Below are positions 1-64,000 of a stretch of DNA of 64,000 nt, one piece after another. The stretch lies in sequence record KJ190157. One strand, given 5' to 3'. The stretch comes from Escherichia phage vB_EcoS_FFH_1. The notes under the pieces were generated by a model, which had not been told where the DNA came from, ran no database searches, and was given only the letters and a program-made list of their open reading frames with translations. Position numbers and translations under genes: made by a program. Every line of letters starts with the position of its first letter. The stretch's first letter is position 1.

Positions 1-148
1 TAGGGATTGTACTGTATATGTAGAAATTCTTTATATTACTCTCTCCGCCACAGAAATTTTTAGCAAATTCATACTCTTTATTAATGGTTGAGTCAAGTTT
101 AAAACAACCAGTAAGTAGGAATACAGATAGCAATAAAACTTTCTTCAT
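1..148 (-). CDS. Lipoprotein, N-terminal 49 codons only (runs off window edge)
   Basis: Reverse strand reads ATG at 148-146 then MKKVLLLSVFLLTGC..., a signal peptide with LTGC lipobox; no stop before position 1; a conserved early promoter sits just upstream at 181-209. Confidence 0.45.
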   Translation of the reverse strand, partial: MKKVLLLSVFLLTGCFKLDSTINKEYEFAKNFCGGESNIKNFYIYSTIP

Positions 149-180
149 TTTGCTTTCCTTCTCTTCACTTTATAAAATAT

Positions 181-209
181 ATTATACAGAGAATTAAGTA
201 AAATAGCAA
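181..209 (-). promoter_or_regulatory. Conserved early promoter (-35 TTGCTA, 17 nt spacer, -10 TATAAT)
   Basis: Plus strand shows attata at 181-186 and tagcaa at 204-209, i.e. TATAAT and TTGCTA on the minus strand. Confidence 0.6.
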
Positions 210-601
210 ATGAATTTTTAATAAATTTACTTATTGTGTAGGCCACCTGGAGGCTATGAACCCCACGGCTGACAAAGAAGTTTGCGAGACTTCTCTTAAA
301 AGCCAGAATAGACCCGCCGATCTATCGGAACCTACATAATAAGTAAACTTTATAGTGTCATTCTAGACAGGACTCGAACCTGTTATCACTTGTGCGGACT
401 TACGAGAACCATTCTTTCACTCGAATCGAACGAGCTTCTGCCCTAGCCAAGCTGGTTTCCCCATCAACCACGCTAGAATGTTTGATTGTTTTCAGTGCAA
501 GAGTCCGAGTCTTGGACACGACCGCTTCGCAAGTACATAGGCAGCTTATCATGAGTCAGCACTTCCGAATTGCTAGCCCCGTGTTCTGCACTGAAATTTT
601 A

Positions 602-949
602 TTAGTTTAACCGTAAAGTATTATCTACTTCACCATTAATTGTTCGGCATTCCTCTGGGATTGCCGGTGTAGCCTTGTATTCCCACCACTCAGCACCATC
701 ATATTCCCCACGTTCTAGCCAAGTTCCATCGGCAAACCATACATTACCATAAAGTAATTGTCCACCGTATCCAGAATCATATTCAAAGTCTAGGTTATTA
801 AGAAACCCCTCAATGTCTTCTTCTGTATAATCTAAAGGTAATACCCAGACTTTTTTGTCCCCATAATACCCAAATTCTATTTTAATACACTTAACTTTAG
901 AATTGGTATTTTTTAAGGCGAGTAACAGCTCTTCTTTAGCATTACGCAT
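602..949 (-). CDS. Hypothetical protein (115 aa)
   Basis: ORF in the same orientation as the tRNA cluster; no recognisable motif. Confidence 0.45.
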   Translation of the reverse strand: MRNAKEELLLALKNTNSKVKCIKIEFGYYGDKKVWVLPLDYTEEDIEGFLNNLDFEYDSGYGGQLLYGNVWFADGTWLERGEYDGAEWWEYKATPAIPEECRTINGEVDNTLRLN

Positions 950-974
950 AGTATATTCTCATACTGAATTAAGT

Positions 975-1051
975 TGGCGCGACCGATGGGATTTGAACCC
1001 ACATTCTCTCCCGTGACAGGGGAGTACCATTACCAAGCCAGCCCCGGTCGC
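975..1051 (-). tRNA. tRNA-Asp (anticodon GTC), CCA encoded
   Basis: Manual fold: 7 bp acceptor GCGACCG/CGGTCGC, anticodon loop CTGTCAC, T-arm GTGGG-TTCAAAT-CCCAT. Confidence 0.8.
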
Positions 1052-1060
1052 ATAATTCAT

Positions 1061-1246
1061 TTACTCAGCTTTGAGTTTTTCAATAGCTGCATTAAGTTCT
1101 TTAAGAAACTCTTTTCGTACATTAAGACGATTGAGACTTACTAGTATATCGTGTTTAAGTTCTTCGATGTATTTCTTTTCAACTTCAATATTGTTGATAG
1201 TGCTATCACGATGAACTTCTAGCTGCGCAATTACATTCTTGGACAT
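1061..1246 (-). CDS. Hypothetical protein (61 aa)
   Basis: Short ORF between tRNA genes. Confidence 0.35.
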   Translation of the reverse strand: MSKNVIAQLEVHRDSTINNIEVEKKYIEELKHDILVSLNRLNVRKEFLKELNAAIEKLKAE

Positions 1247-1348
1247 GCTTGTTTCCTCAGTTATTAATGAAAATGGTATCTGTGGCTGAATTCGATGTCA
1301 GCAATGATAGCTGGTTGGCTACCGGTTTACTTAACTCTACACAGAATT

Positions 1349-1431
1349 TGGCGGGCCGTGTAGGATTCGAACCTACGTTGTCTTTCGACATGGATTAACA
1401 GTCCACCGCCAAACCGCTTGGCTAACGACCC
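1349..1431 (-). tRNA. tRNA-Asn (anticodon GTT) with an atypical 13 nt variable arm
   Basis: Acceptor GGGTCGT/ACGGCCC, anticodon stem-loop GTGGA-CTGTTAA-TCCAT, T-arm GTAGG-TTCGAAT-CCTAC, CCA encoded; extra hairpin TGTC-GAAA-GACA in the variable region. Confidence 0.55.
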
Positions 1432-1583
1432 TAAATTTATATTGCTGACTAGGATTTTCACCTAGACGGAGTTAGCACCGTAGCGTGTAGCGGCATACCT
1501 CTCCAAACCGTGCCTCATCTTTCAATTACGGAGACAGTGTTCCTACGCGTGCCTGAATTGATTCAACAATTCTTCCAGCAAAT

Positions 1584-1659
1584 TGGACGACCGCATGAGA
1601 TTTGAACTCACATAAAAAGGATTTGCAATCCTTCGCCTAAGCCCTTCAGCCAACGGTCG
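1584..1659 (-). tRNA. tRNA-Cys (anticodon GCA), CCA encoded
   Basis: Acceptor CGACCGT/GCGGTCG, anticodon arm AAGGA-TTGCAAA-TCCTT, T-arm GTGAG-TTCAAAT-CTCAT. Confidence 0.75.
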
Positions 1660-1707
1660 GTTTATCTTGTTCTGTCATGTTGCTTCTCCAGTTCAATTTA
1701 TGTAATT

Positions 1708-1736
1708 ATTATACAGAACTTTTGGAAACTAAGCAA
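1708..1736 (-). promoter_or_regulatory. Conserved early promoter, positioned to drive the downstream tRNA genes
   Basis: Minus strand reads TTGCTT-17 nt-TATAAT (plus aagcaa 1731-1736, attata 1708-1713). Confidence 0.55.
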
Positions 1737-2016
1737 CTACATTTTTTAAGAATTTGATGCCTTTCTTTTTCTTCTTATATTTCCACGTTAATGGATTCTG
1801 TCGATTATGAACGCTTGAGATCTTTGTCTCGTCAAAGTTCTTCAATATCATGTAATCACAGGATAATTGTTCTAGTAGAATGTGATCACCGTCAAAAGCG
1901 TATACATAAGGCTGTTGACTAACACGATAATGATAGACTTTGTTAATTCTACGTTTCAGCGACTTATCAGCGCAGTAAATAAAGAAGTTTTCAGGATGCA
2001 TCAGCAGCTCCTTCAA
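1729..2016 (-). CDS. Hypothetical protein (95 aa, lysine-rich C-terminus)
   Basis: ORF; no recognisable motif. Confidence 0.4.
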   Translation of the reverse strand: MKELLMHPENFFIYCADKSLKRRINKVYHYRVSQQPYVYAFDGDHILLEQLSCDYMILKNFDETKISSVHNRQNPLTWKYKKKKKGIKFLKNVVA

Positions 2017-2018
2017 TT

Positions 2019-2093
2019 TGGTGCACCCTGTTCGTATCGAACGAACCTCTCAAGCTCTTCAGGCAAGCGCTAATCCATCTCAGCTAAAGGTGC
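2019..2093 (-). tRNA. Probable tRNA-Phe (anticodon GAA); anticodon stem imperfect
   Basis: Acceptor GCACCTT/AGGGTGC, loop CTGAAGA, T-arm GTTCG-TTCGATA-CGAAC, CCA encoded; only 3 of 5 anticodon-stem pairs. Confidence 0.5.
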
Positions 2094-2099
2094 AAATTT

Positions 2100-2176
2100 T
2101 GGCAAACCTACTAGGACTCGAACCTAGACCGTACGGTTTTGGAGACCGACATGCTGTCCAGTAACACTCTAGGAAT
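2100..2176 (-). tRNA. Possible tRNA-Trp (anticodon CCA); acceptor stem has two mismatches
   Basis: T-arm CTAGG-TTCGAGT-CCTAG, anticodon loop CTCCAAA, CCA encoded; T-T mismatches in acceptor stem as read. Confidence 0.4.
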
Positions 2177-2184
2177 GCAGAAAT

Positions 2185-2261
2185 TGGCGTCCTGTGCGGG
2201 GATCGAACCCGCAAATCCTACCTTGAAAGGGTAGTGACTTTACCAGTTTGTCTAACAGGAC
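2185..2261 (-). tRNA. tRNA-Glu (anticodon TTC), CCA encoded
   Basis: Perfect acceptor GTCCTGT/ACAGGAC, anticodon arm CTACC-CTTTCAA-GGTAG, T-arm GCGGG-TTCGATC-CCCGC. Confidence 0.8.
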
Positions 2262-2268
2262 TTAAATT

Positions 2269-2359
2269 TGGTGTTGGATGATGGAGTCGAACCACCCGAG
2301 ACCCTTCCGAGTCGGCAGATTTACAGTCTGCTTCGCTACCTCTACGATACTAATCCAAC
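2269..2359 (-). tRNA. tRNA-Tyr (anticodon GTA), long variable arm, CCA encoded
   Basis: Perfect acceptor GTTGGAT/ATCCAAC, anticodon arm GCAGA-CTGTAAA-TCTGC, T-arm GGTGG-TTCGACT-CCATC; 91 nt. Confidence 0.75.
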
Positions 2360-2489
2360 ATATTTAGAAGTATTCAAAAATTCTCATTTAAACACTTTTA
2401 AATATGTTTTCAAATTAGGTAACTATTATACCAAGTTTTAAGGCACTGAGCAAGTCAAATTTTAAAGAACTTGCTCAGTGCTATATTAG

Positions 2490-2765
2490 TTAGTCGAACT
2501 TAGGAGTGACAGTTAAGGAGAACGGAAGTTCGAAAACTTCTTCACCCTCATTACTAACGGTAACTACACGACCTTTAAGTTCAGACATTAAAATATCAAT
2601 ATCAGCTTTTGCATCTGGAGCCATGCCAGCTTCAATACATTTAGCTTTAACCTCCGGTAGAAGATCTACGTTATAGAGATAGAGCCACTCAATCTCACCT
2701 TCCCAGTCTTCCCAGGATTTGCAGATTGCACTTTCAATACCAGTTGCTGCAACACGATTTTGCAT
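2490..2765 (-). CDS. Hypothetical protein (91 aa)
   Basis: ORF; a long inverted-repeat hairpin lies just downstream at 2446-2482. Confidence 0.45.
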   Translation of the reverse strand: MQNRVAATGIESAICKSWEDWEGEIEWLYLYNVDLLPEVKAKCIEAGMAPDAKADIDILMSELKGRVVTVSNEGEEVFELPFSLTVTPKFD

Positions 2766-2855
2766 TCGTTAACTCCTTCATCAATTTATACAACTATTAT
2801 ATCAGAAATTTAAAGCAAAAGGCAAGTACATTTTTAAAAATTCTGTTTGGAGGAG

Positions 2856-3062
2856 CTAAACTCCAGATTCTTCAGCTAAGTCTAGGCTAATAAGAGTTAT
2901 AGCCATAATTGCTGCACCGTGTTCTTTTTCTCCGGTGTTTTTAGCAGAGTCTATAATAGTCTTAATCTGTTCGTAATAGCCTTTTACTTCTTGTTCAATA
3001 CCTGCCTCGGCTATCATGCCTTTAGTCATGATTCGTTGCATAGTAATTTCACGGTTAGCCAT
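2856..3062 (-). CDS. Hypothetical protein (68 aa)
   Basis: ORF. Confidence 0.4.
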   Translation of the reverse strand: MANREITMQRIMTKGMIAEAGIEQEVKGYYEQIKTIIDSAKNTGEKEHGAAIMAITLISLDLAEESGV

Positions 3063-3222
3063 GATGTTTCTCCAGCTTCATTTTTAATAGTTTACAAATG
3101 AAATCAACGTCTTCATCTGTACCTAGATCTCTATCTTCAAGAGTTGCCTTGAAGTTTTTAGTCAATTCCATGAGGATAACTTCTCTAGAACGACGTGTTG
3201 GCGGAGGTGGATGTCTATACAT
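3055..3222 (-). CDS. Hypothetical small protein (55 aa, MYRHPPPPTRR...), below the ORF-track cutoff
   Basis: Hand translation; ATG at 3222-3220 preceded by AAGGAAATAAG; its stop overlaps the start of the next gene. Confidence 0.3.
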   Translation of the reverse strand: MYRHPPPPTRRSREVILMELTKNFKATLEDRDLGTDEDVDFICKLLKMKLEKHHG

Positions 3223-3237
3223 CTTATTTCCTTAGTT

Positions 3238-3314
3238 TGGTAGGGGTGGTGGGATTCGAACCCACAAAACCTGAATTTTAAGTCCAGTACCTATGCCAAT
3301 TCGATTACACCCCC
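3238..3314 (-). tRNA. tRNA with anticodon TAA (Leu by anticodon) but a short class-I variable loop
   Basis: Acceptor GGGGGTG/CACCCCT, anticodon arm CTGGA-CTTAAAA-TTCAG, T-arm GTGGG-TTCGAAT-CCCAC, CCA encoded. Confidence 0.6.
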
Positions 3315-3321
3315 GTGTAGT

Positions 3322-3510
3322 TTAGTCAATTACTTTTGAGGCTTCAAGGTAGTCGATATAGTGTATGTTTTCTACCGTAATCATATAATCTGCCACTTTA
3401 TCCATAGCTTGGGCTTCAGAGGTAGCTCTGGCTAACCTATATCCTTTTTTATATTCATCCGGGTATTCTCTATCTTGGATAAACACAACATAAACTATAT
3501 ATAGATCCAT
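3322..3510 (-). CDS. Hypothetical protein (62 aa)
   Basis: ORF. Confidence 0.4.
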   Translation of the reverse strand: MDLYIVYVVFIQDREYPDEYKKGYRLARATSEAQAMDKVADYMITVENIHYIDYLEASKVID

Positions 3511-3529
3511 TTGTGACCTCTATTTAATT

Positions 3530-3607
3530 TGGTGGCTCCCCGAGGATTCGAACCTACGTACCTTCCGGTTATGAGCCGGGTGCTCATACCATATGAGCTT
3601 GAGAACC
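3530..3607 (-). tRNA. tRNA with anticodon CAT (Met, fMet or Ile2 type); weak T-stem
   Basis: Anticodon loop CTCATAA, D-arm GCTC...GAGC, acceptor GGTTCTC/GGGAGCC with G-U pairs, CCA encoded. Confidence 0.55.
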
Positions 3608-3613
3608 AGAATT

Positions 3614-3702
3614 TGGCGGAAGAAGCGGGAATCGAACCCACAAGGCTATATTTCAAACCGACAGATTAGCAATCTGCTGCAATACCGTTATGCTATTCTT
3701 CC
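3614..3702 (-). tRNA. tRNA-Ser (anticodon GCT), long variable arm, CCA encoded
   Basis: Perfect acceptor GGAAGAA/TTCTTCC, anticodon loop TTGCTAA, T-arm GTGGG-TTCGATT-CCCGC; 89 nt. Confidence 0.75.
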
Positions 3703-3723
3703 GAATTTATAAGATATATTATA

Positions 3724-4245
3724 TTAGAAATTTAGCTTCATAGCAAGAAAATTTTTCAAGTTTTCGGTAGACATCTCATCCACATCTACGGGAGAAACAA
3801 AGCCGTTTAATTTTCTAGCAAATTTTTCACCCGCAGGATCATTGTCCCCAACAGCTACCAATTTAAAAGGTAGTAATTTCAGTTGCTTTAATAACGCTTT
3901 TCCTGGAGAAGAACCCAACATTGCTAGGGCTGGATAACCAGCATTATGTAACGCAACTGCCTTAAATACAGATTCAGCAATCAATACTACTTTTTCATCT
4001 CCATTGAGAGTTTCTAGTCCCCATACACACTGGGTAGTAGAATAAGTAAAGTATTTAGCTTCAAAGGGGCACTTACCATGACCTTTTGGAGCAGAAGGAT
4101 TATAAGTTTGATAGCCCCTCAACATCCCGGAGAAGTCATACAACGGGACTGTTAGCCATCCTTCCGGACTTAACCAGCAATGATATTTATCTGTATCAAA
4201 TCCTCTAGATAAGAGGTGCTGTGTTAGCTCATCAACATTCATATT
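3724..4245 (-). CDS. Toprim-domain protein (DnaG-type fold), about 173 aa
   Basis: Conserved glutamate in LIAESVF and the acidic motif VGDNDPAGE; start taken at the internal ATG (4245) with RBS GAAAGAGGAA, because the longer ORF would overlap the promoter at 4273-4301. Confidence 0.55.
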   Translation of the reverse strand, partial: NMNVDELTQHLLSRGFDTDKYHCWLSPEGWLTVPLYDFSGMLRGYQTYNPSAPKGHGKCPFEAKYFTYSTTQCVWGLETLNGDEKVVLIAESVFKAVALHNAGYPALAMLGSSPGKALLKQLKLLPFKLVAVGDNDPAGEKFARKLNGFVSPVDVDEMSTENLKNFLAMKLNF

Positions 4246-4272
4246 TGGTTCCTCTTTCAAATTTATAGATAT

Positions 4273-4301
4273 ATTATACAGAGAATTTAGCATTCAAGCA
4301 A
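4273..4301 (-). promoter_or_regulatory. Conserved early promoter (TTGCTT-17-TATAAT)
   Basis: Plus attata 4273-4278 and aagcaa 4296-4301. Confidence 0.6.
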
Positions 4302-4417
4302 TCAAATTTTTTAACTTTTTAGAGGAAAATCATAGGGCACTTAAGGATAGCAGATAAGTGGTGAGGACCAAAATTTGTGACCCCACTAAAAATCCTGGGG
4401 CAATTTTTAAAGACCCC

Positions 4418-4446
4418 TTGACATTTTCGCTGGGGTAGTGTAAAGT
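4418..4446 (+). promoter_or_regulatory. Sigma70-type promoter with consensus -35 TTGACA (spacer 17, -10 TAAAGT)
   Basis: ttgacattttcgc at 4418-4430; the same 13-mer recurs at 33016; drives the antisense plus-strand cassette. Confidence 0.45.
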
Positions 4447-4509
4447 ATATGTTATGGATGAGTGATCAAATAGACACACATTTTCTATATACTAGGAGGT
4501 GTCAAAAAA

Positions 4510-5492
4510 TGACAGAAGAAGTAACTAAGAGTCCTGAGACCGTCGCTAGCGTTGCAGCAGAATTGCACCGTCACGAGGAATCAGATAAGAAAAAGTGGGA
4601 GAAGGTCAGAGCCTACGAAGAAAAACATCGTGAACACGATGATAAAGAAGATGATGATGAACATTGTCATAAATATGGAAAACATAAAATGCAAGAACCA
4701 GTAAACGTATTCACTAGTGGCTTCCCTGGCCTACTGGGTGGTTATCCAGCAAACGCAAGTGCTTTCGGTGGTGAAGGTATGGGACTATTCGGAGCTATCC
4801 TAATCGGTGCTCTATTAACAGGCGGATTCGGTGGTTTCGGTGGATTCGGCGGACGTGGTGTAGTTGGTGAAGGTACCGCAGTTGATGCAGTACTTCAGAA
4901 CCAAGATACCGCTAGTATTCTAGCAGCTATTAACACTACTCGTACAGAAGCTAACCAGGGTACTGGAGCTGTTTTAAGCGCAGTTAACAATGGTTTTAGC
5001 CAGACATCCCAAAACCAGAGCCGTGATACTCAGTCTGTACTGACTACGATCTATGGTACAGGTGCTAATCTGTCTAATCAGATCTGTCAGGAAACTCGCA
5101 ACGTTATTCAGGGTCAGTTCGATCTTTCTCGCCAGATTGATCAATCTTTCGCAGCTAATCAGATAGCTCGTGCACAAGATAAGTTTGATTCTGCACAGAT
5201 CGCTTTCCAGCAGACTTTACAAACTAATAACCAGTTTGCCGCTGTTCAGGCTCAGATGTGTGCTAATCAGAACTCTCTGGAACGTCAGATCGCTGAATGT
5301 TGCTGTGAACTTCAGACTGCGATCGCTGGTGTAACTACTGCGCGTATCCAGGATGAGTTAGATGCATGTCGTCTACGTGAAGCAATCGCTGCGGGTAACG
5401 GTGCTAACGGTCAGGTAATTAATCAAATCGCTGTAAGTCTTGGTGCTATAACTCAGACTCTGGCTGGTCTGCAGGCTAAACTGCCGGCTTAA
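4510..5492 (+). CDS. Low-complexity membrane protein: charged N-terminus, one hydrophobic helix followed by GGFGGFGGFGG, then an N/Q/T/S/A-rich C-terminal region
   Basis: Start taken at the ATG after GGAGG (4510); codon usage biased to GGT/GCT/CGT/CTG unlike neighbouring AT-rich genes; opposite strand to flanking genes. Confidence 0.5.
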
Positions 5493-5513
5493 TATTAAGG
5501 GGAGGAGCCCATT

Positions 5514-5930
5514 ATGAGTAAATATGGTTTTGTAAATAACGGACTTAATCAAAGTATGGGCTCCCAGCAGCCCCTGCCTGGTCTGGATAACCCCTACTTA
5601 CAACAATTGCAACAGCGTTTAGCAGAAGCGCAACAGATGCAGCAACAACTCCAGCAAAACCCTGGAAGTGTGAGTCCTATGCAAATGATGCAGCAAATGA
5701 GCGGGCAGTCGCAAATGCCTCAACAAATGCAGCAACAGGTGCCTCAGCAGCAAGTTCAGCAACAAACCCAACAACCGCAGGTTTCTGCGGAAGGACAGGC
5801 AGTACTAGCCCTTTTCGAAGACTTCGCAAAGACAGAGGATGGGAAACAGCTTGTATCACTTATGGGTAAGTTTAATAGCTTCTGCCAAAGCCAAGTTGCA
5901 AAAGCTCAAAATGGTGGTAATAACTCCTAA
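5514..5930 (+). CDS. Glutamine-rich low-complexity protein (138 aa)
   Basis: RBS GGGGAGGAG upstream; roughly 40 percent Q in the central region. Confidence 0.5.
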   Translation: MSKYGFVNNGLNQSMGSQQPLPGLDNPYLQQLQQRLAEAQQMQQQLQQNPGSVSPMQMMQQMSGQSQMPQQMQQQVPQQQVQQQTQQPQVSAEGQAVLALFEDFAKTEDGKQLVSLMGKFNSFCQSQVAKAQNGGNNS

Positions 5931-5939
5931 GGAGAAATT

Positions 5940-6134
5940 ATGTGTTGCAGAAAACCTGTTTCGTGCTGCCCAATGCCTGTAGCACGTTGTTGCTCTCCAG
6001 CAATGTTTACACAAATACCGGCGTTCAATCCCTTTGCCTTTAAGCCTACTCTTATCCTGCCCCCTAGAGTAGATTTTCAGTCAAGATTGGCCTCCCGTAT
6101 GGGTGGTTGCTGTACACCGAGAGTGTGGTTCTGA
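5940..6134 (+). CDS. Small cysteine-rich protein (64 aa; CC pairs)
   Basis: RBS AAGGAGAAA 5 nt upstream of ATG; followed by an intrinsic terminator. Confidence 0.4.
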   Translation: MCCRKPVSCCPMPVARCCSPAMFTQIPAFNPFAFKPTLILPPRVDFQSRLASRMGGCCTPRVWF

Positions 6135-6150
6135 AGAACCAAACAATAAA

Positions 6151-6186
6151 GCCCCTAGTCGAAAGACTTAGGGGCTTTTCTGTATT
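6151..6186 (+). terminator. Intrinsic terminator ending the plus-strand cassette
   Basis: GC hairpin gcccctag...ctaggggc followed by a T-run. Confidence 0.6.
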
Positions 6187-6190
6187 TAAG

Positions 6191-6230
6191 ATAAAAGAAA
6201 AGCCCTGCGCTCTCCAGGGAACGCAGGGCT
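6191..6230 (-). terminator. Intrinsic terminator downstream of the SPFH gene
   Basis: Hairpin agccctgcg...cgcagggct with an A-run on plus (U-run on the minus transcript). Confidence 0.5.
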
Positions 6231-6254
6231 TACTTCAGATGTTACATGCGGATA

Positions 6255-7202
6255 TTATTTATTACGCATATCCATGATCATTTGACCATCGTAGCCAGTA
6301 CCTACCACAGTCTGTGGTACACCACCTTGATATTTCTGAGCACGAATCATTTCGACTTCCAGTTGTTTCCAACGAATCATCTCAGGAGTAATGGTACGTT
6401 GCAGTGCGGCGTTAGCTTCAGCTTCTTTCTTAGCTGCGTACAGTTTAGCATCTGCGTCACGTTCATTAGCGATAGCTTGGTTGTTGCGAGCTTCACGATC
6501 TGCTTCTGCTTGTTTAACTTTTTGCTGTGCTTCCTGTTCAACACGAGCTAATTCAGCTTTAGCAGCATTAACCTGTTCTTCACGAACTTTGGTATTCTGT
6601 ACCTGTTCCATGATTACCGGTGGCAAAGTAATATCCTGAAGGAATACCTGCTTAACTGTGTAACCATATGGGCGTGCATACTCTTCAACTTCCTGTTGAA
6701 TTGCAGTTTGCAATTGAGCCTGAATTTTAGCATCAAACAAATCTTGTGCTTTAGGTACAGACTTACCAAACTCACGAATAGTAGACAGTAATTTTTCAGT
6801 TACATATTTGTCTAACGCTTGATCCTGAGTACCTGCGTTAATACGGTTAATTGGTGCCTTAGAACCATCAAACTGCAACATAACAGTCAGGTCAACAGTG
6901 GATTTAAACTTATCCTGGCTAGGAACCTGAAGTTTATCTAATTTTACAGCAATATCTTTTGTACTAAAAGTGTCGAAAGATGCAAATGGGTTTACAAGAT
7001 GGAAACCTGGTAATACTGGGTTAGGATCTACTTTACCCAGAAATGTTTGGGTTTTAACCGTACCATCAGAAACAATAGTATATGAATTAAAGGCTAGAAT
7101 CAAGCCTGCTAAACCAACTACAGCACCAATACCCCAACGTTTAATAGTACGAATTACTTTCTGCTCAGAAGTCAGTTCTTTCATATTTTTAGTATTAAAC
7201 AT
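6255..7202 (-). CDS. SPFH/band-7 (prohibitin/HflK-HflC-like) membrane protein
   Basis: N-terminal transmembrane helix, SPFH-like core, long coiled-coil A/E/Q/K-rich C-terminus; RBS AAGGAA. Confidence 0.65.
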   Translation of the reverse strand: MFNTKNMKELTSEQKVIRTIKRWGIGAVVGLAGLILAFNSYTIVSDGTVKTQTFLGKVDPNPVLPGFHLVNPFASFDTFSTKDIAVKLDKLQVPSQDKFKSTVDLTVMLQFDGSKAPINRINAGTQDQALDKYVTEKLLSTIREFGKSVPKAQDLFDAKIQAQLQTAIQQEVEEYARPYGYTVKQVFLQDITLPPVIMEQVQNTKVREEQVNAAKAELARVEQEAQQKVKQAEADREARNNQAIANERDADAKLYAAKKEAEANAALQRTITPEMIRWKQLEVEMIRAQKYQGGVPQTVVGTGYDGQMIMDMRNK

Positions 7203-7236
7203 ATATTTCCTTTGTTTTAGTTACAGTTAATAAAAT

Positions 7237-7311
7237 TGGCCGAGGTGACAGGATTCGAACCTGCATAAAGGAATTTAGAAGACTCCTGCCTCTCCCTTAG
7301 ACTACACCCCG
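7237..7311 (-). tRNA. tRNA-Arg (anticodon TCT), CCA encoded
   Basis: Acceptor CGGGGTG/CACCTCG, anticodon arm GGAGT-CTTCTAA-ATTCC, T-arm GCAGG-TTCGAAT-CCTGT. Confidence 0.7.
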
Positions 7312-7812
7312 TTTAAATATTTTTAAGAACTCTCGTAAAAACTCTTAAAAATACAGACGATACCGGGAGAGTCATAAGTCTCACTCATTAAGTATTTCAA
7401 GACAAAATACAGTAACGTCTATTATTTTCCAGTTTAAGTCAGGGTGACTTAGTGGTTATGTCCTGCGGTATATTGAGGACTCGGTTAGGCTTGGGGTCAT
7501 GACTTCCCGCCTTTTGCTGCTACTCAACAGGAGTTATCGCGAATTACCTGTGCTATTGTGCACCATTAGTGACATCTCTCATGTCAGCATTTCCCACTTT
7601 GTGGATAGCTTGAAAAACTACTCCGATATGGAGAAAAACTTCACTATCCTAGAATACCTTCTAAAGTTCTTCTTTAGCCTGGACATAGTTAAAGCGTAAT
7701 AAAACTATTCAGCAGACTGGTTGGTTAGTCTGGAACCAACTACCGCGTGGTTTAGGCAGTGCGCAACTAACCTCGGAAGCTTTTACGTTAAAAGCATCAG
7801 TTATCCAGTTCT

Positions 7813-7884
7813 TACCGACCGTAGGATTCGAACCTACATCTTCCACCAGTTACGGCTTGATAATACCAATTATACTAGGACGGC
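7813..7884 (-). tRNA. tRNA-like element or pseudo-tRNA; anticodon stem does not pair
   Basis: Good T-arm GTAGG-TTCGAAT-CCTAC and a 6 of 7 acceptor stem; no CCA encoded. Confidence 0.3.
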
Positions 7885-8122
7885 AGTGTTACTACATAAG
7901 TGATTTCCACACCCCACTATTTATAAATTAGAGAAGAGTTTAGGGGAGAGGTTTCAGACGCCTCATTTTACACGTTCTAGCCACTAACCGGGATTGCCGC
8001 CCCCTGTGTACTAGTTTTACAACTAACCCACCGACTCTATTCAACGAATCTTAGTGCTCGACGCATCTTACATTAAGACAAGTTCAGCGTAATCGGCTCG
8101 CTGTTCTCTAATTTATGAATAT

Positions 8123-8151
8123 ATTATACAGAATTTATAAGCATTTAGCAA
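8123..8151 (-). promoter_or_regulatory. Conserved early promoter (TTGCTA-17-TATAAT)
   Basis: Plus attata 8123-8128 and tagcaa 8146-8151. Confidence 0.6.
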
Positions 8152-8159
8152 ATAAATTT

Positions 8160-8603
8160 TTAATTAAATTCGCCAGCAATCTGAGCAGCAGTACCACCAT
8201 CGTAACGCCCAGGAAATTCTTCCTTAATCGCTTTCATCAGCATACCTTTTGTAATTCCAGGGTTTAGCTTAACTAATTCTGCAAAGTATTTACGAATCTC
8301 AGTATCAGATAACTGAGGAGGCAGATACTCCTGCAACCACTTATTTAGAATGTATTCATACTGAGCGGACTGCAAGCTATAACTATCAAGATCTTGACCA
8401 TGAAGTTTAGCTTTCATCTGGTTAATGCTTTTTAGTTGAGCTTTGAGATAAGACACAAATTGTTCAGAAGTGATGAAATCTTTATCAATACGCTGAAGAT
8501 CCCCGATTATGGTCTGATAGCTTTTAGCGACTTCTTTATCAGAACCATTAAACTTAGAATCCTGCAAAGCTCTACGCAAAACATCTAAAATATTCTCTTC
8601 CAT
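8160..8603 (-). CDS. GatB/YqeY-domain protein
   Basis: YLPPQLSDTEI and the C-terminal GITKGMLMKAIKEEFPGRYDGG pattern resemble the YqeY family as recalled from memory. Confidence 0.55.
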   Translation of the reverse strand: MEENILDVLRRALQDSKFNGSDKEVAKSYQTIIGDLQRIDKDFITSEQFVSYLKAQLKSINQMKAKLHGQDLDSYSLQSAQYEYILNKWLQEYLPPQLSDTEIRKYFAELVKLNPGITKGMLMKAIKEEFPGRYDGGTAAQIAGEFN

Positions 8604-8773
8604 TATTTCATTCCTAACGCTTGGTTAAAAGATTGTTCTGTCATAACTGCTGAGACTTTGGCGAAATCAAACTTTTTAGGGTTCGTAGTGATTTCAGCAA
8701 CGTTAGAAGTTTTAACAGTTTTCGTAGTACGAATACCGCGAGTGTTAACACCAATAATTACAACTGATTTCAT
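8603..8773 (-). CDS. Hypothetical small protein (56 aa), translationally coupled to the next gene
   Basis: Hand translation MKSVVIIGVNTRG...; RBS GAGAGGAAG; stop overlaps the next ATG (TAATG). Confidence 0.4.
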   Translation of the reverse strand: MKSVVIIGVNTRGIRTTKTVKTSNVAEITTNPKKFDFAKVSAVMTEQSFNQALGMK

Positions 8774-8804
8774 ATTTCGCTTCCTCTCATTAATTTATGG
8801 AAGT

Positions 8805-8833
8805 ATTATACGGAAATTTAAGTATTTAAGCAA
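8805..8833 (-). promoter_or_regulatory. Conserved early promoter
   Basis: Minus strand TTGCTT-17-TATAAT. Confidence 0.6.
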
Positions 8834-8841
8834 GTAAATTT

Positions 8842-9291
8842 TTAAGTTTTAGTGACAACAGGTTTATAAAACGTATGTCCCTTAATCTTAGTTGTTTTCT
8901 TAAACTTCTTTGTCCAGTAAGGTTTATCTTTACCACTATGGAAGTATAGTGCTCCATATGTAGGATCTTGTGGTAAATCAACGTAGTATATCACTCTAGC
9001 TAAATTCTTAGCGGTTTGCCAAGCCTCATCAGTTTTATCAACTTTTGGTCTCTTAGATACCCAAGAGAACTGGTTAGACTGATATACTACTTTACAGTAG
9101 GAATCTGGGAATTTACCGGAGTTTACACGGTTCTTAGTAACATGTGCAATCGCCGTCATTCCCTTTATGCCCTCACCACGACTTTCGAAATAGATATTTT
9201 TAGCAATGCAATCTATTTCTTTTGCATCGTGCGATGCCTGACTACTAAAGCTGAAGGTAAGGGCAGCTACTAAAAGCAAAGCTGCCTTCAT
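8842..9291 (-). CDS. Secreted cell-wall hydrolase, SleB/Hydrolase_2 family
   Basis: Signal peptide MKAALLLVAALTFSFSSQA and the IYFESRGE motif; start taken at the ATG preceded by AGGAG. Confidence 0.6.
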   Translation of the reverse strand: MKAALLLVAALTFSFSSQASHDAKEIDCIAKNIYFESRGEGIKGMTAIAHVTKNRVNSGKFPDSYCKVVYQSNQFSWVSKRPKVDKTDEAWQTAKNLARVIYYVDLPQDPTYGALYFHSGKDKPYWTKKFKKTTKIKGHTFYKPVVTKT

Positions 9292-9296
9292 TCTTT

Positions 9297-9614
9297 TTAC
9301 TCCTGCCAATCATATTCAACACGATTGGGATTTTCTTTATACCCTAAGTCAAGCAAATCATTACGCATAGTTTGCTTAGCTACGGGATTCGAGGTTACTA
9401 GTACCACTTTCTTTGGTCTCTGCCCAAACTCTAAGAGTAAACGAAGAATTTGATAACCTTCCATACCATCTACAGCCAAGTCATTATCCATATAAACGAA
9501 GTGGCCTGTGGTATCAGTTTTATTCAGAAACTTTACAGCGGCTTCTGGGGTTCGAATGATAATGTCCATTCCGTGAAGATTACGCACATCATCAATCAAA
9601 ATATGAAAAGTCAT
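9297..9614 (-). CDS. Small alpha/beta protein with a CheY-like receiver pattern (tentative)
   Basis: HILIDDV (acidic pair), FVYMDNDL, VVLVTSNP spacing resembles a REC domain; could instead be another Rossmann-like fold. Confidence 0.35.
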   Translation of the reverse strand: MTFHILIDDVRNLHGMDIIIRTPEAAVKFLNKTDTTGHFVYMDNDLAVDGMEGYQILRLLLEFGQRPKKVVLVTSNPVAKQTMRNDLLDLGYKENPNRVEYDWQE

Positions 9615-9644
9615 AATAGCCTCGTTTCATCAATTTAAAAATAT

Positions 9645-9673
9645 ATTATACATATAATGTAGTAGATTAGCAA
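9645..9673 (-). promoter_or_regulatory. Conserved early promoter
   Basis: Minus strand TTGCTA-17-TATAAT. Confidence 0.6.
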
Positions 9674-10056
9674 ATACATTTTTAAATTGTGAAACTAGTA
9701 AACCGATAAACAGCCTAGAGGCGCCACAGGCCATATCTTATGAGCCATGTACCTTTGATCTAGGGTTTGAATCATCAACGAATACTTTGCATCTTTTAGC
9801 TTTAGAAGTTTAGAAGTTTGAGTTCTTTAAACTTTTCAGCTTTCATACTTAAATGTTGATCTTTGAAGTTGTGTCGATAATATCAACGACGCTTTGTTCT
9901 TACGTGTCAGCTTAAAAGGCTGGTGTAATAAACATAATCTCCAATAGATTATACTTTATAGTATGGTCAGCGGTCTTATTTAACCTCGTATTTCAACCGC
10001 TGCTGCGAGGTAAGATGCTTGGGCTTTCGTCTACCGATTTACTAGCTTTTAAATTA

Positions 10057-10695
10057 TTACTCTACTTCAATGAGGGTAGAGGCGTTAGACTCGGACAGAA
10101 CAAAGTCAACATTTGTTGCAAAGTCCTGGTATTCCTCGTCATGCTGCTTAATCAGCTTCTCCAGTTCCAGCGGATCAATCAAGAATGGAGTATTCTTGAG
10201 TTCCAGCAGGTTGAGCTGCATTTTAACTTCATCTTCGGAAGTTTTCTTATCGCGGGTAGCCATACTATCCTGCAAACGCTCATATTTAGCATCAAACTGT
10301 GCTTTCTGCGTATTAAACTTAACCGTAGCGGCATGGAACTGCTTACGCATGTTAGCCAGCAATTGGGCTTTAAGTTCCATAGAACGCTTAGCTTCAATTG
10401 CTTCCGCAACAGTCATCTTACGAGAGCCAATCTCAACGATTGTTTCCGCATTGCTTTTAATCAGAGCAGCTTTGATACGATCACGCTGGGACATCATATC
10501 CAGCAGAGACTGGAAATCAGTCTTAATACGAGTAGACAGATCAGCTACTTCGATTGCAGCGCCAACTACAACCTGGTTTTTATCCTTACCTTCACCAACA
10601 GCGATCAGAAGCTGTTGTTCAGTAGCTTTACGGATTTTAGCTTCCAGAGATTTGATAGTTGCCAGAGCGCGAGTTTTAGAGATACGAGTAGTCAT
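10057..10695 (-). CDS. Hypothetical alpha-helical protein (212 aa)
   Basis: RBS AAGGAAG; same orientation as the operon; overlapping plus-strand ORFs judged spurious. Confidence 0.5.
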   Translation of the reverse strand: MTTRISKTRALATIKSLEAKIRKATEQQLLIAVGEGKDKNQVVVGAAIEVADLSTRIKTDFQSLLDMMSQRDRIKAALIKSNAETIVEIGSRKMTVAEAIEAKRSMELKAQLLANMRKQFHAATVKFNTQKAQFDAKYERLQDSMATRDKKTSEDEVKMQLNLLELKNTPFLIDPLELEKLIKQHDEEYQDFATNVDFVLSESNASTLIEVE

Positions 10696-10748
10696 TATTT
10701 GCTTCCTTATATGAAGTTTGAGATTTGAATTTGTTTAAATTTGGTCTA

Positions 10749-10931
10749 TTACAGACCAATTGCCAGCAGAGTGCGCAGAACAGTATCGTTACTGTTATCA
10801 ATTTTAGGATTAGCACGATTTAGCAGATCAAAGATTTTCTGGATACCTGATTGACGTTCAGCCATACGACGGATACCCAGATTACGAGTAGCTTTCTTAC
10901 CATTTTTACGAACATTTTTAGATACTGGCAT
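10749..10931 (-). CDS. Small basic protein (60 aa)
   Basis: RBS AAGAGGAAAA. Confidence 0.4.
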   Translation of the reverse strand: MPVSKNVRKNGKKATRNLGIRRMAERQSGIQKIFDLLNRANPKIDNSNDTVLRTLLAIGL

Positions 10932-10971
10932 ATTTGTTTTCCTCTTATTGTTTTCTCAAATTTATGAATAT

Positions 10972-11000
10972 ATTATACAGAATTTTGGGGCCGGAAGCAA
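10972..11000 (-). promoter_or_regulatory. Conserved early promoter
   Basis: Minus strand TTGCTT-17-TATAAT. Confidence 0.6.
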
Positions 11001-11001
11001 A

Positions 11002-11703
11002 TCAAATTTTCATTTTTTCGATCATAGCTGCAACACAATAGCTTTCAACTAAGGCATCAAATGCAGGATCATGCTTAACCGGATAGATCCCATAACGAAT
11101 AGTGTCCATCTTCTCCATTTTAGCTATTGCCCAGCTAATACCTTCGGTCTCTAGAGCCTTATAACTGTATCCAGCTTGCATCCAGAGATTACGAAGAGAT
11201 CGAACATTGCCCAAATTCCAGAATTTCCACGGAACTACCTCTTCATTGGTTCCAGCATGGAACGTATTTGCAGAGTAGATAGTCATATCAAACTCTGGGC
11301 CATTGCCATAGTACAAAGCATTGTCGCCTAGAGCCAATTCCATAATATTTTGAGCCATAGAGAAGGCAGCATAGTTAGAGCCAAGTTTATTAGTGCAATG
11401 ATGTTTACCATTTTGGAAGGCAATCAGTTTTGGATTACGTTCCTTCATAGCTTCCATAATGTGGATAGCAGACGGGCTATTTTTAGCTTGATCCATCCAG
11501 AATGCTAGAGTAGATGCTGTAACTTTAGCACCAGAATTAAACTGATCTTGCACATCCAAAGTAACAAATACTAGATCAGGGTCTTTATCAATTCCATGCA
11601 TAGCCACAAAAGCGAAAGAAGGCATTGCGATATGAGTAGTACCACAATCTCCTGGAGTTCCTAGAGATTCAATATCTAGCATACCAAATGGTTTTACTTT
11701 CAT
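11002..11703 (-). CDS. DEDDh-family 3'-5' exonuclease (DnaQ-like fold)
   Basis: Exo I-like MLDIESLG and Exo III-like H-x4-D (HDPAFDA); RBS AAGGA. Confidence 0.55.
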   Translation of the reverse strand: MKVKPFGMLDIESLGTPGDCGTTHIAMPSFAFVAMHGIDKDPDLVFVTLDVQDQFNSGAKVTASTLAFWMDQAKNSPSAIHIMEAMKERNPKLIAFQNGKHHCTNKLGSNYAAFSMAQNIMELALGDNALYYGNGPEFDMTIYSANTFHAGTNEEVVPWKFWNLGNVRSLRNLWMQAGYSYKALETEGISWAIAKMEKMDTIRYGIYPVKHDPAFDALVESYCVAAMIEKMKI

Positions 11704-11731
11704 AACTTATCCTTTATTGTGTAGAAAACTA

Positions 11732-11968
11732 TTAAAGAGCTGTCTCTTTAATAGACTCCCACTTCTTGGGGTCTTTAAAACCAGGAAGCATATCCTCACT
11801 GACATCCCAGTTCTCTTCCATAGAGAAGTCGGGCCATTCATTCCAGCTACCTTCCAGCTCTTCATAACAGGTATCCATTACCTCATGACTAGAAAGTCGT
11901 GTATAATCCCTAGCTGACTTATGGGTGCTAGCACGGTTAAAATCATTCTTTGCTACAAAATTACGCAT
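11732..11968 (-). CDS. Hypothetical acidic protein (78 aa)
   Basis: ORF with RBS GGAG. Confidence 0.4.
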   Translation of the reverse strand: MRNFVAKNDFNRASTHKSARDYTRLSSHEVMDTCYEELEGSWNEWPDFSMEENWDVSEDMLPGFKDPKKWESIKETAL

Positions 11969-12009
11969 AGTTTCTCCAAATAAGAGGGGCTTTCGCCCCC
12001 TGATTTAAA

Positions 12010-12225
12010 TCACTTGCCCAGCAGTTTAAGGATATTTTCCATAATAGTTTGGGCAGACTTTTCACTCTTGTTAGTTTCAGCCAACTTTAAAGCGAGTTCT
12101 TCCTGCTGTTTCTGAATATCAGCTGCGATTTTTTGATCAGCCTCAATACGAGCTTGAAGCTCATCAGTGATAGTGGTAAAGGAAGCAACGATTTCAGTAA
12201 CAGAACGTGGTTTCTTAGAGAACAT
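12010..12225 (-). CDS. Hypothetical protein (71 aa)
   Basis: ORF with RBS AAGGA. Confidence 0.4.
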   Translation of the reverse strand: MFSKKPRSVTEIVASFTTITDELQARIEADQKIAADIQKQQEELALKLAETNKSEKSAQTIMENILKLLGK

Positions 12226-12289
12226 AAAAAATATCCTTGATTAGTTAGAGAATTAGTCGATTGTAGGGGCTTTCGCCCCTACTTATCTA

Positions 12290-12805
12290 TTACTTCGCTT
12301 TACGCTTACGAACTGGTTTAGCAGATTTACGAGCAGAATCACCCGTGAACTTAATGCCTACACCGTAACACAGAGCACGAACATTATCTTTACTATACTC
12401 TACGCCAAAGATATTTGGCTTAACAGAACCAAACTGTCCACGAGTATCACGCAATACATCTGCTGTTGGTTTACGCTTCTGGTTAACTGCTTTCTCGTAA
12501 TCTTTCATGGCCATGCCATTACGAGGGAACAATTCTGCTCCAGCATTGAAACTCAGTGCTACTGGAACAGATTTGTGACCATAACCCTGTACATAGGTCA
12601 CAAGGCGGGCTACAGAACGAGTGGCATTCTTAGCCTTCGGCTTTTGACGAATCGGAGCCGGATTATTCAGTGCTTGAGCAGCCTGAGCATCAGTAGGGTG
12701 CTTGCGCAGGTGGCGTTCCAGACGAGCTTTGCGGTTAGCCTCAGTCTGCGGGAAAGTTTTAACTGTAGTAGCTGCTTGAGTTTTTGCGTTTTTCTGCTTA
12801 GCCAT
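12290..12805 (-). CDS. Basic lysine/arginine-rich protein, possibly nucleic-acid binding
   Basis: ORF with RBS AAGGAAA and its own promoter. Confidence 0.5.
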   Translation of the reverse strand: MAKQKNAKTQAATTVKTFPQTEANRKARLERHLRKHPTDAQAAQALNNPAPIRQKPKAKNATRSVARLVTYVQGYGHKSVPVALSFNAGAELFPRNGMAMKDYEKAVNQKRKPTADVLRDTRGQFGSVKPNIFGVEYSKDNVRALCYGVGIKFTGDSARKSAKPVRKRKAK

Positions 12806-12843
12806 TATTTGTTTTCCTTTTTGTTTATCAATTTATGAAGTAT

Positions 12844-12872
12844 ATTATACAAGAATTTGAAGCGTTTAGCAA
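12844..12872 (-). promoter_or_regulatory. Conserved early promoter
   Basis: Minus strand TTGCTA-17-TATAAT. Confidence 0.6.
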
Positions 12873-12888
12873 ATGAATTTTTTAAAAA

Positions 12889-13167
12889 TTATCTACCAAC
12901 CATCTTGGCTTGTTCTGCATCGGAAACATATTGATACGCTCCTTTATTATACGCTGGAGCAGTACACATTTTCTTACGCTCAATCTCTTCTTGAGCTTTT
13001 CTTTCGCGTTCAGCTAATTCTTCATCCAGATAAACTAAACGTTGTTCTGGAGGAGGTGGAAGACGTGTTTCTGGCTCACCAATATTAGCCTTTCTTATTT
13101 GACGAGGTGATTGTGCACGTTTTCTCAACGGTTTAAATCCTAATGAATTTGAGTTATAAATTCGCAT
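12889..13167 (-). CDS. Hypothetical basic protein (92 aa)
   Basis: RBS GAGGAGGG. Confidence 0.45.
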   Translation of the reverse strand: MRIYNSNSLGFKPLRKRAQSPRQIRKANIGEPETRLPPPPEQRLVYLDEELAERERKAQEEIERKKMCTAPAYNKGAYQYVSDAEQAKMVGR

Positions 13168-13194
13168 AAAGCCCTCCTCACTTTCAATACGAAT

Positions 13195-13223
13195 ATTATA
13201 CTAAATTAGAGGGCTTTAAGCAA
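13195..13223 (-). promoter_or_regulatory. Conserved early promoter
   Basis: Minus strand TTGCTT-17-TATAAT. Confidence 0.55.
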
Positions 13224-13243
13224 GAAGATTTTTAATTTATTTA

Positions 13244-13720
13244 TCACATCTCGGCAAGTTCTTGCTCAGTAATAACTGTGTTACACAATGCATCTACAGC
13301 TTCATTACCACTAATACCAGAATGTCCTTTAACCTTAATAAAGGTAGGATTAGTATTATGAAAGTTGATATACTGCTGTGTTAATTTAAATGCTTCCTGC
13401 CAAAGTTCTAGATTAAGAGGAACTTCACCATCTGCTTTCTTCCAGCCTTTCCTTTGCCAAGAAAACATCCAACTTTCCATACCATTTTTGCAATAAGCAG
13501 AGTCAGTATAGATAGCAATTGGTCTATTATCTTTTTTAACAGACCAACGTAGAGCTTCTACAATAGCTGTGAGTTCCATCTCATTATTTGTAGTTTTAGG
13601 ATTATAACCAGATTTAGAACCTAAACGATCGTCGTTATCATCATAGACAATAAAACCCCAAGCACCTGGACCTGGGTTAGACTTACAAGCACCATCTGTG
13701 TAAATGTGGAAAACCGACAT
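13244..13720 (-). CDS. rnhA: Ribonuclease H (RNase HI family)
   Basis: YTDGAC, NNEMEL, YTDS, KGHSG motifs; start at the ATG overlapping the upstream stop (TAATG) with RBS GGAGG. Confidence 0.85.
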   Translation of the reverse strand: MSVFHIYTDGACKSNPGPGAWGFIVYDDNDDRLGSKSGYNPKTTNNEMELTAIVEALRWSVKKDNRPIAIYTDSAYCKNGMESWMFSWQRKGWKKADGEVPLNLELWQEAFKLTQQYINFHNTNPTFIKVKGHSGISGNEAVDALCNTVITEQELAEM

Positions 13721-14001
13721 TATACCTCCCAACTAATTTTAAGACCCATGTCTACAAAGGCGGCTTCTCGGTAGTATTGTGAGAGATGATACCCCTTATC
13801 CGATAAGGTTTTTAGTACCGATTTAGCTGCTCCTGGCATTTCTCTAGGATTATATAGCCACCTAGCGTAAGGATTATCTCGAATAATTACTTCTGTATTT
13901 CCAGACTTAGCAGCTTCTACAATCTTTTCTTCTATAAACTTTAGAAATGCGGGTACTTCTGTTAATCCTGCAAGTTCTTGGGCTTCTTTGGCTGAAATCA
14001 T
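13720..14001 (-). CDS. Hypothetical protein (93 aa)
   Basis: ORF. Confidence 0.45.
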   Translation of the reverse strand: MISAKEAQELAGLTEVPAFLKFIEEKIVEAAKSGNTEVIIRDNPYARWLYNPREMPGAAKSVLKTLSDKGYHLSQYYREAAFVDMGLKISWEV

Positions 14002-14026
14002 TGTATACCTCCAATTTATAAAATAT

Positions 14027-14055
14027 ATTATATTTAAATTTCACTAAATAAGCAA
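14027..14055 (-). promoter_or_regulatory. Conserved early promoter
   Basis: Minus strand TTGCTT-17-TATAAT. Confidence 0.55.
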
Positions 14056-14096
14056 ATGAAATTTAAATATAATAGCCCCCGAAAGGGCTATTTGAG

Positions 14097-14936
14097 TTAA
14101 GAAGACATCTTAGCTTTAAGAGCTGGGTGAGGATCGTACCCCTCTAAATGGAATGACCAAGCTGCCGTATTATTTTCTAGTAAGTCGTAAAGATCTACAA
14201 ACTCTGGCATTACTAGAGTTGGTAAAGGACGAGGTTTACGTTTTACCTGTTCTTCTACCTGTTCCATGTGGTCATTATAGATATGAGTATCACCGCCACT
14301 AAAGATAAGATAACGAGGTTTTAATCCTGTCAGTTTTGCTAATATATGCGTTAATAAAGCATAACTAGCAATATTGAAAGGTAAACCGAGGAAACAATCC
14401 ACAGAGCGTTGTGTCCATTTAAGATCTAGGTATCCATCGTTACTTACATAGCACTGGAAGCCGTAGTGACAGGGTGGTAATGCCATTTTATCAAGTTCAG
14501 CTACGTTCCATGCAGAAACTAGATGTCTGCGGCCATGAGGATTATTCTTGAGTCCTTCAATAAGTTCTAGAATCTGATCTCGCCCACCAAAGTTGCGCCA
14601 CTGTTTACCATATACTGGTCCTAGATTACCCTTATCATACCCCATACTTATAGCTTGGTCTTCATAATTTGGAGTCCAGATGGTCCACTGTCCTTCGTCA
14701 CGACCAAATGTGAATACACGTAGATCATGGAGATTTGTGGAACCAGACAAGAACCATAAGAGTTCTCCTACTACGGATTTCCAAGCTAGACGTTTGGTAG
14801 TTACAGCCGGGAACCCTTCACGTAGGTCGAACTTAGCATAGGAATCAAAAATTGAAACTGTGCCTGTTCCTGTACGGTCATTACGGGGTTCACCTAGTAA
14901 AATTACATCTGTCAAAATTTTTAAGTATTGTTGCAT
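14097..14936 (-). CDS. thyA: Thymidylate synthase
   Basis: Active-site PPCH motif and overall ThyA-like sequence. Confidence 0.9.
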   Translation of the reverse strand: MQQYLKILTDVILLGEPRNDRTGTGTVSIFDSYAKFDLREGFPAVTTKRLAWKSVVGELLWFLSGSTNLHDLRVFTFGRDEGQWTIWTPNYEDQAISMGYDKGNLGPVYGKQWRNFGGRDQILELIEGLKNNPHGRRHLVSAWNVAELDKMALPPCHYGFQCYVSNDGYLDLKWTQRSVDCFLGLPFNIASYALLTHILAKLTGLKPRYLIFSGGDTHIYNDHMEQVEEQVKRKPRPLPTLVMPEFVDLYDLLENNTAAWSFHLEGYDPHPALKAKMSS

Positions 14937-15469
14937 TAATAAGTAACCAATTCCTGTACAAATCGCAGGCTGTTATCACTGTTTGCGCCAACTGCATAGA
15001 CTAATCGAGTGGATTCATAGTTATAATCCAGTATCATACTATCTAGGTGTATATCTGCCTCTAGCTTCTGTTCGCTAAAGATTGTAGATACAAAAGCACT
15101 TTCAATATGCCCATGTTGGTACATTTCTAGAAGAAGATTAGCTCCACCTAGAACTACTGTTTGCTGATCTTTTAGAAAAGTAGGTAATGTATCACCTATC
15201 ATTGATATGGGAGTGTAAATATCATGTGTAATATCATCTGGCAGTGGACGATCAGCACGAATAAATAGGTCAGAAGCTCCAATCATACGTTCCCTAACGG
15301 CGTATGGAAGAGCTAAATAAGTACCAGCACCAATGATGATGTTATCTGGATTCAACACGTCCAGTTGAGAATAGAAAGCATTCAGTTCTTCTTTGAAAGA
15401 GCCCCAAGGGAGCTTACCTCGGAGGCCGAACTCCCCATTCGGCCCAACTGCGTACATTGCTGTAATCAT
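14936..15469 (-). CDS. Dihydrofolate reductase
   Basis: DHFR-like 177 aa protein directly upstream of thyA, overlapping both neighbours. Confidence 0.8.
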   Translation of the reverse strand: MITAMYAVGPNGEFGLRGKLPWGSFKEELNAFYSQLDVLNPDNIIIGAGTYLALPYAVRERMIGASDLFIRADRPLPDDITHDIYTPISMIGDTLPTFLKDQQTVVLGGANLLLEMYQHGHIESAFVSTIFSEQKLEADIHLDSMILDYNYESTRLVYAVGANSDNSLRFVQELVTY

Positions 15470-16611
15470 AAGAAATCTCCAAATTCATTACCCAGATCTT
15501 TCAGAGTATCAGTAGAGGTCTCAGTTACCTGACCTACACGGTAGGCTGCACCAATCTGGATTTCTTGTGGAGCAGGCTGTAGAGAAGTAGTATCCAACCA
15601 GTTCATAATCCACGGAATAGGGTTTTTAGTGATTACTGGTAAGTGACTAGGCCATTCTACACCAATGTGCATAAATGCATTACGCCCTACAAAGTACAAG
15701 TATTCTTCTAGAAGTTCTGCATTCAAACCAATCAGACTACGACCTTTGAAAATGAAATGACCCCATTCAATTTCAGTTTTCAGAGTTTTCAGGAGCTGTG
15801 CTGGTGCTTTAGCCACTGCTTCGTCTACCAGATCTTTGTCAAACTGCTGGAACATAATCTGGATGATTGCTTTGGACATCTGAGTGTGCAGAGCTTCATC
15901 TTTAGCGATTAATTGCAGATTTTTAGCAATACCTTGCAGAATATCGTTCTCTGCTAATGCAAAGGTACATGCAAAGGATGCGTAGAACTGCATTGCTTCC
16001 AGACCGTAGATTGCAAAATAAGCATCTAACAGTTTAGCCTGAGTTTCACGCTTAACTTCAGGGAACTCCGTTTCTGGGTATGTATTGTCACCACGATGAT
16101 CACGTACTGCGATGAAATACTGACCTAACTGGTACAGTTCATCGAATAGTTCAACAGAATCAGCGATGCGTGCGAATGCTTCTTGGTTTTTGGTTACAGA
16201 ATCAATAAATTCTGCTGGATCAGTTAGCACATTACGAATAATATTGCTATAAGCACGACTGTGCAGATCTTCGAAGTAGCTCCACTGCTTGAGCATACCT
16301 TCCAATTCTGGACGACTTACAAGCGGCATAATAGCTGCTTCAGGAGCACGACTGATGAAGGAATCTGTTTGAGTCTGCCATGCTAAGTTCAGGAGTGTAA
16401 TTTCCTGAATTTCTCGTGGGAGATTAGGCCATTGTTTCTTATCTGCTTCCAGACTGATTTCAGTTTCAGTCCAAAATTGAGAGCGTTGCAGAAGTGCCAG
16501 ACGTTCTAGTTCTGGATGTGCTACACGTACATAATCTGCGATACCTAGAGAATCTCCCAGGAAAAGGTCAGCGTTAGTATGATCCCAATTCAGGTTTAGT
16601 AAAGTAGTCAT
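15466..16611 (-). CDS. nrdB: Ribonucleotide reductase class Ia beta subunit
   Basis: Ferritin-like di-iron protein of NrdB size and pattern; RBS AGAGGAAAA. Confidence 0.9.
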   Translation of the reverse strand: MTTLLNLNWDHTNADLFLGDSLGIADYVRVAHPELERLALLQRSQFWTETEISLEADKKQWPNLPREIQEITLLNLAWQTQTDSFISRAPEAAIMPLVSRPELEGMLKQWSYFEDLHSRAYSNIIRNVLTDPAEFIDSVTKNQEAFARIADSVELFDELYQLGQYFIAVRDHRGDNTYPETEFPEVKRETQAKLLDAYFAIYGLEAMQFYASFACTFALAENDILQGIAKNLQLIAKDEALHTQMSKAIIQIMFQQFDKDLVDEAVAKAPAQLLKTLKTEIEWGHFIFKGRSLIGLNAELLEEYLYFVGRNAFMHIGVEWPSHLPVITKNPIPWIMNWLDTTSLQPAPQEIQIGAAYRVGQVTETSTDTLKDLGNEFGDFL

Positions 16612-16641
16612 TGATTTTCCTCTTTCTCACTATTTCAGGAA

Positions 16642-16670
16642 TATTATAGCAAATCTGGTAGCGATTAGCA
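16642..16670 (-). promoter_or_regulatory. Conserved early promoter upstream of nrdB
   Basis: Minus strand TTGCTA-17-TATAAT. Confidence 0.6.
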
Positions 16671-16677
16671 AATAAAA

Positions 16678-17160
16678 TTATAAACTATCAAGCTCCAATA
16701 GTTTAGCATCGCGCCATTCTATAGCATCCTCTAATTCTTTGAATGTTTTAGTATGTTTTACACCTTTTCTAGCAATCTGGACTTGGTAAGATCCGCTTGC
16801 TTTTTGGTGTATATTTTTAATACCTAACTTATTGTCTTTGTGCGCTCCGACATTCTTTCCATTGTTAAATCTATCAGATGCTAATAAATTAATTGCTCTA
16901 TTATCATGACGTATTCTGTTGTCATGGTCTACTTCTTTTGGAATGTATCCATGGGTGATATAGAATGCTAAGATATGTGCATAGTATTTTTTACCCCTTA
17001 CTTGCATTACTATGTATCCTGAACATTTTTCTAGAGAACCTGCTTCTTTGTCAGCAAACTTAGTATTAAAGGATTTATCTTCTCTAGGTCTGTGGGTAAA
17101 GATTCCGGTTTCTGGATTATAGTCAAATAACTCAGCTATTTCTTTGTATTTTTCTTCCAT
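16678..17160 (-). CDS. HNH homing endonuclease with a C-terminal AP2-like DNA-binding domain
   Basis: HNH motif EVDHDNRIRHDNRAINL; free-standing between nrdA and nrdB; weak RBS and no promoter of its own. Confidence 0.8.
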   Translation of the reverse strand: MEEKYKEIAELFDYNPETGIFTHRPREDKSFNTKFADKEAGSLEKCSGYIVMQVRGKKYYAHILAFYITHGYIPKEVDHDNRIRHDNRAINLLASDRFNNGKNVGAHKDNKLGIKNIHQKASGSYQVQIARKGVKHTKTFKELEDAIEWRDAKLLELDSL

Positions 17161-17191
17161 AATCTAAAATTACAGCCGTTATAGGCCTAAT

Positions 17192-17216
17192 AAAAGGGGC
17201 TTTCGCCCCCTTATTT
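17192..17216 (-). terminator. Conserved GGGGC-TTTC-GCCCC hairpin acting as terminator downstream of nrdA
   Basis: aaaaggggctttcgccccc on plus; a U-run follows the hairpin on the minus transcript. Confidence 0.55.
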
Positions 17217-17217
17217 A

Positions 17218-19551
17218 TTATAATTGGCAACCACCTGATGCGCATCCAGCAGCAGCTTCCTCTCCTGCACCTCCACCGTTTGCGGTGTTGAAGTTAGCAT
17301 AATAGAAAGTTTTCCACCCGTACTTAACAGCAGTCATGAAATCACGAACTACTACTGGGCCAGGAATAATTTCATTCTCAAACTTGGTGTAGTCGTAGTA
17401 CATATTAGTACTGATAGACTGGCTGAAGAATTTCTGCATAGTTGCTACCCATTTGATCCACTCGATACGATCTACATCATAAGCCAATTTATAGCTCATT
17501 AACGTTTCCCAATCGGTTGCACCTGGAGCAATTGCAATTACTTTATTTACTGCACTACCCTTGATAGATACAATCTTACGTGGTGGTTCGATAGAGTTAG
17601 TAACACCTAACAGAACAGAAGAACTTTCTCCCGGCATCTGAGCAGTCAGAACAGAGTTACGCATACCATATTTCAGAATATCTGCACGTAGAGACTCCCA
17701 ATCCATTTCTAGACCTATGGATACCAGTTCATCAACAGTTTTCTTGTACGTGTCGATTACCAAAATTCCCTTAGATGGTTTAGTACGATCAAACCACTCA
17801 CATGCACCCTGTTCTTTAGCTAGGCGTACAGAGGCTTTATGCAGGAAGTAAGACAGTTTTTCAGCCTCACGGTGAATCCAGTTACGTGCTTCAATACCTT
17901 CATAAGCCAGACCTTCTGCGGCCATTGCACCTGCTGCGTTCATTAGGCCAATACCAACATTACGACGTTTCTTAGCCGTATATTCCATAGTTGGGAACGG
18001 ATAATCCTGAATTTCGATAATTGTATCAATGAATTTCAGAAGGATGTAGCAAGTTTTTTCCCACTCAGCCAGAGATTCCATGCGTCCAAGTACAACACCA
18101 CCTAAGTTACACAGAGATACTTCACCAATATCCTCCGGCTTCATTTGATCAAGCTGCTCTTTTGTCTTATACAGCTCTGTGATATGATGGAACGGGCGTG
18201 TAGGCTGAGTAATCTCAACACAAAGGTTTGTCATACGGATCGGATCAAGGAAATTACCATGACGATTAGACTCCCCAATGTGATGAGCATACATACGTCC
18301 TGTTTCCATTCGGATACGTAGCCAAGTATCTAGGATTTCTTTTGCAGAGACTTTAGGAGCTGCTGGAACTGTTTTTCCTTTGTGGTCGATCTTTGTAAGA
18401 GATGCCACACGTTTCTCCGCTGCCACATAGATTTCTTCAAATTTAGCCTCGTCATCACTATAAAACGCTTCATGAACTTCTGGAGCATAGAAGTATGACA
18501 TTAGCGTAATATCTTCATTTTTCAGATAACGTTTTAACAAAAGATTGTTGAAGCTCAGAGAATAATCCATCTTATCGATTTTATTCTCATCTGTAGCACG
18601 TTGTTGCTTAACCTGCATCAATTGAATGATTTCAGGGTCAAAGTATGGATAAGACACTGTAGCAGAACCACCACGAGTTTGCTGAGTATTGGCCTTTACT
18701 GAGCGGTCAATGTGTCGATAATATGGCAGTTTTCCGGAATGCGGGAATGCCCCATTTCGCACCGGATCAGCAATTGATCTGCTCTCAAGATGATACCCGA
18801 TTCCCGCTCTGGCTGCGACCATTTTGAAGACGATGTGCTCGGCGGTGTCGATTGAATCCAACGTGTCAGTGGAATCCACGAGGCAGCAACTAGCAAATCC
18901 ACGGTCACTAGAGCGCAGACCAACCAGTGGCGGCGTAGGAACGTTGATTTTGTGGAGCGACATTGCGTTGTAGAGGTCGATTGCATCTAGAATTGTCCAG
19001 TTAGGTTGAGATAACATCGCCATTGCCATACCCATGTAGGCAAACTGCGGGGTTTCATAAATTTCACCAGTGGCTATGTTACGACGGGAATACTTATCAA
19101 AGAACTGCTTCAGCCCACCACTAGTAAAAAGACGGTCACGATCATGGTCGATAACCTGATTCAGAGCTTCAAATTGCTCATCGGTAATCCATGCACTCAT
19201 GTCTTCCCATGCACCTACGCTAACCATGTGGTCATGGAAGAAACGTAGAGAAGGTGGTTCGAAGGAGTCATAAAGGCGCTTACGCATTTGCGCAAGACGT
19301 AATTCCTTTGCTGGCACATCGTATGCTGGGTTATCTTTGATAAGACTTTCAGCAGCTTTAATTAATGCGTCCATCAGAGTGTCGGAATCTACAACCCCTT
19401 TAGGTAGAGTTTTTTGAGCAGCCATAGTAATGGCTGACCAACTTACATCAACTGTTTTGCAACCATACTCTGCCCAACCATTGAGTTTTTCAGGAGCAAA
19501 GTCTTCTACAGTACCGTCACGTTTAATTACTTTTTCAATGCGATGGCTCAT
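17218..19551 (-). CDS. nrdA: Ribonucleotide reductase class Ia alpha subunit
   Basis: Clear colinear similarity to E. coli NrdA as recalled (ATP-cone start, C-terminal cysteine pair); start set at MSHRIEKVIKRDG with RBS AAGGAAAG. Confidence 0.9.
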   Translation of the reverse strand: MSHRIEKVIKRDGTVEDFAPEKLNGWAEYGCKTVDVSWSAITMAAQKTLPKGVVDSDTLMDALIKAAESLIKDNPAYDVPAKELRLAQMRKRLYDSFEPPSLRFFHDHMVSVGAWEDMSAWITDEQFEALNQVIDHDRDRLFTSGGLKQFFDKYSRRNIATGEIYETPQFAYMGMAMAMLSQPNWTILDAIDLYNAMSLHKINVPTPPLVGLRSSDRGFASCCLVDSTDTLDSIDTAEHIVFKMVAARAGIGYHLESRSIADPVRNGAFPHSGKLPYYRHIDRSVKANTQQTRGGSATVSYPYFDPEIIQLMQVKQQRATDENKIDKMDYSLSFNNLLLKRYLKNEDITLMSYFYAPEVHEAFYSDDEAKFEEIYVAAEKRVASLTKIDHKGKTVPAAPKVSAKEILDTWLRIRMETGRMYAHHIGESNRHGNFLDPIRMTNLCVEITQPTRPFHHITELYKTKEQLDQMKPEDIGEVSLCNLGGVVLGRMESLAEWEKTCYILLKFIDTIIEIQDYPFPTMEYTAKKRRNVGIGLMNAAGAMAAEGLAYEGIEARNWIHREAEKLSYFLHKASVRLAKEQGACEWFDRTKPSKGILVIDTYKKTVDELVSIGLEMDWESLRADILKYGMRNSVLTAQMPGESSSVLLGVTNSIEPPRKIVSIKGSAVNKVIAIAPGATDWETLMSYKLAYDVDRIEWIKWVATMQKFFSQSISTNMYYDYTKFENEIIPGPVVVRDFMTAVKYGWKTFYYANFNTANGGGAGEEAAAGCASGGCQL

Positions 19552-19589
19552 TTGGCTTTCCTTTTTATAGTTATCAGGATTTAAGGAAT

Positions 19590-19618
19590 ATTCTACTTTA
19601 TTATCGGTCATTAGGCAA
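19590..19618 (-). promoter_or_regulatory. Early promoter upstream of nrdA (TTGCCT-17-TAGAAT)
   Basis: Plus attcta 19590-19595 and aggcaa 19613-19618. Confidence 0.5.
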
Positions 19619-19692
19619 ATAAAATTTTCTGATAGAAAAGGCCCGAGTATTTTCATACCCAGGCCTGTATATTACCAGTCTAGCTTTTTAGC

Positions 19693-19914
19693 TTATTCAA
19701 TTACTTTAGCTCTAGCTACTTCTTTTAATAGAATATCTATAGAGGTGCTCAGCTCATTATAATTGAATGGTTTATTTGGATTTGAGGTTACAATTTTCCA
19801 CGCTAGGGTTGTCTTAGGACTTTCTTCCCCTTCCTTACGTGTAATCATATTAGCAGCACTCAGTGAAGTACGATGTATTTTAGTTTTACGGCTCAGATGA
19901 ACGACGTTTCCCAT
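19693..19914 (-). CDS. Hypothetical protein (74 aa), coupled to phoH
   Basis: Start at the internal ATG with RBS GAAGGTG; overlaps the phoH stop (TAATG). Confidence 0.4.
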   Translation of the reverse strand: MGNVVHLSRKTKIHRTSLSAANMITRKEGEESPKTTLAWKIVTSNPNKPFNYNELSTSIDILLKEVARAKVIE

Positions 19915-19915
19915 A

Positions 19916-20677
19916 TTACACCTTCCCCATGTCTTTAAAAATGTCATAGAATGCTTTAGACTCAACAGAACGAACGTTATCAATCAATTCGATCATTGAG
20001 AAGGGGGCATTTTCGTATTTCTCATAGACTTCCATAAGGAGTGCTAGACCTGAGTCACCTTTAATGTCTTTCTGAGCTATATCTCCGCAGATAATTAAAC
20101 GGCAGTCTTGTCCTACACGGGTTAGGAGACAAATCATTGCCTCAACGGAAATATTCTGAGCTTCATCGACAATTACATAGGAGTTGTTGAAAGTTCTGCC
20201 ACGAGCATGTTCGATAGCCAAAAATTTAATTTTCTGACGTTCGACATATCCTTTATATGCATGATCGCCGATGGCCCATTTCATACCATCAGCTATTGGC
20301 TCCAACCAAGGCTCTAGCTTTTCCGCTAGATCACCAGGAAGCATACCAAGAGACTTACCTAGAGGTTCATTAGGACGTACGAGAATCACTTGCTCAATAT
20401 CTGAGTGAATGTCTACTAGTTCCTGAGCTGCAAGAACGGACGGAATAAAGGTTTTACCAGTACCTGGCTCACCGATACCCACAGTCACTGTGTTGTTCTT
20501 GATCATATTGATATATGATTTTTGCTCGCGGTTTTTACCTACTAGGGATTTAGCAACTGGGTTAGCGTAATCATTAGAAAAATCAGCCTGAATTACGTTA
20601 TTCTCATATTTGTTGCCACGCTTTCTTGAACCATTGCGGTTCTCTCTTTTTTGACGTGCTTTTCCCATAAATAACAC
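19916..20677 (-). CDS. phoH: PhoH-like ATPase
   Basis: Walker A GEPGTGKTF and PhoH-like layout; RBS AGGAG. Confidence 0.85.
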   Translation of the reverse strand: MLFMGKARQKRENRNGSRKRGNKYENNVIQADFSNDYANPVAKSLVGKNREQKSYINMIKNNTVTVGIGEPGTGKTFIPSVLAAQELVDIHSDIEQVILVRPNEPLGKSLGMLPGDLAEKLEPWLEPIADGMKWAIGDHAYKGYVERQKIKFLAIEHARGRTFNNSYVIVDEAQNISVEAMICLLTRVGQDCRLIICGDIAQKDIKGDSGLALLMEVYEKYENAPFSMIELIDNVRSVESKAFYDIFKDMGKV

Positions 20678-20744
20678 TCCTATAGTGTACTTCGCTTCTA
20701 ACAGAGGATCAACAAAGAGATCTTGTTTATCAACTTACAAATAT

Positions 20745-20773
20745 ATTATAACAAGGTTTACAGCAAAAAGCAA
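20745..20773 (-). promoter_or_regulatory. Conserved early promoter upstream of phoH
   Basis: Minus strand TTGCTT-17-TATAAT. Confidence 0.6.
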
Positions 20774-20965
20774 GTATAATTTTAAATAAACCTATGATAT
20801 TGCTTTTAAGTAAAAAATTTACTTGCTTTTAACGTGAGATGTACGATACTAGATAATCATTTTATATCGCGTGCACGAGTGCGTGATTATACAATTTTTA
20901 ATAGAGGTTGGCAAATAAAATTTTTTGACTCAGATCATGTTACAGAACTTTATAGTAAAATATTA

Positions 20966-20994
20966 TTGACATCCGCCCTCGAATGAGTTATAAT
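20966..20994 (+). promoter_or_regulatory. Consensus sigma70 promoter (TTGACA-17-TATAAT) upstream of nrdD
   Basis: ttgaca 20966-20971 and tataat 20989-20994, then RBS GAAGGAGGG and ATG at 21024. Confidence 0.65.
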
Positions 20995-21023
20995 AGTAGT
21001 CTTAGTTAGAGAAGGAGGGTGTA

Positions 21024-22898
21024 ATGAATCGTAATGAAGAACTAAAATATAAAGAAATGCAGGCGTTAATTAGAAACTGCAAAGAGATTATCGAAGGGTC
21101 AGCAGATGAAGAGCTGCTGTTTAATAATGCTAATAAACCCTCAGAACGTTTCCCTACACAAAGGGATATGCTTGCAGGTGAATTGAGTAAGTATCTAATT
21201 CTAGAAGAAATGCCTATCCAGATTCGAAATGCTCATATGATTGGGGATATTCATTTCCACGATGCTGATTATGCTGCATTAGGCATGACTAACTGTTGTC
21301 TGGTAGCTTTGGAAGATATGTTGAAGAATGGTATGAAGGTTGGTAATGCTGAAATTAGCACTCCAAACTCTATCACTACTGCGGCGGCTATTACTGCTCA
21401 GATTATCACTCAGGTTAGCTCCCATCAGTATGGCGGTACTTCTGTAGATCGCCTTGATGAAGTATTAGCCCCTTATGTTCGTAAATCCTATGACAAAAAT
21501 CATGCGTTTGCAAAACGTTGGACTAAGGATGAAGCCAAAGCATCAGTAATGGCTACGGAGATGACTGAAAAAGAAGTCTATGACGCTTGTCAGGGTTTAG
21601 AATATGAAATCAATACCATGTTCAACTCTAATGGTCAGAGTCCATTTATTACCTTTGGTTTTGGTCTAGGAACTTCCTGGGAAGCACGTCTAGTACAGAA
21701 AGCAGTACTGAAAGTACGCATGGATGGTTTAGGTATCAATAAACGTACAGCTATCTTCCCGAAACTGGTATTTGTACTTCGCGATGGCGTAAATATGAAA
21801 CCAGGAGATGTTAATTATGACATCAAGAAGTTAGCTATGAAATGTACTGCTGAACGTATGTATCCAGATTATATCAGCTATGACAAGGTTGTAGAAGTTA
21901 CTGGAGACTATAAAGTTTCTATGGGCTGCCGTTCATTCCTAGCTGCTGCAGAAGATGGTGAAACTGCTGGCCGTAATAACTTAGGTGTTGTTTCTGTAAA
22001 CTTGCCTAGAATTGCTATCGAAGCTGAAGGAAATATTGATCTATTCTTTGATTTGCTTGAGCTACGTGTGGATACAGCGTTAAAAGCATTGGAGTGGAGA
22101 GTTGATCGCTTAAAATACATCCAAGCTAAAGCTGCACCCATCCTCTATATGTCAGGAGCCTTTGGGTTACGCTTGGAGCCTGATGAATATGTATTCGATC
22201 ATTTCTATAACCGTGCTTCTGTATCTCTAGGGTATATTGGTTGCCATGAAATGCTACAGTTCATGTTCGGCAAAGATGTAGACACAATGTCAGAGACCTG
22301 CATCAAGTTTGTTCAGCGTGTATTGCAGTACATGCGAGATAGAGTCGATCAGAAGAAGGAAGAGACTAAGTTAGGTTATAGCCTGTATGCTACACCGTCA
22401 GAGTCCCTATGTGATAGGTTTTGCCGTTTAGACCGTGAATATTTCCCAGAGCATGAAGATATTCTGTCTAAAGGATACTACACTAACTCGCACCACCTTG
22501 ATGTAGAGCGTAAAGTTGCTCCTAACGTGAAATTTGATTATGAATCTAACTTTACGCCTATTGCTTCTGGTGGGTGCATTTCCTATGTAGAACTACCGGA
22601 TATGAAACGATTCCCAGATGCACTGGAATGGGTTATTAATTATGCTGCTAGTAAGGTTCATTACTTCGGTATTAATACCCCAGTGGATTCTTGTGGTAAA
22701 TGTGGATTCTTAGGTGAAACAATAGCATCCGAAGATGGATTCAAGTGCCCTATCTGTGGTAATCATGACCCCGAAACTCTTGAAGTAACTCGTCGAGTTT
22801 GTGGGTATCTTGGAAATCCAGGTGCTCGTCCGTTTAACCCAGGAAAACAACATGAGGTTATGGGCAGGGTGAAACATCAGGATATTCGAGCTAAGTAA
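21024..22898 (+). CDS. nrdD: Anaerobic ribonucleoside-triphosphate reductase (class III)
   Basis: C-terminal glycyl-radical motif RVCGYLG and Zn-ribbon CPICG. Confidence 0.9.
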   Translation: MNRNEELKYKEMQALIRNCKEIIEGSADEELLFNNANKPSERFPTQRDMLAGELSKYLILEEMPIQIRNAHMIGDIHFHDADYAALGMTNCCLVALEDMLKNGMKVGNAEISTPNSITTAAAITAQIITQVSSHQYGGTSVDRLDEVLAPYVRKSYDKNHAFAKRWTKDEAKASVMATEMTEKEVYDACQGLEYEINTMFNSNGQSPFITFGFGLGTSWEARLVQKAVLKVRMDGLGINKRTAIFPKLVFVLRDGVNMKPGDVNYDIKKLAMKCTAERMYPDYISYDKVVEVTGDYKVSMGCRSFLAAAEDGETAGRNNLGVVSVNLPRIAIEAEGNIDLFFDLLELRVDTALKALEWRVDRLKYIQAKAAPILYMSGAFGLRLEPDEYVFDHFYNRASVSLGYIGCHEMLQFMFGKDVDTMSETCIKFVQRVLQYMRDRVDQKKEETKLGYSLYATPSESLCDRFCRLDREYFPEHEDILSKGYYTNSHHLDVERKVAPNVKFDYESNFTPIASGGCISYVELPDMKRFPDALEWVINYAASKVHYFGINTPVDSCGKCGFLGETIASEDGFKCPICGNHDPETLEVTRRVCGYLGNPGARPFNPGKQHEVMGRVKHQDIRAK

Positions 22899-22903
22899 GC
22901 TAA

Positions 22904-22940
22904 TCAGCCGGGTTGCTAGTCGACCTGGCTTTTATTTTAT
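22904..22940 (+). terminator. Intrinsic terminator after nrdD
   Basis: Hairpin agccggg...cctggct followed by ttttatttta. Confidence 0.5.
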
Positions 22941-22969
22941 TTGCTTTCAGCCAAAAATTTATATATAAT
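22941..22969 (+). promoter_or_regulatory. PN25-like early promoter
   Basis: TTGCTTTCAG...TATAAT-AGATTTATAAATTTGAGGAGG, very similar to the T5 PN25 sequence recalled from memory. Confidence 0.65.
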
Positions 22970-22998
22970 AGATTTATAAATTTGAGGAGGTAGGAATT

Positions 22999-23379
22999 AT
23001 GACTTTAAAACCGTATATAGTGGAGTCTACGTGTGGCAGTTTCCACCTGGGTGTGGATGATATTGCTGAGGCTGTCTTTGCTGCCACAGGTGATTACTCT
23101 CATATAGGGGGTGCTGGGTACCCCACCGTTATTGGCGATTGGGTGGAAACAAATCTAGATGTGTCGCCTTATAACCCGTATTGCTTGTTTGATGAAGACA
23201 GAGATGAGGTAAAGTGTAATCTTGAATTTGTGTATAATAGAGTATTAAAAGTATACCAACGTAGTCCCGAGGGGTACGGAGATATTACTTGTAGTATTAA
23301 ACAGTATCTTAAAGATGTATACTCTAGTTTTTCTGACGAAGGCCTAGAAACAGTTGCAGTGGAGTTTAATAATGACTAA
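22999..23379 (+). CDS. Hypothetical protein (126 aa); no radical-SAM CxxxCxxC motif, so not an obvious NrdG
   Basis: ORF with RBS GAGGAGG. Confidence 0.5.
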   Translation: MTLKPYIVESTCGSFHLGVDDIAEAVFAATGDYSHIGGAGYPTVIGDWVETNLDVSPYNPYCLFDEDRDEVKCNLEFVYNRVLKVYQRSPEGYGDITCSIKQYLKDVYSSFSDEGLETVAVEFNND

Positions 23380-23578
23380 GAATGTGAAACACCTTAAATA
23401 TCGCTTAATCTATAACGGACGTATGGAAACAGAAGATCTGGCCCAATTAGCTATTAATTCTAATGAGGTTATGGTGCGTGCGCTAGCAATTGAAAAGTTG
23501 CGTGCTTCTTATGAAAATCGTGTTATGGAACTAGAGGAGAAACTGTATGGACTTCTTGAATCAGAGTCTAAAAAGTAA
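23372..23578 (+). CDS. Hypothetical protein (about 68 aa)
   Basis: Start taken at the internal ATG (MTKNVKHL...). Confidence 0.4.
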   Translation: MTKNVKHLKYRLIYNGRMETEDLAQLAINSNEVMVRALAIEKLRASYENRVMELEEKLYGLLESESKK

Positions 23579-23741
23579 TCCAGAAAACATGCTTATTGAG
23601 CAATGGAACTTTGGTTATAATGCCGGTATAGCTACTTGTATTGCTAGATTGGATATGCTTATTAAGCAAGAAAAGGTACGCCCGGAGGAAGCAATTTTAC
23701 TCCGAAATATTATCGAAGGATTTAAGCAAGGAATCGTATAG
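23547..23741 (+). CDS. Hypothetical protein (64 aa)
   Basis: RBS GGAG upstream. Confidence 0.4.
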   Translation: MDFLNQSLKSNPENMLIEQWNFGYNAGIATCIARLDMLIKQEKVRPEEAILLRNIIEGFKQGIV

Positions 23742-24565
23742 TGCGTAGACTAATTATTATTAGCGGTGCGGGTTTGAGTGTTGAAAGTGGTGTACGAGCT
23801 TTTCGTACTGATACTGCTAGTGGTAAAGCATTGTGGGATGATTATAATCTAGAAGAAGTATGTAATATTCATGCCTTTCGTGGTAATTTTTATCATAAAA
23901 CCCATATGTTTTACAACAAGCGACGTGAAGAGTTAGAAACTGTTGAACCTAACCTTGCGCATCTTCGTATTGGTGAGTGGTATAAGAAATATCCGGGTCA
24001 AGTAGTAAATTTGACTACTAACATTGATGACCTTATTGAGCGTGCTGGTGTTCCACATAATGATATTCTCCACATTCATGGATACTTAAAGGAGGTTGTT
24101 GTAGCTGATAGCTACAATAGTAGTAATAAACGAATTATTGATGTTGGGTATAACTCTATTGACCCAGAGGATTATAAATGGGTTAAACCTAACGTTATCT
24201 TCTTTGGTGAGCATGCTCCAGCATATACAGAAATGTACAATGTTTTTGATGGTATTACCAGTCAAGATATGATCATTGTGGTTGGTTGCTCTAACCAAGT
24301 AATTAACTTCTACTGGGAATTATTTCCTGTTCTTAATTTGACTGCTGCCAAATTAATGGTAGTTAACTACTACGATAGTGCCCTAGCGGCAGAACCAGGC
24401 TATCAAGGTATGACTCGTAGTGAGATGTACCAGTTGGAAGATCGTGGTATTCCTTACTGGAGTAAAGGTGCGGTAGATGCTTTTAGTGACCCTGATTTTA
24501 TTGCTCGTGTGGAAGCCCATTTAGAGGGTAGACCTTACGTGCCAGGGAAACAAATATGTCCATAA
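23741..24565 (+). CDS. Sir2-family protein (NAD-dependent deacylase / ADP-ribosyltransferase fold)
   Basis: Motifs GAGLSVESGVRAFR, TTNIDDL, HIHG; GTG start with RBS AAGGAA. Confidence 0.75.
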   Translation: MRRLIIISGAGLSVESGVRAFRTDTASGKALWDDYNLEEVCNIHAFRGNFYHKTHMFYNKRREELETVEPNLAHLRIGEWYKKYPGQVVNLTTNIDDLIERAGVPHNDILHIHGYLKEVVVADSYNSSNKRIIDVGYNSIDPEDYKWVKPNVIFFGEHAPAYTEMYNVFDGITSQDMIIVVGCSNQVINFYWELFPVLNLTAAKLMVVNYYDSALAAEPGYQGMTRSEMYQLEDRGIPYWSKGAVDAFSDPDFIARVEAHLEGRPYVPGKQICP

Positions 24566-24738
24566 TTAAATCTGTGTATACACACCCTGATGATATATTT
24601 GTATGGGCGGACGGTAGTTGGTGCTATCGCTGTGAACTGTGGGAAATGGACTATAAATCCGATGACTATGGTGTCATATATGTTGATACGGCTGAGTATG
24701 ATACGTTCTTAGAAAGGAACAAAAATGGAAATAAGTAA
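24556..24738 (+). CDS. Hypothetical small protein (60 aa)
   Basis: ORF overlapping both neighbours. Confidence 0.35.
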   Translation: MSIIKSVYTHPDDIFVWADGSWCYRCELWEMDYKSDDYGVIYVDTAEYDTFLERNKNGNK

Positions 24739-25231
24739 TACTCCAATTATTTTTCTAGACATTGATGGGGTGCTCAATTCGAGCATCTCCCACCATCATG
24801 CACCTGATGATGAAAAGATTTTCTTTGGAAGTGACTGGGTTTTCAAACCGCTTCTCAAGGCTTTTCAGGACTTTATTCGTCCTTCTCCGATAATGATTGT
24901 TGGGGTATCCTCATGGTTCTCTGTCAGGAATGAGATGGAGAACGTTCAGATTATGACCGGATTAGGTCTTATCGATCGTTTTCTTGGTACAACGGATTTT
25001 ACTGGTGGTGGGCTATCTAGGGGTAATTCTGTTCTTCGCTTCGTTGAAAAGCATAAGCTCAAACATTGGTGTGTACTGGATGACGCTGGTGCTATGATGT
25101 ATCAGTATCCAACGGTTATAGTCAATGGTAGAACTGGAATAAATCTTCAAGATTTAAAAGCTGTTAGCTATATGCTAGAATTTAGCCCAGATCTTGAAAT
25201 GTGTAAATCCTTACAACAATTTAAGGTGTAA
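24725..25231 (+). CDS. HAD-superfamily phosphatase-like protein
   Basis: N-terminal FLDIDGVLN (DxDG motif I); RBS AGGAA. Confidence 0.55.
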   Translation: MEISNTPIIFLDIDGVLNSSISHHHAPDDEKIFFGSDWVFKPLLKAFQDFIRPSPIMIVGVSSWFSVRNEMENVQIMTGLGLIDRFLGTTDFTGGGLSRGNSVLRFVEKHKLKHWCVLDDAGAMMYQYPTVIVNGRTGINLQDLKAVSYMLEFSPDLEMCKSLQQFKV

Positions 25232-25233
25232 AT

Positions 25234-25662
25234 ATGTTCAATAATGTATTCTCTAAAGAAGCTAACCCAATTTTGGTTAACTTTTGGCGTACTCTCCCAG
25301 CTAGCCTGTATAATGAGGCTATTAACTCTTTGAAAATATGGTGTGAGAATAACGAAATCTCCTTTGCTTTTAAAGATGATATTGATGAGGCTCCCTGTAT
25401 TGTTTTAATTGTGCAGGTAGAGGAGGGTCTTGAAGAGATTGTGGGCTGGAAAGAGTTAGACGAAATGGGCTTAGTTTTTGCGTTAAATTATAAACTGTTT
25501 ATGCCTGCTAAGCATCGCCTTGTTGTTAACTATAAAACTAGTGAATCTCCTGGTTTTCAGGTTAATGAACGTTATGGTTGGTCTTACTCACCGGAAGAAG
25601 TAAATGAGGGGATTCAGAAACTTCGACGTTTCGGGTATATGATCCCGGGTTTAACTGCTTAA
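25234..25662 (+). CDS. Hypothetical protein, paralog A of a tandem pair
   Basis: Shares WKELDEMGLVFALNYKLFMP and C-terminal YMIPGLT with the next ORF. Confidence 0.5.
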   Translation: MFNNVFSKEANPILVNFWRTLPASLYNEAINSLKIWCENNEISFAFKDDIDEAPCIVLIVQVEEGLEEIVGWKELDEMGLVFALNYKLFMPAKHRLVVNYKTSESPGFQVNERYGWSYSPEEVNEGIQKLRRFGYMIPGLTA

Positions 25663-25671
25663 GGAGGCAGG

Positions 25672-26064
25672 ATGGAACAAGTATATTGGCGTCAGATTGA
25701 CCCTAGTTTGGTGAAACGTGCGGAGAAGCTGCTACAACGTTGGTTGGGGGTAAGGCAAGCCTCCTTCTCTTTTCCGGAGCAGCAAACGGATGATCCATGC
25801 ATTGGCGTTTTCCTGTCTGGATATGCCGGGGAATGGGAGATGGATTGGAATGAATTGTCCGCTATGGGTTTAATTGTTGCCCTAAATTTCTCTTTGTTCC
25901 ATCCACGTGGTTTGGCCATATGTCGTGTGCCTGATGACGGTTGTTCGCCCCATCTTTTACAGGTGGAAGATGATATTTGGGAGTACACTCCAGATATTCT
26001 CAAAGAAGCTAAAGAACAATTAAACCGTGTTGGGATTTATGTTCCAGGCCTAAATGATGAATGA
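25672..26064 (+). CDS. Hypothetical protein, paralog B of a tandem pair
   Basis: WNELSAMGLIVALNFSLFHP and YVPGLN match the previous ORF; RBS AAGGAGG. Confidence 0.5.
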   Translation: MEQVYWRQIDPSLVKRAEKLLQRWLGVRQASFSFPEQQTDDPCIGVFLSGYAGEWEMDWNELSAMGLIVALNFSLFHPRGLAICRVPDDGCSPHLLQVEDDIWEYTPDILKEAKEQLNRVGIYVPGLNDE

Positions 26065-26088
26065 TTTTTACTAGCTGAACTCTGATTA

Positions 26089-26113
26089 CCGAGTCAAAAT
26101 GACTCGGTTTTAT
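26089..26113 (+). terminator. Intrinsic terminator
   Basis: Hairpin ccgagtc-aaaat-gactcgg followed by ttttat. Confidence 0.55.
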
Positions 26114-26155
26114 CCGTACTCAAGACCAATGATAGCACCATCCGGAAAATTTTAC

Positions 26156-26184
26156 TTGCAGGATGCCCAAAATCTTGATATAAT
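26156..26184 (+). promoter_or_regulatory. Early-type promoter (TTGCAG-17-TATAAT) with no ORF for about 490 nt downstream
   Basis: ttgcag 26156-26161 and tataat 26179-26184 followed by the conserved ATATTTATATTGAGAG box. Confidence 0.5.
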
Positions 26185-26676
26185 ATTTATATTGAGAGAC
26201 ATTAGTAAAAATTGATTTTGCTAATTTTTCTTGTTTACAATCCGCGATACGGAACAGTTAGGCTGCCCCATTAAGGGTTGTTTTAACTATTACTAGTGTT
26301 TATATTGCATTAGTTAATCTTCAATTAAGTGATCTGTGTACCCTGAATTCGGAAAGGTAAATCCAAACCGTGCATATTTAGCTCGTTATATAGGCAGAGC
26401 TTTATATGGGGGTGCGAACGAAAAGAGCAGCGAATGGCGGCACGTACAGTAGTCACCTACCAATAGGATAGTGAGGACAAATAGAATCGGCTTAGCGGCC
26501 AATGACCTAGGTTCTATTCTGTATATGAGCGAAGAGAGCACAGCACTGAGATATGATAACTTATTCATATTGTTTGATGATAATTGATGTTTACGTAAAT
26601 AGTAGTAATAGTTGTTCTATTCTTTCTGAATAGTCCTAAAGAAAAGATTTCTATTAATCAACACAGGAGTATTGTT

Positions 26677-29466
26677 GTGTTTTCTATCCTCCAAGGTCAC
26701 GCCGGTTTTTCTCGTGATTTAGCAACAGGTATTTGGCGAGAAATCAAAGCGGAAGATTATACCTTTGCCAAACGATTCTCGAAAGAGCATCCAGAAGGTA
26801 AACCAGCTTCTATGCCCTTCAAATTTGATGTAATAGAAGAGCACGACCCACAAAGCCTTGCCGAAATGTTACCACTTATGAGACGTTTAACGTCTGACCC
26901 TCATATCGTTGCGGTACGAGGTCGATGTCTTGCACCTAAAAATAATGTGCGACGTAAGAAAGGTAACTTTAATGTATCCAACCCTAGCAATATTATTGCT
27001 ATGGACGTGGATGGTATCCTAGATACCGGTGGGTATGACAAGTTTAATCTTGTAGGTATGGCTCGCCACATTATTAAGATGTTGAATAGTATTAGTGAGG
27101 ATATGTTTCCTCTTGATGCAGGGTTTATTGCTCATGCATCGTCTTCGGCTGGCCTAAAACCAGGTATCCGAATGCACTTAATGCTAGAATCTAACGTCAA
27201 GGTAACTCAAGGTCAGTTAAAGTTCTTATTTACGTCTATCAATGATAGTAGTAAGCAAAAATTCGGTTTTGATATTGCCGACTTAGCTTATTACTCATCT
27301 GTCCAGCTTCACTATTTTGCCGACCCTTTATTTAGCGATGGTATTGTTGATCCGTTTAAAGCGGAGAGTAAGCCACGTCTGGTATATGTTAAAGGTTCGA
27401 AGGTAAATTTGCCCAATAATCTGGTTGACTATGAAACAACTAGAGGGGAATTTAAGGAAGAGTTTTATTCTTTACTTGATCAAATTAAAGGCAAAAAGAT
27501 TGCTTCTGATAAAGTAGAAGAAACCATCAGCGAATTGGAAGAAGCCGAGGATGGGGTGTACTTGCGTATTATCCCCAAACTCTACCATAGAGCATTAGAG
27601 GATGGTGTTGATTTCGCATGGCTAGAACGCGAGATTAAACCCGCTTTATCTGAATATATTGCAACTAAAGATAACAGTCGTAATATTCAAGATTACTTTA
27701 ATAACGGTCGTAAGCAGGCTCTCAAAGCGTTTGTTAATAATTCTAAACGTGAGATCCCATTAAATCTGAAGGGTGTTCCACTCAAGAAATTAGAAGTGGA
27801 TTCTCCACCAGAAGTTCCGTACCTGAAGATTAACATTGTGCCTCCAAAAGGCCATATAACATTTGTTAAGGCAAGTCTTGGTACTGGTAAGACTACGGCA
27901 GTAACTAAATGGCTGGACGCAGGTGTTCTTCCTGGCAACTTTTTAGCAGTTACAAATACTAGAGCACTGGTATCTTCAAACGCTAAGAAATTTAGCGCAG
28001 GACAATATGATAAGTCTGTAGATATGCTCAACTTTAAACGTGGAGCTATTGATCGTATGTCTACAACTATCCACTCTTTGCATAAGTTCAAAAGTTTTAT
28101 TGGTCAAATAGATACCATTTTTATTGATGAATGTGATGCTGTAATGAATGATCTATTATTCGCACCTGTTGTTAAGCAACGTCGCGAATGTATTCAAGTT
28201 CTACGTGACATCCTCATGACAGCTAAAACTGTAATTCTATCAGATGGTGATATTAGTGCCGAAACTATTGAAGCATATGGTTCTCTAATTGATTTTGATA
28301 AACCAGTAGCATTTTATAATCATCACCGTAAGATGCTGTCAAAAGCTCATGCTTATGAGTTCCCGGATGAATCCAGTATTTGGGTTGCACTTCAGACCTC
28401 TCTAGAGATGGGTGAGAAATCTATCCTAGTATCTGATTGTGGGCCGGATGAACTGAATGAGAAGGGCATGGCATTGCGTCGTAATACGGGTGCGCTAGTT
28501 AAGGAAATCCACTCAAACTCCACTTCAGATGTGGATATTAGACGTATTCTGGATTATACGACTAATGAGTTAATTGATCAACAAATTGACTGCTTATTAT
28601 GTAGTCCATCCGTAACGAGTGGCGTTGATTTCAACTATTTTGATAACGTATTTGTTATTACTAGAACTAGTAATCAAGCGCCAAACATGCGTTTCCAAGC
28701 AATTAGGCGCGACCGTGGTGCTCAGAATATCTATTATTTTATTGATAAATCTACGAGTGGATTCTCCGCAGGTTCTGAACAATATAATATTGATGAGGGT
28801 TGGCTGGAGTTAGCACAGCAATTATACGCACGTCGCAGAGAGCTAGAATCTAGGAACTATACTAGTACTTTACGTTATTACTTGCTTGATCAGGGTGCAA
28901 CTATTGATATTTTCAGTGAAAGTTGGGGAACTATTGAAGGTGCTGGTAAAGAGTACACAGAAGAGCGAATTAAAGCTATTCTACATTCAACTCCTGATTA
29001 TTGTGCTCCACGTCATGCGGATGCGTATGAAGCTAAACTACTTCTTGTCCGCTATTATCATCTTGAGTCTATTAAAGATGTAACAGTTGAGCATGTTGAA
29101 CAATATATCAAAGATAAACCGAATGATCGAGCTGCATTCTTCCATAAGATGCACGAGATGTTCTGGGAAGATATTAAGAAGTGTTCAAATGTGACCATTA
29201 AACCATTCATAGAGGCTCTGAAAGGTAAGAAGAAAGACTTCTTCCTTAAAACAGGTCAGAGTGCTAACCCAAAATATGCTAGAATGTATCTTGGTATGAT
29301 GGGTATTGGTAAGGATATGAACACTGAAAATATTGTAGACTGGTACAGAACCTATTGTAAAATCGAGTGTATGCCAATCCCATATAAGTTTATGACTGAT
29401 GAGGAGAAACATATGCATGATGAAGCAATGGCAGAGCTAGGTGCTAGAAATGACAGTGAAGAATAA
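26677..29466 (+). CDS. Large SF2-type helicase / replication-origin-binding-type protein (929 aa)
   Basis: Walker A KASLGTGKTT and DExD-like IFIDECD; GTG start after AGGAG; follows a 600 bp noncoding region. Confidence 0.55.
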   Translation: MFSILQGHAGFSRDLATGIWREIKAEDYTFAKRFSKEHPEGKPASMPFKFDVIEEHDPQSLAEMLPLMRRLTSDPHIVAVRGRCLAPKNNVRRKKGNFNVSNPSNIIAMDVDGILDTGGYDKFNLVGMARHIIKMLNSISEDMFPLDAGFIAHASSSAGLKPGIRMHLMLESNVKVTQGQLKFLFTSINDSSKQKFGFDIADLAYYSSVQLHYFADPLFSDGIVDPFKAESKPRLVYVKGSKVNLPNNLVDYETTRGEFKEEFYSLLDQIKGKKIASDKVEETISELEEAEDGVYLRIIPKLYHRALEDGVDFAWLEREIKPALSEYIATKDNSRNIQDYFNNGRKQALKAFVNNSKREIPLNLKGVPLKKLEVDSPPEVPYLKINIVPPKGHITFVKASLGTGKTTAVTKWLDAGVLPGNFLAVTNTRALVSSNAKKFSAGQYDKSVDMLNFKRGAIDRMSTTIHSLHKFKSFIGQIDTIFIDECDAVMNDLLFAPVVKQRRECIQVLRDILMTAKTVILSDGDISAETIEAYGSLIDFDKPVAFYNHHRKMLSKAHAYEFPDESSIWVALQTSLEMGEKSILVSDCGPDELNEKGMALRRNTGALVKEIHSNSTSDVDIRRILDYTTNELIDQQIDCLLCSPSVTSGVDFNYFDNVFVITRTSNQAPNMRFQAIRRDRGAQNIYYFIDKSTSGFSAGSEQYNIDEGWLELAQQLYARRRELESRNYTSTLRYYLLDQGATIDIFSESWGTIEGAGKEYTEERIKAILHSTPDYCAPRHADAYEAKLLLVRYYHLESIKDVTVEHVEQYIKDKPNDRAAFFHKMHEMFWEDIKKCSNVTIKPFIEALKGKKKDFFLKTGQSANPKYARMYLGMMGIGKDMNTENIVDWYRTYCKIECMPIPYKFMTDEEKHMHDEAMAELGARNDSEE

Positions 29467-29683
29467 AAAATGGGAAACAAGGAAGTTCCCAGTAAAAGAA
29501 CGTAAAGTTCCTGTTTATGATACTTCGGAAAAGCTATGTAGGGTGGTACCGCATAGATTAGCTGGTATCCCTAACATATCCGAATGGTTACTTAAACAAC
29601 GGAAAACAAACGTGTCTCTTCGCATCGGCTTTGAGTTAGATAAAGTCTATGCTGAACTTGCTTCTTTGCTCAAGGAATCGTAA
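29441..29683 (+). CDS. Hypothetical protein (80 aa)
   Basis: ORF overlapping the end of the previous gene. Confidence 0.35.
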   Translation: MLEMTVKNKKWETRKFPVKERKVPVYDTSEKLCRVVPHRLAGIPNISEWLLKQRKTNVSLRIGFELDKVYAELASLLKES

Positions 29684-29691
29684 AAATTTAT

Positions 29692-29720
29692 TTGCATAGT
29701 TCAAAAAATTTCTGTATAAT
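29692..29720 (+). promoter_or_regulatory. PN25-like strong early promoter
   Basis: AAAAATTTATTTGCAT...TCTGTATAAT-AGATTCATAAATTTGAGAGAGGAGTT, matching the T5 PN25 sequence recalled from memory across the -10 and downstream box. Confidence 0.75.
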
Positions 29721-29751
29721 AGATTCATAAATTTGAGAGAGGAGTTTAAAT

Positions 29752-30456
29752 ATGGCTGGTTCTCGCAGAAAGAAACATATCCATGAAATCCCGGATGAAG
29801 TCTTTAAAAAAGTTATAGAGCATCTGGAGAACGGTGGTACTAAGAAAGCAGCATGTGAAATGCTTGGCGTATCATCCAACCCAACTATGGAAAGGATGAT
29901 AGAAGAGTGGCAAGATCGCCAAATTCAAGTTGCCGAGATGAAGAAAAAGAAACGTGGCACACTCATTGAAGGCATTGAGTTGGCCAACGTTATTGAACAG
30001 TATCTATCTGGCGATTCTTTTGAAGAGATTGCCGATCGTAATTACCGCTCTGTAGCAATGGTTAAATCTGTTCTGGAACGCTATGGTGCTCTGCTTCGTT
30101 TGAACGATATTGTAGATCCATTGAATCCACCAATTATTCCTGATGATGCTGTAGCAGAAGAATTTGAGGTAGGTGAGCTTGTTTGGGTTCCTGGATACCA
30201 GTGTATCGGTGAAATCAAAAAAGCAATGGATACCCCTGTTGGTTGTTACCGTGTATGGCTTCTATCAGAAGGCAAACAACAGAACGTTCATTATATGAAT
30301 TATGAGTTGGCTTCTGTTAAACATCTGGAAAAGCTAGGGGTTGATGTAAAATCTCTAGGGTATAAGTGGACTCGTGAAGAAGTTATTACGTTGATTAACG
30401 AAGCTGTTAAGGCTGCCTTGAAACTTGATAAAGAAAAAGGAAAACGCCGTGAGTAG
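29752..30456 (+). CDS. DNA-binding protein with N-terminal helix-turn-helix (possible T5 D5 analogue)
   Basis: HTH-like GGTKKAACEMLGVS; driven by the PN25-like promoter with RBS GAGGAG. Confidence 0.5.
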   Translation: MAGSRRKKHIHEIPDEVFKKVIEHLENGGTKKAACEMLGVSSNPTMERMIEEWQDRQIQVAEMKKKKRGTLIEGIELANVIEQYLSGDSFEEIADRNYRSVAMVKSVLERYGALLRLNDIVDPLNPPIIPDDAVAEEFEVGELVWVPGYQCIGEIKKAMDTPVGCYRVWLLSEGKQQNVHYMNYELASVKHLEKLGVDVKSLGYKWTREEVITLINEAVKAALKLDKEKGKRRE

Positions 30457-30700
30457 ACTAACTGATTTACTTAAAGATGGGGAAATAAAAACACTATATC
30501 GTAGAAGCTGGGATAACGATAATAACGGCTTAGTGTTACTAACTTTAGATGCTGACTCGGATGTAGCTACTCAGCATACCTGGGTAGCCGGTAACTATCC
30601 ATATAGCGAGGTTGTTTCATTAACAGTATGCGAAGCTATTGCAGATGATTGGGAGGTTGCCAGCATCGAGGATATGCTCGCTGTTGGCCTGGTGGAGTAA
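30449..30700 (+). CDS. Hypothetical protein (about 83 aa)
   Basis: GTG start with RBS AAGGAA; overlaps the previous stop. Confidence 0.4.
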   Translation: MSRLTDLLKDGEIKTLYRRSWDNDNNGLVLLTLDADSDVATQHTWVAGNYPYSEVVSLTVCEAIADDWEVASIEDMLAVGLVE

Positions 30701-30717
30701 CTACTTAAAAATTTCAG

Positions 30718-30746
30718 TTGCTTAATCCTACAATTCTTGATATAAT
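30718..30746 (+). promoter_or_regulatory. Conserved early promoter
   Basis: TTGCTT-17-TATAAT. Confidence 0.6.
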
Positions 30747-30803
30747 ATTCTCATAGTTTGAAAGAACTATTCTGTTTAATTCTTAATTAAGGAAATATAA
30801 AAT

Positions 30804-31214
30804 ATGACTACTCCAACTCAGTGGACTGATGAACTGTTCGAAAAAATGTCTTCCGAATACGTTGCTCGTATGGAGCAATTCCCAGAGGATGAACGTCCGG
30901 GTGTTAGCATGGAAATTGTTAGCGAAATTGCCCAGGAAAACGGTGTAACTCCGAACGGTTTTCGTATGAAGCTGACTAAAGCAGGTTTGTATATTAAGAA
31001 AGCTGCTGGTTCTACTTCTAAATCTAGCGCATCTACTGGAGAAAAAGCTTCTGGTGGTTCTCGTACCTCCAAAGCTCAAGCCCATGCCGACCTTCGCGCA
31101 GCATTCTCTGACGCTGGCTTAGCACCAGATTTTCTGGATGATGCAATTATCGACAAACTGACCGGTAAAGCGGCTGCTCATCTGGCAGAAGCAATCCGAG
31201 CTATCACTAAGTAA
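30804..31214 (+). CDS. Hypothetical protein (136 aa) with host-like codon usage
   Basis: RBS AAGGAAA; Ser/Ala/Gly-rich linker. Confidence 0.5.
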   Translation: MTTPTQWTDELFEKMSSEYVARMEQFPEDERPGVSMEIVSEIAQENGVTPNGFRMKLTKAGLYIKKAAGSTSKSSASTGEKASGGSRTSKAQAHADLRAAFSDAGLAPDFLDDAIIDKLTGKAAAHLAEAIRAITK

Positions 31215-31250
31215 TTTTTAGATAAATCCACCAACAAAAGGAACACAGTT

Positions 31251-31547
31251 ATGACCAAAGCTGAAATTATCGCACAATGTGAAAAATTTGGTGAGTTTTA
31301 TCTTCATTACGAGAAACTTCGTCAGAAAGGAACCACGTACCTTCAGGGTACGATGGAATTTGATCCAGCCCAAGATAAATATCTGGCTGAGCGTATTAAA
31401 CGTGAACGTATTCGTAAAGCGAAAGATGATGAGATCCTTGTCTTCTCTCGTACTAATGATAGCTTCCGTTTTATTCCTGTTGAGAAAGTCCGTCGTGTGA
31501 CTAGCCTCCAATCAGAGTTAGATCGTGCTTCTCCAGTAGGCCGATAA
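31251..31547 (+). CDS. Hypothetical protein (98 aa)
   Basis: RBS AAGGAA. Confidence 0.5.
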   Translation: MTKAEIIAQCEKFGEFYLHYEKLRQKGTTYLQGTMEFDPAQDKYLAERIKRERIRKAKDDEILVFSRTNDSFRFIPVEKVRRVTSLQSELDRASPVGR

Positions 31548-31557
31548 GAAACCAATT

Positions 31558-31586
31558 AGCCCCTATATGGGGCTTTTTGTGTATTT
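31558..31586 (+). terminator. Intrinsic terminator
   Basis: Hairpin agcccc-tatat-ggggct followed by ttttgtgtattt. Confidence 0.55.
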
Positions 31587-31597
31587 GGGATATGTAA

Positions 31598-31906
31598 ATG
31601 AGCGAACAGGTAAATCAAAACTATGAAGGACACGTTGATGACCAGTCCATCATACTTTGGGAGAAGGAGGGGGAACAAGTAAGATTAACAGTATCGGAAT
31701 TTCGTGGGAATCTATACATGGGTATTCGTTACTGGCTTCTTGATATTAATGATGAATGGTTTCCAACGAAATCTGGCTTCTCTTTTCCTTACACCCTAGA
31801 AACAACATCACAGCTTTTCTACGCGTTTACACAGATTCTTAGTGAATCTGAGGTTTTACATGAGGTACAGAAACGAGCTGAAGAACTCAAAGCCAAGAAT
31901 GCCTAG
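31598..31906 (+). CDS. Hypothetical protein (102 aa)
   Basis: ORF; terminator hairpin spans its stop codon. Confidence 0.45.
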   Translation: MSEQVNQNYEGHVDDQSIILWEKEGEQVRLTVSEFRGNLYMGIRYWLLDINDEWFPTKSGFSFPYTLETTSQLFYAFTQILSESEVLHEVQKRAEELKAKNA

Positions 31907-31933
31907 TTCTTGGCTTTTTCTTTATAAATGTAT

Positions 31934-31962
31934 TTGCTTTCAACTCAGTTTTGTTATATAAT
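31934..31962 (+). promoter_or_regulatory. Conserved early promoter upstream of the ligase N-terminal ORF
   Basis: TTGCTT-17-TATAAT. Confidence 0.6.
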
Positions 31963-31993
31963 ATTTATATAAATTGATGAGAGATACAAATAA

Positions 31994-32965
31994 ATGACTA
32001 ATGTAAAAAACTTTATTAAACGTTGCCAAGAAGCGTACTACCAGGGAATGTCTTTAATCTCTGACGAAGAATATGATCGTCTGATTAAAAGATTTCCGTT
32101 AGAAGAAGAGATCGGTCCTAAGGGCGATATTCCACATCTGTATCGTATGTATTCTTTACAGAAAGTTTATTATAATCGTGGAGATAAACCTCCGTTTAAC
32201 CCATTAGGTCAGGTAGAAACTGATAAGTTAGATGGTTGTGCGATTTCTCTGCTATATATTAATGGCGAATTTGTTCAAGCACTAACTCGTGGTAATGGTA
32301 TTCTAGGGAATGATGTCACAAGCAACGTAAGATTGCTGAACATTCCTAAAAAGATTTCCCAAAAAGTACCTACTCAAATCACTGGTGAAGTTCTAATTAC
32401 AAAAGAAGTAGAAAATAAACGTAACTTTGCCTCTGGTGCTATTAACCTCAAAGATAGTGATGATTTCGTACAACGTATCGGGGAAGGTGGTTTAATCTTT
32501 GTTGCATATGGTATCCAGTGTTCTGCTGAATCTGTAGGTATTACAGAAGCATATTTAAAAGATATGCTTTGGCTAGAGAATGAGAACTTCTTAACAGTTG
32601 TTAATGTACGTTCCTTCTTTAAATGGATTCCGACGGACGGTAAAGTTGTTCGTATTAATGACAACAACAAATTCTTCCGCGAAGGCTGGACTAATAAATT
32701 CCCTCGCGGGGCGTTCGCTATTAAAGAGGATGAAGAAGGCGAGATTACAACTCTTACTAAAGTTGAATGGCAGGTAGGGGCTTCTGGTAAAGTAACTCCA
32801 GTTGGTTATTTCGAACCGGTAATTATTGATGATGCTACAATTGTTAAAGCGACTCTTAATAACGTTGATTATATTAACTCTCTCTATCTAGAGATCGGTT
32901 GCCAGATTCGAGTGATTCGTGCTGGTGGTGTAATCCCGTGTATAGTAGAGCGAGTATACGATTAA
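31994..32965 (+). CDS. NAD-dependent DNA ligase, N-terminal part (Ia and adenylation domains plus OB)
   Basis: ISDEEYDRL (Ia domain) and the KxDG adenylation motif TDKLDGCA. Confidence 0.75.
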   Translation: MTNVKNFIKRCQEAYYQGMSLISDEEYDRLIKRFPLEEEIGPKGDIPHLYRMYSLQKVYYNRGDKPPFNPLGQVETDKLDGCAISLLYINGEFVQALTRGNGILGNDVTSNVRLLNIPKKISQKVPTQITGEVLITKEVENKRNFASGAINLKDSDDFVQRIGEGGLIFVAYGIQCSAESVGITEAYLKDMLWLENENFLTVVNVRSFFKWIPTDGKVVRINDNNKFFREGWTNKFPRGAFAIKEDEEGEITTLTKVEWQVGASGKVTPVGYFEPVIIDDATIVKATLNNVDYINSLYLEIGCQIRVIRAGGVIPCIVERVYD

Positions 32966-33015
32966 TACATAACCCTTTGCTACCCATCTACCATATCGGA
33001 ATTATAAAGTGGTTA

Positions 33016-33044
33016 TTGACATTTTCGCCGCTTAGGTATATACT
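33016..33044 (+). promoter_or_regulatory. Sigma70-type promoter TTGACA-17-TATACT inside the ligase split
   Basis: Shares the 13-mer ttgacattttcgc with the promoter at 4418. Confidence 0.45.
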
Positions 33045-33108
33045 ATTATCATTCAGTTGAGGGATAGAAAGTTATGGCGAGGGTAAGCAAAGTTAGTTAA
33101 AATTGTAG

Positions 33109-33137
33109 TTGCTAAATGCTTAAATACTTGCTATAAT
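33109..33137 (+). promoter_or_regulatory. Conserved early promoter upstream of the ligase C-terminal ORF
   Basis: TTGCTA-17-TATAAT. Confidence 0.6.
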
Positions 33138-33164
33138 ATTTATATAAATTGATAAGGAAGAAAT

Positions 33165-33947
33165 TTGATGAAAATCGAAATTCCAACACAATGTCCCTCT
33201 TGTGGTTCTAAGCTAGATCTTGTCAACGGACAATTATTCTGTCGTAATAAGTCCAACTGTCCAGCGCAATCAAGCAAGTTAATTGAGAACTTCTGTTCAA
33301 AAATGAAGTTAAAGGGCTTTGGCCCAAAAACTATTGAGAAGCTGGAGCTGACGAAGATTTCAGAACTATTTTACCTAACCGAAGAAGATTTGGTTAGAGT
33401 CGTGGGTAGCAAGGTTGCCGCTAAGTTAATTAGCGAATTAAATACTAAAGTTCGCGGAGACATTGACTTTGGTTCAGTTCTCGGTTCTTTAGGAATCCCT
33501 CTAATTGGAGAGGTTGCAGCAAAGAAATTATCCCAAAATTGCACTAGCTTCCACGATGTGAAGGCTGACGGCAAGGCTGGAGAAAATTACAAAGCCTGGC
33601 TAAATTCCCCACAAGGCAAGGATGTTATTGAACTACCGTGGAAATTTTCAACTGGTATTAAGGGCACTAAAGCTGACGTCATCATTACAGATGAATTAGT
33701 TGCCCAGCCAAATGGAATCGCGGTATGTATTACCGGATCTTTGCAAGATTTTGCAAATCGAACGGATGCAACAAACTATTTAGAAGGTCTAGGGTATACG
33801 GTTAAGAAATCCGTTACTAAAGACGTCAAATACCTAATCTGTGAGGATGAATCAAAACGTTCTTCCTCATCTTATAAGAAAGCCGAAACGAATGGGATAG
33901 AAATCCTGTCGATTAAAGAACTATTGGAGAAAAATAATAATGTCTAA
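33165..33947 (+). CDS. NAD-dependent DNA ligase, C-terminal part (Zn-finger, HhH, BRCT-like)
   Basis: Cys4 zinc finger CPSCGS...CRNKSNCPAQ, HhH-like FGPKTIEKL, C-terminal BRCT-like region. Confidence 0.7.
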   Translation: MMKIEIPTQCPSCGSKLDLVNGQLFCRNKSNCPAQSSKLIENFCSKMKLKGFGPKTIEKLELTKISELFYLTEEDLVRVVGSKVAAKLISELNTKVRGDIDFGSVLGSLGIPLIGEVAAKKLSQNCTSFHDVKADGKAGENYKAWLNSPQGKDVIELPWKFSTGIKGTKADVIITDELVAQPNGIAVCITGSLQDFANRTDATNYLEGLGYTVKKSVTKDVKYLICEDESKRSSSSYKKAETNGIEILSIKELLEKNNNV

Positions 33948-34707
33948 ACTGAACTGGAACGTAGAAGGTGTAACCGAGTCTCTGAAAGCAAAAGCCACTG
34001 CTCTGGGTGTTGCTGTAATCTCTCAAGAACAAGTAGCTGCTATCGCTGCTGAACTGGCTGCTGAAACTGGTAAAGACGTTACAGCTCGCTCTGTTGGCTC
34101 TAAACTGCGTAAAGAAGGTTTTGAAGTACAGAAAGCTAACGAAGTACAGAAATCCCCGTGGACTCCTGAGCAGGAAGCTGAACTGGTTGATTTCCTGAAC
34201 GCTCATGCTGGTCAGTATACCTATGCTGAAATCGCTGCTGCTGTAGCTGGTGGTCAGTTCGGTGCTAAACAGGTACAGGGTAAGATCCTGAGTCTGGAAA
34301 TGACCGCTTCTGTTAAACCAACTGAAAAAGCTGCTGCTGTTCGTTCCTTCACTCCTGATGAAGAAACTGATTTTGTTAATCAGGTTGTTGCTGGTGCTAC
34401 TATTGAAGCTATCGCTGCTCACTTCGGTCGTAATATCAAGCAGATCCGTGGTAAAGCTCTGAGCCTGCTTCGTGAAGGTCGTATCGCTGCTATGCCGGTA
34501 CAGGAAACCTCAAGTGCTAAAACTCGTGAAGATCTGTTAGAAGGTCTGGATCTGGCTAACATGACTGTTGCTGAGATCGCTGAGAAAACTGGTAAATCTG
34601 AGCGCGGTGTTAAATCTATGCTGTCTCGTCGTGGTCTGGTTGCTAAGGACTATGATGGTGCTGCTAAGCGTGCTAAACTGGATGCAAAAGCTGCGGCTGC
34701 TGAATAA
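33940..34707 (+). CDS. Protein with three tandem helix-turn-helix-like repeats and host-like codon usage
   Basis: Repeats TYAEIAAAVAG...LSLEM, TIEAIAAHFGRN...LSLLREG, TVAEIAEKTGKS...LSRRGL; strong GCT/CTG/GGT codon bias. Confidence 0.5.
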   Translation: MSKLNWNVEGVTESLKAKATALGVAVISQEQVAAIAAELAAETGKDVTARSVGSKLRKEGFEVQKANEVQKSPWTPEQEAELVDFLNAHAGQYTYAEIAAAVAGGQFGAKQVQGKILSLEMTASVKPTEKAAAVRSFTPDEETDFVNQVVAGATIEAIAAHFGRNIKQIRGKALSLLREGRIAAMPVQETSSAKTREDLLEGLDLANMTVAEIAEKTGKSERGVKSMLSRRGLVAKDYDGAAKRAKLDAKAAAAE

Positions 34708-34738
34708 TCTGGTAAATTAAACCTAAGGGGAGGGGGCT

Positions 34739-36262
34739 ATGCTCCTTCCCCTTTTTGCATTTAGAAGGCACGAAAGCGTGCAAAGGAGAATGACCTTGTT
34801 TAACGTGCAAGCTGTAGTGTTGAAGATGCTTCTAGCTTCCGAACAGAAGCAGATAGCATTGGAAACATTCTCAAAACTGCATAAAGATCATTTTAATGAC
34901 GCTTTCTCCTCAATTTACCAAGCCGTCCAGAATTATTATAAAAAATATAACACAATGCCGTCCATTGACGCACTGATGCTTGAGGCTAATAGGAACGCCC
35001 GCCTTTCTCAAGCTCTAGTCGTTTTAGCTAACACTCAAATTCCAGAAGTTAGCATGGAACAGGCACTTGAAGTCCTAGAGGCCGAGTATACACAGGATTT
35101 ATTCCTGAAGCTTCTAGAAACAGACGTGCTTCAAGATTTAACAATGCTGGATCAGGGAGAAATTCTTAACCGAGTTGCCTCCCTTCACTTAAAATTAGAA
35201 GAGAAAGTAACGAATACTGGAAAAGTATTCAACGCAGATAACATGCGTATTTTCCAGAGAGAAGAAGATACCAAACTGAACTTAATCGCTCTTGGTATTT
35301 GTAATGAGTTCGACGCTCAAATTGGTTTAGCTCGCACAGAAACGTTACTGCTTGGTGGTTGGCGTGGTACTGGTAAATCCATTATCTGTTCAAACATACA
35401 GGTTCAGCAATATTTGAATGGAGATATTGCTCCATACTTCTCAATTGAGATGAAAGAACATGAAGTATTTAGACGTAATCTAGCCATGTTAGCTGGTGTA
35501 TCCGCACTAGCAATGCGTAATAATACTCTAGAAGGTGCAGCTCTGTTGAGATTAGCCAGAACTAGAGCTAGGATGTTTAACGGTGGTGAAGAGCTTTTCG
35601 ATAACTTCGTTAAACAGTACACAATGGCTAAGATGAGTGATTTCTACGATATGGAGAGTAAGCTAATAGAAGGATATGAGCTACATACTCCTATGATTAT
35701 TGTTTATGATCCTGAGCTGTCTATTACAACAGTTGACGTAGAATTAAATAAATTAGTTGCTAGATATGGAGATAAAGTTACAGTAGCTTTACTGGACTAT
35801 ATTAACCAAACCCGACTTCCAGACTCTAAAACCATTGATATGTATGACTGGAAAGAACAGATGGTTGTTAGCTCGTCTTTCAAATCTATCTGCCAGAAAC
35901 ATAACGTGGCTGGTGTAGCTCCTTACCAGATCGATCAAGATGGTAGAACACGTATGTCAAAGGGGATTCTTGATTCCGCAGACATGGCTGCTAATCTTAA
36001 TGCTGCAAAAGCTGATAATGGTCAAGGTGCTATTATGTTTGACTTCGTTAAGACTCGTTCTTCTGATAGCGTGAAGTTTATGCCTAAGATGAACTGGGAA
36101 ACTCTGCGAATGGATAATACAACTAACCTAGCAATGGAAGATATATCTCAAATGGAAGCTGAGTTCGTTATCCCTATTGAGAAGGATAAGCCGGCTCAAC
36201 CTAAACGTGCTAAGAAAGACAAAACTGAAAATTCAACAGGTGAACAGGCCAGCGATATATGA
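34739..36262 (+). CDS. DnaB-like replicative helicase (RecA-fold ATPase); start codon uncertain
   Basis: Walker A-like LLLGGWRGTGKS; sits directly upstream of primase; possible TTG start near 34797. Confidence 0.55.
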   Translation: MLLPLFAFRRHESVQRRMTLFNVQAVVLKMLLASEQKQIALETFSKLHKDHFNDAFSSIYQAVQNYYKKYNTMPSIDALMLEANRNARLSQALVVLANTQIPEVSMEQALEVLEAEYTQDLFLKLLETDVLQDLTMLDQGEILNRVASLHLKLEEKVTNTGKVFNADNMRIFQREEDTKLNLIALGICNEFDAQIGLARTETLLLGGWRGTGKSIICSNIQVQQYLNGDIAPYFSIEMKEHEVFRRNLAMLAGVSALAMRNNTLEGAALLRLARTRARMFNGGEELFDNFVKQYTMAKMSDFYDMESKLIEGYELHTPMIIVYDPELSITTVDVELNKLVARYGDKVTVALLDYINQTRLPDSKTIDMYDWKEQMVVSSSFKSICQKHNVAGVAPYQIDQDGRTRMSKGILDSADMAANLNAAKADNGQGAIMFDFVKTRSSDSVKFMPKMNWETLRMDNTTNLAMEDISQMEAEFVIPIEKDKPAQPKRAKKDKTENSTGEQASDI

Positions 36263-37149
36263 GTAGAATAACAGAACTACTTGATCTGAAAGGCATTGAA
36301 TATAAAGACACAGGTGGGGACATCCTCATCTGTTGTCTCAATCCAGATCATGACGATAAACACCCAAGTTTGCGTATTGATCCTGAAACAGGTATTATGC
36401 ACTGCTTGAGTTGTGGCTTCGGTAAAGGTATACCGAGCATTTACCATTATTTTAATGAGACTCAGTACCGACAGTCTCCAAGACTATCACAGGTACGTAA
36501 AAAGATTTCAGAGATTAGGAATGGATCAACGAATCTTGCAATTCCTGAATCTGCTTACCTTTTCGAAGGTGATTTCCGAGGTATAAGTTCTAAGACCTTG
36601 AAGAAATATTTTGCTTTCCAACACCAAGCAGACTGGGAAGGCAGAATTGTATTCCCAATCACAGATGCTGTTGGACGCAATATCCTATTTTTGGGTCGTT
36701 CTATAAACAGTTCTGCCCCTCCTAAATACTTAGTAAAACCAAAACAAGTTTCACCGCCAATTTTTCCTGTACGATATAATACTCCAGTTCTTATTCTAGT
36801 TGAAGGCATCTTTGATATGCTGAACCTAGAGGATAATGGTATAGACTATGCTTCTTGCTGCTTTGGTACACATCAGTTTACTTCGGATAACATTGCAGAT
36901 AAGTTCAGTCCTTATATTATTGCTGGGGTAAAAGTTGTTGTTATCTTACTAGATAATGATGCTTCTGGTAATAAAGCTGCACAAGCATTGGCTAAGCTAA
37001 TTCGTACAAAAACGCGTTTAACACCTGTAGTTGCTAACTTCCTCCTGCCTGAAGGCAAAGATCCAGGTGATTTAAACAAAGATGAAATTGATATGTTAGC
37101 AAAACGTATTGAAATTTTAGTTGCTGAATCGCTTAAAGATTTGGTATAA
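36259..37149 (+). CDS. DNA primase (zinc-binding plus Toprim, DnaG-like)
   Basis: Zn motif CLNPDHDDKHPS...HCLSCG and Toprim acidic motif LLDNDASGNKAA. Confidence 0.8.
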   Translation: MSRITELLDLKGIEYKDTGGDILICCLNPDHDDKHPSLRIDPETGIMHCLSCGFGKGIPSIYHYFNETQYRQSPRLSQVRKKISEIRNGSTNLAIPESAYLFEGDFRGISSKTLKKYFAFQHQADWEGRIVFPITDAVGRNILFLGRSINSSAPPKYLVKPKQVSPPIFPVRYNTPVLILVEGIFDMLNLEDNGIDYASCCFGTHQFTSDNIADKFSPYIIAGVKVVVILLDNDASGNKAAQALAKLIRTKTRLTPVVANFLLPEGKDPGDLNKDEIDMLAKRIEILVAESLKDLV

Positions 37150-37211
37150 TATATTGGTAAGTTAGAGAAGAAACACTGAAGTTATACTTACTTACCAAGA
37201 GGAGATTAAAT

Positions 37212-39779
37212 TTGAAAATCGCAGTAGTTGATAAAGCTCTAAATAACACTCGTTACGATAAACATTTCCAGCTATACGGCGAGGAAGTTGATGTATTCCA
37301 TATGTGTAACGAGAAGTTATCTGGTCGTTTGCTTAAAAAGCACATTACTATTGGAACACCAGAAAACCCATTTGATCCGAATGATTATGATTTTGTTATA
37401 CTAGTAGGTGCTGAACCTTTCCTGTATTTCGCAGGTAAGAAAGGCATTGGTGACTATACTGGTAAACGTGTAGAGTATAATGGATATGCTAACTGGATTG
37501 CGAGTATCAGCCCAGCCCAGTTACACTTTAAGCCTGAAATGAAACCAGTTTTCGATGCAACAGTAGAGAATATCCACGATATTATCAATGGTCGTGAGAA
37601 GATTGCAAAAGCTGGTGATTACCGTCCTATTACTGACCCTGACGAGGCGGAAGAATATATCAAGATGGTGTATAATATGGTTATCGGACCTGTCGCATTC
37701 GACTCCGAAACCTCAGCACTATACTGTCGAGATGGTTATCTGCTTGGTGTTTCTATATCTCACCAAGAGTATCAGGGTGTATATATCGATTCTGATTGTC
37801 TCACAGAGGTTGCAGTATATTATCTCCAGAAAATTCTGGATAGTGAAAACCACACTATTGTTTTTCACAACTTGAAGTTTGATATGCACTTTTATAAGTA
37901 CCATCTGGGACTTACTTTTGATAAGGCACATAAAGAACGTAGGCTCCACGATACCATGTTGCAGCACTACGTTCTAGATGAACGTCGTGGTACTCATGGC
38001 TTGAAATCTCTAGCAATGAAGTATACCGATATGGGTGACTATGACTTTGAACTAGATAAGTTCAAGGAGGATTACTGCAAAGCACATAAAATCAAGAAAG
38101 AAGATTTCACATATGATTTAATTCCGTTTGATATTATGTGGCCTTACGCTGCAAAAGATACCGATGCCACCATACGTTTGCACAATTTCTTCTTACCAAA
38201 AATTGAGAAGAATGAAAAACTTTGCAGTCTGTATTATGATGTTCTAATGCCTGGTTGTGTATTTCTCCAGCGTGTTGAGGATCGTGGTGTACCTATTTCT
38301 ATTGATCGTTTAAAAGAAGCTCAGTACCAGTTAACCCATAATCTGAATAAAGCTCGTGAAAAGCTGTATACTTATCCAGAAGTCGTTCAGCTAGAGAAAG
38401 ATCAGAACGAAGCGTTTAACCCAAACTCTGTTAAGCAGCTACGTGTTCTTCTGTTTGATTATGTTGGCTTAACTCCAACAGGTAAATTGACGGATACTGG
38501 AGCAGACTCTACAGATGCAGAAGCTCTGAACGAACTGTCTACGCAGCATCCAATTGCTAAAACTCTGCTAGAGATTCGTAAGCTAACTAAGCTGATCTCT
38601 ACTTACGTTGAGAAGATTCTTCTGAGCATTGATGCTGATGGTTGCATTCGTACTGGCTTCCATGAACACATGACTACTTCTGGTCGTCTGAGTTCTTCTG
38701 GTAAACTGAACCTGCAACAGTTACCTCGTGATGAATCTATTATCAAGGGTTGTGTAGTAGCTCCTCCAGGGTATCGTGTAATCGCATGGGACTTAACAAC
38801 TGCGGAAGTTTATTATGCTGCTGTTCTATCTGGTGATAGAAATATGCAACAAGTATTTATCAACATGAGAAATGAACCTGATAAATACCCTGACTTCCAC
38901 TCTAACATCGCCCACATGGTATTTAAACTGCAATGTGAACCTCGTGATGTTAAGAAGCTGTTCCCAGCTCTACGTCAAGCAGCTAAGGCAATTACCTTTG
39001 GTATTTTGTATGGTTCTGGCCCGGCTAAAGTAGCACATTCTGTTAACGAAGCATTGCTAGAACAAGCAGCCAAAACTGGTGAACCGTTTGTTGAATGTAC
39101 TGTTGCAGATGCTAAAGAGTACATTGAAACTTACTTCGGTCAGTTCCCGCAGCTTAAGCGTTGGATTGATAAGTGCCACGATCAGATCAAGAATCATGGA
39201 TTTATCTATAGTCACTTTGGTCGTAAGCGTCGTCTGCACAATATCCACTCCGAAGACCGTGGTGTTCAGGGTGAAGAAATTCGTTCTGGATTTAACGCAA
39301 TCATTCAGTCTGCTTCCTCTGATAGCCTTCTTTTAGGTGCTGTAGATGCAGATAATGAGATCATTTCTCTTGGCCTGGAACAAGAGATGAAGATTGTTAT
39401 GCTAGTTCACGACTCCGTAGTTGCTATTGTTCGTGAAGACTTGATTGATCAATACAATGAAATCCTGATTCGTAATATTCAGAAAGACCGTGGTATCAGT
39501 ATTCCTGGCTGTCCGATTGGTATTGATTCAGATTCTGAAGCTGGAGGTTCTCGTGACTACTCTTGTGGTAAGATGAAGAAACAGCACCCATCAATCGCTT
39601 GTATTGATGATGATGAATATACTCATTATGTCAAGGGTGTATTACTTGATGCAGAATTCGAGTATAAGAAACTAGCTGCAATGGATAAAGAGCATCCAGA
39701 TCATAGCAAATACAAGGATGATAAGTTTATTGCTGTATGTAAAGATTTGGATAACGTGAGAAGGATTCTCGGTGCTTGA
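37212..39779 (+). CDS. Family A DNA polymerase with 3'-5' exonuclease domain
   Basis: Exo motifs FDSETS and YAAKD; Pol motif B RQAAKAITFGILYG; motif C VHDS; 855 aa matches the T5 polymerase length as recalled. Confidence 0.9.
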   Translation: MKIAVVDKALNNTRYDKHFQLYGEEVDVFHMCNEKLSGRLLKKHITIGTPENPFDPNDYDFVILVGAEPFLYFAGKKGIGDYTGKRVEYNGYANWIASISPAQLHFKPEMKPVFDATVENIHDIINGREKIAKAGDYRPITDPDEAEEYIKMVYNMVIGPVAFDSETSALYCRDGYLLGVSISHQEYQGVYIDSDCLTEVAVYYLQKILDSENHTIVFHNLKFDMHFYKYHLGLTFDKAHKERRLHDTMLQHYVLDERRGTHGLKSLAMKYTDMGDYDFELDKFKEDYCKAHKIKKEDFTYDLIPFDIMWPYAAKDTDATIRLHNFFLPKIEKNEKLCSLYYDVLMPGCVFLQRVEDRGVPISIDRLKEAQYQLTHNLNKAREKLYTYPEVVQLEKDQNEAFNPNSVKQLRVLLFDYVGLTPTGKLTDTGADSTDAEALNELSTQHPIAKTLLEIRKLTKLISTYVEKILLSIDADGCIRTGFHEHMTTSGRLSSSGKLNLQQLPRDESIIKGCVVAPPGYRVIAWDLTTAEVYYAAVLSGDRNMQQVFINMRNEPDKYPDFHSNIAHMVFKLQCEPRDVKKLFPALRQAAKAITFGILYGSGPAKVAHSVNEALLEQAAKTGEPFVECTVADAKEYIETYFGQFPQLKRWIDKCHDQIKNHGFIYSHFGRKRRLHNIHSEDRGVQGEEIRSGFNAIIQSASSDSLLLGAVDADNEIISLGLEQEMKIVMLVHDSVVAIVREDLIDQYNEILIRNIQKDRGISIPGCPIGIDSDSEAGGSRDYSCGKMKKQHPSIACIDDDEYTHYVKGVLLDAEFEYKKLAAMDKEHPDHSKYKDDKFIAVCKDLDNVRRILGA

Positions 39780-40269
39780 TTTCAAATTGCCCGTATATGC
39801 TTTACGGGCTTTTGTATCAATTGAGCAAGAAGGTGATTATTCCGTAATTACAACAAGATATAATAAATATGTGCTAGATAACAGGAAGTTGCCTGGCACG
39901 TTTTCTCAACGTAGGCTTATTCTATTTGAGAAACGGAAAGAATTACCATACAAGCTCTATCCTATTAGGGGTAGAATATCAATGTTGTCTCAATTAGTTG
40001 GGTCAAAGCGTAACCAATTTATAGATTCTGATGGAAATCTTATTAATTGGAAGAAAACTACGTTCTATGATGTTGTCACCTCTAAAGTTTTGCATTCAGC
40101 TAGAATTTATAATGGAAAGTACCAATGCTATGTGGCTAAAGTTCCTTATCCATTTGTACTATCCTATGTTCCAGCTTATATAAGCTATATTCTGGTAAAT
40201 AATAGCCCTGTTATTTATCAAGTCCATCAAGAGGAGCCTGAAATTCCTAGACTTAGAATAAAATTATGA
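39772..40269 (+). CDS. Hypothetical protein (165 aa)
   Basis: ORF overlapping polymerase stop. Confidence 0.45.
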   Translation: MLDFKLPVYALRAFVSIEQEGDYSVITTRYNKYVLDNRKLPGTFSQRRLILFEKRKELPYKLYPIRGRISMLSQLVGSKRNQFIDSDGNLINWKKTTFYDVVTSKVLHSARIYNGKYQCYVAKVPYPFVLSYVPAYISYILVNNSPVIYQVHQEEPEIPRLRIKL

Positions 40270-41618
40270 AGGTTGTTATATCTAATAAAGCCTATTTCAA
40301 GCCCGATGATGAACTTTGGGATTATTGTAGTAAGCAAACCACTTATCATATAGAGACAATGACTAGTAAATACCCTATTATGTATAAGAATAGTGGTGTT
40401 GTTGCCAAAGAGATTAAGTGGATTCCTATTACGCGTCTGGACTTACTGGATGCTAAAGGAGTAAAATACGAATTAGTCGATAAACGCACATTAGCTCCGG
40501 TAGGTATACCAAAACCTAAGTTCAAGCTGCGTGAAGAAGATCAGCTTCCAATATACGAAGAATGCGATGATACCTGTATTATTAATGGTAAGCCTGGATT
40601 TGGTAAAACTATCCTAGCCCTTGCACTTGCGTATAAATTTGGCCAGAAAACTTTGGTAATTTGTACCAACACATCTATTCGTGAAATGTGGGCGGCAGAA
40701 GTTCGTAAATGGTTTGGGTTTGAACCAGGTATCATAGGTTCTGGGAAATACAATATTGATCCACCAATTGTGGTCAGTAATATTCAAACAGTGAATAAAC
40801 ATGCGAATAATCTTTCTAAAGTATTCGGTACTGTTATAGTTGATGAAGTTCACCATTGTGTGGCTACAACTTTCACTAACTTCCTAGAAATATCATGTGC
40901 TCGCTATAAGATTGGGCTATCTGGAACATTAAAACGTAAAGATGGTCTACAAGTTATGTTCAAAGATTTCTTTGGATATAAGATATTTAGCCCACCGGTT
41001 AATAATACTGTTGCACCTACAATCCATAGATACTCCGTACCTGTTGAGTTATCAGGGAACCAAAACGTACCATGGGCATTACGTGCTAACGATGTATATA
41101 ATCATCCTGAATATCGAGAGAATATTATAAATCTAGCACATTTATATGTGAATATGGGGCATAAAGTACTCATTGTAAGTGACAGAACAGAGTTAATCCA
41201 AACAGTACTAGAAGCTCTTGCGCAGCGTGGTGTTACAACATATGAAATTATAGGGGCAACTCACTTAGATGACCGATTAAAAATTCAGGAAGATATAGCA
41301 AAAGGTGGACCTTGTGTACTTGCAGCAGCTCAAAGTATCTTCTCTGAAGGTATTTCCCTTAATGAGCTATCTTGTTTAATAATGGGAAGCCTCATTAATA
41401 ATGAATCTCTCATTGAACAGCTTGCAGGCCGTGTTCAACGTATTGTCGATGGTAAACTCGACCCTATTGTTGTGGATCTGATTATGAAAGGTGGCACTGG
41501 ACTAAGACAGGCTTCTGGACGTATGGCAGTATATCGTAACAACGGGTGGAAAACTATTACTATGACTCCAGAGAAAGCAGTTCAATTAGCTAAAATTGCA
41601 TTTGGCAACAGCTTATAA
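40266..41618 (+). CDS. SF2 DNA helicase (DEVH box)
   Basis: Walker A GKPGFGKT and Walker B VIVDEVHH. Confidence 0.8.
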   Translation: MKVVISNKAYFKPDDELWDYCSKQTTYHIETMTSKYPIMYKNSGVVAKEIKWIPITRLDLLDAKGVKYELVDKRTLAPVGIPKPKFKLREEDQLPIYEECDDTCIINGKPGFGKTILALALAYKFGQKTLVICTNTSIREMWAAEVRKWFGFEPGIIGSGKYNIDPPIVVSNIQTVNKHANNLSKVFGTVIVDEVHHCVATTFTNFLEISCARYKIGLSGTLKRKDGLQVMFKDFFGYKIFSPPVNNTVAPTIHRYSVPVELSGNQNVPWALRANDVYNHPEYRENIINLAHLYVNMGHKVLIVSDRTELIQTVLEALAQRGVTTYEIIGATHLDDRLKIQEDIAKGGPCVLAAAQSIFSEGISLNELSCLIMGSLINNESLIEQLAGRVQRIVDGKLDPIVVDLIMKGGTGLRQASGRMAVYRNNGWKTITMTPEKAVQLAKIAFGNSL

Positions 41619-41630
41619 ATGATGTATAAT
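41602..41630 (+). promoter_or_regulatory. Early promoter P1 of a tandem pair (TTGGCA-17-TATAAT)
   Basis: Followed by the conserved box ATATACATAAATTTGAGAGAG but no ORF. Confidence 0.5.
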
Positions 41631-41701
41631 ATATACATAAATTTGAGAGAGAAAGTTTCGGATTGATAAGAAAGTCCAAAGCAGAAAAATAAAAATTTTA
41701 G

Positions 41702-41731
41702 TTGCTAAATTCTCTCGAAATATAGTATAAT
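41702..41731 (+). promoter_or_regulatory. Early promoter P2 of a tandem pair (TTGCTA-18-TATAAT)
   Basis: Followed by ATATACATAAATTCGAGGAG. Confidence 0.5.
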
Positions 41732-41837
41732 ATATACATAAATTCGAGGAGAAAACAAAATTAAATTCTTCAATTATGAAAAGCTATACTTATTAGCTAG
41801 AGGAAATTCCGACCTAATTATTAAGCTATTCAAAAGA

Positions 41838-42122
41838 ATGCTTACAGAGCCTGATGCTCACCAATTATTGGTAGGTTCCTCATTCATTTTGAATGAATCA
41901 ACAATAGTTGATAATCCAAATAAATTGTCTAATAGACAACTGGCAGAATATCTAGGAATTTTAAGTCTACGAAATTATGCCGAATACAAGTTTACAAACG
42001 ATCCTAGTTTGGACATACAATATGTTCCAGTATGGATACCACGTTTAGTAATCGACACTAACCCACTAATCGCAATTAACAAATCGAAATTAATCTTTAA
42101 AGAGGAAATAAAATATGGCTAA
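41838..42122 (+). CDS. Hypothetical protein (94 aa)
   Basis: ORF with weak RBS. Confidence 0.35.
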   Translation: MLTEPDAHQLLVGSSFILNESTIVDNPNKLSNRQLAEYLGILSLRNYAEYKFTNDPSLDIQYVPVWIPRLVIDTNPLIAINKSKLIFKEEIKYG

Positions 42123-42888
42123 GTCTTGGGGCGAAACTACTGGCGGTTCTAACGATAAAATCGAATTCCTGAAGTTCAACAACGGTATCACTCGTGTTCG
42201 TATCGTTTCTGGTGTTCTTCCACGTTATGTCTATTGGCTGACTAATAAAGAGGGTAGCGTAGCTCCTTTCGAATGTCTTCGTTTCAACCGTGACAAAGAG
42301 AGCTTTGTTCGTGGTAAAGCTGATCCGGTTCATGAGATGGGCTTCTTTGAGAAGGAGCTGGATAAAGATGGTAATCGGGTTCCGCTGAAACCGAAGAAAA
42401 ACTATATCGCTTTTGTTATTGACCGTTCTGATAACAAACTGAAAGTAATGGAAGTCAAGGCTACTATTCTGAAAGGCATCCAGTCTATCATGAAGCAGTT
42501 GAACCTGGCAACTCCGTTTGATATTGATATTTCTATCGAGAAAAAAGGTAAAGGTTTCGATACTGAGTATGATGTACAGCAGATTGCTGCTATGCAGTTC
42601 CAGATTAAGCTGCAAGATCCTAACAGTGCGGAATCTAAGCAATATGCTGCGGATGTAGATCTGATCGGTGAAGCTATGTGTGATGAAGATGGCGACATCA
42701 TTAAGTTCGAAAAAGTTCCTTCTCTGGAACAAACCTATCCGGTTCCTACCTATGAAGAGCAGAAAGAAGCAATTCTAGCCTTCATGGAAGGTCGTGAGAA
42801 TAAAGATGATGATGCCAAATCTGGTAATAGCAATGCAGGTTCCCAGAAAGGTATTGACTCAGAAGCTGCAAGCGATCTGGACGACTAA
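42115..42888 (+). CDS. Probable single-stranded DNA-binding protein
   Basis: Acidic C-terminal tail ending DSEAASDLDD; host-like codon usage; position within the replication module. Confidence 0.5.
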   Translation: MAKSWGETTGGSNDKIEFLKFNNGITRVRIVSGVLPRYVYWLTNKEGSVAPFECLRFNRDKESFVRGKADPVHEMGFFEKELDKDGNRVPLKPKKNYIAFVIDRSDNKLKVMEVKATILKGIQSIMKQLNLATPFDIDISIEKKGKGFDTEYDVQQIAAMQFQIKLQDPNSAESKQYAADVDLIGEAMCDEDGDIIKFEKVPSLEQTYPVPTYEEQKEAILAFMEGRENKDDDAKSGNSNAGSQKGIDSEAASDLDD

Positions 42889-42894
42889 TAAATA

Positions 42895-42920
42895 GAGGGG
42901 CTTCGGCCCCTTTCTTTTTA
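42895..42920 (+). terminator. Intrinsic terminator (ggggc-ttcg-gcccc plus T-run)
   Basis: GC tetraloop hairpin followed by tttcttttta. Confidence 0.65.
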
Positions 42921-42924
42921 ACCA

Positions 42925-43902
42925 ATGAGAATATTATTTAGTGCTGATCATCATATCAAACTAGGACAAGATAAAGTTCCAAAGGAATGGCAGAAGCGTC
43001 GTTTCCTGATGCTAGGAGAACGGTTAAATGATATATTCCATAATCATAACTGTGATCTTCATATTGCTGGTGGTGATATACTTGATGTTGCCGACCCGTC
43101 GTCAGAAGAAATAGAACTGCTTGAACAGTTCATGTCAAGACTCGACCATCCAGGAAAAATCTTTACTGGAAATCATGAAATGCTAACTAAAACCATTTCA
43201 TGTCTATATCATTATGCAGGAGTTATTAATAAAGTAACTAGTGGGAAGTGGGAAGTAATTACCAAACCATATCGTTCCCCTGAATTTGATATTGTTCCGT
43301 ATGATGAGATTCATAAACCTAAGTGGAAACCATCTGAATCAAAACTATGTTTCACGCATGTTCGTGGTGAAATCCCTCCGCATGTAAAACCAGAAATTGA
43401 TCTAACTAAGTATAACTGTTATGATACTGTAATTGCTGGCGATTTACATTCTTATACTAATAGTCAGACTATCGGATCTACTAGACTTCTCTACCCAGGG
43501 TCTCCATTAACTACATCGTTCCATAGAGAACGCACAAAAGGTACAAATGGTTGCTTTATCGTTGATACCGACACATTAAAAGTAGAATGGATTGAACTAG
43601 GTGATTTACCACAACTGATTCGTAGAACAATCGGAGCCGGTGAAGAGATGGAACCTAGTGATTATGATCGTGTAGTCTATGAAGTTACTGGTGACGTTGT
43701 TCAATTAAAGTCTATCAAAGACTCTGATTTATTAGATAAGAAGATTAACCATCGAGTTACTAAAGACGCTAAGTTAAATCTTGTTGATCTTGATATGTTA
43801 GGTGAACTTGAACTTTACTTCCGTGAAGTCGAGAAGCTATCTCAAGGCGACATTGATAGAATCTTGGCTAGAGCTGCGAAATATGTCAAAGATTACAATT
43901 AA
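42925..43902 (+). CDS. Mre11/SbcD-like nuclease (calcineurin-like phosphoesterase)
   Basis: Motifs SADHH, GGDILD, GNHE. Confidence 0.8.
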   Translation: MRILFSADHHIKLGQDKVPKEWQKRRFLMLGERLNDIFHNHNCDLHIAGGDILDVADPSSEEIELLEQFMSRLDHPGKIFTGNHEMLTKTISCLYHYAGVINKVTSGKWEVITKPYRSPEFDIVPYDEIHKPKWKPSESKLCFTHVRGEIPPHVKPEIDLTKYNCYDTVIAGDLHSYTNSQTIGSTRLLYPGSPLTTSFHRERTKGTNGCFIVDTDTLKVEWIELGDLPQLIRRTIGAGEEMEPSDYDRVVYEVTGDVVQLKSIKDSDLLDKKINHRVTKDAKLNLVDLDMLGELELYFREVEKLSQGDIDRILARAAKYVKDYN

Positions 43903-45721
43903 GACACTAAAATTTAGTAACGTTATGTCTTACGGTAAAGACATCGTAATTCATTTCGATAAGAATCCAGTTACTCAACTAATTGGTGGCAATGGGCTAG
44001 GGAAATCTACTATCGCCACGGTTATAGAAGAGCTATTCTATAATAAAAATTCTCGCGGTATTAAAAAGGATGCATTGTTCTCTTGGAATGCCCCTAAGAA
44101 AGAATATGATATGCACGCTTATTTCTCGAAAGATGATGATGAGTATGAGCTGCATAAAGTAGTTAAGTCAACTGCTAAAGTAACGTTGATTAAGAATGGG
44201 GAAGATATTAGTGGACACACTGCAACCCAAACATACAAGATGATTGAAGAGATTATGGGTGGTGACTTTCAAACATTCACCAAACTGATTTATCAATCAG
44301 TGGGTTCCAACCTAGATTTTCTAAAAGCAACGGATGCAACACGTAAGGCTTTTCTTGTTAACTTGTTCAATCAAGAGCAATACAAAGAAATGTCGGAAAC
44401 TGTTAAGGCTGACCGTAAAGAAATAGCAAATACCTTAAATAATTTGCAGGGCCAGATGGCTGTAATTACGAAAATCCTTAATGGGAAAAATAATCTAGGA
44501 ACTTTGCAGGAACCTGTAGAAGTACCGGAGTTTGATGAAGAACCATTAGCACAAGAACTTACTGAATCGAAAATTAAGGCGGCATTAGCCAAGTCTCAAG
44601 AGGCTAATATTACTAAATTGCGTAATTTGGACAAAGCTGTACAAGTTGCCGAACAATCTTTCGAGCCTTTCAAAAATTTGCCTGCGCCCACTGACCAAAA
44701 TGAAGAGATCTCGAGTGTTACGCGTGACCTAACGATTGTGACCTCACGTGCGAGCGAAGTTAAGAAACGTTATCAGAAGTTCAAGCAAGAGGCTTCAAAT
44801 ACTGAATGCCCTACTTGCGGTACTCACCTGGATACAACTGCTGCTAAAAAAGCAATGGATATGGCTAGAGTAGAATATGATCCTCTGTTCAAAGAGAAGC
44901 AATCTCTTGAAGCTAAGCTAGAACAGTTGAAGAAAGAACAACTTGAGTACGTTGCGTATACTAGAGCAAAGGATGCTTTGGATAAAGCAGTGGTAGCTAG
45001 AGACGAGTTCAAAAATTCAATGAGTGATGCTTCTTTTGAAGAACTCAATGTGCAAATCCTACAGGTGCAAATCCGACAATTAGAACAGGAAATCGCTGAT
45101 GGCCGCTCTAAAGTTGCAATTGCCAAAGAGCATAATGCAAATGTTGAATTAGCCAATGCAAAATATAAAGCGAAACTAGAACAGATTGAGAAAGCTGAGG
45201 CAGAAATGTCTGAGATTACTTCCAAACTGGATGGAGTATCAGAGGCTGTTGCTGATCTGGATATTCTGATCGCCGCATTGAAAAATCTGGTAGGGTATAA
45301 ACTAGAACATAGTGTGAAAGTATTTGAAGAGCTTATCAATAAATACCTTTCCATTATGACTGGCGGTAAGTTCGCACTTGGATTTGAGCTTGATGAAACA
45401 AAATTACAAGTAGTAATCTTCAATGATGGAAACCGTACCAGTATGGAGAACTGCTCTACTGGCCAGCAAAGTCGAATCAACCTAGCAACTCTGTTAGCTA
45501 TTCGAATGCTACTAACATCTATTAGTAAAGTTAATATTAATCTTCTATTCCTTGATGAAGTAATTAGCTTTATTGATACTAAAGGACTTGACACTCTTGT
45601 TGAACTATTAAATGAGGAAGAAAGTCTAAACTCTATCATTGTTTCTCATGGGCATACGCATCCATTAGCTCATAAGATTACTGTCAAAAAAGATGCAGAA
45701 GGATTTTCCTACTTAGAATAA
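43883..45721 (+). CDS. Rad50/SbcC-like ATPase
   Basis: Walker A GGNGLGKST, long coiled coil with CPTCG zinc-hook-like motif, C-terminal LLFLDEV. Confidence 0.8.
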   Translation: MSKITIKTLKFSNVMSYGKDIVIHFDKNPVTQLIGGNGLGKSTIATVIEELFYNKNSRGIKKDALFSWNAPKKEYDMHAYFSKDDDEYELHKVVKSTAKVTLIKNGEDISGHTATQTYKMIEEIMGGDFQTFTKLIYQSVGSNLDFLKATDATRKAFLVNLFNQEQYKEMSETVKADRKEIANTLNNLQGQMAVITKILNGKNNLGTLQEPVEVPEFDEEPLAQELTESKIKAALAKSQEANITKLRNLDKAVQVAEQSFEPFKNLPAPTDQNEEISSVTRDLTIVTSRASEVKKRYQKFKQEASNTECPTCGTHLDTTAAKKAMDMARVEYDPLFKEKQSLEAKLEQLKKEQLEYVAYTRAKDALDKAVVARDEFKNSMSDASFEELNVQILQVQIRQLEQEIADGRSKVAIAKEHNANVELANAKYKAKLEQIEKAEAEMSEITSKLDGVSEAVADLDILIAALKNLVGYKLEHSVKVFEELINKYLSIMTGGKFALGFELDETKLQVVIFNDGNRTSMENCSTGQQSRINLATLLAIRMLLTSISKVNINLLFLDEVISFIDTKGLDTLVELLNEEESLNSIIVSHGHTHPLAHKITVKKDAEGFSYLE

Positions 45722-45724
45722 AAC

Positions 45725-46207
45725 ATGGCTGTAGATAGTAGAGAGAAAGGTAAACGTGGTGAATATCAGGTAAGAGATATTTTACGTGAACGTACGGGTC
45801 TTGAGTGGGAACGTGTTCCTGGTTCTGGTGCTTTTGGCCAGAGCCACGGATTGAAGGGTGACATCTACCTTCCACCACAAAGCGGACACATTAGTAAATA
45901 CTGCTTCGAAGTTAAGTGGTATAAAGATGATAATATATCAAGTAATTTATTTAATGTTGGTGAATCCACTCTAGAGAAATGGTGGCAGCAGTGCTCACGT
46001 GAAGGTGAGCAGATGAACTCTAAACCTGCATTAATATTCAAAAAAGACAGAGGACAGTGGTTAATAGCTTTGGATAGCTCAGACCCGATGGTTGACAACT
46101 TAATGAGTCGTACCCATATGGTGTTAAATAAGAAAGACATGGAAATCGTAATTGGTTTATTTGAGCCGTGGCTACATCATGCATCTGTTGAGGACTTAGT
46201 TAAATAA
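45725..46207 (+). CDS. Putative PD-(D/E)xK-fold nuclease (tentative)
   Basis: GDIYL ... FEVKW spacing resembles a D...ExK motif. Confidence 0.35.
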   Translation: MAVDSREKGKRGEYQVRDILRERTGLEWERVPGSGAFGQSHGLKGDIYLPPQSGHISKYCFEVKWYKDDNISSNLFNVGESTLEKWWQQCSREGEQMNSKPALIFKKDRGQWLIALDSSDPMVDNLMSRTHMVLNKKDMEIVIGLFEPWLHHASVEDLVK

Positions 46208-47082
46208 TGAGTAAATCCTGGGGAAAATTTATTGAAGAAGAGGAAGCTGAAATGGCTTCCCGTCGTAACCTAATGATTGTCGATGGAACTAACTTAGGCT
46301 TTCGCTTCAAACATAACAATAGTAAAAAACCATTTGCCTCAAGTTATGTTTCCACTATTCAGTCTCTAGCAAAATCTTATTCTGCTAGAACTACAATAGT
46401 TTTAGGGGATAAAGGGAAGTCTGCATTTCGCCTAGAACATCTTCCAGAGTATAAGGGGAATCGAGATGAGAAATACTCTCAGCGTACGGAAGAGGAGAAA
46501 GCGTTAGATGAGCAGTTCTTCGAGTATTTGAAAGATGCTTTCGAACTATGTGAAACTACATTCCCAACCTTCACTATTCGTGGCGTAGAAGCAGATGATA
46601 TGGCAGCTTATATTGTTAAGCTGATTGGGCATCTATATGATCATGTTTGGCTAATTTCTACCGATGGTGACTGGGATACTTTATTAACTGATAAAGTTTC
46701 TCGCTTCTCTTTCACAACACGTCGTGAATATCATCTTCGTGATATGTATGAGCATCATAATGTTGACGATGTAGAGCAGTTCATCTCCCTGAAAGCAATT
46801 ATGGGTGATCTAGGGGATAATATCCGAGGTGTTGAAGGTATTGGGGCAAAACGCGGATATAATATTATTCGTGAATTTGGTAACGTTCTGGATATTATTG
46901 ATCAGCTTCCACTGCCTGGAAAACAGAAATATATACAGAATTTAAATGCTTCGGAAGAATTGCTTTATCGAAACCTAATTCTGGTTGATTTACCTACCTA
47001 CTGTGTGGATGCTATTGCTGCTGTAGGTCAAGATGTATTAGATAAGTTTACAAAAGATATTTTGGAGATTGCAGAACAATGA
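46207..47082 (+). CDS. Flap endonuclease / 5'-3' exonuclease
   Basis: N-terminal LMIVDGTNL and FEN-like acidic clusters; 291 aa matches the T5 D15 exonuclease length as recalled. Confidence 0.85.
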   Translation: MSKSWGKFIEEEEAEMASRRNLMIVDGTNLGFRFKHNNSKKPFASSYVSTIQSLAKSYSARTTIVLGDKGKSAFRLEHLPEYKGNRDEKYSQRTEEEKALDEQFFEYLKDAFELCETTFPTFTIRGVEADDMAAYIVKLIGHLYDHVWLISTDGDWDTLLTDKVSRFSFTTRREYHLRDMYEHHNVDDVEQFISLKAIMGDLGDNIRGVEGIGAKRGYNIIREFGNVLDIIDQLPLPGKQKYIQNLNASEELLYRNLILVDLPTYCVDAIAAVGQDVLDKFTKDILEIAEQ

Positions 47083-47525
47083 TTAAAATTAAACTAACCC
47101 ATCCAGATTGTATGCCTAAGATTGGTTCCGAAAATGCTGCAGGTATGGATCTGCGAGCATTCTTTGGTACTAACCCTGCTGCAGATTTACGTGCTATTGC
47201 ACCAGGCAAATCCTTAATGATTGACACCGGTGTCGCGGTGGAAATTCCGCGAGGTTGGTTCGGTTTGGTAGTTCCACGTAGTTCTTTAGGTAAACGCCAT
47301 CTGATGATTGCAAATACCGCAGGTGTGATCGACTCAGATTATCGTGGGACTATTAAGATGAACCTGTTTAACTACGGTTCTGAAATTCAAACTCTGGAAA
47401 ATTTTGAAAGACTTTGTCAGTTGGTAGTAGTACCACACTACTCAACACATAATTTTGAAATTGTTGATGAACTAGGGGAAACTGATCGTGGTGAAGGCGG
47501 GTTTGGAAGCTCCGGAAGCAGATAA
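47079..47525 (+). CDS. dut: dUTPase
   Basis: Motifs AGMDLRA, PRSS, GVIDSDYRG. Confidence 0.9.
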   Translation: MIKIKLTHPDCMPKIGSENAAGMDLRAFFGTNPAADLRAIAPGKSLMIDTGVAVEIPRGWFGLVVPRSSLGKRHLMIANTAGVIDSDYRGTIKMNLFNYGSEIQTLENFERLCQLVVVPHYSTHNFEIVDELGETDRGEGGFGSSGSR

Positions 47526-47754
47526 TTTTAGTGATCCTAATATGGTAGGTATTGATACTAGTATGTCAGCTTATCAGATTAAAACTACTAAACCAGAAAC
47601 GTTTGTGCTAAAAACAGATAAAGAAGGTAATGTTACTTTCTGGGATCCTGAAGGTTTTGTAGAGTTTTGTACTAATACTAATAATGAGCATTTAAAAATA
47701 CTATTAACTATCTATAATCTTGGTATTATAGAAGGTTGTAGAAGCAAGTAATAT

Positions 47755-47795
47755 AAAAACCCCAGCGGACAAAATCCGCTGGGGTTTCTTTTTAC
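47755..47795. terminator. Bidirectional intrinsic terminator between the early (plus) and late (minus) modules
   Basis: 10 bp GC stem ccccagcgga/tccgctgggg flanked by an A-run and a T-run. Confidence 0.7.
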
Positions 47796-47874
47796 TATGC
47801 GTATATAATTATCTATCTGGATTATTGAGCTGGTTCACAAGTTTTTCAGTTCGATTAATTCTTGCTCAAATTTG

Positions 47875-49617
47875 TTAGGAACCATTCGCTTCTTTTAATG
47901 CAGCTAATTCTGCTTCTAGGTTTTCCACCTTTTCCATCAAAGCAAGTATCGCCTCGTGGTGCAGTGCAGCTGCTACACCTGGCGTATTAACAGATTTTAT
48001 GTTATCCAACGTCGAACCGTCGCGCAGAGTAACAGGTGATGACTGAGTTTCAGATACTGCTTCAGGAAAGTCTTTCTCTACATCCTGAGCAATAAATCCA
48101 TACCCAACTGAGCCGTTTGTTTCTAGCACCCATTTAACCCCTTTAATGTTTCGCATCTTAGATAGTGGATCGTTTATACGCTCAATATTACTTTTAATGC
48201 GTTTGTCGGATAAGTTTCTCCATTCTTGACCTTTTGCTATACCATCCGTCCCAAAAAGATAAGATGCAGCTCCTCCGATTCCGTTATAGACATTAAGCTG
48301 TACTCTATCTAACAACGTATTACCGGAGCGAATACCACCAAACATCCAGTTTCCATCGTACCAATCGCCGCTTATAGTGTTTACATAATACCCTTCTGAC
48401 ACATTCGCGTAGTTAATCATTCTGATGGCGTTTCTTTCTATAGCGGCAACTCCAACAGAGTTTAATGGCTGTGCAACGAAGTCTTTTGCTCGTATGTATG
48501 CGTTAACCTGTAGCTCGCCATCAGACCTTAGCGTGCCAATTTGAGTTTCTGCGCTTGGGAAGTACAAAGTCCCAGCTTGATTAAATGACCACTCTTGAAC
48601 CCCGTTTGATATAACTGCACCTTGTTCAGACGTCAATCCATCAATCTTTCCGTAAGATTGCAGATATGCTTGATGCGTAGTAGTTGTGCCAATCTTGTAT
48701 TCTGACTTCACACTACCACCCCTTACAACTGTCCCAGTAGGAGGTTTGACAGCATCAGCGTTTATTACACTCCATGATGTATTTGCCGCAACGAAACCAC
48801 CGGACGCCCGTATTACCCACACCCCGACAAAGTTTCGTGTAAGAATCTCGTCGGTTGATGCTCCGTAAATCGGACTTGACATTGAGGCATTGAAGTCGCA
48901 GGTATTATAACGCCCGGCGAGCGCCGCTGTGCCTGGGGGTATACCGTCTCCTTTTCCTTCCGGAAATACATTATTACTTGCGGTAAAAGAACCGCCTGTC
49001 ATACCTAATACCTGGCCGTAAGTTTGAGCGGAATATGTGGTGAAAAAGCCTGTAATATTAGGCGCAGCAGATTCGAACAGTTGCCCATTTGCACCACTAT
49101 TCCCGCCATCTCCACGGCCATAAAGAGCACGTATTGATCCCTCCTGCACCCCATTCTTATCTGGAACACGAAAAGTTGTTGCTCCGTCACCATTAGAGTA
49201 TTTGCCACGCTGGAATTTATCCGCTAACCATACGGAATCCTCTATAACACCAACCATTTGAGCGTATGCCCAAAGCTCCGGCCAGTCAGCCCTGTTAAGA
49301 AGCTGCCCATCAGAAACTACTTCATAAGGTTGAATATACGCACGGCTATCGCGAAGGTGGAAATCACCAACACCGTAATTCATAACACCATTCATAGTGG
49401 GACCGACTGTACCGGTGTTAATCTTATTCTCTACCCAACGTTTAGTTGCGGCATCATAGTCCCCAACAGGATCTCCCGCAAGAGGGGTGGACCCAATAGG
49501 ACGCACATTTAACCATGCTGCTGCACGGTCTGCAAGATCGGATAAATTGTTGTTTTTATCCATCTTTTCGTCTTTAAGTTTTGTAATATCCTGGGGGATA
49601 TTAGTATAAGTAGTCAT
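47875..49617 (-). CDS. L-shaped tail fibre distal component with C-terminal intramolecular chaperone (self-cleaving S74-like) domain
   Basis: C-terminal region resembles the auto-processing chaperone domain of T5 pb1 and endosialidases as recalled. Confidence 0.65.
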   Translation of the reverse strand: MTTYTNIPQDITKLKDEKMDKNNNLSDLADRAAAWLNVRPIGSTPLAGDPVGDYDAATKRWVENKINTGTVGPTMNGVMNYGVGDFHLRDSRAYIQPYEVVSDGQLLNRADWPELWAYAQMVGVIEDSVWLADKFQRGKYSNGDGATTFRVPDKNGVQEGSIRALYGRGDGGNSGANGQLFESAAPNITGFFTTYSAQTYGQVLGMTGGSFTASNNVFPEGKGDGIPPGTAALAGRYNTCDFNASMSSPIYGASTDEILTRNFVGVWVIRASGGFVAANTSWSVINADAVKPPTGTVVRGGSVKSEYKIGTTTTHQAYLQSYGKIDGLTSEQGAVISNGVQEWSFNQAGTLYFPSAETQIGTLRSDGELQVNAYIRAKDFVAQPLNSVGVAAIERNAIRMINYANVSEGYYVNTISGDWYDGNWMFGGIRSGNTLLDRVQLNVYNGIGGAASYLFGTDGIAKGQEWRNLSDKRIKSNIERINDPLSKMRNIKGVKWVLETNGSVGYGFIAQDVEKDFPEAVSETQSSPVTLRDGSTLDNIKSVNTPGVAAALHHEAILALMEKVENLEAELAALKEANGS

Positions 49618-49627
49618 TAATCACCTC

Positions 49628-49894
49628 TTATGCCCATTTGCGTACACCGGGATTCTCAATAATGAATTGTTCGATGTCTGACAAGTCTATATTATCTCCT
49701 ACTATCCTTATATTTATGTAATAACCTTCTTTACCAATAATAGCAGGGGTTTTACTTTTAGGGTCGTCTACCACAGGGATAAAACCAATTTCATCTATAA
49801 ACACGTTACCGTAGTTTGTCTTAAGCCACCCACTATCAACGACAACATCCAGATAATGTTTTTCATCCTTGAATTGTAAATTAATATCTTTCAC
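49628..49894 (-). CDS. Hypothetical small protein (88 aa) between the two fibre genes
   Basis: ORF. Confidence 0.4.
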   Translation of the reverse strand: MKDINLQFKDEKHYLDVVVDSGWLKTNYGNVFIDEIGFIPVVDDPKSKTPAIIGKEGYYINIRIVGDNIDLSDIEQFIIENPGVRKWA

Positions 49895-52345
49895 TTAAAC
49901 TTTCTCCCGCATTTGACTATCTGTTAATACTCTATTCCATATTCTAAGGTTTCGCACATGACCATATAATTTAGTTGAATCGGAGGGTCTTCCTCCTATC
50001 TCCAGCAAGGAATCCGGAGGTAGCCCTTCCCACGTTGAACCGGAGGATGTTATATTCTTAAGACCATTCAAAAACGATGTTACATCTCCATCTTTTGTAT
50101 GAATGAACCCCCATATAGACGGGACACCTACCCCACTAAATGAAGATCCGTTCGATCCTATGGAGGTTCCAGTTTCTTTATTTAAAAAGTAAACGCTGGG
50201 AACCCTTGTACCTATGACAACTTCGGATACAAAAGATTCACCAGCAGTATTGTAACGGTTGTTATCAATTATCATCGGGTATGTATTATCCAATTGAAAG
50301 CTATCCCAGTTAGTGCTTACCTCAACAAGGAATGAAATGTTCAACCCTGAGAAATTATTTCTTGCGGGTATAGTAACATAATCTAGAGCCCTTGTTGCAG
50401 GAGTGCTTCCCGTAATAATGAAGGAGGATGCACAAAAACCCTTTTCAAATTGTGGAGTACAAAATGATATCGTGTCCCCAACTTGCACAGGTTGATCATT
50501 ATTCCGACAATAATTTACAGATCCAATAGAACTACCTCCACGTTCTACAAATTTACACATAGCTTCAACTTTCAACCATCCGTTGTCTTCTCTATATATT
50601 CTATGTGCTATAGTCCCTCTCCCTTCTACTATAGAAGAAACTTCGCCGGTTTCGCAATTTATGAAAGATCTAGCGCCGAGAATAAGACCCCCATCCTCAC
50701 CTACTAAATAAAATTGTGGGGTGATATAGATATCCAAGTTTGCCTTTACTCGTATAGATAAAGAAACGTATTCATTTTGCTGACAGTTGATTGCATTTAC
50801 TGTTTCACAATAAAATAATGGGGGATACTCACCTTGTGACTTTTCGTTTGCTGTCGCCGTTGCATATGCAAAACCATACTTATCGACATTATAAGTAACA
50901 TCACTACGGTATTTATCTGTATTTAATGAAGCGGGGTCATTACTGAAAGTAATGTGATTTGTCCTCTGGCCCTCAATCAAGAGTCCTTGCTTTTCAAATC
51001 TAGGTTCATCGATATTAGCAATGCAAAATTCACCATGCTTATTTATGTATGTTGCATTTGACGCACGTGAGAAACTAACAACCTTATCAGAAGGCATTGT
51101 AATAACATCTGCACCAACTGTTATTTTCTTATAGCCGGGTGAGTAACCTGCTAGCATATCAAGCGAGTCATTAAATGGAATCCATACGTCAGGGAATGGT
51201 TGAAGATCCGGAGCCCTGTTAGCTGCAATTTCCGCACGGTCTGCTTCTGCTTTTGCACGGTCTGCTTCTGCTTTAGAGCTGTTTGCACTACCAGCAGCAT
51301 TGCTAGCTTGTTGCCCGGCCTCAATAGCACTATTACCAGCTTGTGTAGCAGAAGCAGCAGCTTGGTTTTTTAAAGCTGTTGTATCAGATACCGCGCTATC
51401 CTTAATACCTTGTGTATCCGTTTTTAATTGCTCAACATCTGCTTTTAAAGTTGTTATCTCGGATACCGCGCTATTTTTAATGGCCTGGGTATCAGATTTT
51501 AACTGTTCTACATCCGCTTTTAAAGCTGTTGTCTCTGTTACAGCACTATTTTTAATGGCCTGGGTATCAGATTTTAACTGTTCGACATCTGATTTAAGTC
51601 CTTGAATAGCAGCTACAGATTGGCTGGCAGAAGTTGCAGATCCCGCAGCATTAGTTTCACTAGCCTTAGCTTTTGTTTCCGAGGTTTTTGCATTGGTTTC
51701 AGAGATTTTTGCCGCAGATGCCGATGCAGCAGCTTGCCCAGAAAATATTTCCGCCTCATTCCTAAAACCGCTAGAATCATCCGCTGATTGAGCTGCATTA
51801 GTCTCACTGACCTTTGCGTTACCCTCGCTAAGTTTTGCATCAGCCGCTGATTGAGCTGCATTAGTCTCACTTGCCTTTGCATTAGTCTCACTAATTTTTG
51901 CAGCAGCAGCTGATGCGTCAGCGTTAGTTTCACTAGTCTTTGCATTAGTTTCACTAGTCTTCGCATTAGCTTCACTAGTCTTCGAGTTAGTCTCGGATGT
52001 TTTAGCTGCGGCAGCGGATTCTGCAGACTTATTGGCTGATGCTGCAGACTGAGTAGCAGAAGTAGCTGATTGAGTAGCAGAAGCTTCTGAAGCTCCAGCG
52101 GAAATAGCAGCATCATTTTCAGATTCTTTAGCATTAAGTTCTGAGGTTTTAGCAGCTACTTCAGAATCTTTTGCAGCCGCAGCAGATTTAGCGGCGGCCT
52201 CTATAGAAGATACTAACTCATTAGCAGTAATAGAGCTAATAGAATTTCCAAGAGTTACTGTGTATCTAGGAAATTTACTAGCAGTAGTTTTAGTATCATC
52301 AATATTTAATATTTGTTGTACAATAATCTTAGTAGTTATTGCCAT
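49895..52345 (-). CDS. L-shaped tail fibre proximal component, rich in tandem repeats
   Basis: Coiled-coil repeat block of 25 aa (x3), 7 aa KTSETNA repeats, C-terminal beta-rich domain. Confidence 0.65.
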   Translation of the reverse strand: MAITTKIIVQQILNIDDTKTTASKFPRYTVTLGNSISSITANELVSSIEAAAKSAAAAKDSEVAAKTSELNAKESENDAAISAGASEASATQSATSATQSAASANKSAESAAAAKTSETNSKTSEANAKTSETNAKTSETNADASAAAAKISETNAKASETNAAQSAADAKLSEGNAKVSETNAAQSADDSSGFRNEAEIFSGQAAASASAAKISETNAKTSETKAKASETNAAGSATSASQSVAAIQGLKSDVEQLKSDTQAIKNSAVTETTALKADVEQLKSDTQAIKNSAVSEITTLKADVEQLKTDTQGIKDSAVSDTTALKNQAAASATQAGNSAIEAGQQASNAAGSANSSKAEADRAKAEADRAEIAANRAPDLQPFPDVWIPFNDSLDMLAGYSPGYKKITVGADVITMPSDKVVSFSRASNATYINKHGEFCIANIDEPRFEKQGLLIEGQRTNHITFSNDPASLNTDKYRSDVTYNVDKYGFAYATATANEKSQGEYPPLFYCETVNAINCQQNEYVSLSIRVKANLDIYITPQFYLVGEDGGLILGARSFINCETGEVSSIVEGRGTIAHRIYREDNGWLKVEAMCKFVERGGSSIGSVNYCRNNDQPVQVGDTISFCTPQFEKGFCASSFIITGSTPATRALDYVTIPARNNFSGLNISFLVEVSTNWDSFQLDNTYPMIIDNNRYNTAGESFVSEVVIGTRVPSVYFLNKETGTSIGSNGSSFSGVGVPSIWGFIHTKDGDVTSFLNGLKNITSSGSTWEGLPPDSLLEIGGRPSDSTKLYGHVRNLRIWNRVLTDSQMREKV
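51365..51600. repeat. Roughly 75 nt tandem direct repeats (about 3 copies) inside the proximal fibre gene
   Basis: Repeated taaagctgttgtatcagataccgcgct... units encoding ALKADVEQLKSDTQAIKNSAV. Confidence 0.6.
51640..52000. repeat. 21 nt tandem repeats inside the proximal fibre gene
   Basis: Repeated tttgcattagtttcactagtc-like units. Confidence 0.55.
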
Positions 52346-52767
52346 TATCTAGTTACCCCATCACTGATAAATACTTTACCCTCCATTATACGAAAAGAGC
52401 TAATAGCTGATCCTATGACATCTCGTGTCATAATTATATCATAGTATCCTGCAAAACGTTGGCGAGGGTTATACTTATCTCTCTCTTTGGTAGCTTTTTC
52501 GCCGATATTATCTACCGCCTCTACAGGTAAACTTATAGCTATAGCACCTTGAGCAGCATCAATAATTTTAGTAGTAAAAGATGCCAAAGTTTCCGCGTCC
52601 TCATCAAGCCCGGCCTTTATAGTACCCCTTAGGGAATACCCTGTTAAGTTAACAGGGGTATTTGTAGGTGGATAAGTACTATCATCAACATCTAAGAATT
52701 GCATCATTAGACCATAAGGTACTTTCTCATCTATCACTAAGTCTATAACTCTATTTTCAGTACTCAT
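52345..52767 (-). CDS. Tail collar protein (T5 p132-like by position; 140 aa)
   Basis: Position between the fibre gene and pb4-like gene; naming is from memory of T5 gene order. Confidence 0.5.
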
Positions 52768-52773
52768 TATTTA

Positions 52774-54846
52774 TTACCTTATATGGATATACCCACTATT
52801 TAGGTCTATCTTCATCTTGTAGTATGCCTCAGGGTTTCCGGATAATGCAGCGTTCCTATCATAAATGATGTTAACACCGATCTGGGATAAAAAAGCATTT
52901 CCTGCTACAATTTTATCTGCCGTCACCGTTCCGTTAACAATCATGTTTCCGTGGAGAACCATTGCAGGGTTAACCCACCCAGATCCATTCCATTGTCTGG
53001 TAAATGCTGATTGGGGGGCATTACTATTAAATTCAGTTAATACATCGTATTTAACTGGTGGAGAACCGAAGTTACTTTGAAAGAAGGAATTAGCTTGTCC
53101 ATCATCCCAACCACCTAAACCTGCTATACCTACAGAATACATCCCAGGACCACGTTGTCCATCATGCCCTATAGTACCTTCAGTACCACTCCACTGAACT
53201 ACATCCGACCAGCTAGTACCCTCTAATAACCTATTAGTAACTGGATCAAGCGTACCTGTAGTGGCATAGATATTTTGTGCCATATCTGTACGGTTAGGCG
53301 GAGTTTTTGACCAACCAGGAGGCGGATAATCTTGTTCTAGTGGTTTAGCAGGTAGAGATGTTGCTAACTTATAAACAAATACTGTTTGCTTACCTTGCAT
53401 ACCAGTACCCAGATCTACATCGCCATTAGGAGTTCCAATTACTACACCACTAGAGATACGCAAAGTAGTACCATCATAACGTATCCATTGTGTAGCGTTA
53501 CCAATGTCTAGTTTAGCTTTGGCAGAAGTATTATCCATACCCATCCAAATACCGGAGTTATTATCACCCCAAGATTTACCTTGAGTGTAAATTGCTGGAT
53601 TATCCTTACCAGATAAGTTAGTCATGATAAAGCTCGCAGCATTAATATCTCTAGTAATTACTTTACCATCAACGTTAACAACACGGTTTATAGGGTCAAA
53701 AGAAATAGGTGCTTTTCCTTCTTCATCTAGCAGACCAATGTTAATAGCACCAGTAGCTGCGTCGATTAAGAATGTCTGTCTCCAGATTTCTCCATCTTTC
53801 ATGCTGCCCTTAATAAAGGCATAGTTAACATCAATACCAGTCTCATTGACAAAGCTGTTGTCTAGAGGAGTATCTTCATTTAATATAAATGTTACAGGAG
53901 CTGATTCTGTTATATCTTGCTTATTTGGTCCCCAGGCAATTGATGATACCTTAAAAGTATGCTCAACTTTCCACGGGAATGATATAATCGTTGCAGCTCT
54001 AGCAGCCCCAACGTTTATCTTTTGAGCTTTAGCCCAGCCAGTCTTAGCGTATTCTTCAGAGTTTATATAAGTAACCAGAAATTCACGGACATTAGCACCC
54101 GCACCACGTTCCCAGTCCCACTCTATTCTGACATCATATCGTTCCTTACCATCTGCAATTCGTGCAGCTTTAAAGGCAATGTTAGTAGGTGCAGTAGGTG
54201 GTACAAAATTATAAGCTACAGTGAAAATGCTAGGATATTCATAATAACCAGATGAGTCAACTGTAACACCATCTGGCATCGTAATTTGACCAGATATTCT
54301 GATCTTATAGTCGCCAACAGGAACACCACCAAATTTGATAGTAGGTCCCAGTGCGCCTATATAATATTTAACCCATTCACTATCTTCTGATGCAGTACTT
54401 TTTAATTCAATAGTGCAGTAACTAGCTTCACCAGCAGTCTCTACAACAACTATTGGAGCACCAACACCAACGTCAACGGGTTCTGATTCAGATCTTGCTG
54501 CAGTAATTATTGGCTTTTCCTTTGTTCTAAAGTTAGTTTCATTAGAGAGGTTGATACCAATCTTAGCTTCCAGTAACTCTGAGTCAATAATTGAGTCATA
54601 GAAAGCCCCCTGAATCTCATAGGAGGTAGAGGGGGTTAGATTATTAATCATTACGAAGAAAGTATCTATACCGGTGTAATCACGTCTATCTATACTTTCT
54701 CCTATTTTTAACCAAAAAGATCTACCAATAACATCATAATCAGTATAAATGGAGTGCTGGACATAAGCCAAAGTATATCCAGTCATTATACTATTTAAGA
54801 CCATTTTGGCTGGTGCATTATTTGAAATCATTAAATGGATGCCCAC
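52774..54846 (-). CDS. Baseplate central fibre protein (T5 pb4-like, 690 aa)
   Basis: Size and position downstream of the hub gene. Confidence 0.55.
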   Translation of the reverse strand: MGIHLMISNNAPAKMVLNSIMTGYTLAYVQHSIYTDYDVIGRSFWLKIGESIDRRDYTGIDTFFVMINNLTPSTSYEIQGAFYDSIIDSELLEAKIGINLSNETNFRTKEKPIITAARSESEPVDVGVGAPIVVVETAGEASYCTIELKSTASEDSEWVKYYIGALGPTIKFGGVPVGDYKIRISGQITMPDGVTVDSSGYYEYPSIFTVAYNFVPPTAPTNIAFKAARIADGKERYDVRIEWDWERGAGANVREFLVTYINSEEYAKTGWAKAQKINVGAARAATIISFPWKVEHTFKVSSIAWGPNKQDITESAPVTFILNEDTPLDNSFVNETGIDVNYAFIKGSMKDGEIWRQTFLIDAATGAINIGLLDEEGKAPISFDPINRVVNVDGKVITRDINAASFIMTNLSGKDNPAIYTQGKSWGDNNSGIWMGMDNTSAKAKLDIGNATQWIRYDGTTLRISSGVVIGTPNGDVDLGTGMQGKQTVFVYKLATSLPAKPLEQDYPPPGWSKTPPNRTDMAQNIYATTGTLDPVTNRLLEGTSWSDVVQWSGTEGTIGHDGQRGPGMYSVGIAGLGGWDDGQANSFFQSNFGSPPVKYDVLTEFNSNAPQSAFTRQWNGSGWVNPAMVLHGNMIVNGTVTADKIVAGNAFLSQIGVNIIYDRNAALSGNPEAYYKMKIDLNSGYIHIR

Positions 54847-57680
54847 TCCACAGACTGTTCTCCATCATCCCCTTCAGCCCTAATACGAAAATACAATTTT
54901 CTATTTATACCTAGAGCACCACTGTTCTGGAGAGCAAAGTCTGCCTTATTATACGTTAATAAATAGTCATAAGTATACTGATTTTCAATACGTACACTTC
55001 TTAACATCCTATTTTGTGAATCGTGTATTTCAAGGGTATAAAATATACTCTCTATTATATCTTCTTCAGGTATTCTATCCCAGGCTAGTTTCACATCTGG
55101 GCCAACAAACTCAGTTACATCTCCGGAAGCAGTATTAGTTACCCTAAAATTAGATACTACACTAAGGTTTTTAGCAGAGTTAAGTTCTATAGACAGAGTC
55201 ACCGGGGAACTTCTTCTACCATTAATATCTACTGCCCTTATCTCAAATATAGCCAGACCTGCTGGTTCTCCAATTATTTCTTGGATCATACGTTCGTTAG
55301 GGTTGGTCTCTAACTGTTGTACTATGTAAGGTTCGGCATGGCCTGAGTGCACGATAGAGTAATAAACTACATTATTGGTTAGACTCGGAAGCCAGGATAA
55401 CTCACCATTTTTACCTATAGAACCAACTAAGCCACCGGGTGTAGGAGTATACTTAAAATCTCTAGGAGGAAGAACATTGTTACTAATATCTGGTATATCA
55501 TTACCGCTATTATCAACCTGCTCAGAGTTAATGAATACATCTTCTCCATACTCCTGTAGAGTAACATTTATCTTACCCTCTCTAGAGTTTTCAACCTCAT
55601 CAACTAGGAAATACTTTTTGTCCCATCCATAACGATCATATGTGAATGCAATAGCATCATTAGGCTCAATACCAATGAATTGATATGGCAATGAGAAAGA
55701 AAGTGTTCTTGAGTATCTGGATTTCTTAAGTTCTCTATCCGCAAAACTTCTTGCAGTATAGTAATTAGTAATATTAGCAAAAGATAGTTGTAATTTTTTA
55801 TCCAGGTTCTTGTCCTGTTCCTTATACTTGGAGTTATAGAATGTAATGGAATTAGTTTTCCAGCTAAGGGCTGGGTCTACGATAGATGCTTGAACTGAGT
55901 TGAATTTATTTCTACCAGTAGTATCTGATAGCTCCAAATCACCATAAGTATCTAGAAAATTAATCTCTAATGGAGTATTAGAGTATTTTTCTACAGTAAC
56001 CCTGTACTGGCCAGATAAGTTGTTAATAGCCCCACCGTAGGACTCTAATAAACCTTGCACATTTTTAAATACTGATTCAGATGTATCCAGAATAGTATTC
56101 ATTTGTACTATTTGTCTATTTTCTGCTAGTGGATCAGTCCACCCAACGTATCTCCAATATGGCTGCCAAGATACCTGATAGGATTCATCTATAATATCTA
56201 AAATAGCTGCTTCCTGTATTAATTGCTGAAGGGGGAACTGATCAATGGTAATATTAGCGCCATATCTATCAGAGGTTAAGTAATCAAGTGTTTGCCAAAT
56301 ACCATTTAAACTAGTACTATTAGCAGTTACTCTACCATCAGAATGATAGACTTTTACTTTTTTACCTTGAATTTCAGCACTAACTTCAGGAATCTCAGTC
56401 CTATTTTCATTAATAGTGAAGCGCACCACTGCGTATGCAGTATCTAATAGTTTATACCTAGCATCCCAGTACTCCGGTCCATTGCCATTCATATTCTGAA
56501 GGTAGAACCCACGTTCTTTAGCTATATCTACTAGTACTTCAGAAGCCGTTTGATCAGATTTTCCATGATACGTCCAAATTCTTATGTCACCATTACCATC
56601 ATTATACTTATATTCCTGCCCATGCACGGAAGGACTACTAGAAGGTGTTCCTGACGCTATTCTTTGCATGGTGTCCCCAGCCACTTTTTTAGTACCAAAG
56701 CAGGTTCTAGCGGAGCTATCATTAGCATCTACGCAGATCATAGGGTTATCACCAAAGGAGAAATCAAGAAAACCATCAATCTCCCCCTCAGCAAAGGCAT
56801 ATACGACATAAACTATGTTGGGATTGTGTAGTTCTGTATCAGCAAAAATGGGTATTCCAGGAATTTTTTGAACTCCATAAACCACCGGTATGTATTTAGC
56901 AGCAAGGTTAAAATCTATATCCACTTCCTTAGTGACAGTTTCATAGTATTTTTTAAGGCTGTAGCTTCTAGATAAACCAAATAGCTTTTTCTTAGACTTT
57001 AGCTTGTATCTTTCTTCCTGTACCTGATATTTTGCTAGAATAGAGATACTTTTATTGGCATGAAAGAACCCATAATCTTCTTGGTATTCAAGTCTTTTAG
57101 CCCCGTTAGATGGAACTAACTGCCCTGCTACAACCTCAAGCCCTCTATGAGAAGCATCATCAGTAAATCTACCATTAACCCTATCAAAATCATAGAACTG
57201 GTTAGAACAATTCCAAGTAATTGTGGATGTTCCAACCCCAGAAGTACTAATGTTGTCCTTAATACCACCACCGGTAATTCTTCCTCTAAAGTATAATAAA
57301 GGGCCATTTGTGTCTGGGTCTACCGGTAAAATAGAACCATCTTCTGTAATAATTGCTTGGTGGATTGATACTATTCTATCTAAAAAGGACACACCATTCT
57401 GCACTAATTTAAGTACTTCATCCTGCGCTGTACCTGTAATAGTAAAAGATAGACTGCCAATAGATAAATCTCTATTTTGTTTATGTGTGCTAATGGACTT
57501 AACCTTACCGGCCTGGTACAAAATACCATTATATAGTACATCTCTAAAATAATCAGTTAAATAAATAAAAGCAGTACTAGTACCAGTAGAGCCAGGTAAT
57601 TCTAGGGAAATTAGACTAGCAGTTTTTATTCTGCTATTATTTTTTAAGTAGTTTCTAGCACTATCTAGTATTTTCTTCAT
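54831..57680 (-). CDS. Baseplate hub protein (T5 pb3-like)
   Basis: 949 aa, the length recalled for T5 pb3; sits between Dit and the central fibre. Confidence 0.65.
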   Translation of the reverse strand: MKKILDSARNYLKNNSRIKTASLISLELPGSTGTSTAFIYLTDYFRDVLYNGILYQAGKVKSISTHKQNRDLSIGSLSFTITGTAQDEVLKLVQNGVSFLDRIVSIHQAIITEDGSILPVDPDTNGPLLYFRGRITGGGIKDNISTSGVGTSTITWNCSNQFYDFDRVNGRFTDDASHRGLEVVAGQLVPSNGAKRLEYQEDYGFFHANKSISILAKYQVQEERYKLKSKKKLFGLSRSYSLKKYYETVTKEVDIDFNLAAKYIPVVYGVQKIPGIPIFADTELHNPNIVYVVYAFAEGEIDGFLDFSFGDNPMICVDANDSSARTCFGTKKVAGDTMQRIASGTPSSSPSVHGQEYKYNDGNGDIRIWTYHGKSDQTASEVLVDIAKERGFYLQNMNGNGPEYWDARYKLLDTAYAVVRFTINENRTEIPEVSAEIQGKKVKVYHSDGRVTANSTSLNGIWQTLDYLTSDRYGANITIDQFPLQQLIQEAAILDIIDESYQVSWQPYWRYVGWTDPLAENRQIVQMNTILDTSESVFKNVQGLLESYGGAINNLSGQYRVTVEKYSNTPLEINFLDTYGDLELSDTTGRNKFNSVQASIVDPALSWKTNSITFYNSKYKEQDKNLDKKLQLSFANITNYYTARSFADRELKKSRYSRTLSFSLPYQFIGIEPNDAIAFTYDRYGWDKKYFLVDEVENSREGKINVTLQEYGEDVFINSEQVDNSGNDIPDISNNVLPPRDFKYTPTPGGLVGSIGKNGELSWLPSLTNNVVYYSIVHSGHAEPYIVQQLETNPNERMIQEIIGEPAGLAIFEIRAVDINGRRSSPVTLSIELNSAKNLSVVSNFRVTNTASGDVTEFVGPDVKLAWDRIPEEDIIESIFYTLEIHDSQNRMLRSVRIENQYTYDYLLTYNKADFALQNSGALGINRKLYFRIRAEGDDGEQSVEWASI

Positions 57681-58291
57681 AAACTTTCCCGTAAATTTAA
57701 TGAGATGCCGGAATATGTTCCGTTATTATTTAATGTAGATCCGAAAGCATCACCATTCATGAGTTTTGTTCTAAATAGTATTCCGTTAAATACGGGTTTC
57801 TCAGCCCCAGTAGTAGTTATAAATAAATCAGGATATAAGTTTATAGACCACGTATTACCTGATTTATTGAATGATGTTATTTTATATACTTTTGGATGGT
57901 TAGATAGCTTAAATAGATCCCCTGGTTTTGGAGTACCGATAAGAAGTCCTTTTGTATCCATAGTTATATTAGAACCCTTCTGTCCAGCAGGTATATTTAC
58001 TAGACTAGTATTACCTCTAACTCTAAAAGCTTCGTATTGTGGTAATATAACATCTATATAACTACCAGTCCTTTTGTATTCTAGAATAAAAGCATCTAGA
58101 ACATTATATTCATCTGGAAATAATTCTGGATAAGAAATATTTATACCCCAGTATTGAGCAGATACCTTAACTTCGTTAACTTTACCATTTGGTAACTCAT
58201 CACGAATTACTGGGTCATTATCAATCAGGTTAACACTTTCGAATCCTAATCCTGAAAGTTCTGGATTCGTGTATGGGTCTGGTAATCTCAT
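57677..58291 (-). CDS. Distal tail protein Dit (T5 pb9-like)
   Basis: 204 aa immediately downstream of the tape measure gene. Confidence 0.6.
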   Translation of the reverse strand: MRLPDPYTNPELSGLGFESVNLIDNDPVIRDELPNGKVNEVKVSAQYWGINISYPELFPDEYNVLDAFILEYKRTGSYIDVILPQYEAFRVRGNTSLVNIPAGQKGSNITMDTKGLLIGTPKPGDLFKLSNHPKVYKITSFNKSGNTWSINLYPDLFITTTGAEKPVFNGILFRTKLMNGDAFGSTLNNNGTYSGISLNLRESL

Positions 58292-58400
58292 AGTTAATTT
58301 CTCCTCTTTAATAACAATATTATAATAGTATTAGAAAATTTTATCAAGAAATTTTTATTTTTCCATAAAGAAAAGGAGGACTCAAAGTCCTCCTCCAGTT

Positions 58401-61400
58401 TTAAGAATTTCCTAATGTTTTCAGACTAGCACCGTTCTCATTCAGAGCTAATTCTACTGCGTCTCTTAGAGCACCACTATTACTAGAAGCAAACTCTCTA
58501 AAACTTGCAGCATCCATAGCACTAATATTCAGGATGATAGGTCTTCCTGAAGTTGAGTTAGACGAGGTTTTTAGCTCATCATTAGGTGTAGCTTTCATAG
58601 GAACCATAGGGGTAACTACTTCTGTACCATGCTCACCCATTTGATAGCTAACCCCTGGATACATATTACCACCCTCAGCACGAGGAACGAAAGAGTTGGC
58701 ACTACCTATACCTTGATCGCCACGAATATAAGATAGTTCACCTGCATTAGCAGACATGGACACATCTATATTCTTCTGACGCTCTCCTAAGGTTAAGTAA
58801 CTAGTTGTATCCGCCCCAGAATCAGCAATACTTGACATACCAGATGCAGAAGATGCTTGTGCTAATGCCAATGCACCCGCTAAACCTGCCGCAACCATTA
58901 AAGGAATAGAGAACGGGTATGGTACAGCTGTTGCCGCTTGCATTACAGCTACTGCAGTTTGGATGATAATCTGCTTCTTAGCTGCGTCTTGTTGAATCTT
59001 CAGCTTTTCAGCTTCCAACTTCTTCAACTTAGCTTTAGATGCTTCTGATTTACCATCACGTTTCTGTTCTGCTGCGATAGCTGCATCAATAGCACTAACC
59101 TGTTGACTAGTACTATACTGAATCATAGAAGATACAGTTTGCATGCCAGAAGCAATCAAGGAGGTAGTATCTAGGGATCCCTGAGAGAACTGGATCATAG
59201 CGTTAGTTAAGTTACCCATACTTTGAGCCACAGCGGTTGCTTCAGAATTTAATTCAGATAGCTTAGAGATTGCCTGATCATAAGAAGCCATTCTATTTTG
59301 CATATCTGCAAAATCTTTGTCTTCCCCCGATAGTCCAGTTGTAGGAGTGTACACAGCACCCACAGAAGATCCTACCTGTTGCTGCATTTGGCCTTCTCTT
59401 TGCTTTCTAAGTTGCTCTAGAGCAGCAGCAGTTTTATAGATCTCATTACGATACTTGATCTCTTCTTCGGTATTGCCCTTAGATAGTTCTAGCTGTTCTT
59501 GCAAAACAGATAATCTTTCCGTAAGAATCTGAGCTTGGCCAGTAACATTTCTTTGTGTTTGGCTGACTTCTAGTGCATCCATGAGAGCTGATACATGTGA
59601 GGCAGTTGCCTGCTTCTCCGTTTCCCATAGTTCCCTACTTATTTGTGCTTGAGCACGTCTAGACTGTTCCGCCTCTTTCTGTTTGTCCGCTTGTTTTGTA
59701 TACCATTCGTACTTCTCTTTCTCTACAGTTAGTTCTAGTTTTAGCTGAGCTAATCTATATTGAGTAGTAGTCATAGTACGGTCATTCAGAAGAGCTATCT
59801 CACGATCTACACCAAGAATTTTATCTGTGTAATCCTTGACCTTCTTCTGAGCTTCCATACCCTGATTGGTAAGTTTAAGTTTCTCCAGCTGAATTTTTTC
59901 AATTTCTTTCTCAACAGCTTTATTCCCCTGGTTTGTTTGAAGAACACGGCGTAAAGCAGCTTCTTGCTCTTCTAACTGTTGCAACTCTAAACGTCTACCA
60001 GCTTCCTGAGCCTTTTCCTTATCCTTAGTTTGAGTGTATACATCAGCTATCTTCTGTTGAACTGCTAACTGATTTTTAGTTTCATTACCAGTTAGTTTAA
60101 CATACTCAGATAGAGCCTGAGATGCAGTTTTCATTTCAGACAGGGTGTTATAACCCAGGTTAAGGTTTTTAACATACTCATCGGCACTCTTACCGGTACC
60201 TAAGGATAGAGATTCTATATTTTTTATAGCATCAGCTAAAGTGGCACTAGTTTTAGCCGCAGTATCTGTATTCTGAGCAACGTTCTGTATATCATTAGCT
60301 AAGTCACTAGCAGTTTTCTTAGTTTGATTATACGCTTTCTGTTGTTCAGTTAGTCCTTTTAATACTGTGGAGTTAAAGTCATATACAGCACCAGGATCAG
60401 TAGTATCCCTCTGTAGATTAATTTGCTTCTGAAACTCTGGACTAGCCTTTGCAGCAGCGGCCCCAGCAGCTTGATACGCTGATTTCCAAGCATTGAGATT
60501 CTCTGTAGAATCCTCTACTTCCTTACCAAGTCTAGTTACTTGTAGACCCATAGCTGCAGTTTCTGCTACAAATTGCTTATTGGCCTCCGAAGCACCTGCT
60601 GCTGCAAGACCAACAGGAATACCTTCACCAACTTGACGTATAGCTAGTTTTGTATAGAAATCTGCTTGTTCCATTCGTTTATCGAACTCAGATTTTAGCT
60701 TATTACGCTTATCAAGAGATTCCTTATACATATCTAGAGCTTTATTATACCCTTCTTCAGAAGCGGCTAAACTTAAAGCAACAGCACCAACGTTGGTAGG
60801 ATCTATCTGTCTATTAGTTTTTTCTTGAGCTCTAGCTGCTTCAGCAGATACAGAAGCCTGAGAAGTATAAAATACTGTGTTGATAGCATCAATTACGGGC
60901 CCTAAGTATTTAGCAGCAGCCTGCTGAATCTTTCTCAGTGCGGCATCAGCATTAGCGGCAAATTGCTCCCACGGAGTAGCACGTAAAACTTCATCTAAGT
61001 AGCCAAAACGTTTAGTAGACTCTGCTATAACAGCATTAGCATACGCCTGCTGTTTCTGGAAAGTAGTAAGGCTGTTAATATTATATGTTATACCTGTGTT
61101 TGCAGCATTTAACTGCTTAACGTAATCAGCATAAGCATCATTAAGACGAATAGTAACACCAAGTTCATCCAGAAGTTCGATTTCTTGTTTAGATACACCC
61201 TTAATTACACGGTTAAGTGCATCAGTCATATCAACGCCAAGAACAGCAGCAGCACGACGAGCTACTAAACCAAATTTATTAAGTTGTTCGGCGTCAAATC
61301 CATAAGCGGACGCTGAGGATGCTTGCCTCATAGCTTCTTCAAAAGAGATTGCATAGCCAGCTGCCTCTTGTAGTGATCTAGCAAGGGACTGAACAGGAGT

Positions 61401-62081
61401 ACCTGTCTGAGTACCTACTATAACACCAAATTTTTCTAGACGATTTAGCTGATCACCTAGTTTAAGTTGCTCGAATGCAGATTGCAAAACGAAGATGTTG
61501 GAAGCAAGAGCTGCGTACATAATAGGTAAACTACCACCGATCTTAGCCATTGCTGCAAAATCACGAGTTGCACCGCGTGCCGAACCAGAAGTATTACCGA
61601 TAGCTCTGGAAGCTCTTCCAGCAGCACCAGTAGTATCATTAAAGCCCTTAGCTGTACCACCTAAAGCTCTATTAGTATCGTATAACCTATCTTGAACTTT
61701 CTCTGTTGCAGCTGCAACATCATTGCCCATTGTTTTAACAGATCTAGAAACTCCATCGAATCCAACTTCTAGTTTATCTGCTACTTCAATCATTGTAATA
61801 GCTAGGTCATCCAGCTTAGTCCCTATATCATTAATAGATTTAGTAATACTAAGCATGCCCCTACTAGCCTGCATTTTAGTAAGACTTTTCGCTGCTCTAT
61901 CTGCTGCCCTCTCAATGGAATAAAGAGTTCTGGGCATTTTACCTAACTGCTCATTTGTCAGTTCGGAAGCAGCAGCAGCATTTTCCAACGCATCAGATAC
62001 GTTTTCAATAGACTTTGCAGTACGAGTTGCCCCCTTCTGTTTAACGTCTATTAGTAATTCTCGTATTAGCTTATCAGTCAT
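58401..62081 (-). CDS. Tail tape measure protein (T5 pb2-like)
   Basis: 1226 aa, alpha-helical coiled-coil-rich, hydrophobic segment, C-terminal Gly-rich region. Confidence 0.85.
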   Translation of the reverse strand: MTDKLIRELLIDVKQKGATRTAKSIENVSDALENAAAASELTNEQLGKMPRTLYSIERAADRAAKSLTKMQASRGMLSITKSINDIGTKLDDLAITMIEVADKLEVGFDGVSRSVKTMGNDVAAATEKVQDRLYDTNRALGGTAKGFNDTTGAAGRASRAIGNTSGSARGATRDFAAMAKIGGSLPIMYAALASNIFVLQSAFEQLKLGDQLNRLEKFGVIVGTQTGTPVQSLARSLQEAAGYAISFEEAMRQASSASAYGFDAEQLNKFGLVARRAAAVLGVDMTDALNRVIKGVSKQEIELLDELGVTIRLNDAYADYVKQLNAANTGITYNINSLTTFQKQQAYANAVIAESTKRFGYLDEVLRATPWEQFAANADAALRKIQQAAAKYLGPVIDAINTVFYTSQASVSAEAARAQEKTNRQIDPTNVGAVALSLAASEEGYNKALDMYKESLDKRNKLKSEFDKRMEQADFYTKLAIRQVGEGIPVGLAAAGASEANKQFVAETAAMGLQVTRLGKEVEDSTENLNAWKSAYQAAGAAAAKASPEFQKQINLQRDTTDPGAVYDFNSTVLKGLTEQQKAYNQTKKTASDLANDIQNVAQNTDTAAKTSATLADAIKNIESLSLGTGKSADEYVKNLNLGYNTLSEMKTASQALSEYVKLTGNETKNQLAVQQKIADVYTQTKDKEKAQEAGRRLELQQLEEQEAALRRVLQTNQGNKAVEKEIEKIQLEKLKLTNQGMEAQKKVKDYTDKILGVDREIALLNDRTMTTTQYRLAQLKLELTVEKEKYEWYTKQADKQKEAEQSRRAQAQISRELWETEKQATASHVSALMDALEVSQTQRNVTGQAQILTERLSVLQEQLELSKGNTEEEIKYRNEIYKTAAALEQLRKQREGQMQQQVGSSVGAVYTPTTGLSGEDKDFADMQNRMASYDQAISKLSELNSEATAVAQSMGNLTNAMIQFSQGSLDTTSLIASGMQTVSSMIQYSTSQQVSAIDAAIAAEQKRDGKSEASKAKLKKLEAEKLKIQQDAAKKQIIIQTAVAVMQAATAVPYPFSIPLMVAAGLAGALALAQASSASGMSSIADSGADTTSYLTLGERQKNIDVSMSANAGELSYIRGDQGIGSANSFVPRAEGGNMYPGVSYQMGEHGTEVVTPMVPMKATPNDELKTSSNSTSGRPIILNISAMDAASFREFASSNSGALRDAVELALNENGASLKTLGNS

Positions 62082-62164
62082 GTTTTATTTTTCCCAATAA
62101 AAAAGGCTCTGGGCAAATCACCCAGAGCCAAGCCTCATCGTGGAACGCCCATTGGAGGAAACTT

Positions 62165-62533
62165 TTACCGTGCACGAGATCTAGCATGTGGCTTAACGTT
62201 AGGAATCCTTCCGTTTTGCGGTTTATGCTTCTCAGCACGTTTACGTGCAGCATCTACAGCTTTAGCATCAAATATATTGATAATGTGTAGAACAAATTCT
62301 TTCTCTATAGGATCAGTAATCCCATAAATATCAAATAAAACACCTAGAGCAGCCTTATCTTTACCTATAAAGATAGGAAAGTCACCTGGTATGAAGCAGT
62401 CAATTAGACTGTTATAAATATTCATACTAGTAGCTACAATAGGTGGAAAGTCTTCAAGTTCAACAGGCATGGCCTTAGGATCAGGCTCTATACCCATTGA
62501 TTCACAAAGTATTAAATATTGTTGTTTAGTCAT
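62165..62533 (-). CDS. Probable tail assembly chaperone
   Basis: Small ORF between tail tube and tape measure genes. Confidence 0.45.
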   Translation of the reverse strand: MTKQQYLILCESMGIEPDPKAMPVELEDFPPIVATSMNIYNSLIDCFIPGDFPIFIGKDKAALGVLFDIYGITDPIEKEFVLHIINIFDAKAVDAARKRAEKHKPQNGRIPNVKPHARSRAR

Positions 62534-62594
62534 TTTAGATGCTGAGCTTTTAATACACTTATCTGCAAAATCAGCAACAGCATCTAGGAGTTCT

Positions 62595-63014
62595 TTACGC
62601 TTTTGGGCTACGAAAAGTGTCTAAGTGGAACACTGTCTGGTTGATCCAAGAATCAAACGCAGCAGAGTTCTGCATGAGCATTATAGCATTATCGCGGCTA
62701 AAAGGAACTTCAGTAGCAGGATCAGCATCTGTTTCAATCAGCATCAGTTTTTCAACGTCACCTACAGTCAAACCGGTCCAACCTTTAATAGCTGCGTCAA
62801 CGAAGGCTTCAATGAACTTATCATCATCCTGTACCTGAATCAAAGTACCATTAACCCATTCATCGCGTTTAGCAGAAGAAATAACACGTTTAGAGGTAGC
62901 ACGAGACATATAGTTAAGTTCTAATTTAAAGTTCGGCATACCTGGGTAGGAAAGAGTAATAGTACGAGTATCAAGAGTAATATCTTTTAAATTAATCATT
63001 TTTAATTTCTCCAA
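62595..63014 (-). CDS. Probable tail assembly chaperone
   Basis: Small ORF between tail tube and tape measure genes. Confidence 0.45.
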   Translation of the reverse strand: MEKLKMINLKDITLDTRTITLSYPGMPNFKLELNYMSRATSKRVISSAKRDEWVNGTLIQVQDDDKFIEAFVDAAIKGWTGLTVGDVEKLMLIETDADPATEVPFSRDNAIMLMQNSAAFDSWINQTVFHLDTFRSPKA

Positions 63015-63894
63015 AGAAATCTATTCTCACTGGGTCTGAAGAAGCAGTAGGTATAATATCCCACTCAACTCTATACACATCTGAGAAATCTAGGCGTTTT
63101 GTAATACGTGCTGAAGGAAAATCTATAGAAATATTATTATTTCTTATATTTAAAGGTACATCTGTCTCCGGTTCGATATTGTAAACCATACCTCCTGCAA
63201 AACGTTTTAAGTAATATAGAGAAATGGTTGCCGAAGCATTCATTTCATTTACATAAGCTCTTTTATTATTATAAATTTTATTTATATCAAAAACACTCTT
63301 ATCCTCTCTCCAGGAGCACTGCTGTTGGAAAGATAAAGAGGCAGAAATAAGACCGGGTAAGATGCTGCCATTAGTAGAAGCTATTACTGGGCTGTAAGAC
63401 ATTACTTCACCCTGTATAATAGAAGCTGCTTCTCTATAGGTAGATACTTCTGAGAATTTCCCAGACTCAATACCAACATTAAGAATTGGTATGTTCTTAT
63501 CTAAAGAAAAATCTACCGTAGATACATAACAGTTTTCAAAATATACACAGTTATTATCTTTATTTACTATATAGATATTGAACATAATAGGTTCAATATT
63601 ACTACTATATAGTGGGAGTAAGAAAGTATTACCTTTTCTATCAAAACCTAACCATTCAAAGAAGTTAGCCTCTGTAAGAGTATTACTGAAATTTATTGCT
63701 AGAGAGATAGAAGAGGGGGTTTGAGCATTTATAATAGAGTCTGCATAGTTAGTTCTACGATGAACAGTCCTACGAAGAGTCTTGAATTCCTCGTAGGAAG
63801 TCTGTATATCATAGTTTGATAGGGCATCAAAATGAAATGCCCTACCATCATACTCAACTATAACTTTTGACTCTCGCATTAGAGAGTAGTACAT
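62992..63894 (-). CDS. Tail tube-associated protein (T5 p140-like by position; 300 aa)
   Basis: Immediately downstream of the partial tail tube gene. Confidence 0.45.
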   Translation of the reverse strand: MYYSLMRESKVIVEYDGRAFHFDALSNYDIQTSYEEFKTLRRTVHRRTNYADSIINAQTPSSISLAINFSNTLTEANFFEWLGFDRKGNTFLLPLYSSNIEPIMFNIYIVNKDNNCVYFENCYVSTVDFSLDKNIPILNVGIESGKFSEVSTYREAASIIQGEVMSYSPVIASTNGSILPGLISASLSFQQQCSWREDKSVFDINKIYNNKRAYVNEMNASATISLYYLKRFAGGMVYNIEPETDVPLNIRNNNISIDFPSARITKRLDFSDVYRVEWDIIPTASSDPVRIDFFGEIKND

Positions 63895-63898
63895 TTAT

Positions 63899-64000
63899 TT
63901 AACCACCAGCACTAACTGTGATAGTTTTAGTACCTTCTACACCAGAACCGTCTTTAGCTACAGCCTTCACAGTAACTGCACCAGTTTTAGAAACATCAGC
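63899..64000 (-). CDS. Tail tube protein, C-terminal end only (T5 pb6-like)
   Basis: Reverse frame ends ...KAVAKDGSGVEGTKTITVSAGG then stop at 63901-63899. Confidence 0.45.
   Translation of the reverse strand, partial: ADVSKTGAVTVKAVAKDGSGVEGTKTITVSAGG

Follow-up and report, generated by a model that had tools for sequence, protein, structure and literature searches.

On the basis of sequence comparison, we concluded that the locus at positions 47,875 to 52,345 of the window (the 64,000-nt stretch of DNA analyzed here) is a T5-like host-recognition operon for the lateral, L-shaped side fibre, arranged in the order ltfC, gene A, a small gene and gene B as in phages AKFV33 and IrisVonRoten. 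This arrangement is already known from related phages and leaves only the 88-aa accessory protein and the joint unexplained. The 24.5-kb neighbourhood was 93–95% identical to Tequintavirus genomes, indicating a T5-like source. Three ORFs, all on the minus strand like the domains described below, bore out the preliminary description of a fibre split into two proteins with an 88-aa ORF between them: gene A (49895–52345; 816 aa, ATG start; LtfA/'ltpA'/Gp22 homolog), the small ORF (49628–49894; 88 aa, GTG start; phrog_1361) and gene B for the distal fibre (47875–49617; 580 aa, ATG start; 'ltpB'/Gp24 homolog). Upstream of gene A are pb4 and, on the minus strand, ltfC (52345..52767, 140 aa; Pfam LtfC PF23926, E 1.3e-14), which encodes the p132-like collar protein holding the fibre on the tail and carries the PHROG label 'collar tail protein for L-shaped tail fibre attachment'. 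The small-ORF GTG directly follows the TAA of A in frame, with GGGAG 9 nt upstream, and the ATG of B is preceded by GAGGTG at 4 nt; the three genes are translationally coupled. A bidirectional intrinsic terminator on both strands (47755..47789; 16-bp stem, 8 GC pairs, T-run), its hairpin graded strong, ends the operon.

The Tequintavirus phages AKFV33 (ORF137-136-135, 'ltpA'/'ltpB'), APCEc03, NBEco002 and ESCO40 share the gene order, the three protein families and the flanking genes with the window. APCEc03 aligned with the entire 5.2 kb at 94% nucleotide identity; in AKFV33, NBEco002 and ESCO40 the part of B that holds RBD2 and the chaperone, its distal half, was merely about 20% identical to that of the window. 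Gp22, Gp23 and Gp24 of IrisVonRoten (Bas32) were 55%, 33% and 46% identical to A, the small protein and B, respectively, but in this phage lectin tip, small protein and plug peptide all belong to the other allele type. Its 'T-shaped tail fibre complex' (Humolli et al. 2025) was described as a proximal fibre with a galectin-like C-terminus and a T-shaped distal fibre whose predicted RBD2 carries a chaperone (PMC11990801). The small gene is not discussed in that paper, whose text once labels the proximal fibre 'Gp23'.

Gene A matched phrog_1419 (tail protein, E 2.6e-225) and was 55–61% identical to IrisVonRoten Gp22 and the T5_ev219 homolog; its AKFV33 homolog, ORF137, was found in virions by MS (PMC3326045). 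By homology to DT57C LtfA, residues 1–40 (52226..52345) are predicted to be an anchor whose N-terminal strands are inserted into the LtfC collar. Residues 1–211 matched DT57C LtfA 1–225 (PDB 8hqz_d, E 1.6e-35), in which, according to cryo-EM, the helix begins at T40 and the strands before it insert into the LtfC ring (PMC10713586). This match, together with LtfC and pb4 upstream, upholds the earlier call of an L-shaped fibre of the T5 type. Collar anchor and helical start are as in DT57C and DT571/2 (Golomidova 2016; Ayala 2023), with 54% identity between DT57C LtfA 1–202 and A 1–188, and the N-terminal anchor of T5 pb1 is likewise homologous to A (phrog_24369, 1396-aa profile, residues 3–190, E 1.3e-47). 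The anchor is nearly identical across T5-like relatives; Seuratvirus and lambdoid versions of A have a phage_tail_N domain instead.

Residues 41–385 of A (51191..52225) constitute an Ala/Ser-rich shaft (A 27%, S 15%) with 7-aa and 25-aa repeats, presumably a coiled coil given this composition and the homology to the LtfA helical bundle. Tandem Repeats Finder called four arrays, with period 75 (51368–51595; 3.0 copies, 83% matches, score 302), period 63 (51776–51947; 2.7 copies), period 21 (51794–51991) and an exact 21-nt duplication encoding KAEADRA KAEADRA (51234–51274; 100% matches), and hence the 75-nt and 21-nt repeats noted previously are real. The 75-nt repeat encodes three 25-aa units, LK[A/S]DVEQLK[S/T]DTQxIKxSAV..., at residues 250–324, and the 7-aa pattern xxSExxA, mostly K-T/A-SETNA, had 14 matches in residues 59–233. 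Shaft length differs among relatives, and the suspected variation in copy number was found: the 25-aa unit occurs three times in A, twice in IrisVonRoten, once in SA126VB and not in SelmaRatti, while AKFV33 has a shaft shorter by 31 residues, 10 and 21 residues being absent in frame within the 21-nt/63-nt array (51776..51991). In SP15, gene A itself is split inside the heptad repeats.

The shaft is followed by a conserved neck (A residues 386–465, 50951..51190) with the motif PDVWIPFNDSLDM...EPRFE..GLLIEGQRTN. It is the best-conserved part of the C-terminal region of A and contains invariant columns among 47 sequences. Identity in the neck was 69–99% to 14 of 15 relatives and 45% in the most divergent locus, and fell to about 25% in the domains that follow. 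The neck and its surroundings were modelled poorly (mean pLDDT 68.8), the neck itself at pLDDT below 40 in the monomer AF2 model, as would be expected if this segment folds only in the trimer or in a complex. Residues 466–816 (49898..50950) are predicted to form two lectin-like beta-sandwich (jelly-roll) domains. NCBIfam GTA_spike_fiber matched residues 456–653 above its cut-off (E 1.6e-12), Pfam Laminin_G_3 matched residues 748–811 below its cut-off (E 1.6e-4), and the AF2 model of the C-terminal part consisted of two beta-sandwiches with Foldseek matches to Pa193/E217 fibre chains, laminin LG, galectins, pentraxins and BoNT Hc; a lectin fold is generic, which is a caveat on this reading of the tip. 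In IrisVonRoten Gp22 the C-terminal domain was named a 'galectin-like domain' (PMC11990801). The second lectin domain was 86% identical to that of a Seuratvirus and 63–66% to those of AKFV33, APCEc03, NBEco002 and ESCO40.

The C-terminal 430 residues of A had 2457 homologs, mostly terminating E. coli prophage Stf proteins. Phage 21 Stf was 36% identical to A over 504 residues, and in prophages the A-type tip also terminates lambdoid Stf, a P2-like fibre and a Mu-like short fibre. Because neck and jelly-rolls are the distal end of complete lambdoid, P2-like and Mu-like fibres, A by itself probably serves as a receptor-binding fibre, with residues 466–816 as a probable extra receptor-binding tip. 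The earlier reading of A as proximal and B as distal therefore matches the models for IrisVonRoten Gp22/Gp24 (BASEL, 2025; PMC11990801) and AKFV33 ORF137/135 (2012; PMC3326045), but A would not be just a repeat-rich proximal rod.

Gene B, classed with the T-shaped dual-RBD fibres, matched phrog_6921 (E 2.5e-261), and its residues 16–371 matched DT57C LtfA 528–887 (E 1e-123). The IrisVonRoten homolog Gp24 was predicted to be a T-shaped fibre with a Gp12-like RBD1 and a T5-like RBD2 (PMC11990801). Following that work, residues ~80–262 (48832..49380) were assigned to a tail-collar/Gp12-like domain (RBD1), in which residues 140–155 gave a weak Pfam Collar match. T-shaped fibres of Kuravirus and Wifcevirus are homologous to B from residue 29–49 onward. 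Residues 291–469 (48211..48747) comprise the variable distal domain (T5-like RBD2), 97% identical to APCEc03 and about 20% to NBEco002, AKFV33, ESCO40, SelmaRatti and SP15, and a recombination breakpoint lies near 48750. Residues 470–580 (47878..48210) are an intramolecular chaperone of the Peptidase_S74 type, predicted to cleave itself off at Ser470. The Pfam match on residues 470–521 (45.5 bits, the cut-off being 22; E 9.3e-12) confirms by HMM the self-cleaving chaperone previously proposed for the distal protein, and the Ser...Lys motif SDKRIK begins at residue 470; the cleavage mechanism is established for T5 pb1 and endosialidases (PMC4728585). The helper of a distal fibre comes with it, as an S74 domain or as a Caudo_TAP gene located downstream.

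The 88-aa protein matched phrog_1361 (E 1.2e-28; PHROG function unknown) and had no match in Pfam, NCBIfam and PDB searches. AF2 predicted a small alpha/beta fold (pLDDT 90.9) with an extended, conserved C-terminal tail ending in R-x-W-A. The small gene lies 0–4 nt from the tip domain in 59 of 63 IMG/VR loci, with a B-like fibre present or absent, although many of the prophage loci counted are closely related to one another, so that locus counts overstate independent events. Of the 25 tip loci with over 2.5 kb of downstream sequence, only 9 had a B-like fibre. Tip alleles of types I and II exchange jointly with the small gene in a background of A 1–385 and B 26–170 that is ~90–100% identical. 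Within one allele type, small-protein identity tracks tip identity only loosely, as in SA126VB, with 86–98% for the tip and 77% for the small protein. These sequence data indicate a conserved family genetically locked to the A tip, and the earlier view of the 88-aa ORF as a mere separator had to be abandoned.

In position, the small gene resembles the helpers of other fibres. Lambda-type Stf plus Tfa and P2 H plus G have, like the window, a fibre gene followed at once by a small gene required for the tip. The tips of phage 21 Stf and of a P2-like fibre are of the window type and are accompanied by the small gene in the tfa/G position; the small gene takes the Tfa position in a Mu-like prophage as well. 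The related T5-like phage phiR2-01 (g125-g124-g123) shows the same order of fibre, small gene and S74 fibre, with a true Caudo_TAP gene in the middle. In contrast to Tfa, the 88-aa protein had no Caudo_TAP HMM match and has a different predicted fold, and a chaperone role is putative. A function as chaperone only is quite plausible, if short of probable; a dual role as chaperone and component of the joint is a more tentative proposal, and some other role seems rather doubtful.

B starts with a 15-residue 'plug' peptide, M-T-T-Y-T-N-I-P-Q-D-I-T-K-L-K (49573..49617), whose motif M-x-T-x-T-x-I-P-x-D-I-[T/K]-x-L-K is common to five size classes of distal proteins encoded behind the small gene. In all 79 loci picked by this motif alone, tip and small gene were located just upstream, the latter 2–6 codons before the plug-bearing gene; no plug-bearing protein apart from tip and small genes was found in this sample, and the peptide was absent from DT57C LtfA and LtfB. 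The first ~22 residues of B switch with the small-gene/tip allele, while B 26–170 stays identical. This co-inheritance could simply mark recombination breakpoints rather than function, the first conserved stretch being NNLSDLADRAAAW. The cassette from A residue ~300 through the end of B is 86% identical at the nucleotide level to that of a Seuratvirus in which the N-terminus of the A homolog differs, and thus only A would contact the virion.

How the tip, the small protein and B relate to each other can be read in other ways. An in-line fibre in which A is a structural rod, its lectin-like end a socket for B only, B does all receptor binding and the small protein is a transient chaperone absent from virions would suit the drawing of IrisVonRoten Gp22 as proximal fibre (PMC11990801), the location of variable, horizontally exchanged RBD modules in B and the Tfa-like position of the small gene. 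We consider it unlikely, since in 47 lambdoid loci, where the next gene encodes a ~97-aa membrane protein as in phage 21, and in the Mu-like locus the tip ends fibres without any distal fibre and cannot be only a socket; moreover, with ~25% identity from allele to allele the jelly-roll part varies as much as an RBD does, and the neck is conserved. Possibly, the 88-aa protein is instead a structural virion connector that caps the A trimer and offers a surface to the N-terminal peptide of B. Its invariable linkage to tip and plug-bearing gene in the 79 loci, the covariation of the start of B, its extended R-x-W-A tail and the annotation (as such only) 'tail fiber protein' in SelmaRatti would agree with this idea. 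However, the small gene is kept intact in many loci without a distal fibre, and a nearly invariant plug core beside small proteins diverging to 25–35% identity speaks rather for a conserved partner, for instance the neck.

A and B as two independent side-fibre sets, each on the tail by itself, is very improbable, even though A looks complete alone and some phages have several independent RBPs (PMC11990801). B lacks an LtfA-type anchor or recognizable attachment domain and has just its conserved peptide, which in the sample never occurred away from tip and small genes; the block of A tip, small gene and B is exchanged between the tails of T5-like phages and Seuratvirus, only the A N-terminus being lineage-specific; and cryo-EM of DT57C revealed no density for a second fibre on the tail core (PMC10713586). 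The stop of A followed by an in-frame start, and the split gene A of SP15, might suggest a single gene broken by sequencing errors, a notion refuted by comparative data that retains practically no credibility. The three-gene annotation recurs in nine T5-like phages and Seuratvirus SA126VB (named carriers being AKFV33, APCEc03, NBEco002, ESCO40, SelmaRatti, IrisVonRoten, T5_ev219 and SA126VB), and at least 13 phages sequenced independently of one another, and ~90 loci, contain the three ORFs with their own ribosome-binding sites. As the layout is conserved in many independent genomes, the frameshift named earlier as a possible refutation can be dismissed; in addition, the second allele type has the small gene in another frame with a 4-nt overlap with A, and the small protein folds confidently by itself in prediction.

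S74 chaperones, and tandem amino-acid repeats of varying copy number, are common to DT57C and the window, and the body of B resembles LtfA 508–1066 (45%) and LtfB 206–533 (57%). In DT57C, however, LtfA includes the B-like body as an in-frame fusion, and LtfB has a 205-residue N-domain similar to phiEco32 gp15 by which it docks onto a region of LtfA that resembles gp14; the window lacks these docking regions, and DT57C lacks the lectin tip, small gene and plug peptide. T5 pb1 shares the LtfC partner and the C-terminal S74 chaperone on the receptor-binding end, but is one 1396-residue chain, whereas the window spreads these functions over three genes and adds the lectin-like tip.

Taken together, we regard as probable a fibre composed of LtfC-anchored A, a small partner protein of its tip and a plug-attached, S74-bearing B. 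A would trimerize and thread its first ~40 residues into the LtfC collar; residues 41–385 would form the long shaft of heptad and 25-residue repeats, ending in the neck and three copies of the tandem jelly-roll unit. The 88-residue protein would be the cognate partner of this neck/lectin tip, most likely an assembly helper replacing Tfa-type chaperones that may remain bound. B, made separately and folded by its own chaperone, would bear two further receptor-binding regions and be held non-covalently by its plug peptide on the joint of A tip and small protein. As inferred from relatives, the complete fibre would attach reversibly to surface polysaccharide, either O-antigen or capsule, and so bring the phage to its outer-membrane receptor.

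The window carries three head-to-tail ORFs on the minus strand, gene A (49895-52345, 816 aa), a small ORF (49628-49894, 88 aa) and gene B (47875-49617, 580 aa), all lying as the preliminary description had placed them and forming a single translationally coupled unit. Directly behind the TAA stop of A, and in frame with it, comes the GTG at which the small ORF begins; GGGAG lies 9 nt before this GTG, and the ATG start of B is preceded by GAGGTG. A strong bidirectional hairpin terminator, read on both strands at 47755-47789, ends the operon. An LtfC-type collar gene immediately adjoins A upstream (Pfam LtfC, E = 1.3e-14), with the straight-fibre gene pb4 also upstream, all four domains of which were matched (Pfam, E = 1e-38 to 2e-198); the collar gene sits in a pb3-pb4-ltfC-ltf late operon, in synteny with T5-like genomes. 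Downstream, on the opposite strand, are genes for a dUTPase, a flap endonuclease and D13/D14. Over the surrounding 24.5 kb, identity to many Tequintavirus genomes reaches 93-95%, and none of the records is identical. Taken together, the LtfC and pb4 neighbours, the identity to Tequintavirus and the match of the A N-terminus identify the locus, at the sequence level, as a T5-like operon for the lateral ("L-shaped") tail fibre. The window also contains ten clustered tRNA genes on the minus strand at 975-7311 (Asp, Asn, Cys, Phe, Trp, Glu, Tyr, Leu, Ser, Arg); tRNA gene clusters are usual in T5-like genomes.

The three-gene architecture is already in the literature, and the window represents a new mosaic allele of it. 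Annotations of NBEco002, SelmaRatti, AKFV33, ESCO40, APCEc03 (whole region aligned with the window, 94%), SP15, T5_ev219, IrisVonRoten and the Seuratvirus SA126VB also show the A-small-B layout. On these comparative data we reject the reading of the ORFs as one gene interrupted by a frameshift artefact; they are separate, as originally described. The junction of A and the small ORF differs between two allele types. At 49892-49900, in the allele type of the window, the TAA of A directly abuts the in-frame GTG, and one base change there would join A to the small protein; in the other type (T5_ev219, IrisVonRoten, phage 21) the two genes share 4 nt and lie in different frames.

With T5 pb1, the locus has the anchor homology and the ltfC neighbour in common. 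However, pb1 is a single polypeptide running from anchor to S74 tip, whereas in the window the anchor is on A and the S74 domain on B, with the 88-aa gene between them. In DT57C both fibre proteins end in S74; in contrast, only B does so in the window, and the end of A is predicted to be LamG-like. The docking region of DT57C LtfA (phiEco32 gp14-like, residues 223-471) does not occur in A, which by BLASTP matches only the first ~205 residues of LtfA (main match, LtfA 1-202). Likewise, the gp15-like N-terminal domain of DT57C LtfB does not occur in B, which matches LtfB 206-533 and LtfA 508-1066 only. DT57C arranges the B-like fibre body in other ways: it is fused in frame in LtfA and placed behind a 205-residue phiEco32 gp15-like domain in LtfB. 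The three-gene fibre of the AKFV33/IrisVonRoten type agrees with the window in gene order, in homologous proteins (IrisVonRoten Gp24 and B, 46% identical; Gp22 and A, 55%) and in the galectin-like C-terminus of the proximal protein. The AKFV33 fibre was described as ORF137 'ltpA' plus ORF135 'ltpB', with ORF137 detected in virions by mass spectrometry (Niu et al. 2012, PMC3326045), and AKFV33 was counted as a phage with two ltf genes (Golomidova et al. 2016, PMC4728585). Gp24 was predicted to be T-shaped, with a Gp12-like RBD1, a T5-like RBD2 and an intramolecular chaperone, and was placed on the proximal fibre Gp22, which bears an extra galectin-like domain (Humolli et al. 2025, PMC11990801). 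By homology to Gp24, B is predicted to be a T-shaped fibre with two receptor-binding domains. The IrisVonRoten proximal fibre is named 'Gp23' in the text of that paper and 'Gp22' in its Fig 12 legend; by locus tag, bas32_0022 is the 796-aa fibre and bas32_0023 a 92-aa small protein that the paper does not discuss.

Residues 1-211 of A match DT57C LtfA 1-225 (PDB 8hqz_d, E = 1.6e-35), and the N-terminus of A matches the T5 pb1 profile phrog_24369 (E = 1.3e-47). According to cryo-EM (PMC10713586), the LtfA N-terminus enters the LtfC ring and continues, from residue 40 on, as a three-helix bundle. An Ala/Ser-rich segment (residues 41-385) holds all tandem repeats of A. Tandem Repeats Finder recovered the 75-nt and 21-nt repeats of the preliminary description: three copies of a 75-nt unit at 51368-51595, giving three 25-residue units in the protein, an exact 21-nt duplication at 51234-51274, encoding KAEADRA twice, and repeats of 63-nt and 21-nt period at 51776-51991. 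The 7-aa pattern xxSExxA, typically K-T/A-SETNA, was matched 14 times in A. That such repeats are sites of length variation was borne out among relatives, as the 25-residue unit occurs three times in the window, twice in IrisVonRoten and once in SA126VB and is missing from SelmaRatti, and the heptad array of AKFV33 lacks 10 and 21 residues in frame. Judged from these alignments, the repeats are sites of natural length change. The shaft of SelmaRatti is shorter by 278 residues, so that nearly the whole shaft is lost while B is kept; if B docks on A, the docking site would therefore lie within A ~329-816. In SP15, A is annotated as two overlapping ORFs of 203 and 651 aa (5772-6383 and 3842-5797 of the SP15 comparison locus); the break falls inside the heptad-repeat array and may come from faulty sequencing or assembly of the repeats or else be a true frameshift variant.

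The last ~430 residues of A have 2457 homologs, mostly the C-terminal ends of E. coli prophage side-tail-fibre proteins, which carry a different N-terminal tail-attachment domain than A. The same C-terminal end occurs on phage 21 Stf (36% identity, 504 residues), on a P2-like prophage fibre (37% identity) and on the short fibre of a Mu-like prophage. It begins with a highly conserved neck (residues 386-465), which holds most invariant columns of the C-terminal alignment and is not folded by the monomer AlphaFold model (pLDDT < 40). Two beta-sandwich jelly rolls follow (AF2 model, pLDDT 70-93). The first matches NCBIfam GTA_spike_fiber, a head-spike-fibre domain, above cut-off (E = 1.6e-12); the second scored 22.2 bits against Pfam Laminin_G_3, below the cut-off of 27.6 (E = 1.6e-4), over the last 64 residues only, and many homologs carry a precomputed PF13385 assignment. 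Foldseek matched the tip to Pseudomonas phage fibre chains, laminin LG domains, galectins, pentraxins and botulinum toxin binding domains, those to galectins, LG domains and pentraxins with a probability of ~1.0 (E = 1e-6 to 1e-4). Between allele types, the jelly rolls are ~25% identical and the neck 69-81% in most such loci; variable jelly rolls on a conserved neck are what one would expect if a conserved stem carries a receptor-binding tip. The fibre had been described as two-component with a repeat-rich proximal protein. The split into proximal and distal proteins is real and published, but A, with its predicted neck and jelly rolls, exceeds a repeat-rich rod; the earlier interpretation was largely right and incomplete.

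The 88-aa ORF had been reported as separating the two fibre genes. It does lie between them, but its linkage is to the tip of A. Of 63 IMG/VR loci with the small gene, 59 have it 0-4 nt behind an ORF whose end is the neck/lectin region, and a B-like fibre was present in just 9 of the 25 loci having enough downstream sequence. The small gene occurs in lambdoid, P2-like, Mu-like, T5-like and Queuovirinae settings. Relative to T5_ev219 and IrisVonRoten, the lectin domains and the small gene (49628-50958) are swapped as a block between flanks of 81-88% nucleotide identity; per-domain identities back the two allele types, and the small gene co-varies with the tip. This pattern strongly indicates that the small protein belongs to the tip of A, not to B. 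On a contig of a Mu-like prophage (L017, 5592-7282), a 469-residue fibre composed of a brief coiled coil, the same neck and one LamG-like domain lies, together with a 93-residue small-family gene, between a DNA-circulation gene and a baseplate hub gene, a fifth tail context of the tip/small cassette.

The small protein is assigned to phrog_1361 (PHROG function label: unknown), and no relatives were found in Pfam, NCBIfam or the PDB, where the best sequence match was not below E = 0.4. Its family is small, with 126 clusters at 90% identity; a profile search of 1.84 billion representatives gave 97 matches, almost all stand-alone proteins of 85-110 aa, and a scan of genome contigs for the gene gave one locus. 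All named sources are Escherichia, Salmonella or Shigella phages or genomes. A few giant PKD-rich proteins were considered as natural fusions of the family; their matches fell in multiple stretches, and this reading was dropped because the Pfam pattern resembled compositional noise. The confident AF2 model (pLDDT 90.9) is a small alpha/beta domain from which a conserved C-terminal tail extends. Foldseek against BFVD returned solely uncharacterised small phage proteins, and neither this nor the PDB search gave a functional lead.

Across 90 loci, the ORF that starts 9-16 nt downstream of the small gene falls into two main groups. One, in 47 lambdoid prophage loci without a distal fibre, is a conserved predicted membrane protein of ~97 residues (MDISPLLHALCAVAAQ...), 12-16 nt after the small gene in phage 21 (5292-5585 of its locus) and 46 other prophage loci (e.g. 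L010, L016 and L032); it had no Pfam match and could be a moron, an exclusion protein for instance. The other is a fibre-like protein with the N-terminus M-x-T-x-T-x-I-P-x-D-I-[T/K]-x-L-K, the plug peptide. It comes in five size classes. Those of 227-234, 340-363 and 348 residues each have an S74 chaperone; the class of 330 residues has Gp34/Gp53-like domains and is followed by a Caudo_TAP gene of its own; and that of 557-586 residues is the B type. A search with a 28-residue plug alignment, which confirms matches against the first sequence and for that reason returned only seven B-type loci, was replaced, for the reverse test, by a scan of IMG/VR with the plug-peptide DNA pattern alone. In all 79 loci with enough upstream sequence, a small-family gene ended 2-6 codons upstream, preceded by a tip domain. 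The plug peptide is absent from DT57C LtfA and LtfB. In B, the first ~22 residues switch with the tip/small allele, and residues 26-170 are almost invariant.

The chaperone domain noted on the distal protein was confirmed by HMM as Peptidase_S74 (45.5 bits against a cut-off of 22, E = 9.3e-12, residues 470-521 of 580). SDKRIK at residues 470-475 supplies the Ser-Lys catalytic pair at the predicted cleavage site, in an S-D-x-R-x-K context that T5 pb1 and the DT57C Ltf proteins also have (PMC4728585); a weak Pfam Collar match was also found in B. At 48750-48830 (B ~263-290, FVGVWVIRASGGFVAANTSWSVI), the likeness to NBEco002, AKFV33, ESCO40, SelmaRatti and SP15 ends abruptly at a conserved motif, which looks like a preferred recombination junction for swaps of the RBD2 and chaperone module.

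In phage 21 and the P2-like prophage, the small gene sits exactly at the position of the Tfa/G assembly chaperones. In phiR2-01, a T5-like relative, the two fibre genes flank a middle gene that encodes a true Caudo_TAP chaperone. However, the small protein gave no Pfam or NCBIfam match to Caudo_TAP/Tfa (PF02413), while the same test was positive for phiR2-01 g124 (E = 2.6e-19) and for the downstream gene of another comparison locus, L056 (E = 1.3e-27); for want of an HMM match, the reading as a Tfa homolog was rejected. A role as chaperone of B was rejected because every distal protein has its own S74 domain or Caudo_TAP gene. A role as chaperone only, for the tip, is quite conceivable, if short of probable; that it acts as chaperone and also as part of a joint is only slightly less likely. 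Searches of the literature turned up nothing specific on LamG/galectin-type Stf proteins with an accessory protein.

The fibre most likely works as follows. A would trimerise and anchor in the LtfC collar, a repeat-built shaft, presumably a coiled coil, would set the reach of the fibre, and the neck and lectin domains would form a tip that depends on the small protein for its assembly and may itself bind sugar. B would fold with its own S74 domain, then removed by a cut at Ser470, and hang on the joint of tip and small protein via its N-terminal peptide. The cassette beyond the A N-terminus also occurs in a Seuratvirus (86% nucleotide identity), and only the A N-terminus is lineage-specific, which argues that B rides on A, not on the tail. 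We further propose, as possible rather than probable, a plug-and-socket joint, conserved and not described before, that would be made up of the neck/lectin tip, the 88-aa protein and the plug peptide. In this reading, enterobacterial phages with unrelated tails (T5-like, Queuovirinae and lambdoid) may use the joint to hang interchangeable distal fibres, of at least five size classes and each with its own folding helper, on a lectin-tipped fibre, and the 88-aa protein may found a new family of fibre-tip chaperones or connectors unrelated to Tfa.

The O-antigen or capsule types that a T5-like phage can pass are set by its lateral fibres, which are thus one of the main handles on host range, both for its prediction and for its re-engineering. 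T5 uses O8 and IrisVonRoten O16 (PMC11990801), DT57C O22-like/O81 (PMC4728585), and the host range of AKFV33 is O157-restricted (PMC3326045); by analogy, the fibre of the window would bind O-antigen or capsule. The locus itself is ordinary, one more mosaic allele in a well-sampled family. Its sole unexplored elements, the plug peptide and the 88-residue protein, belong to the family as a whole: they always accompany a widespread lectin-type fibre tip, and their interest is general, not window-specific. If the universal joint is true, it would show in a simple way how distal receptor-binding fibres can be grafted onto lambdoid, T5-like and Queuovirinae tails and would explain how these modules move between unrelated phages.
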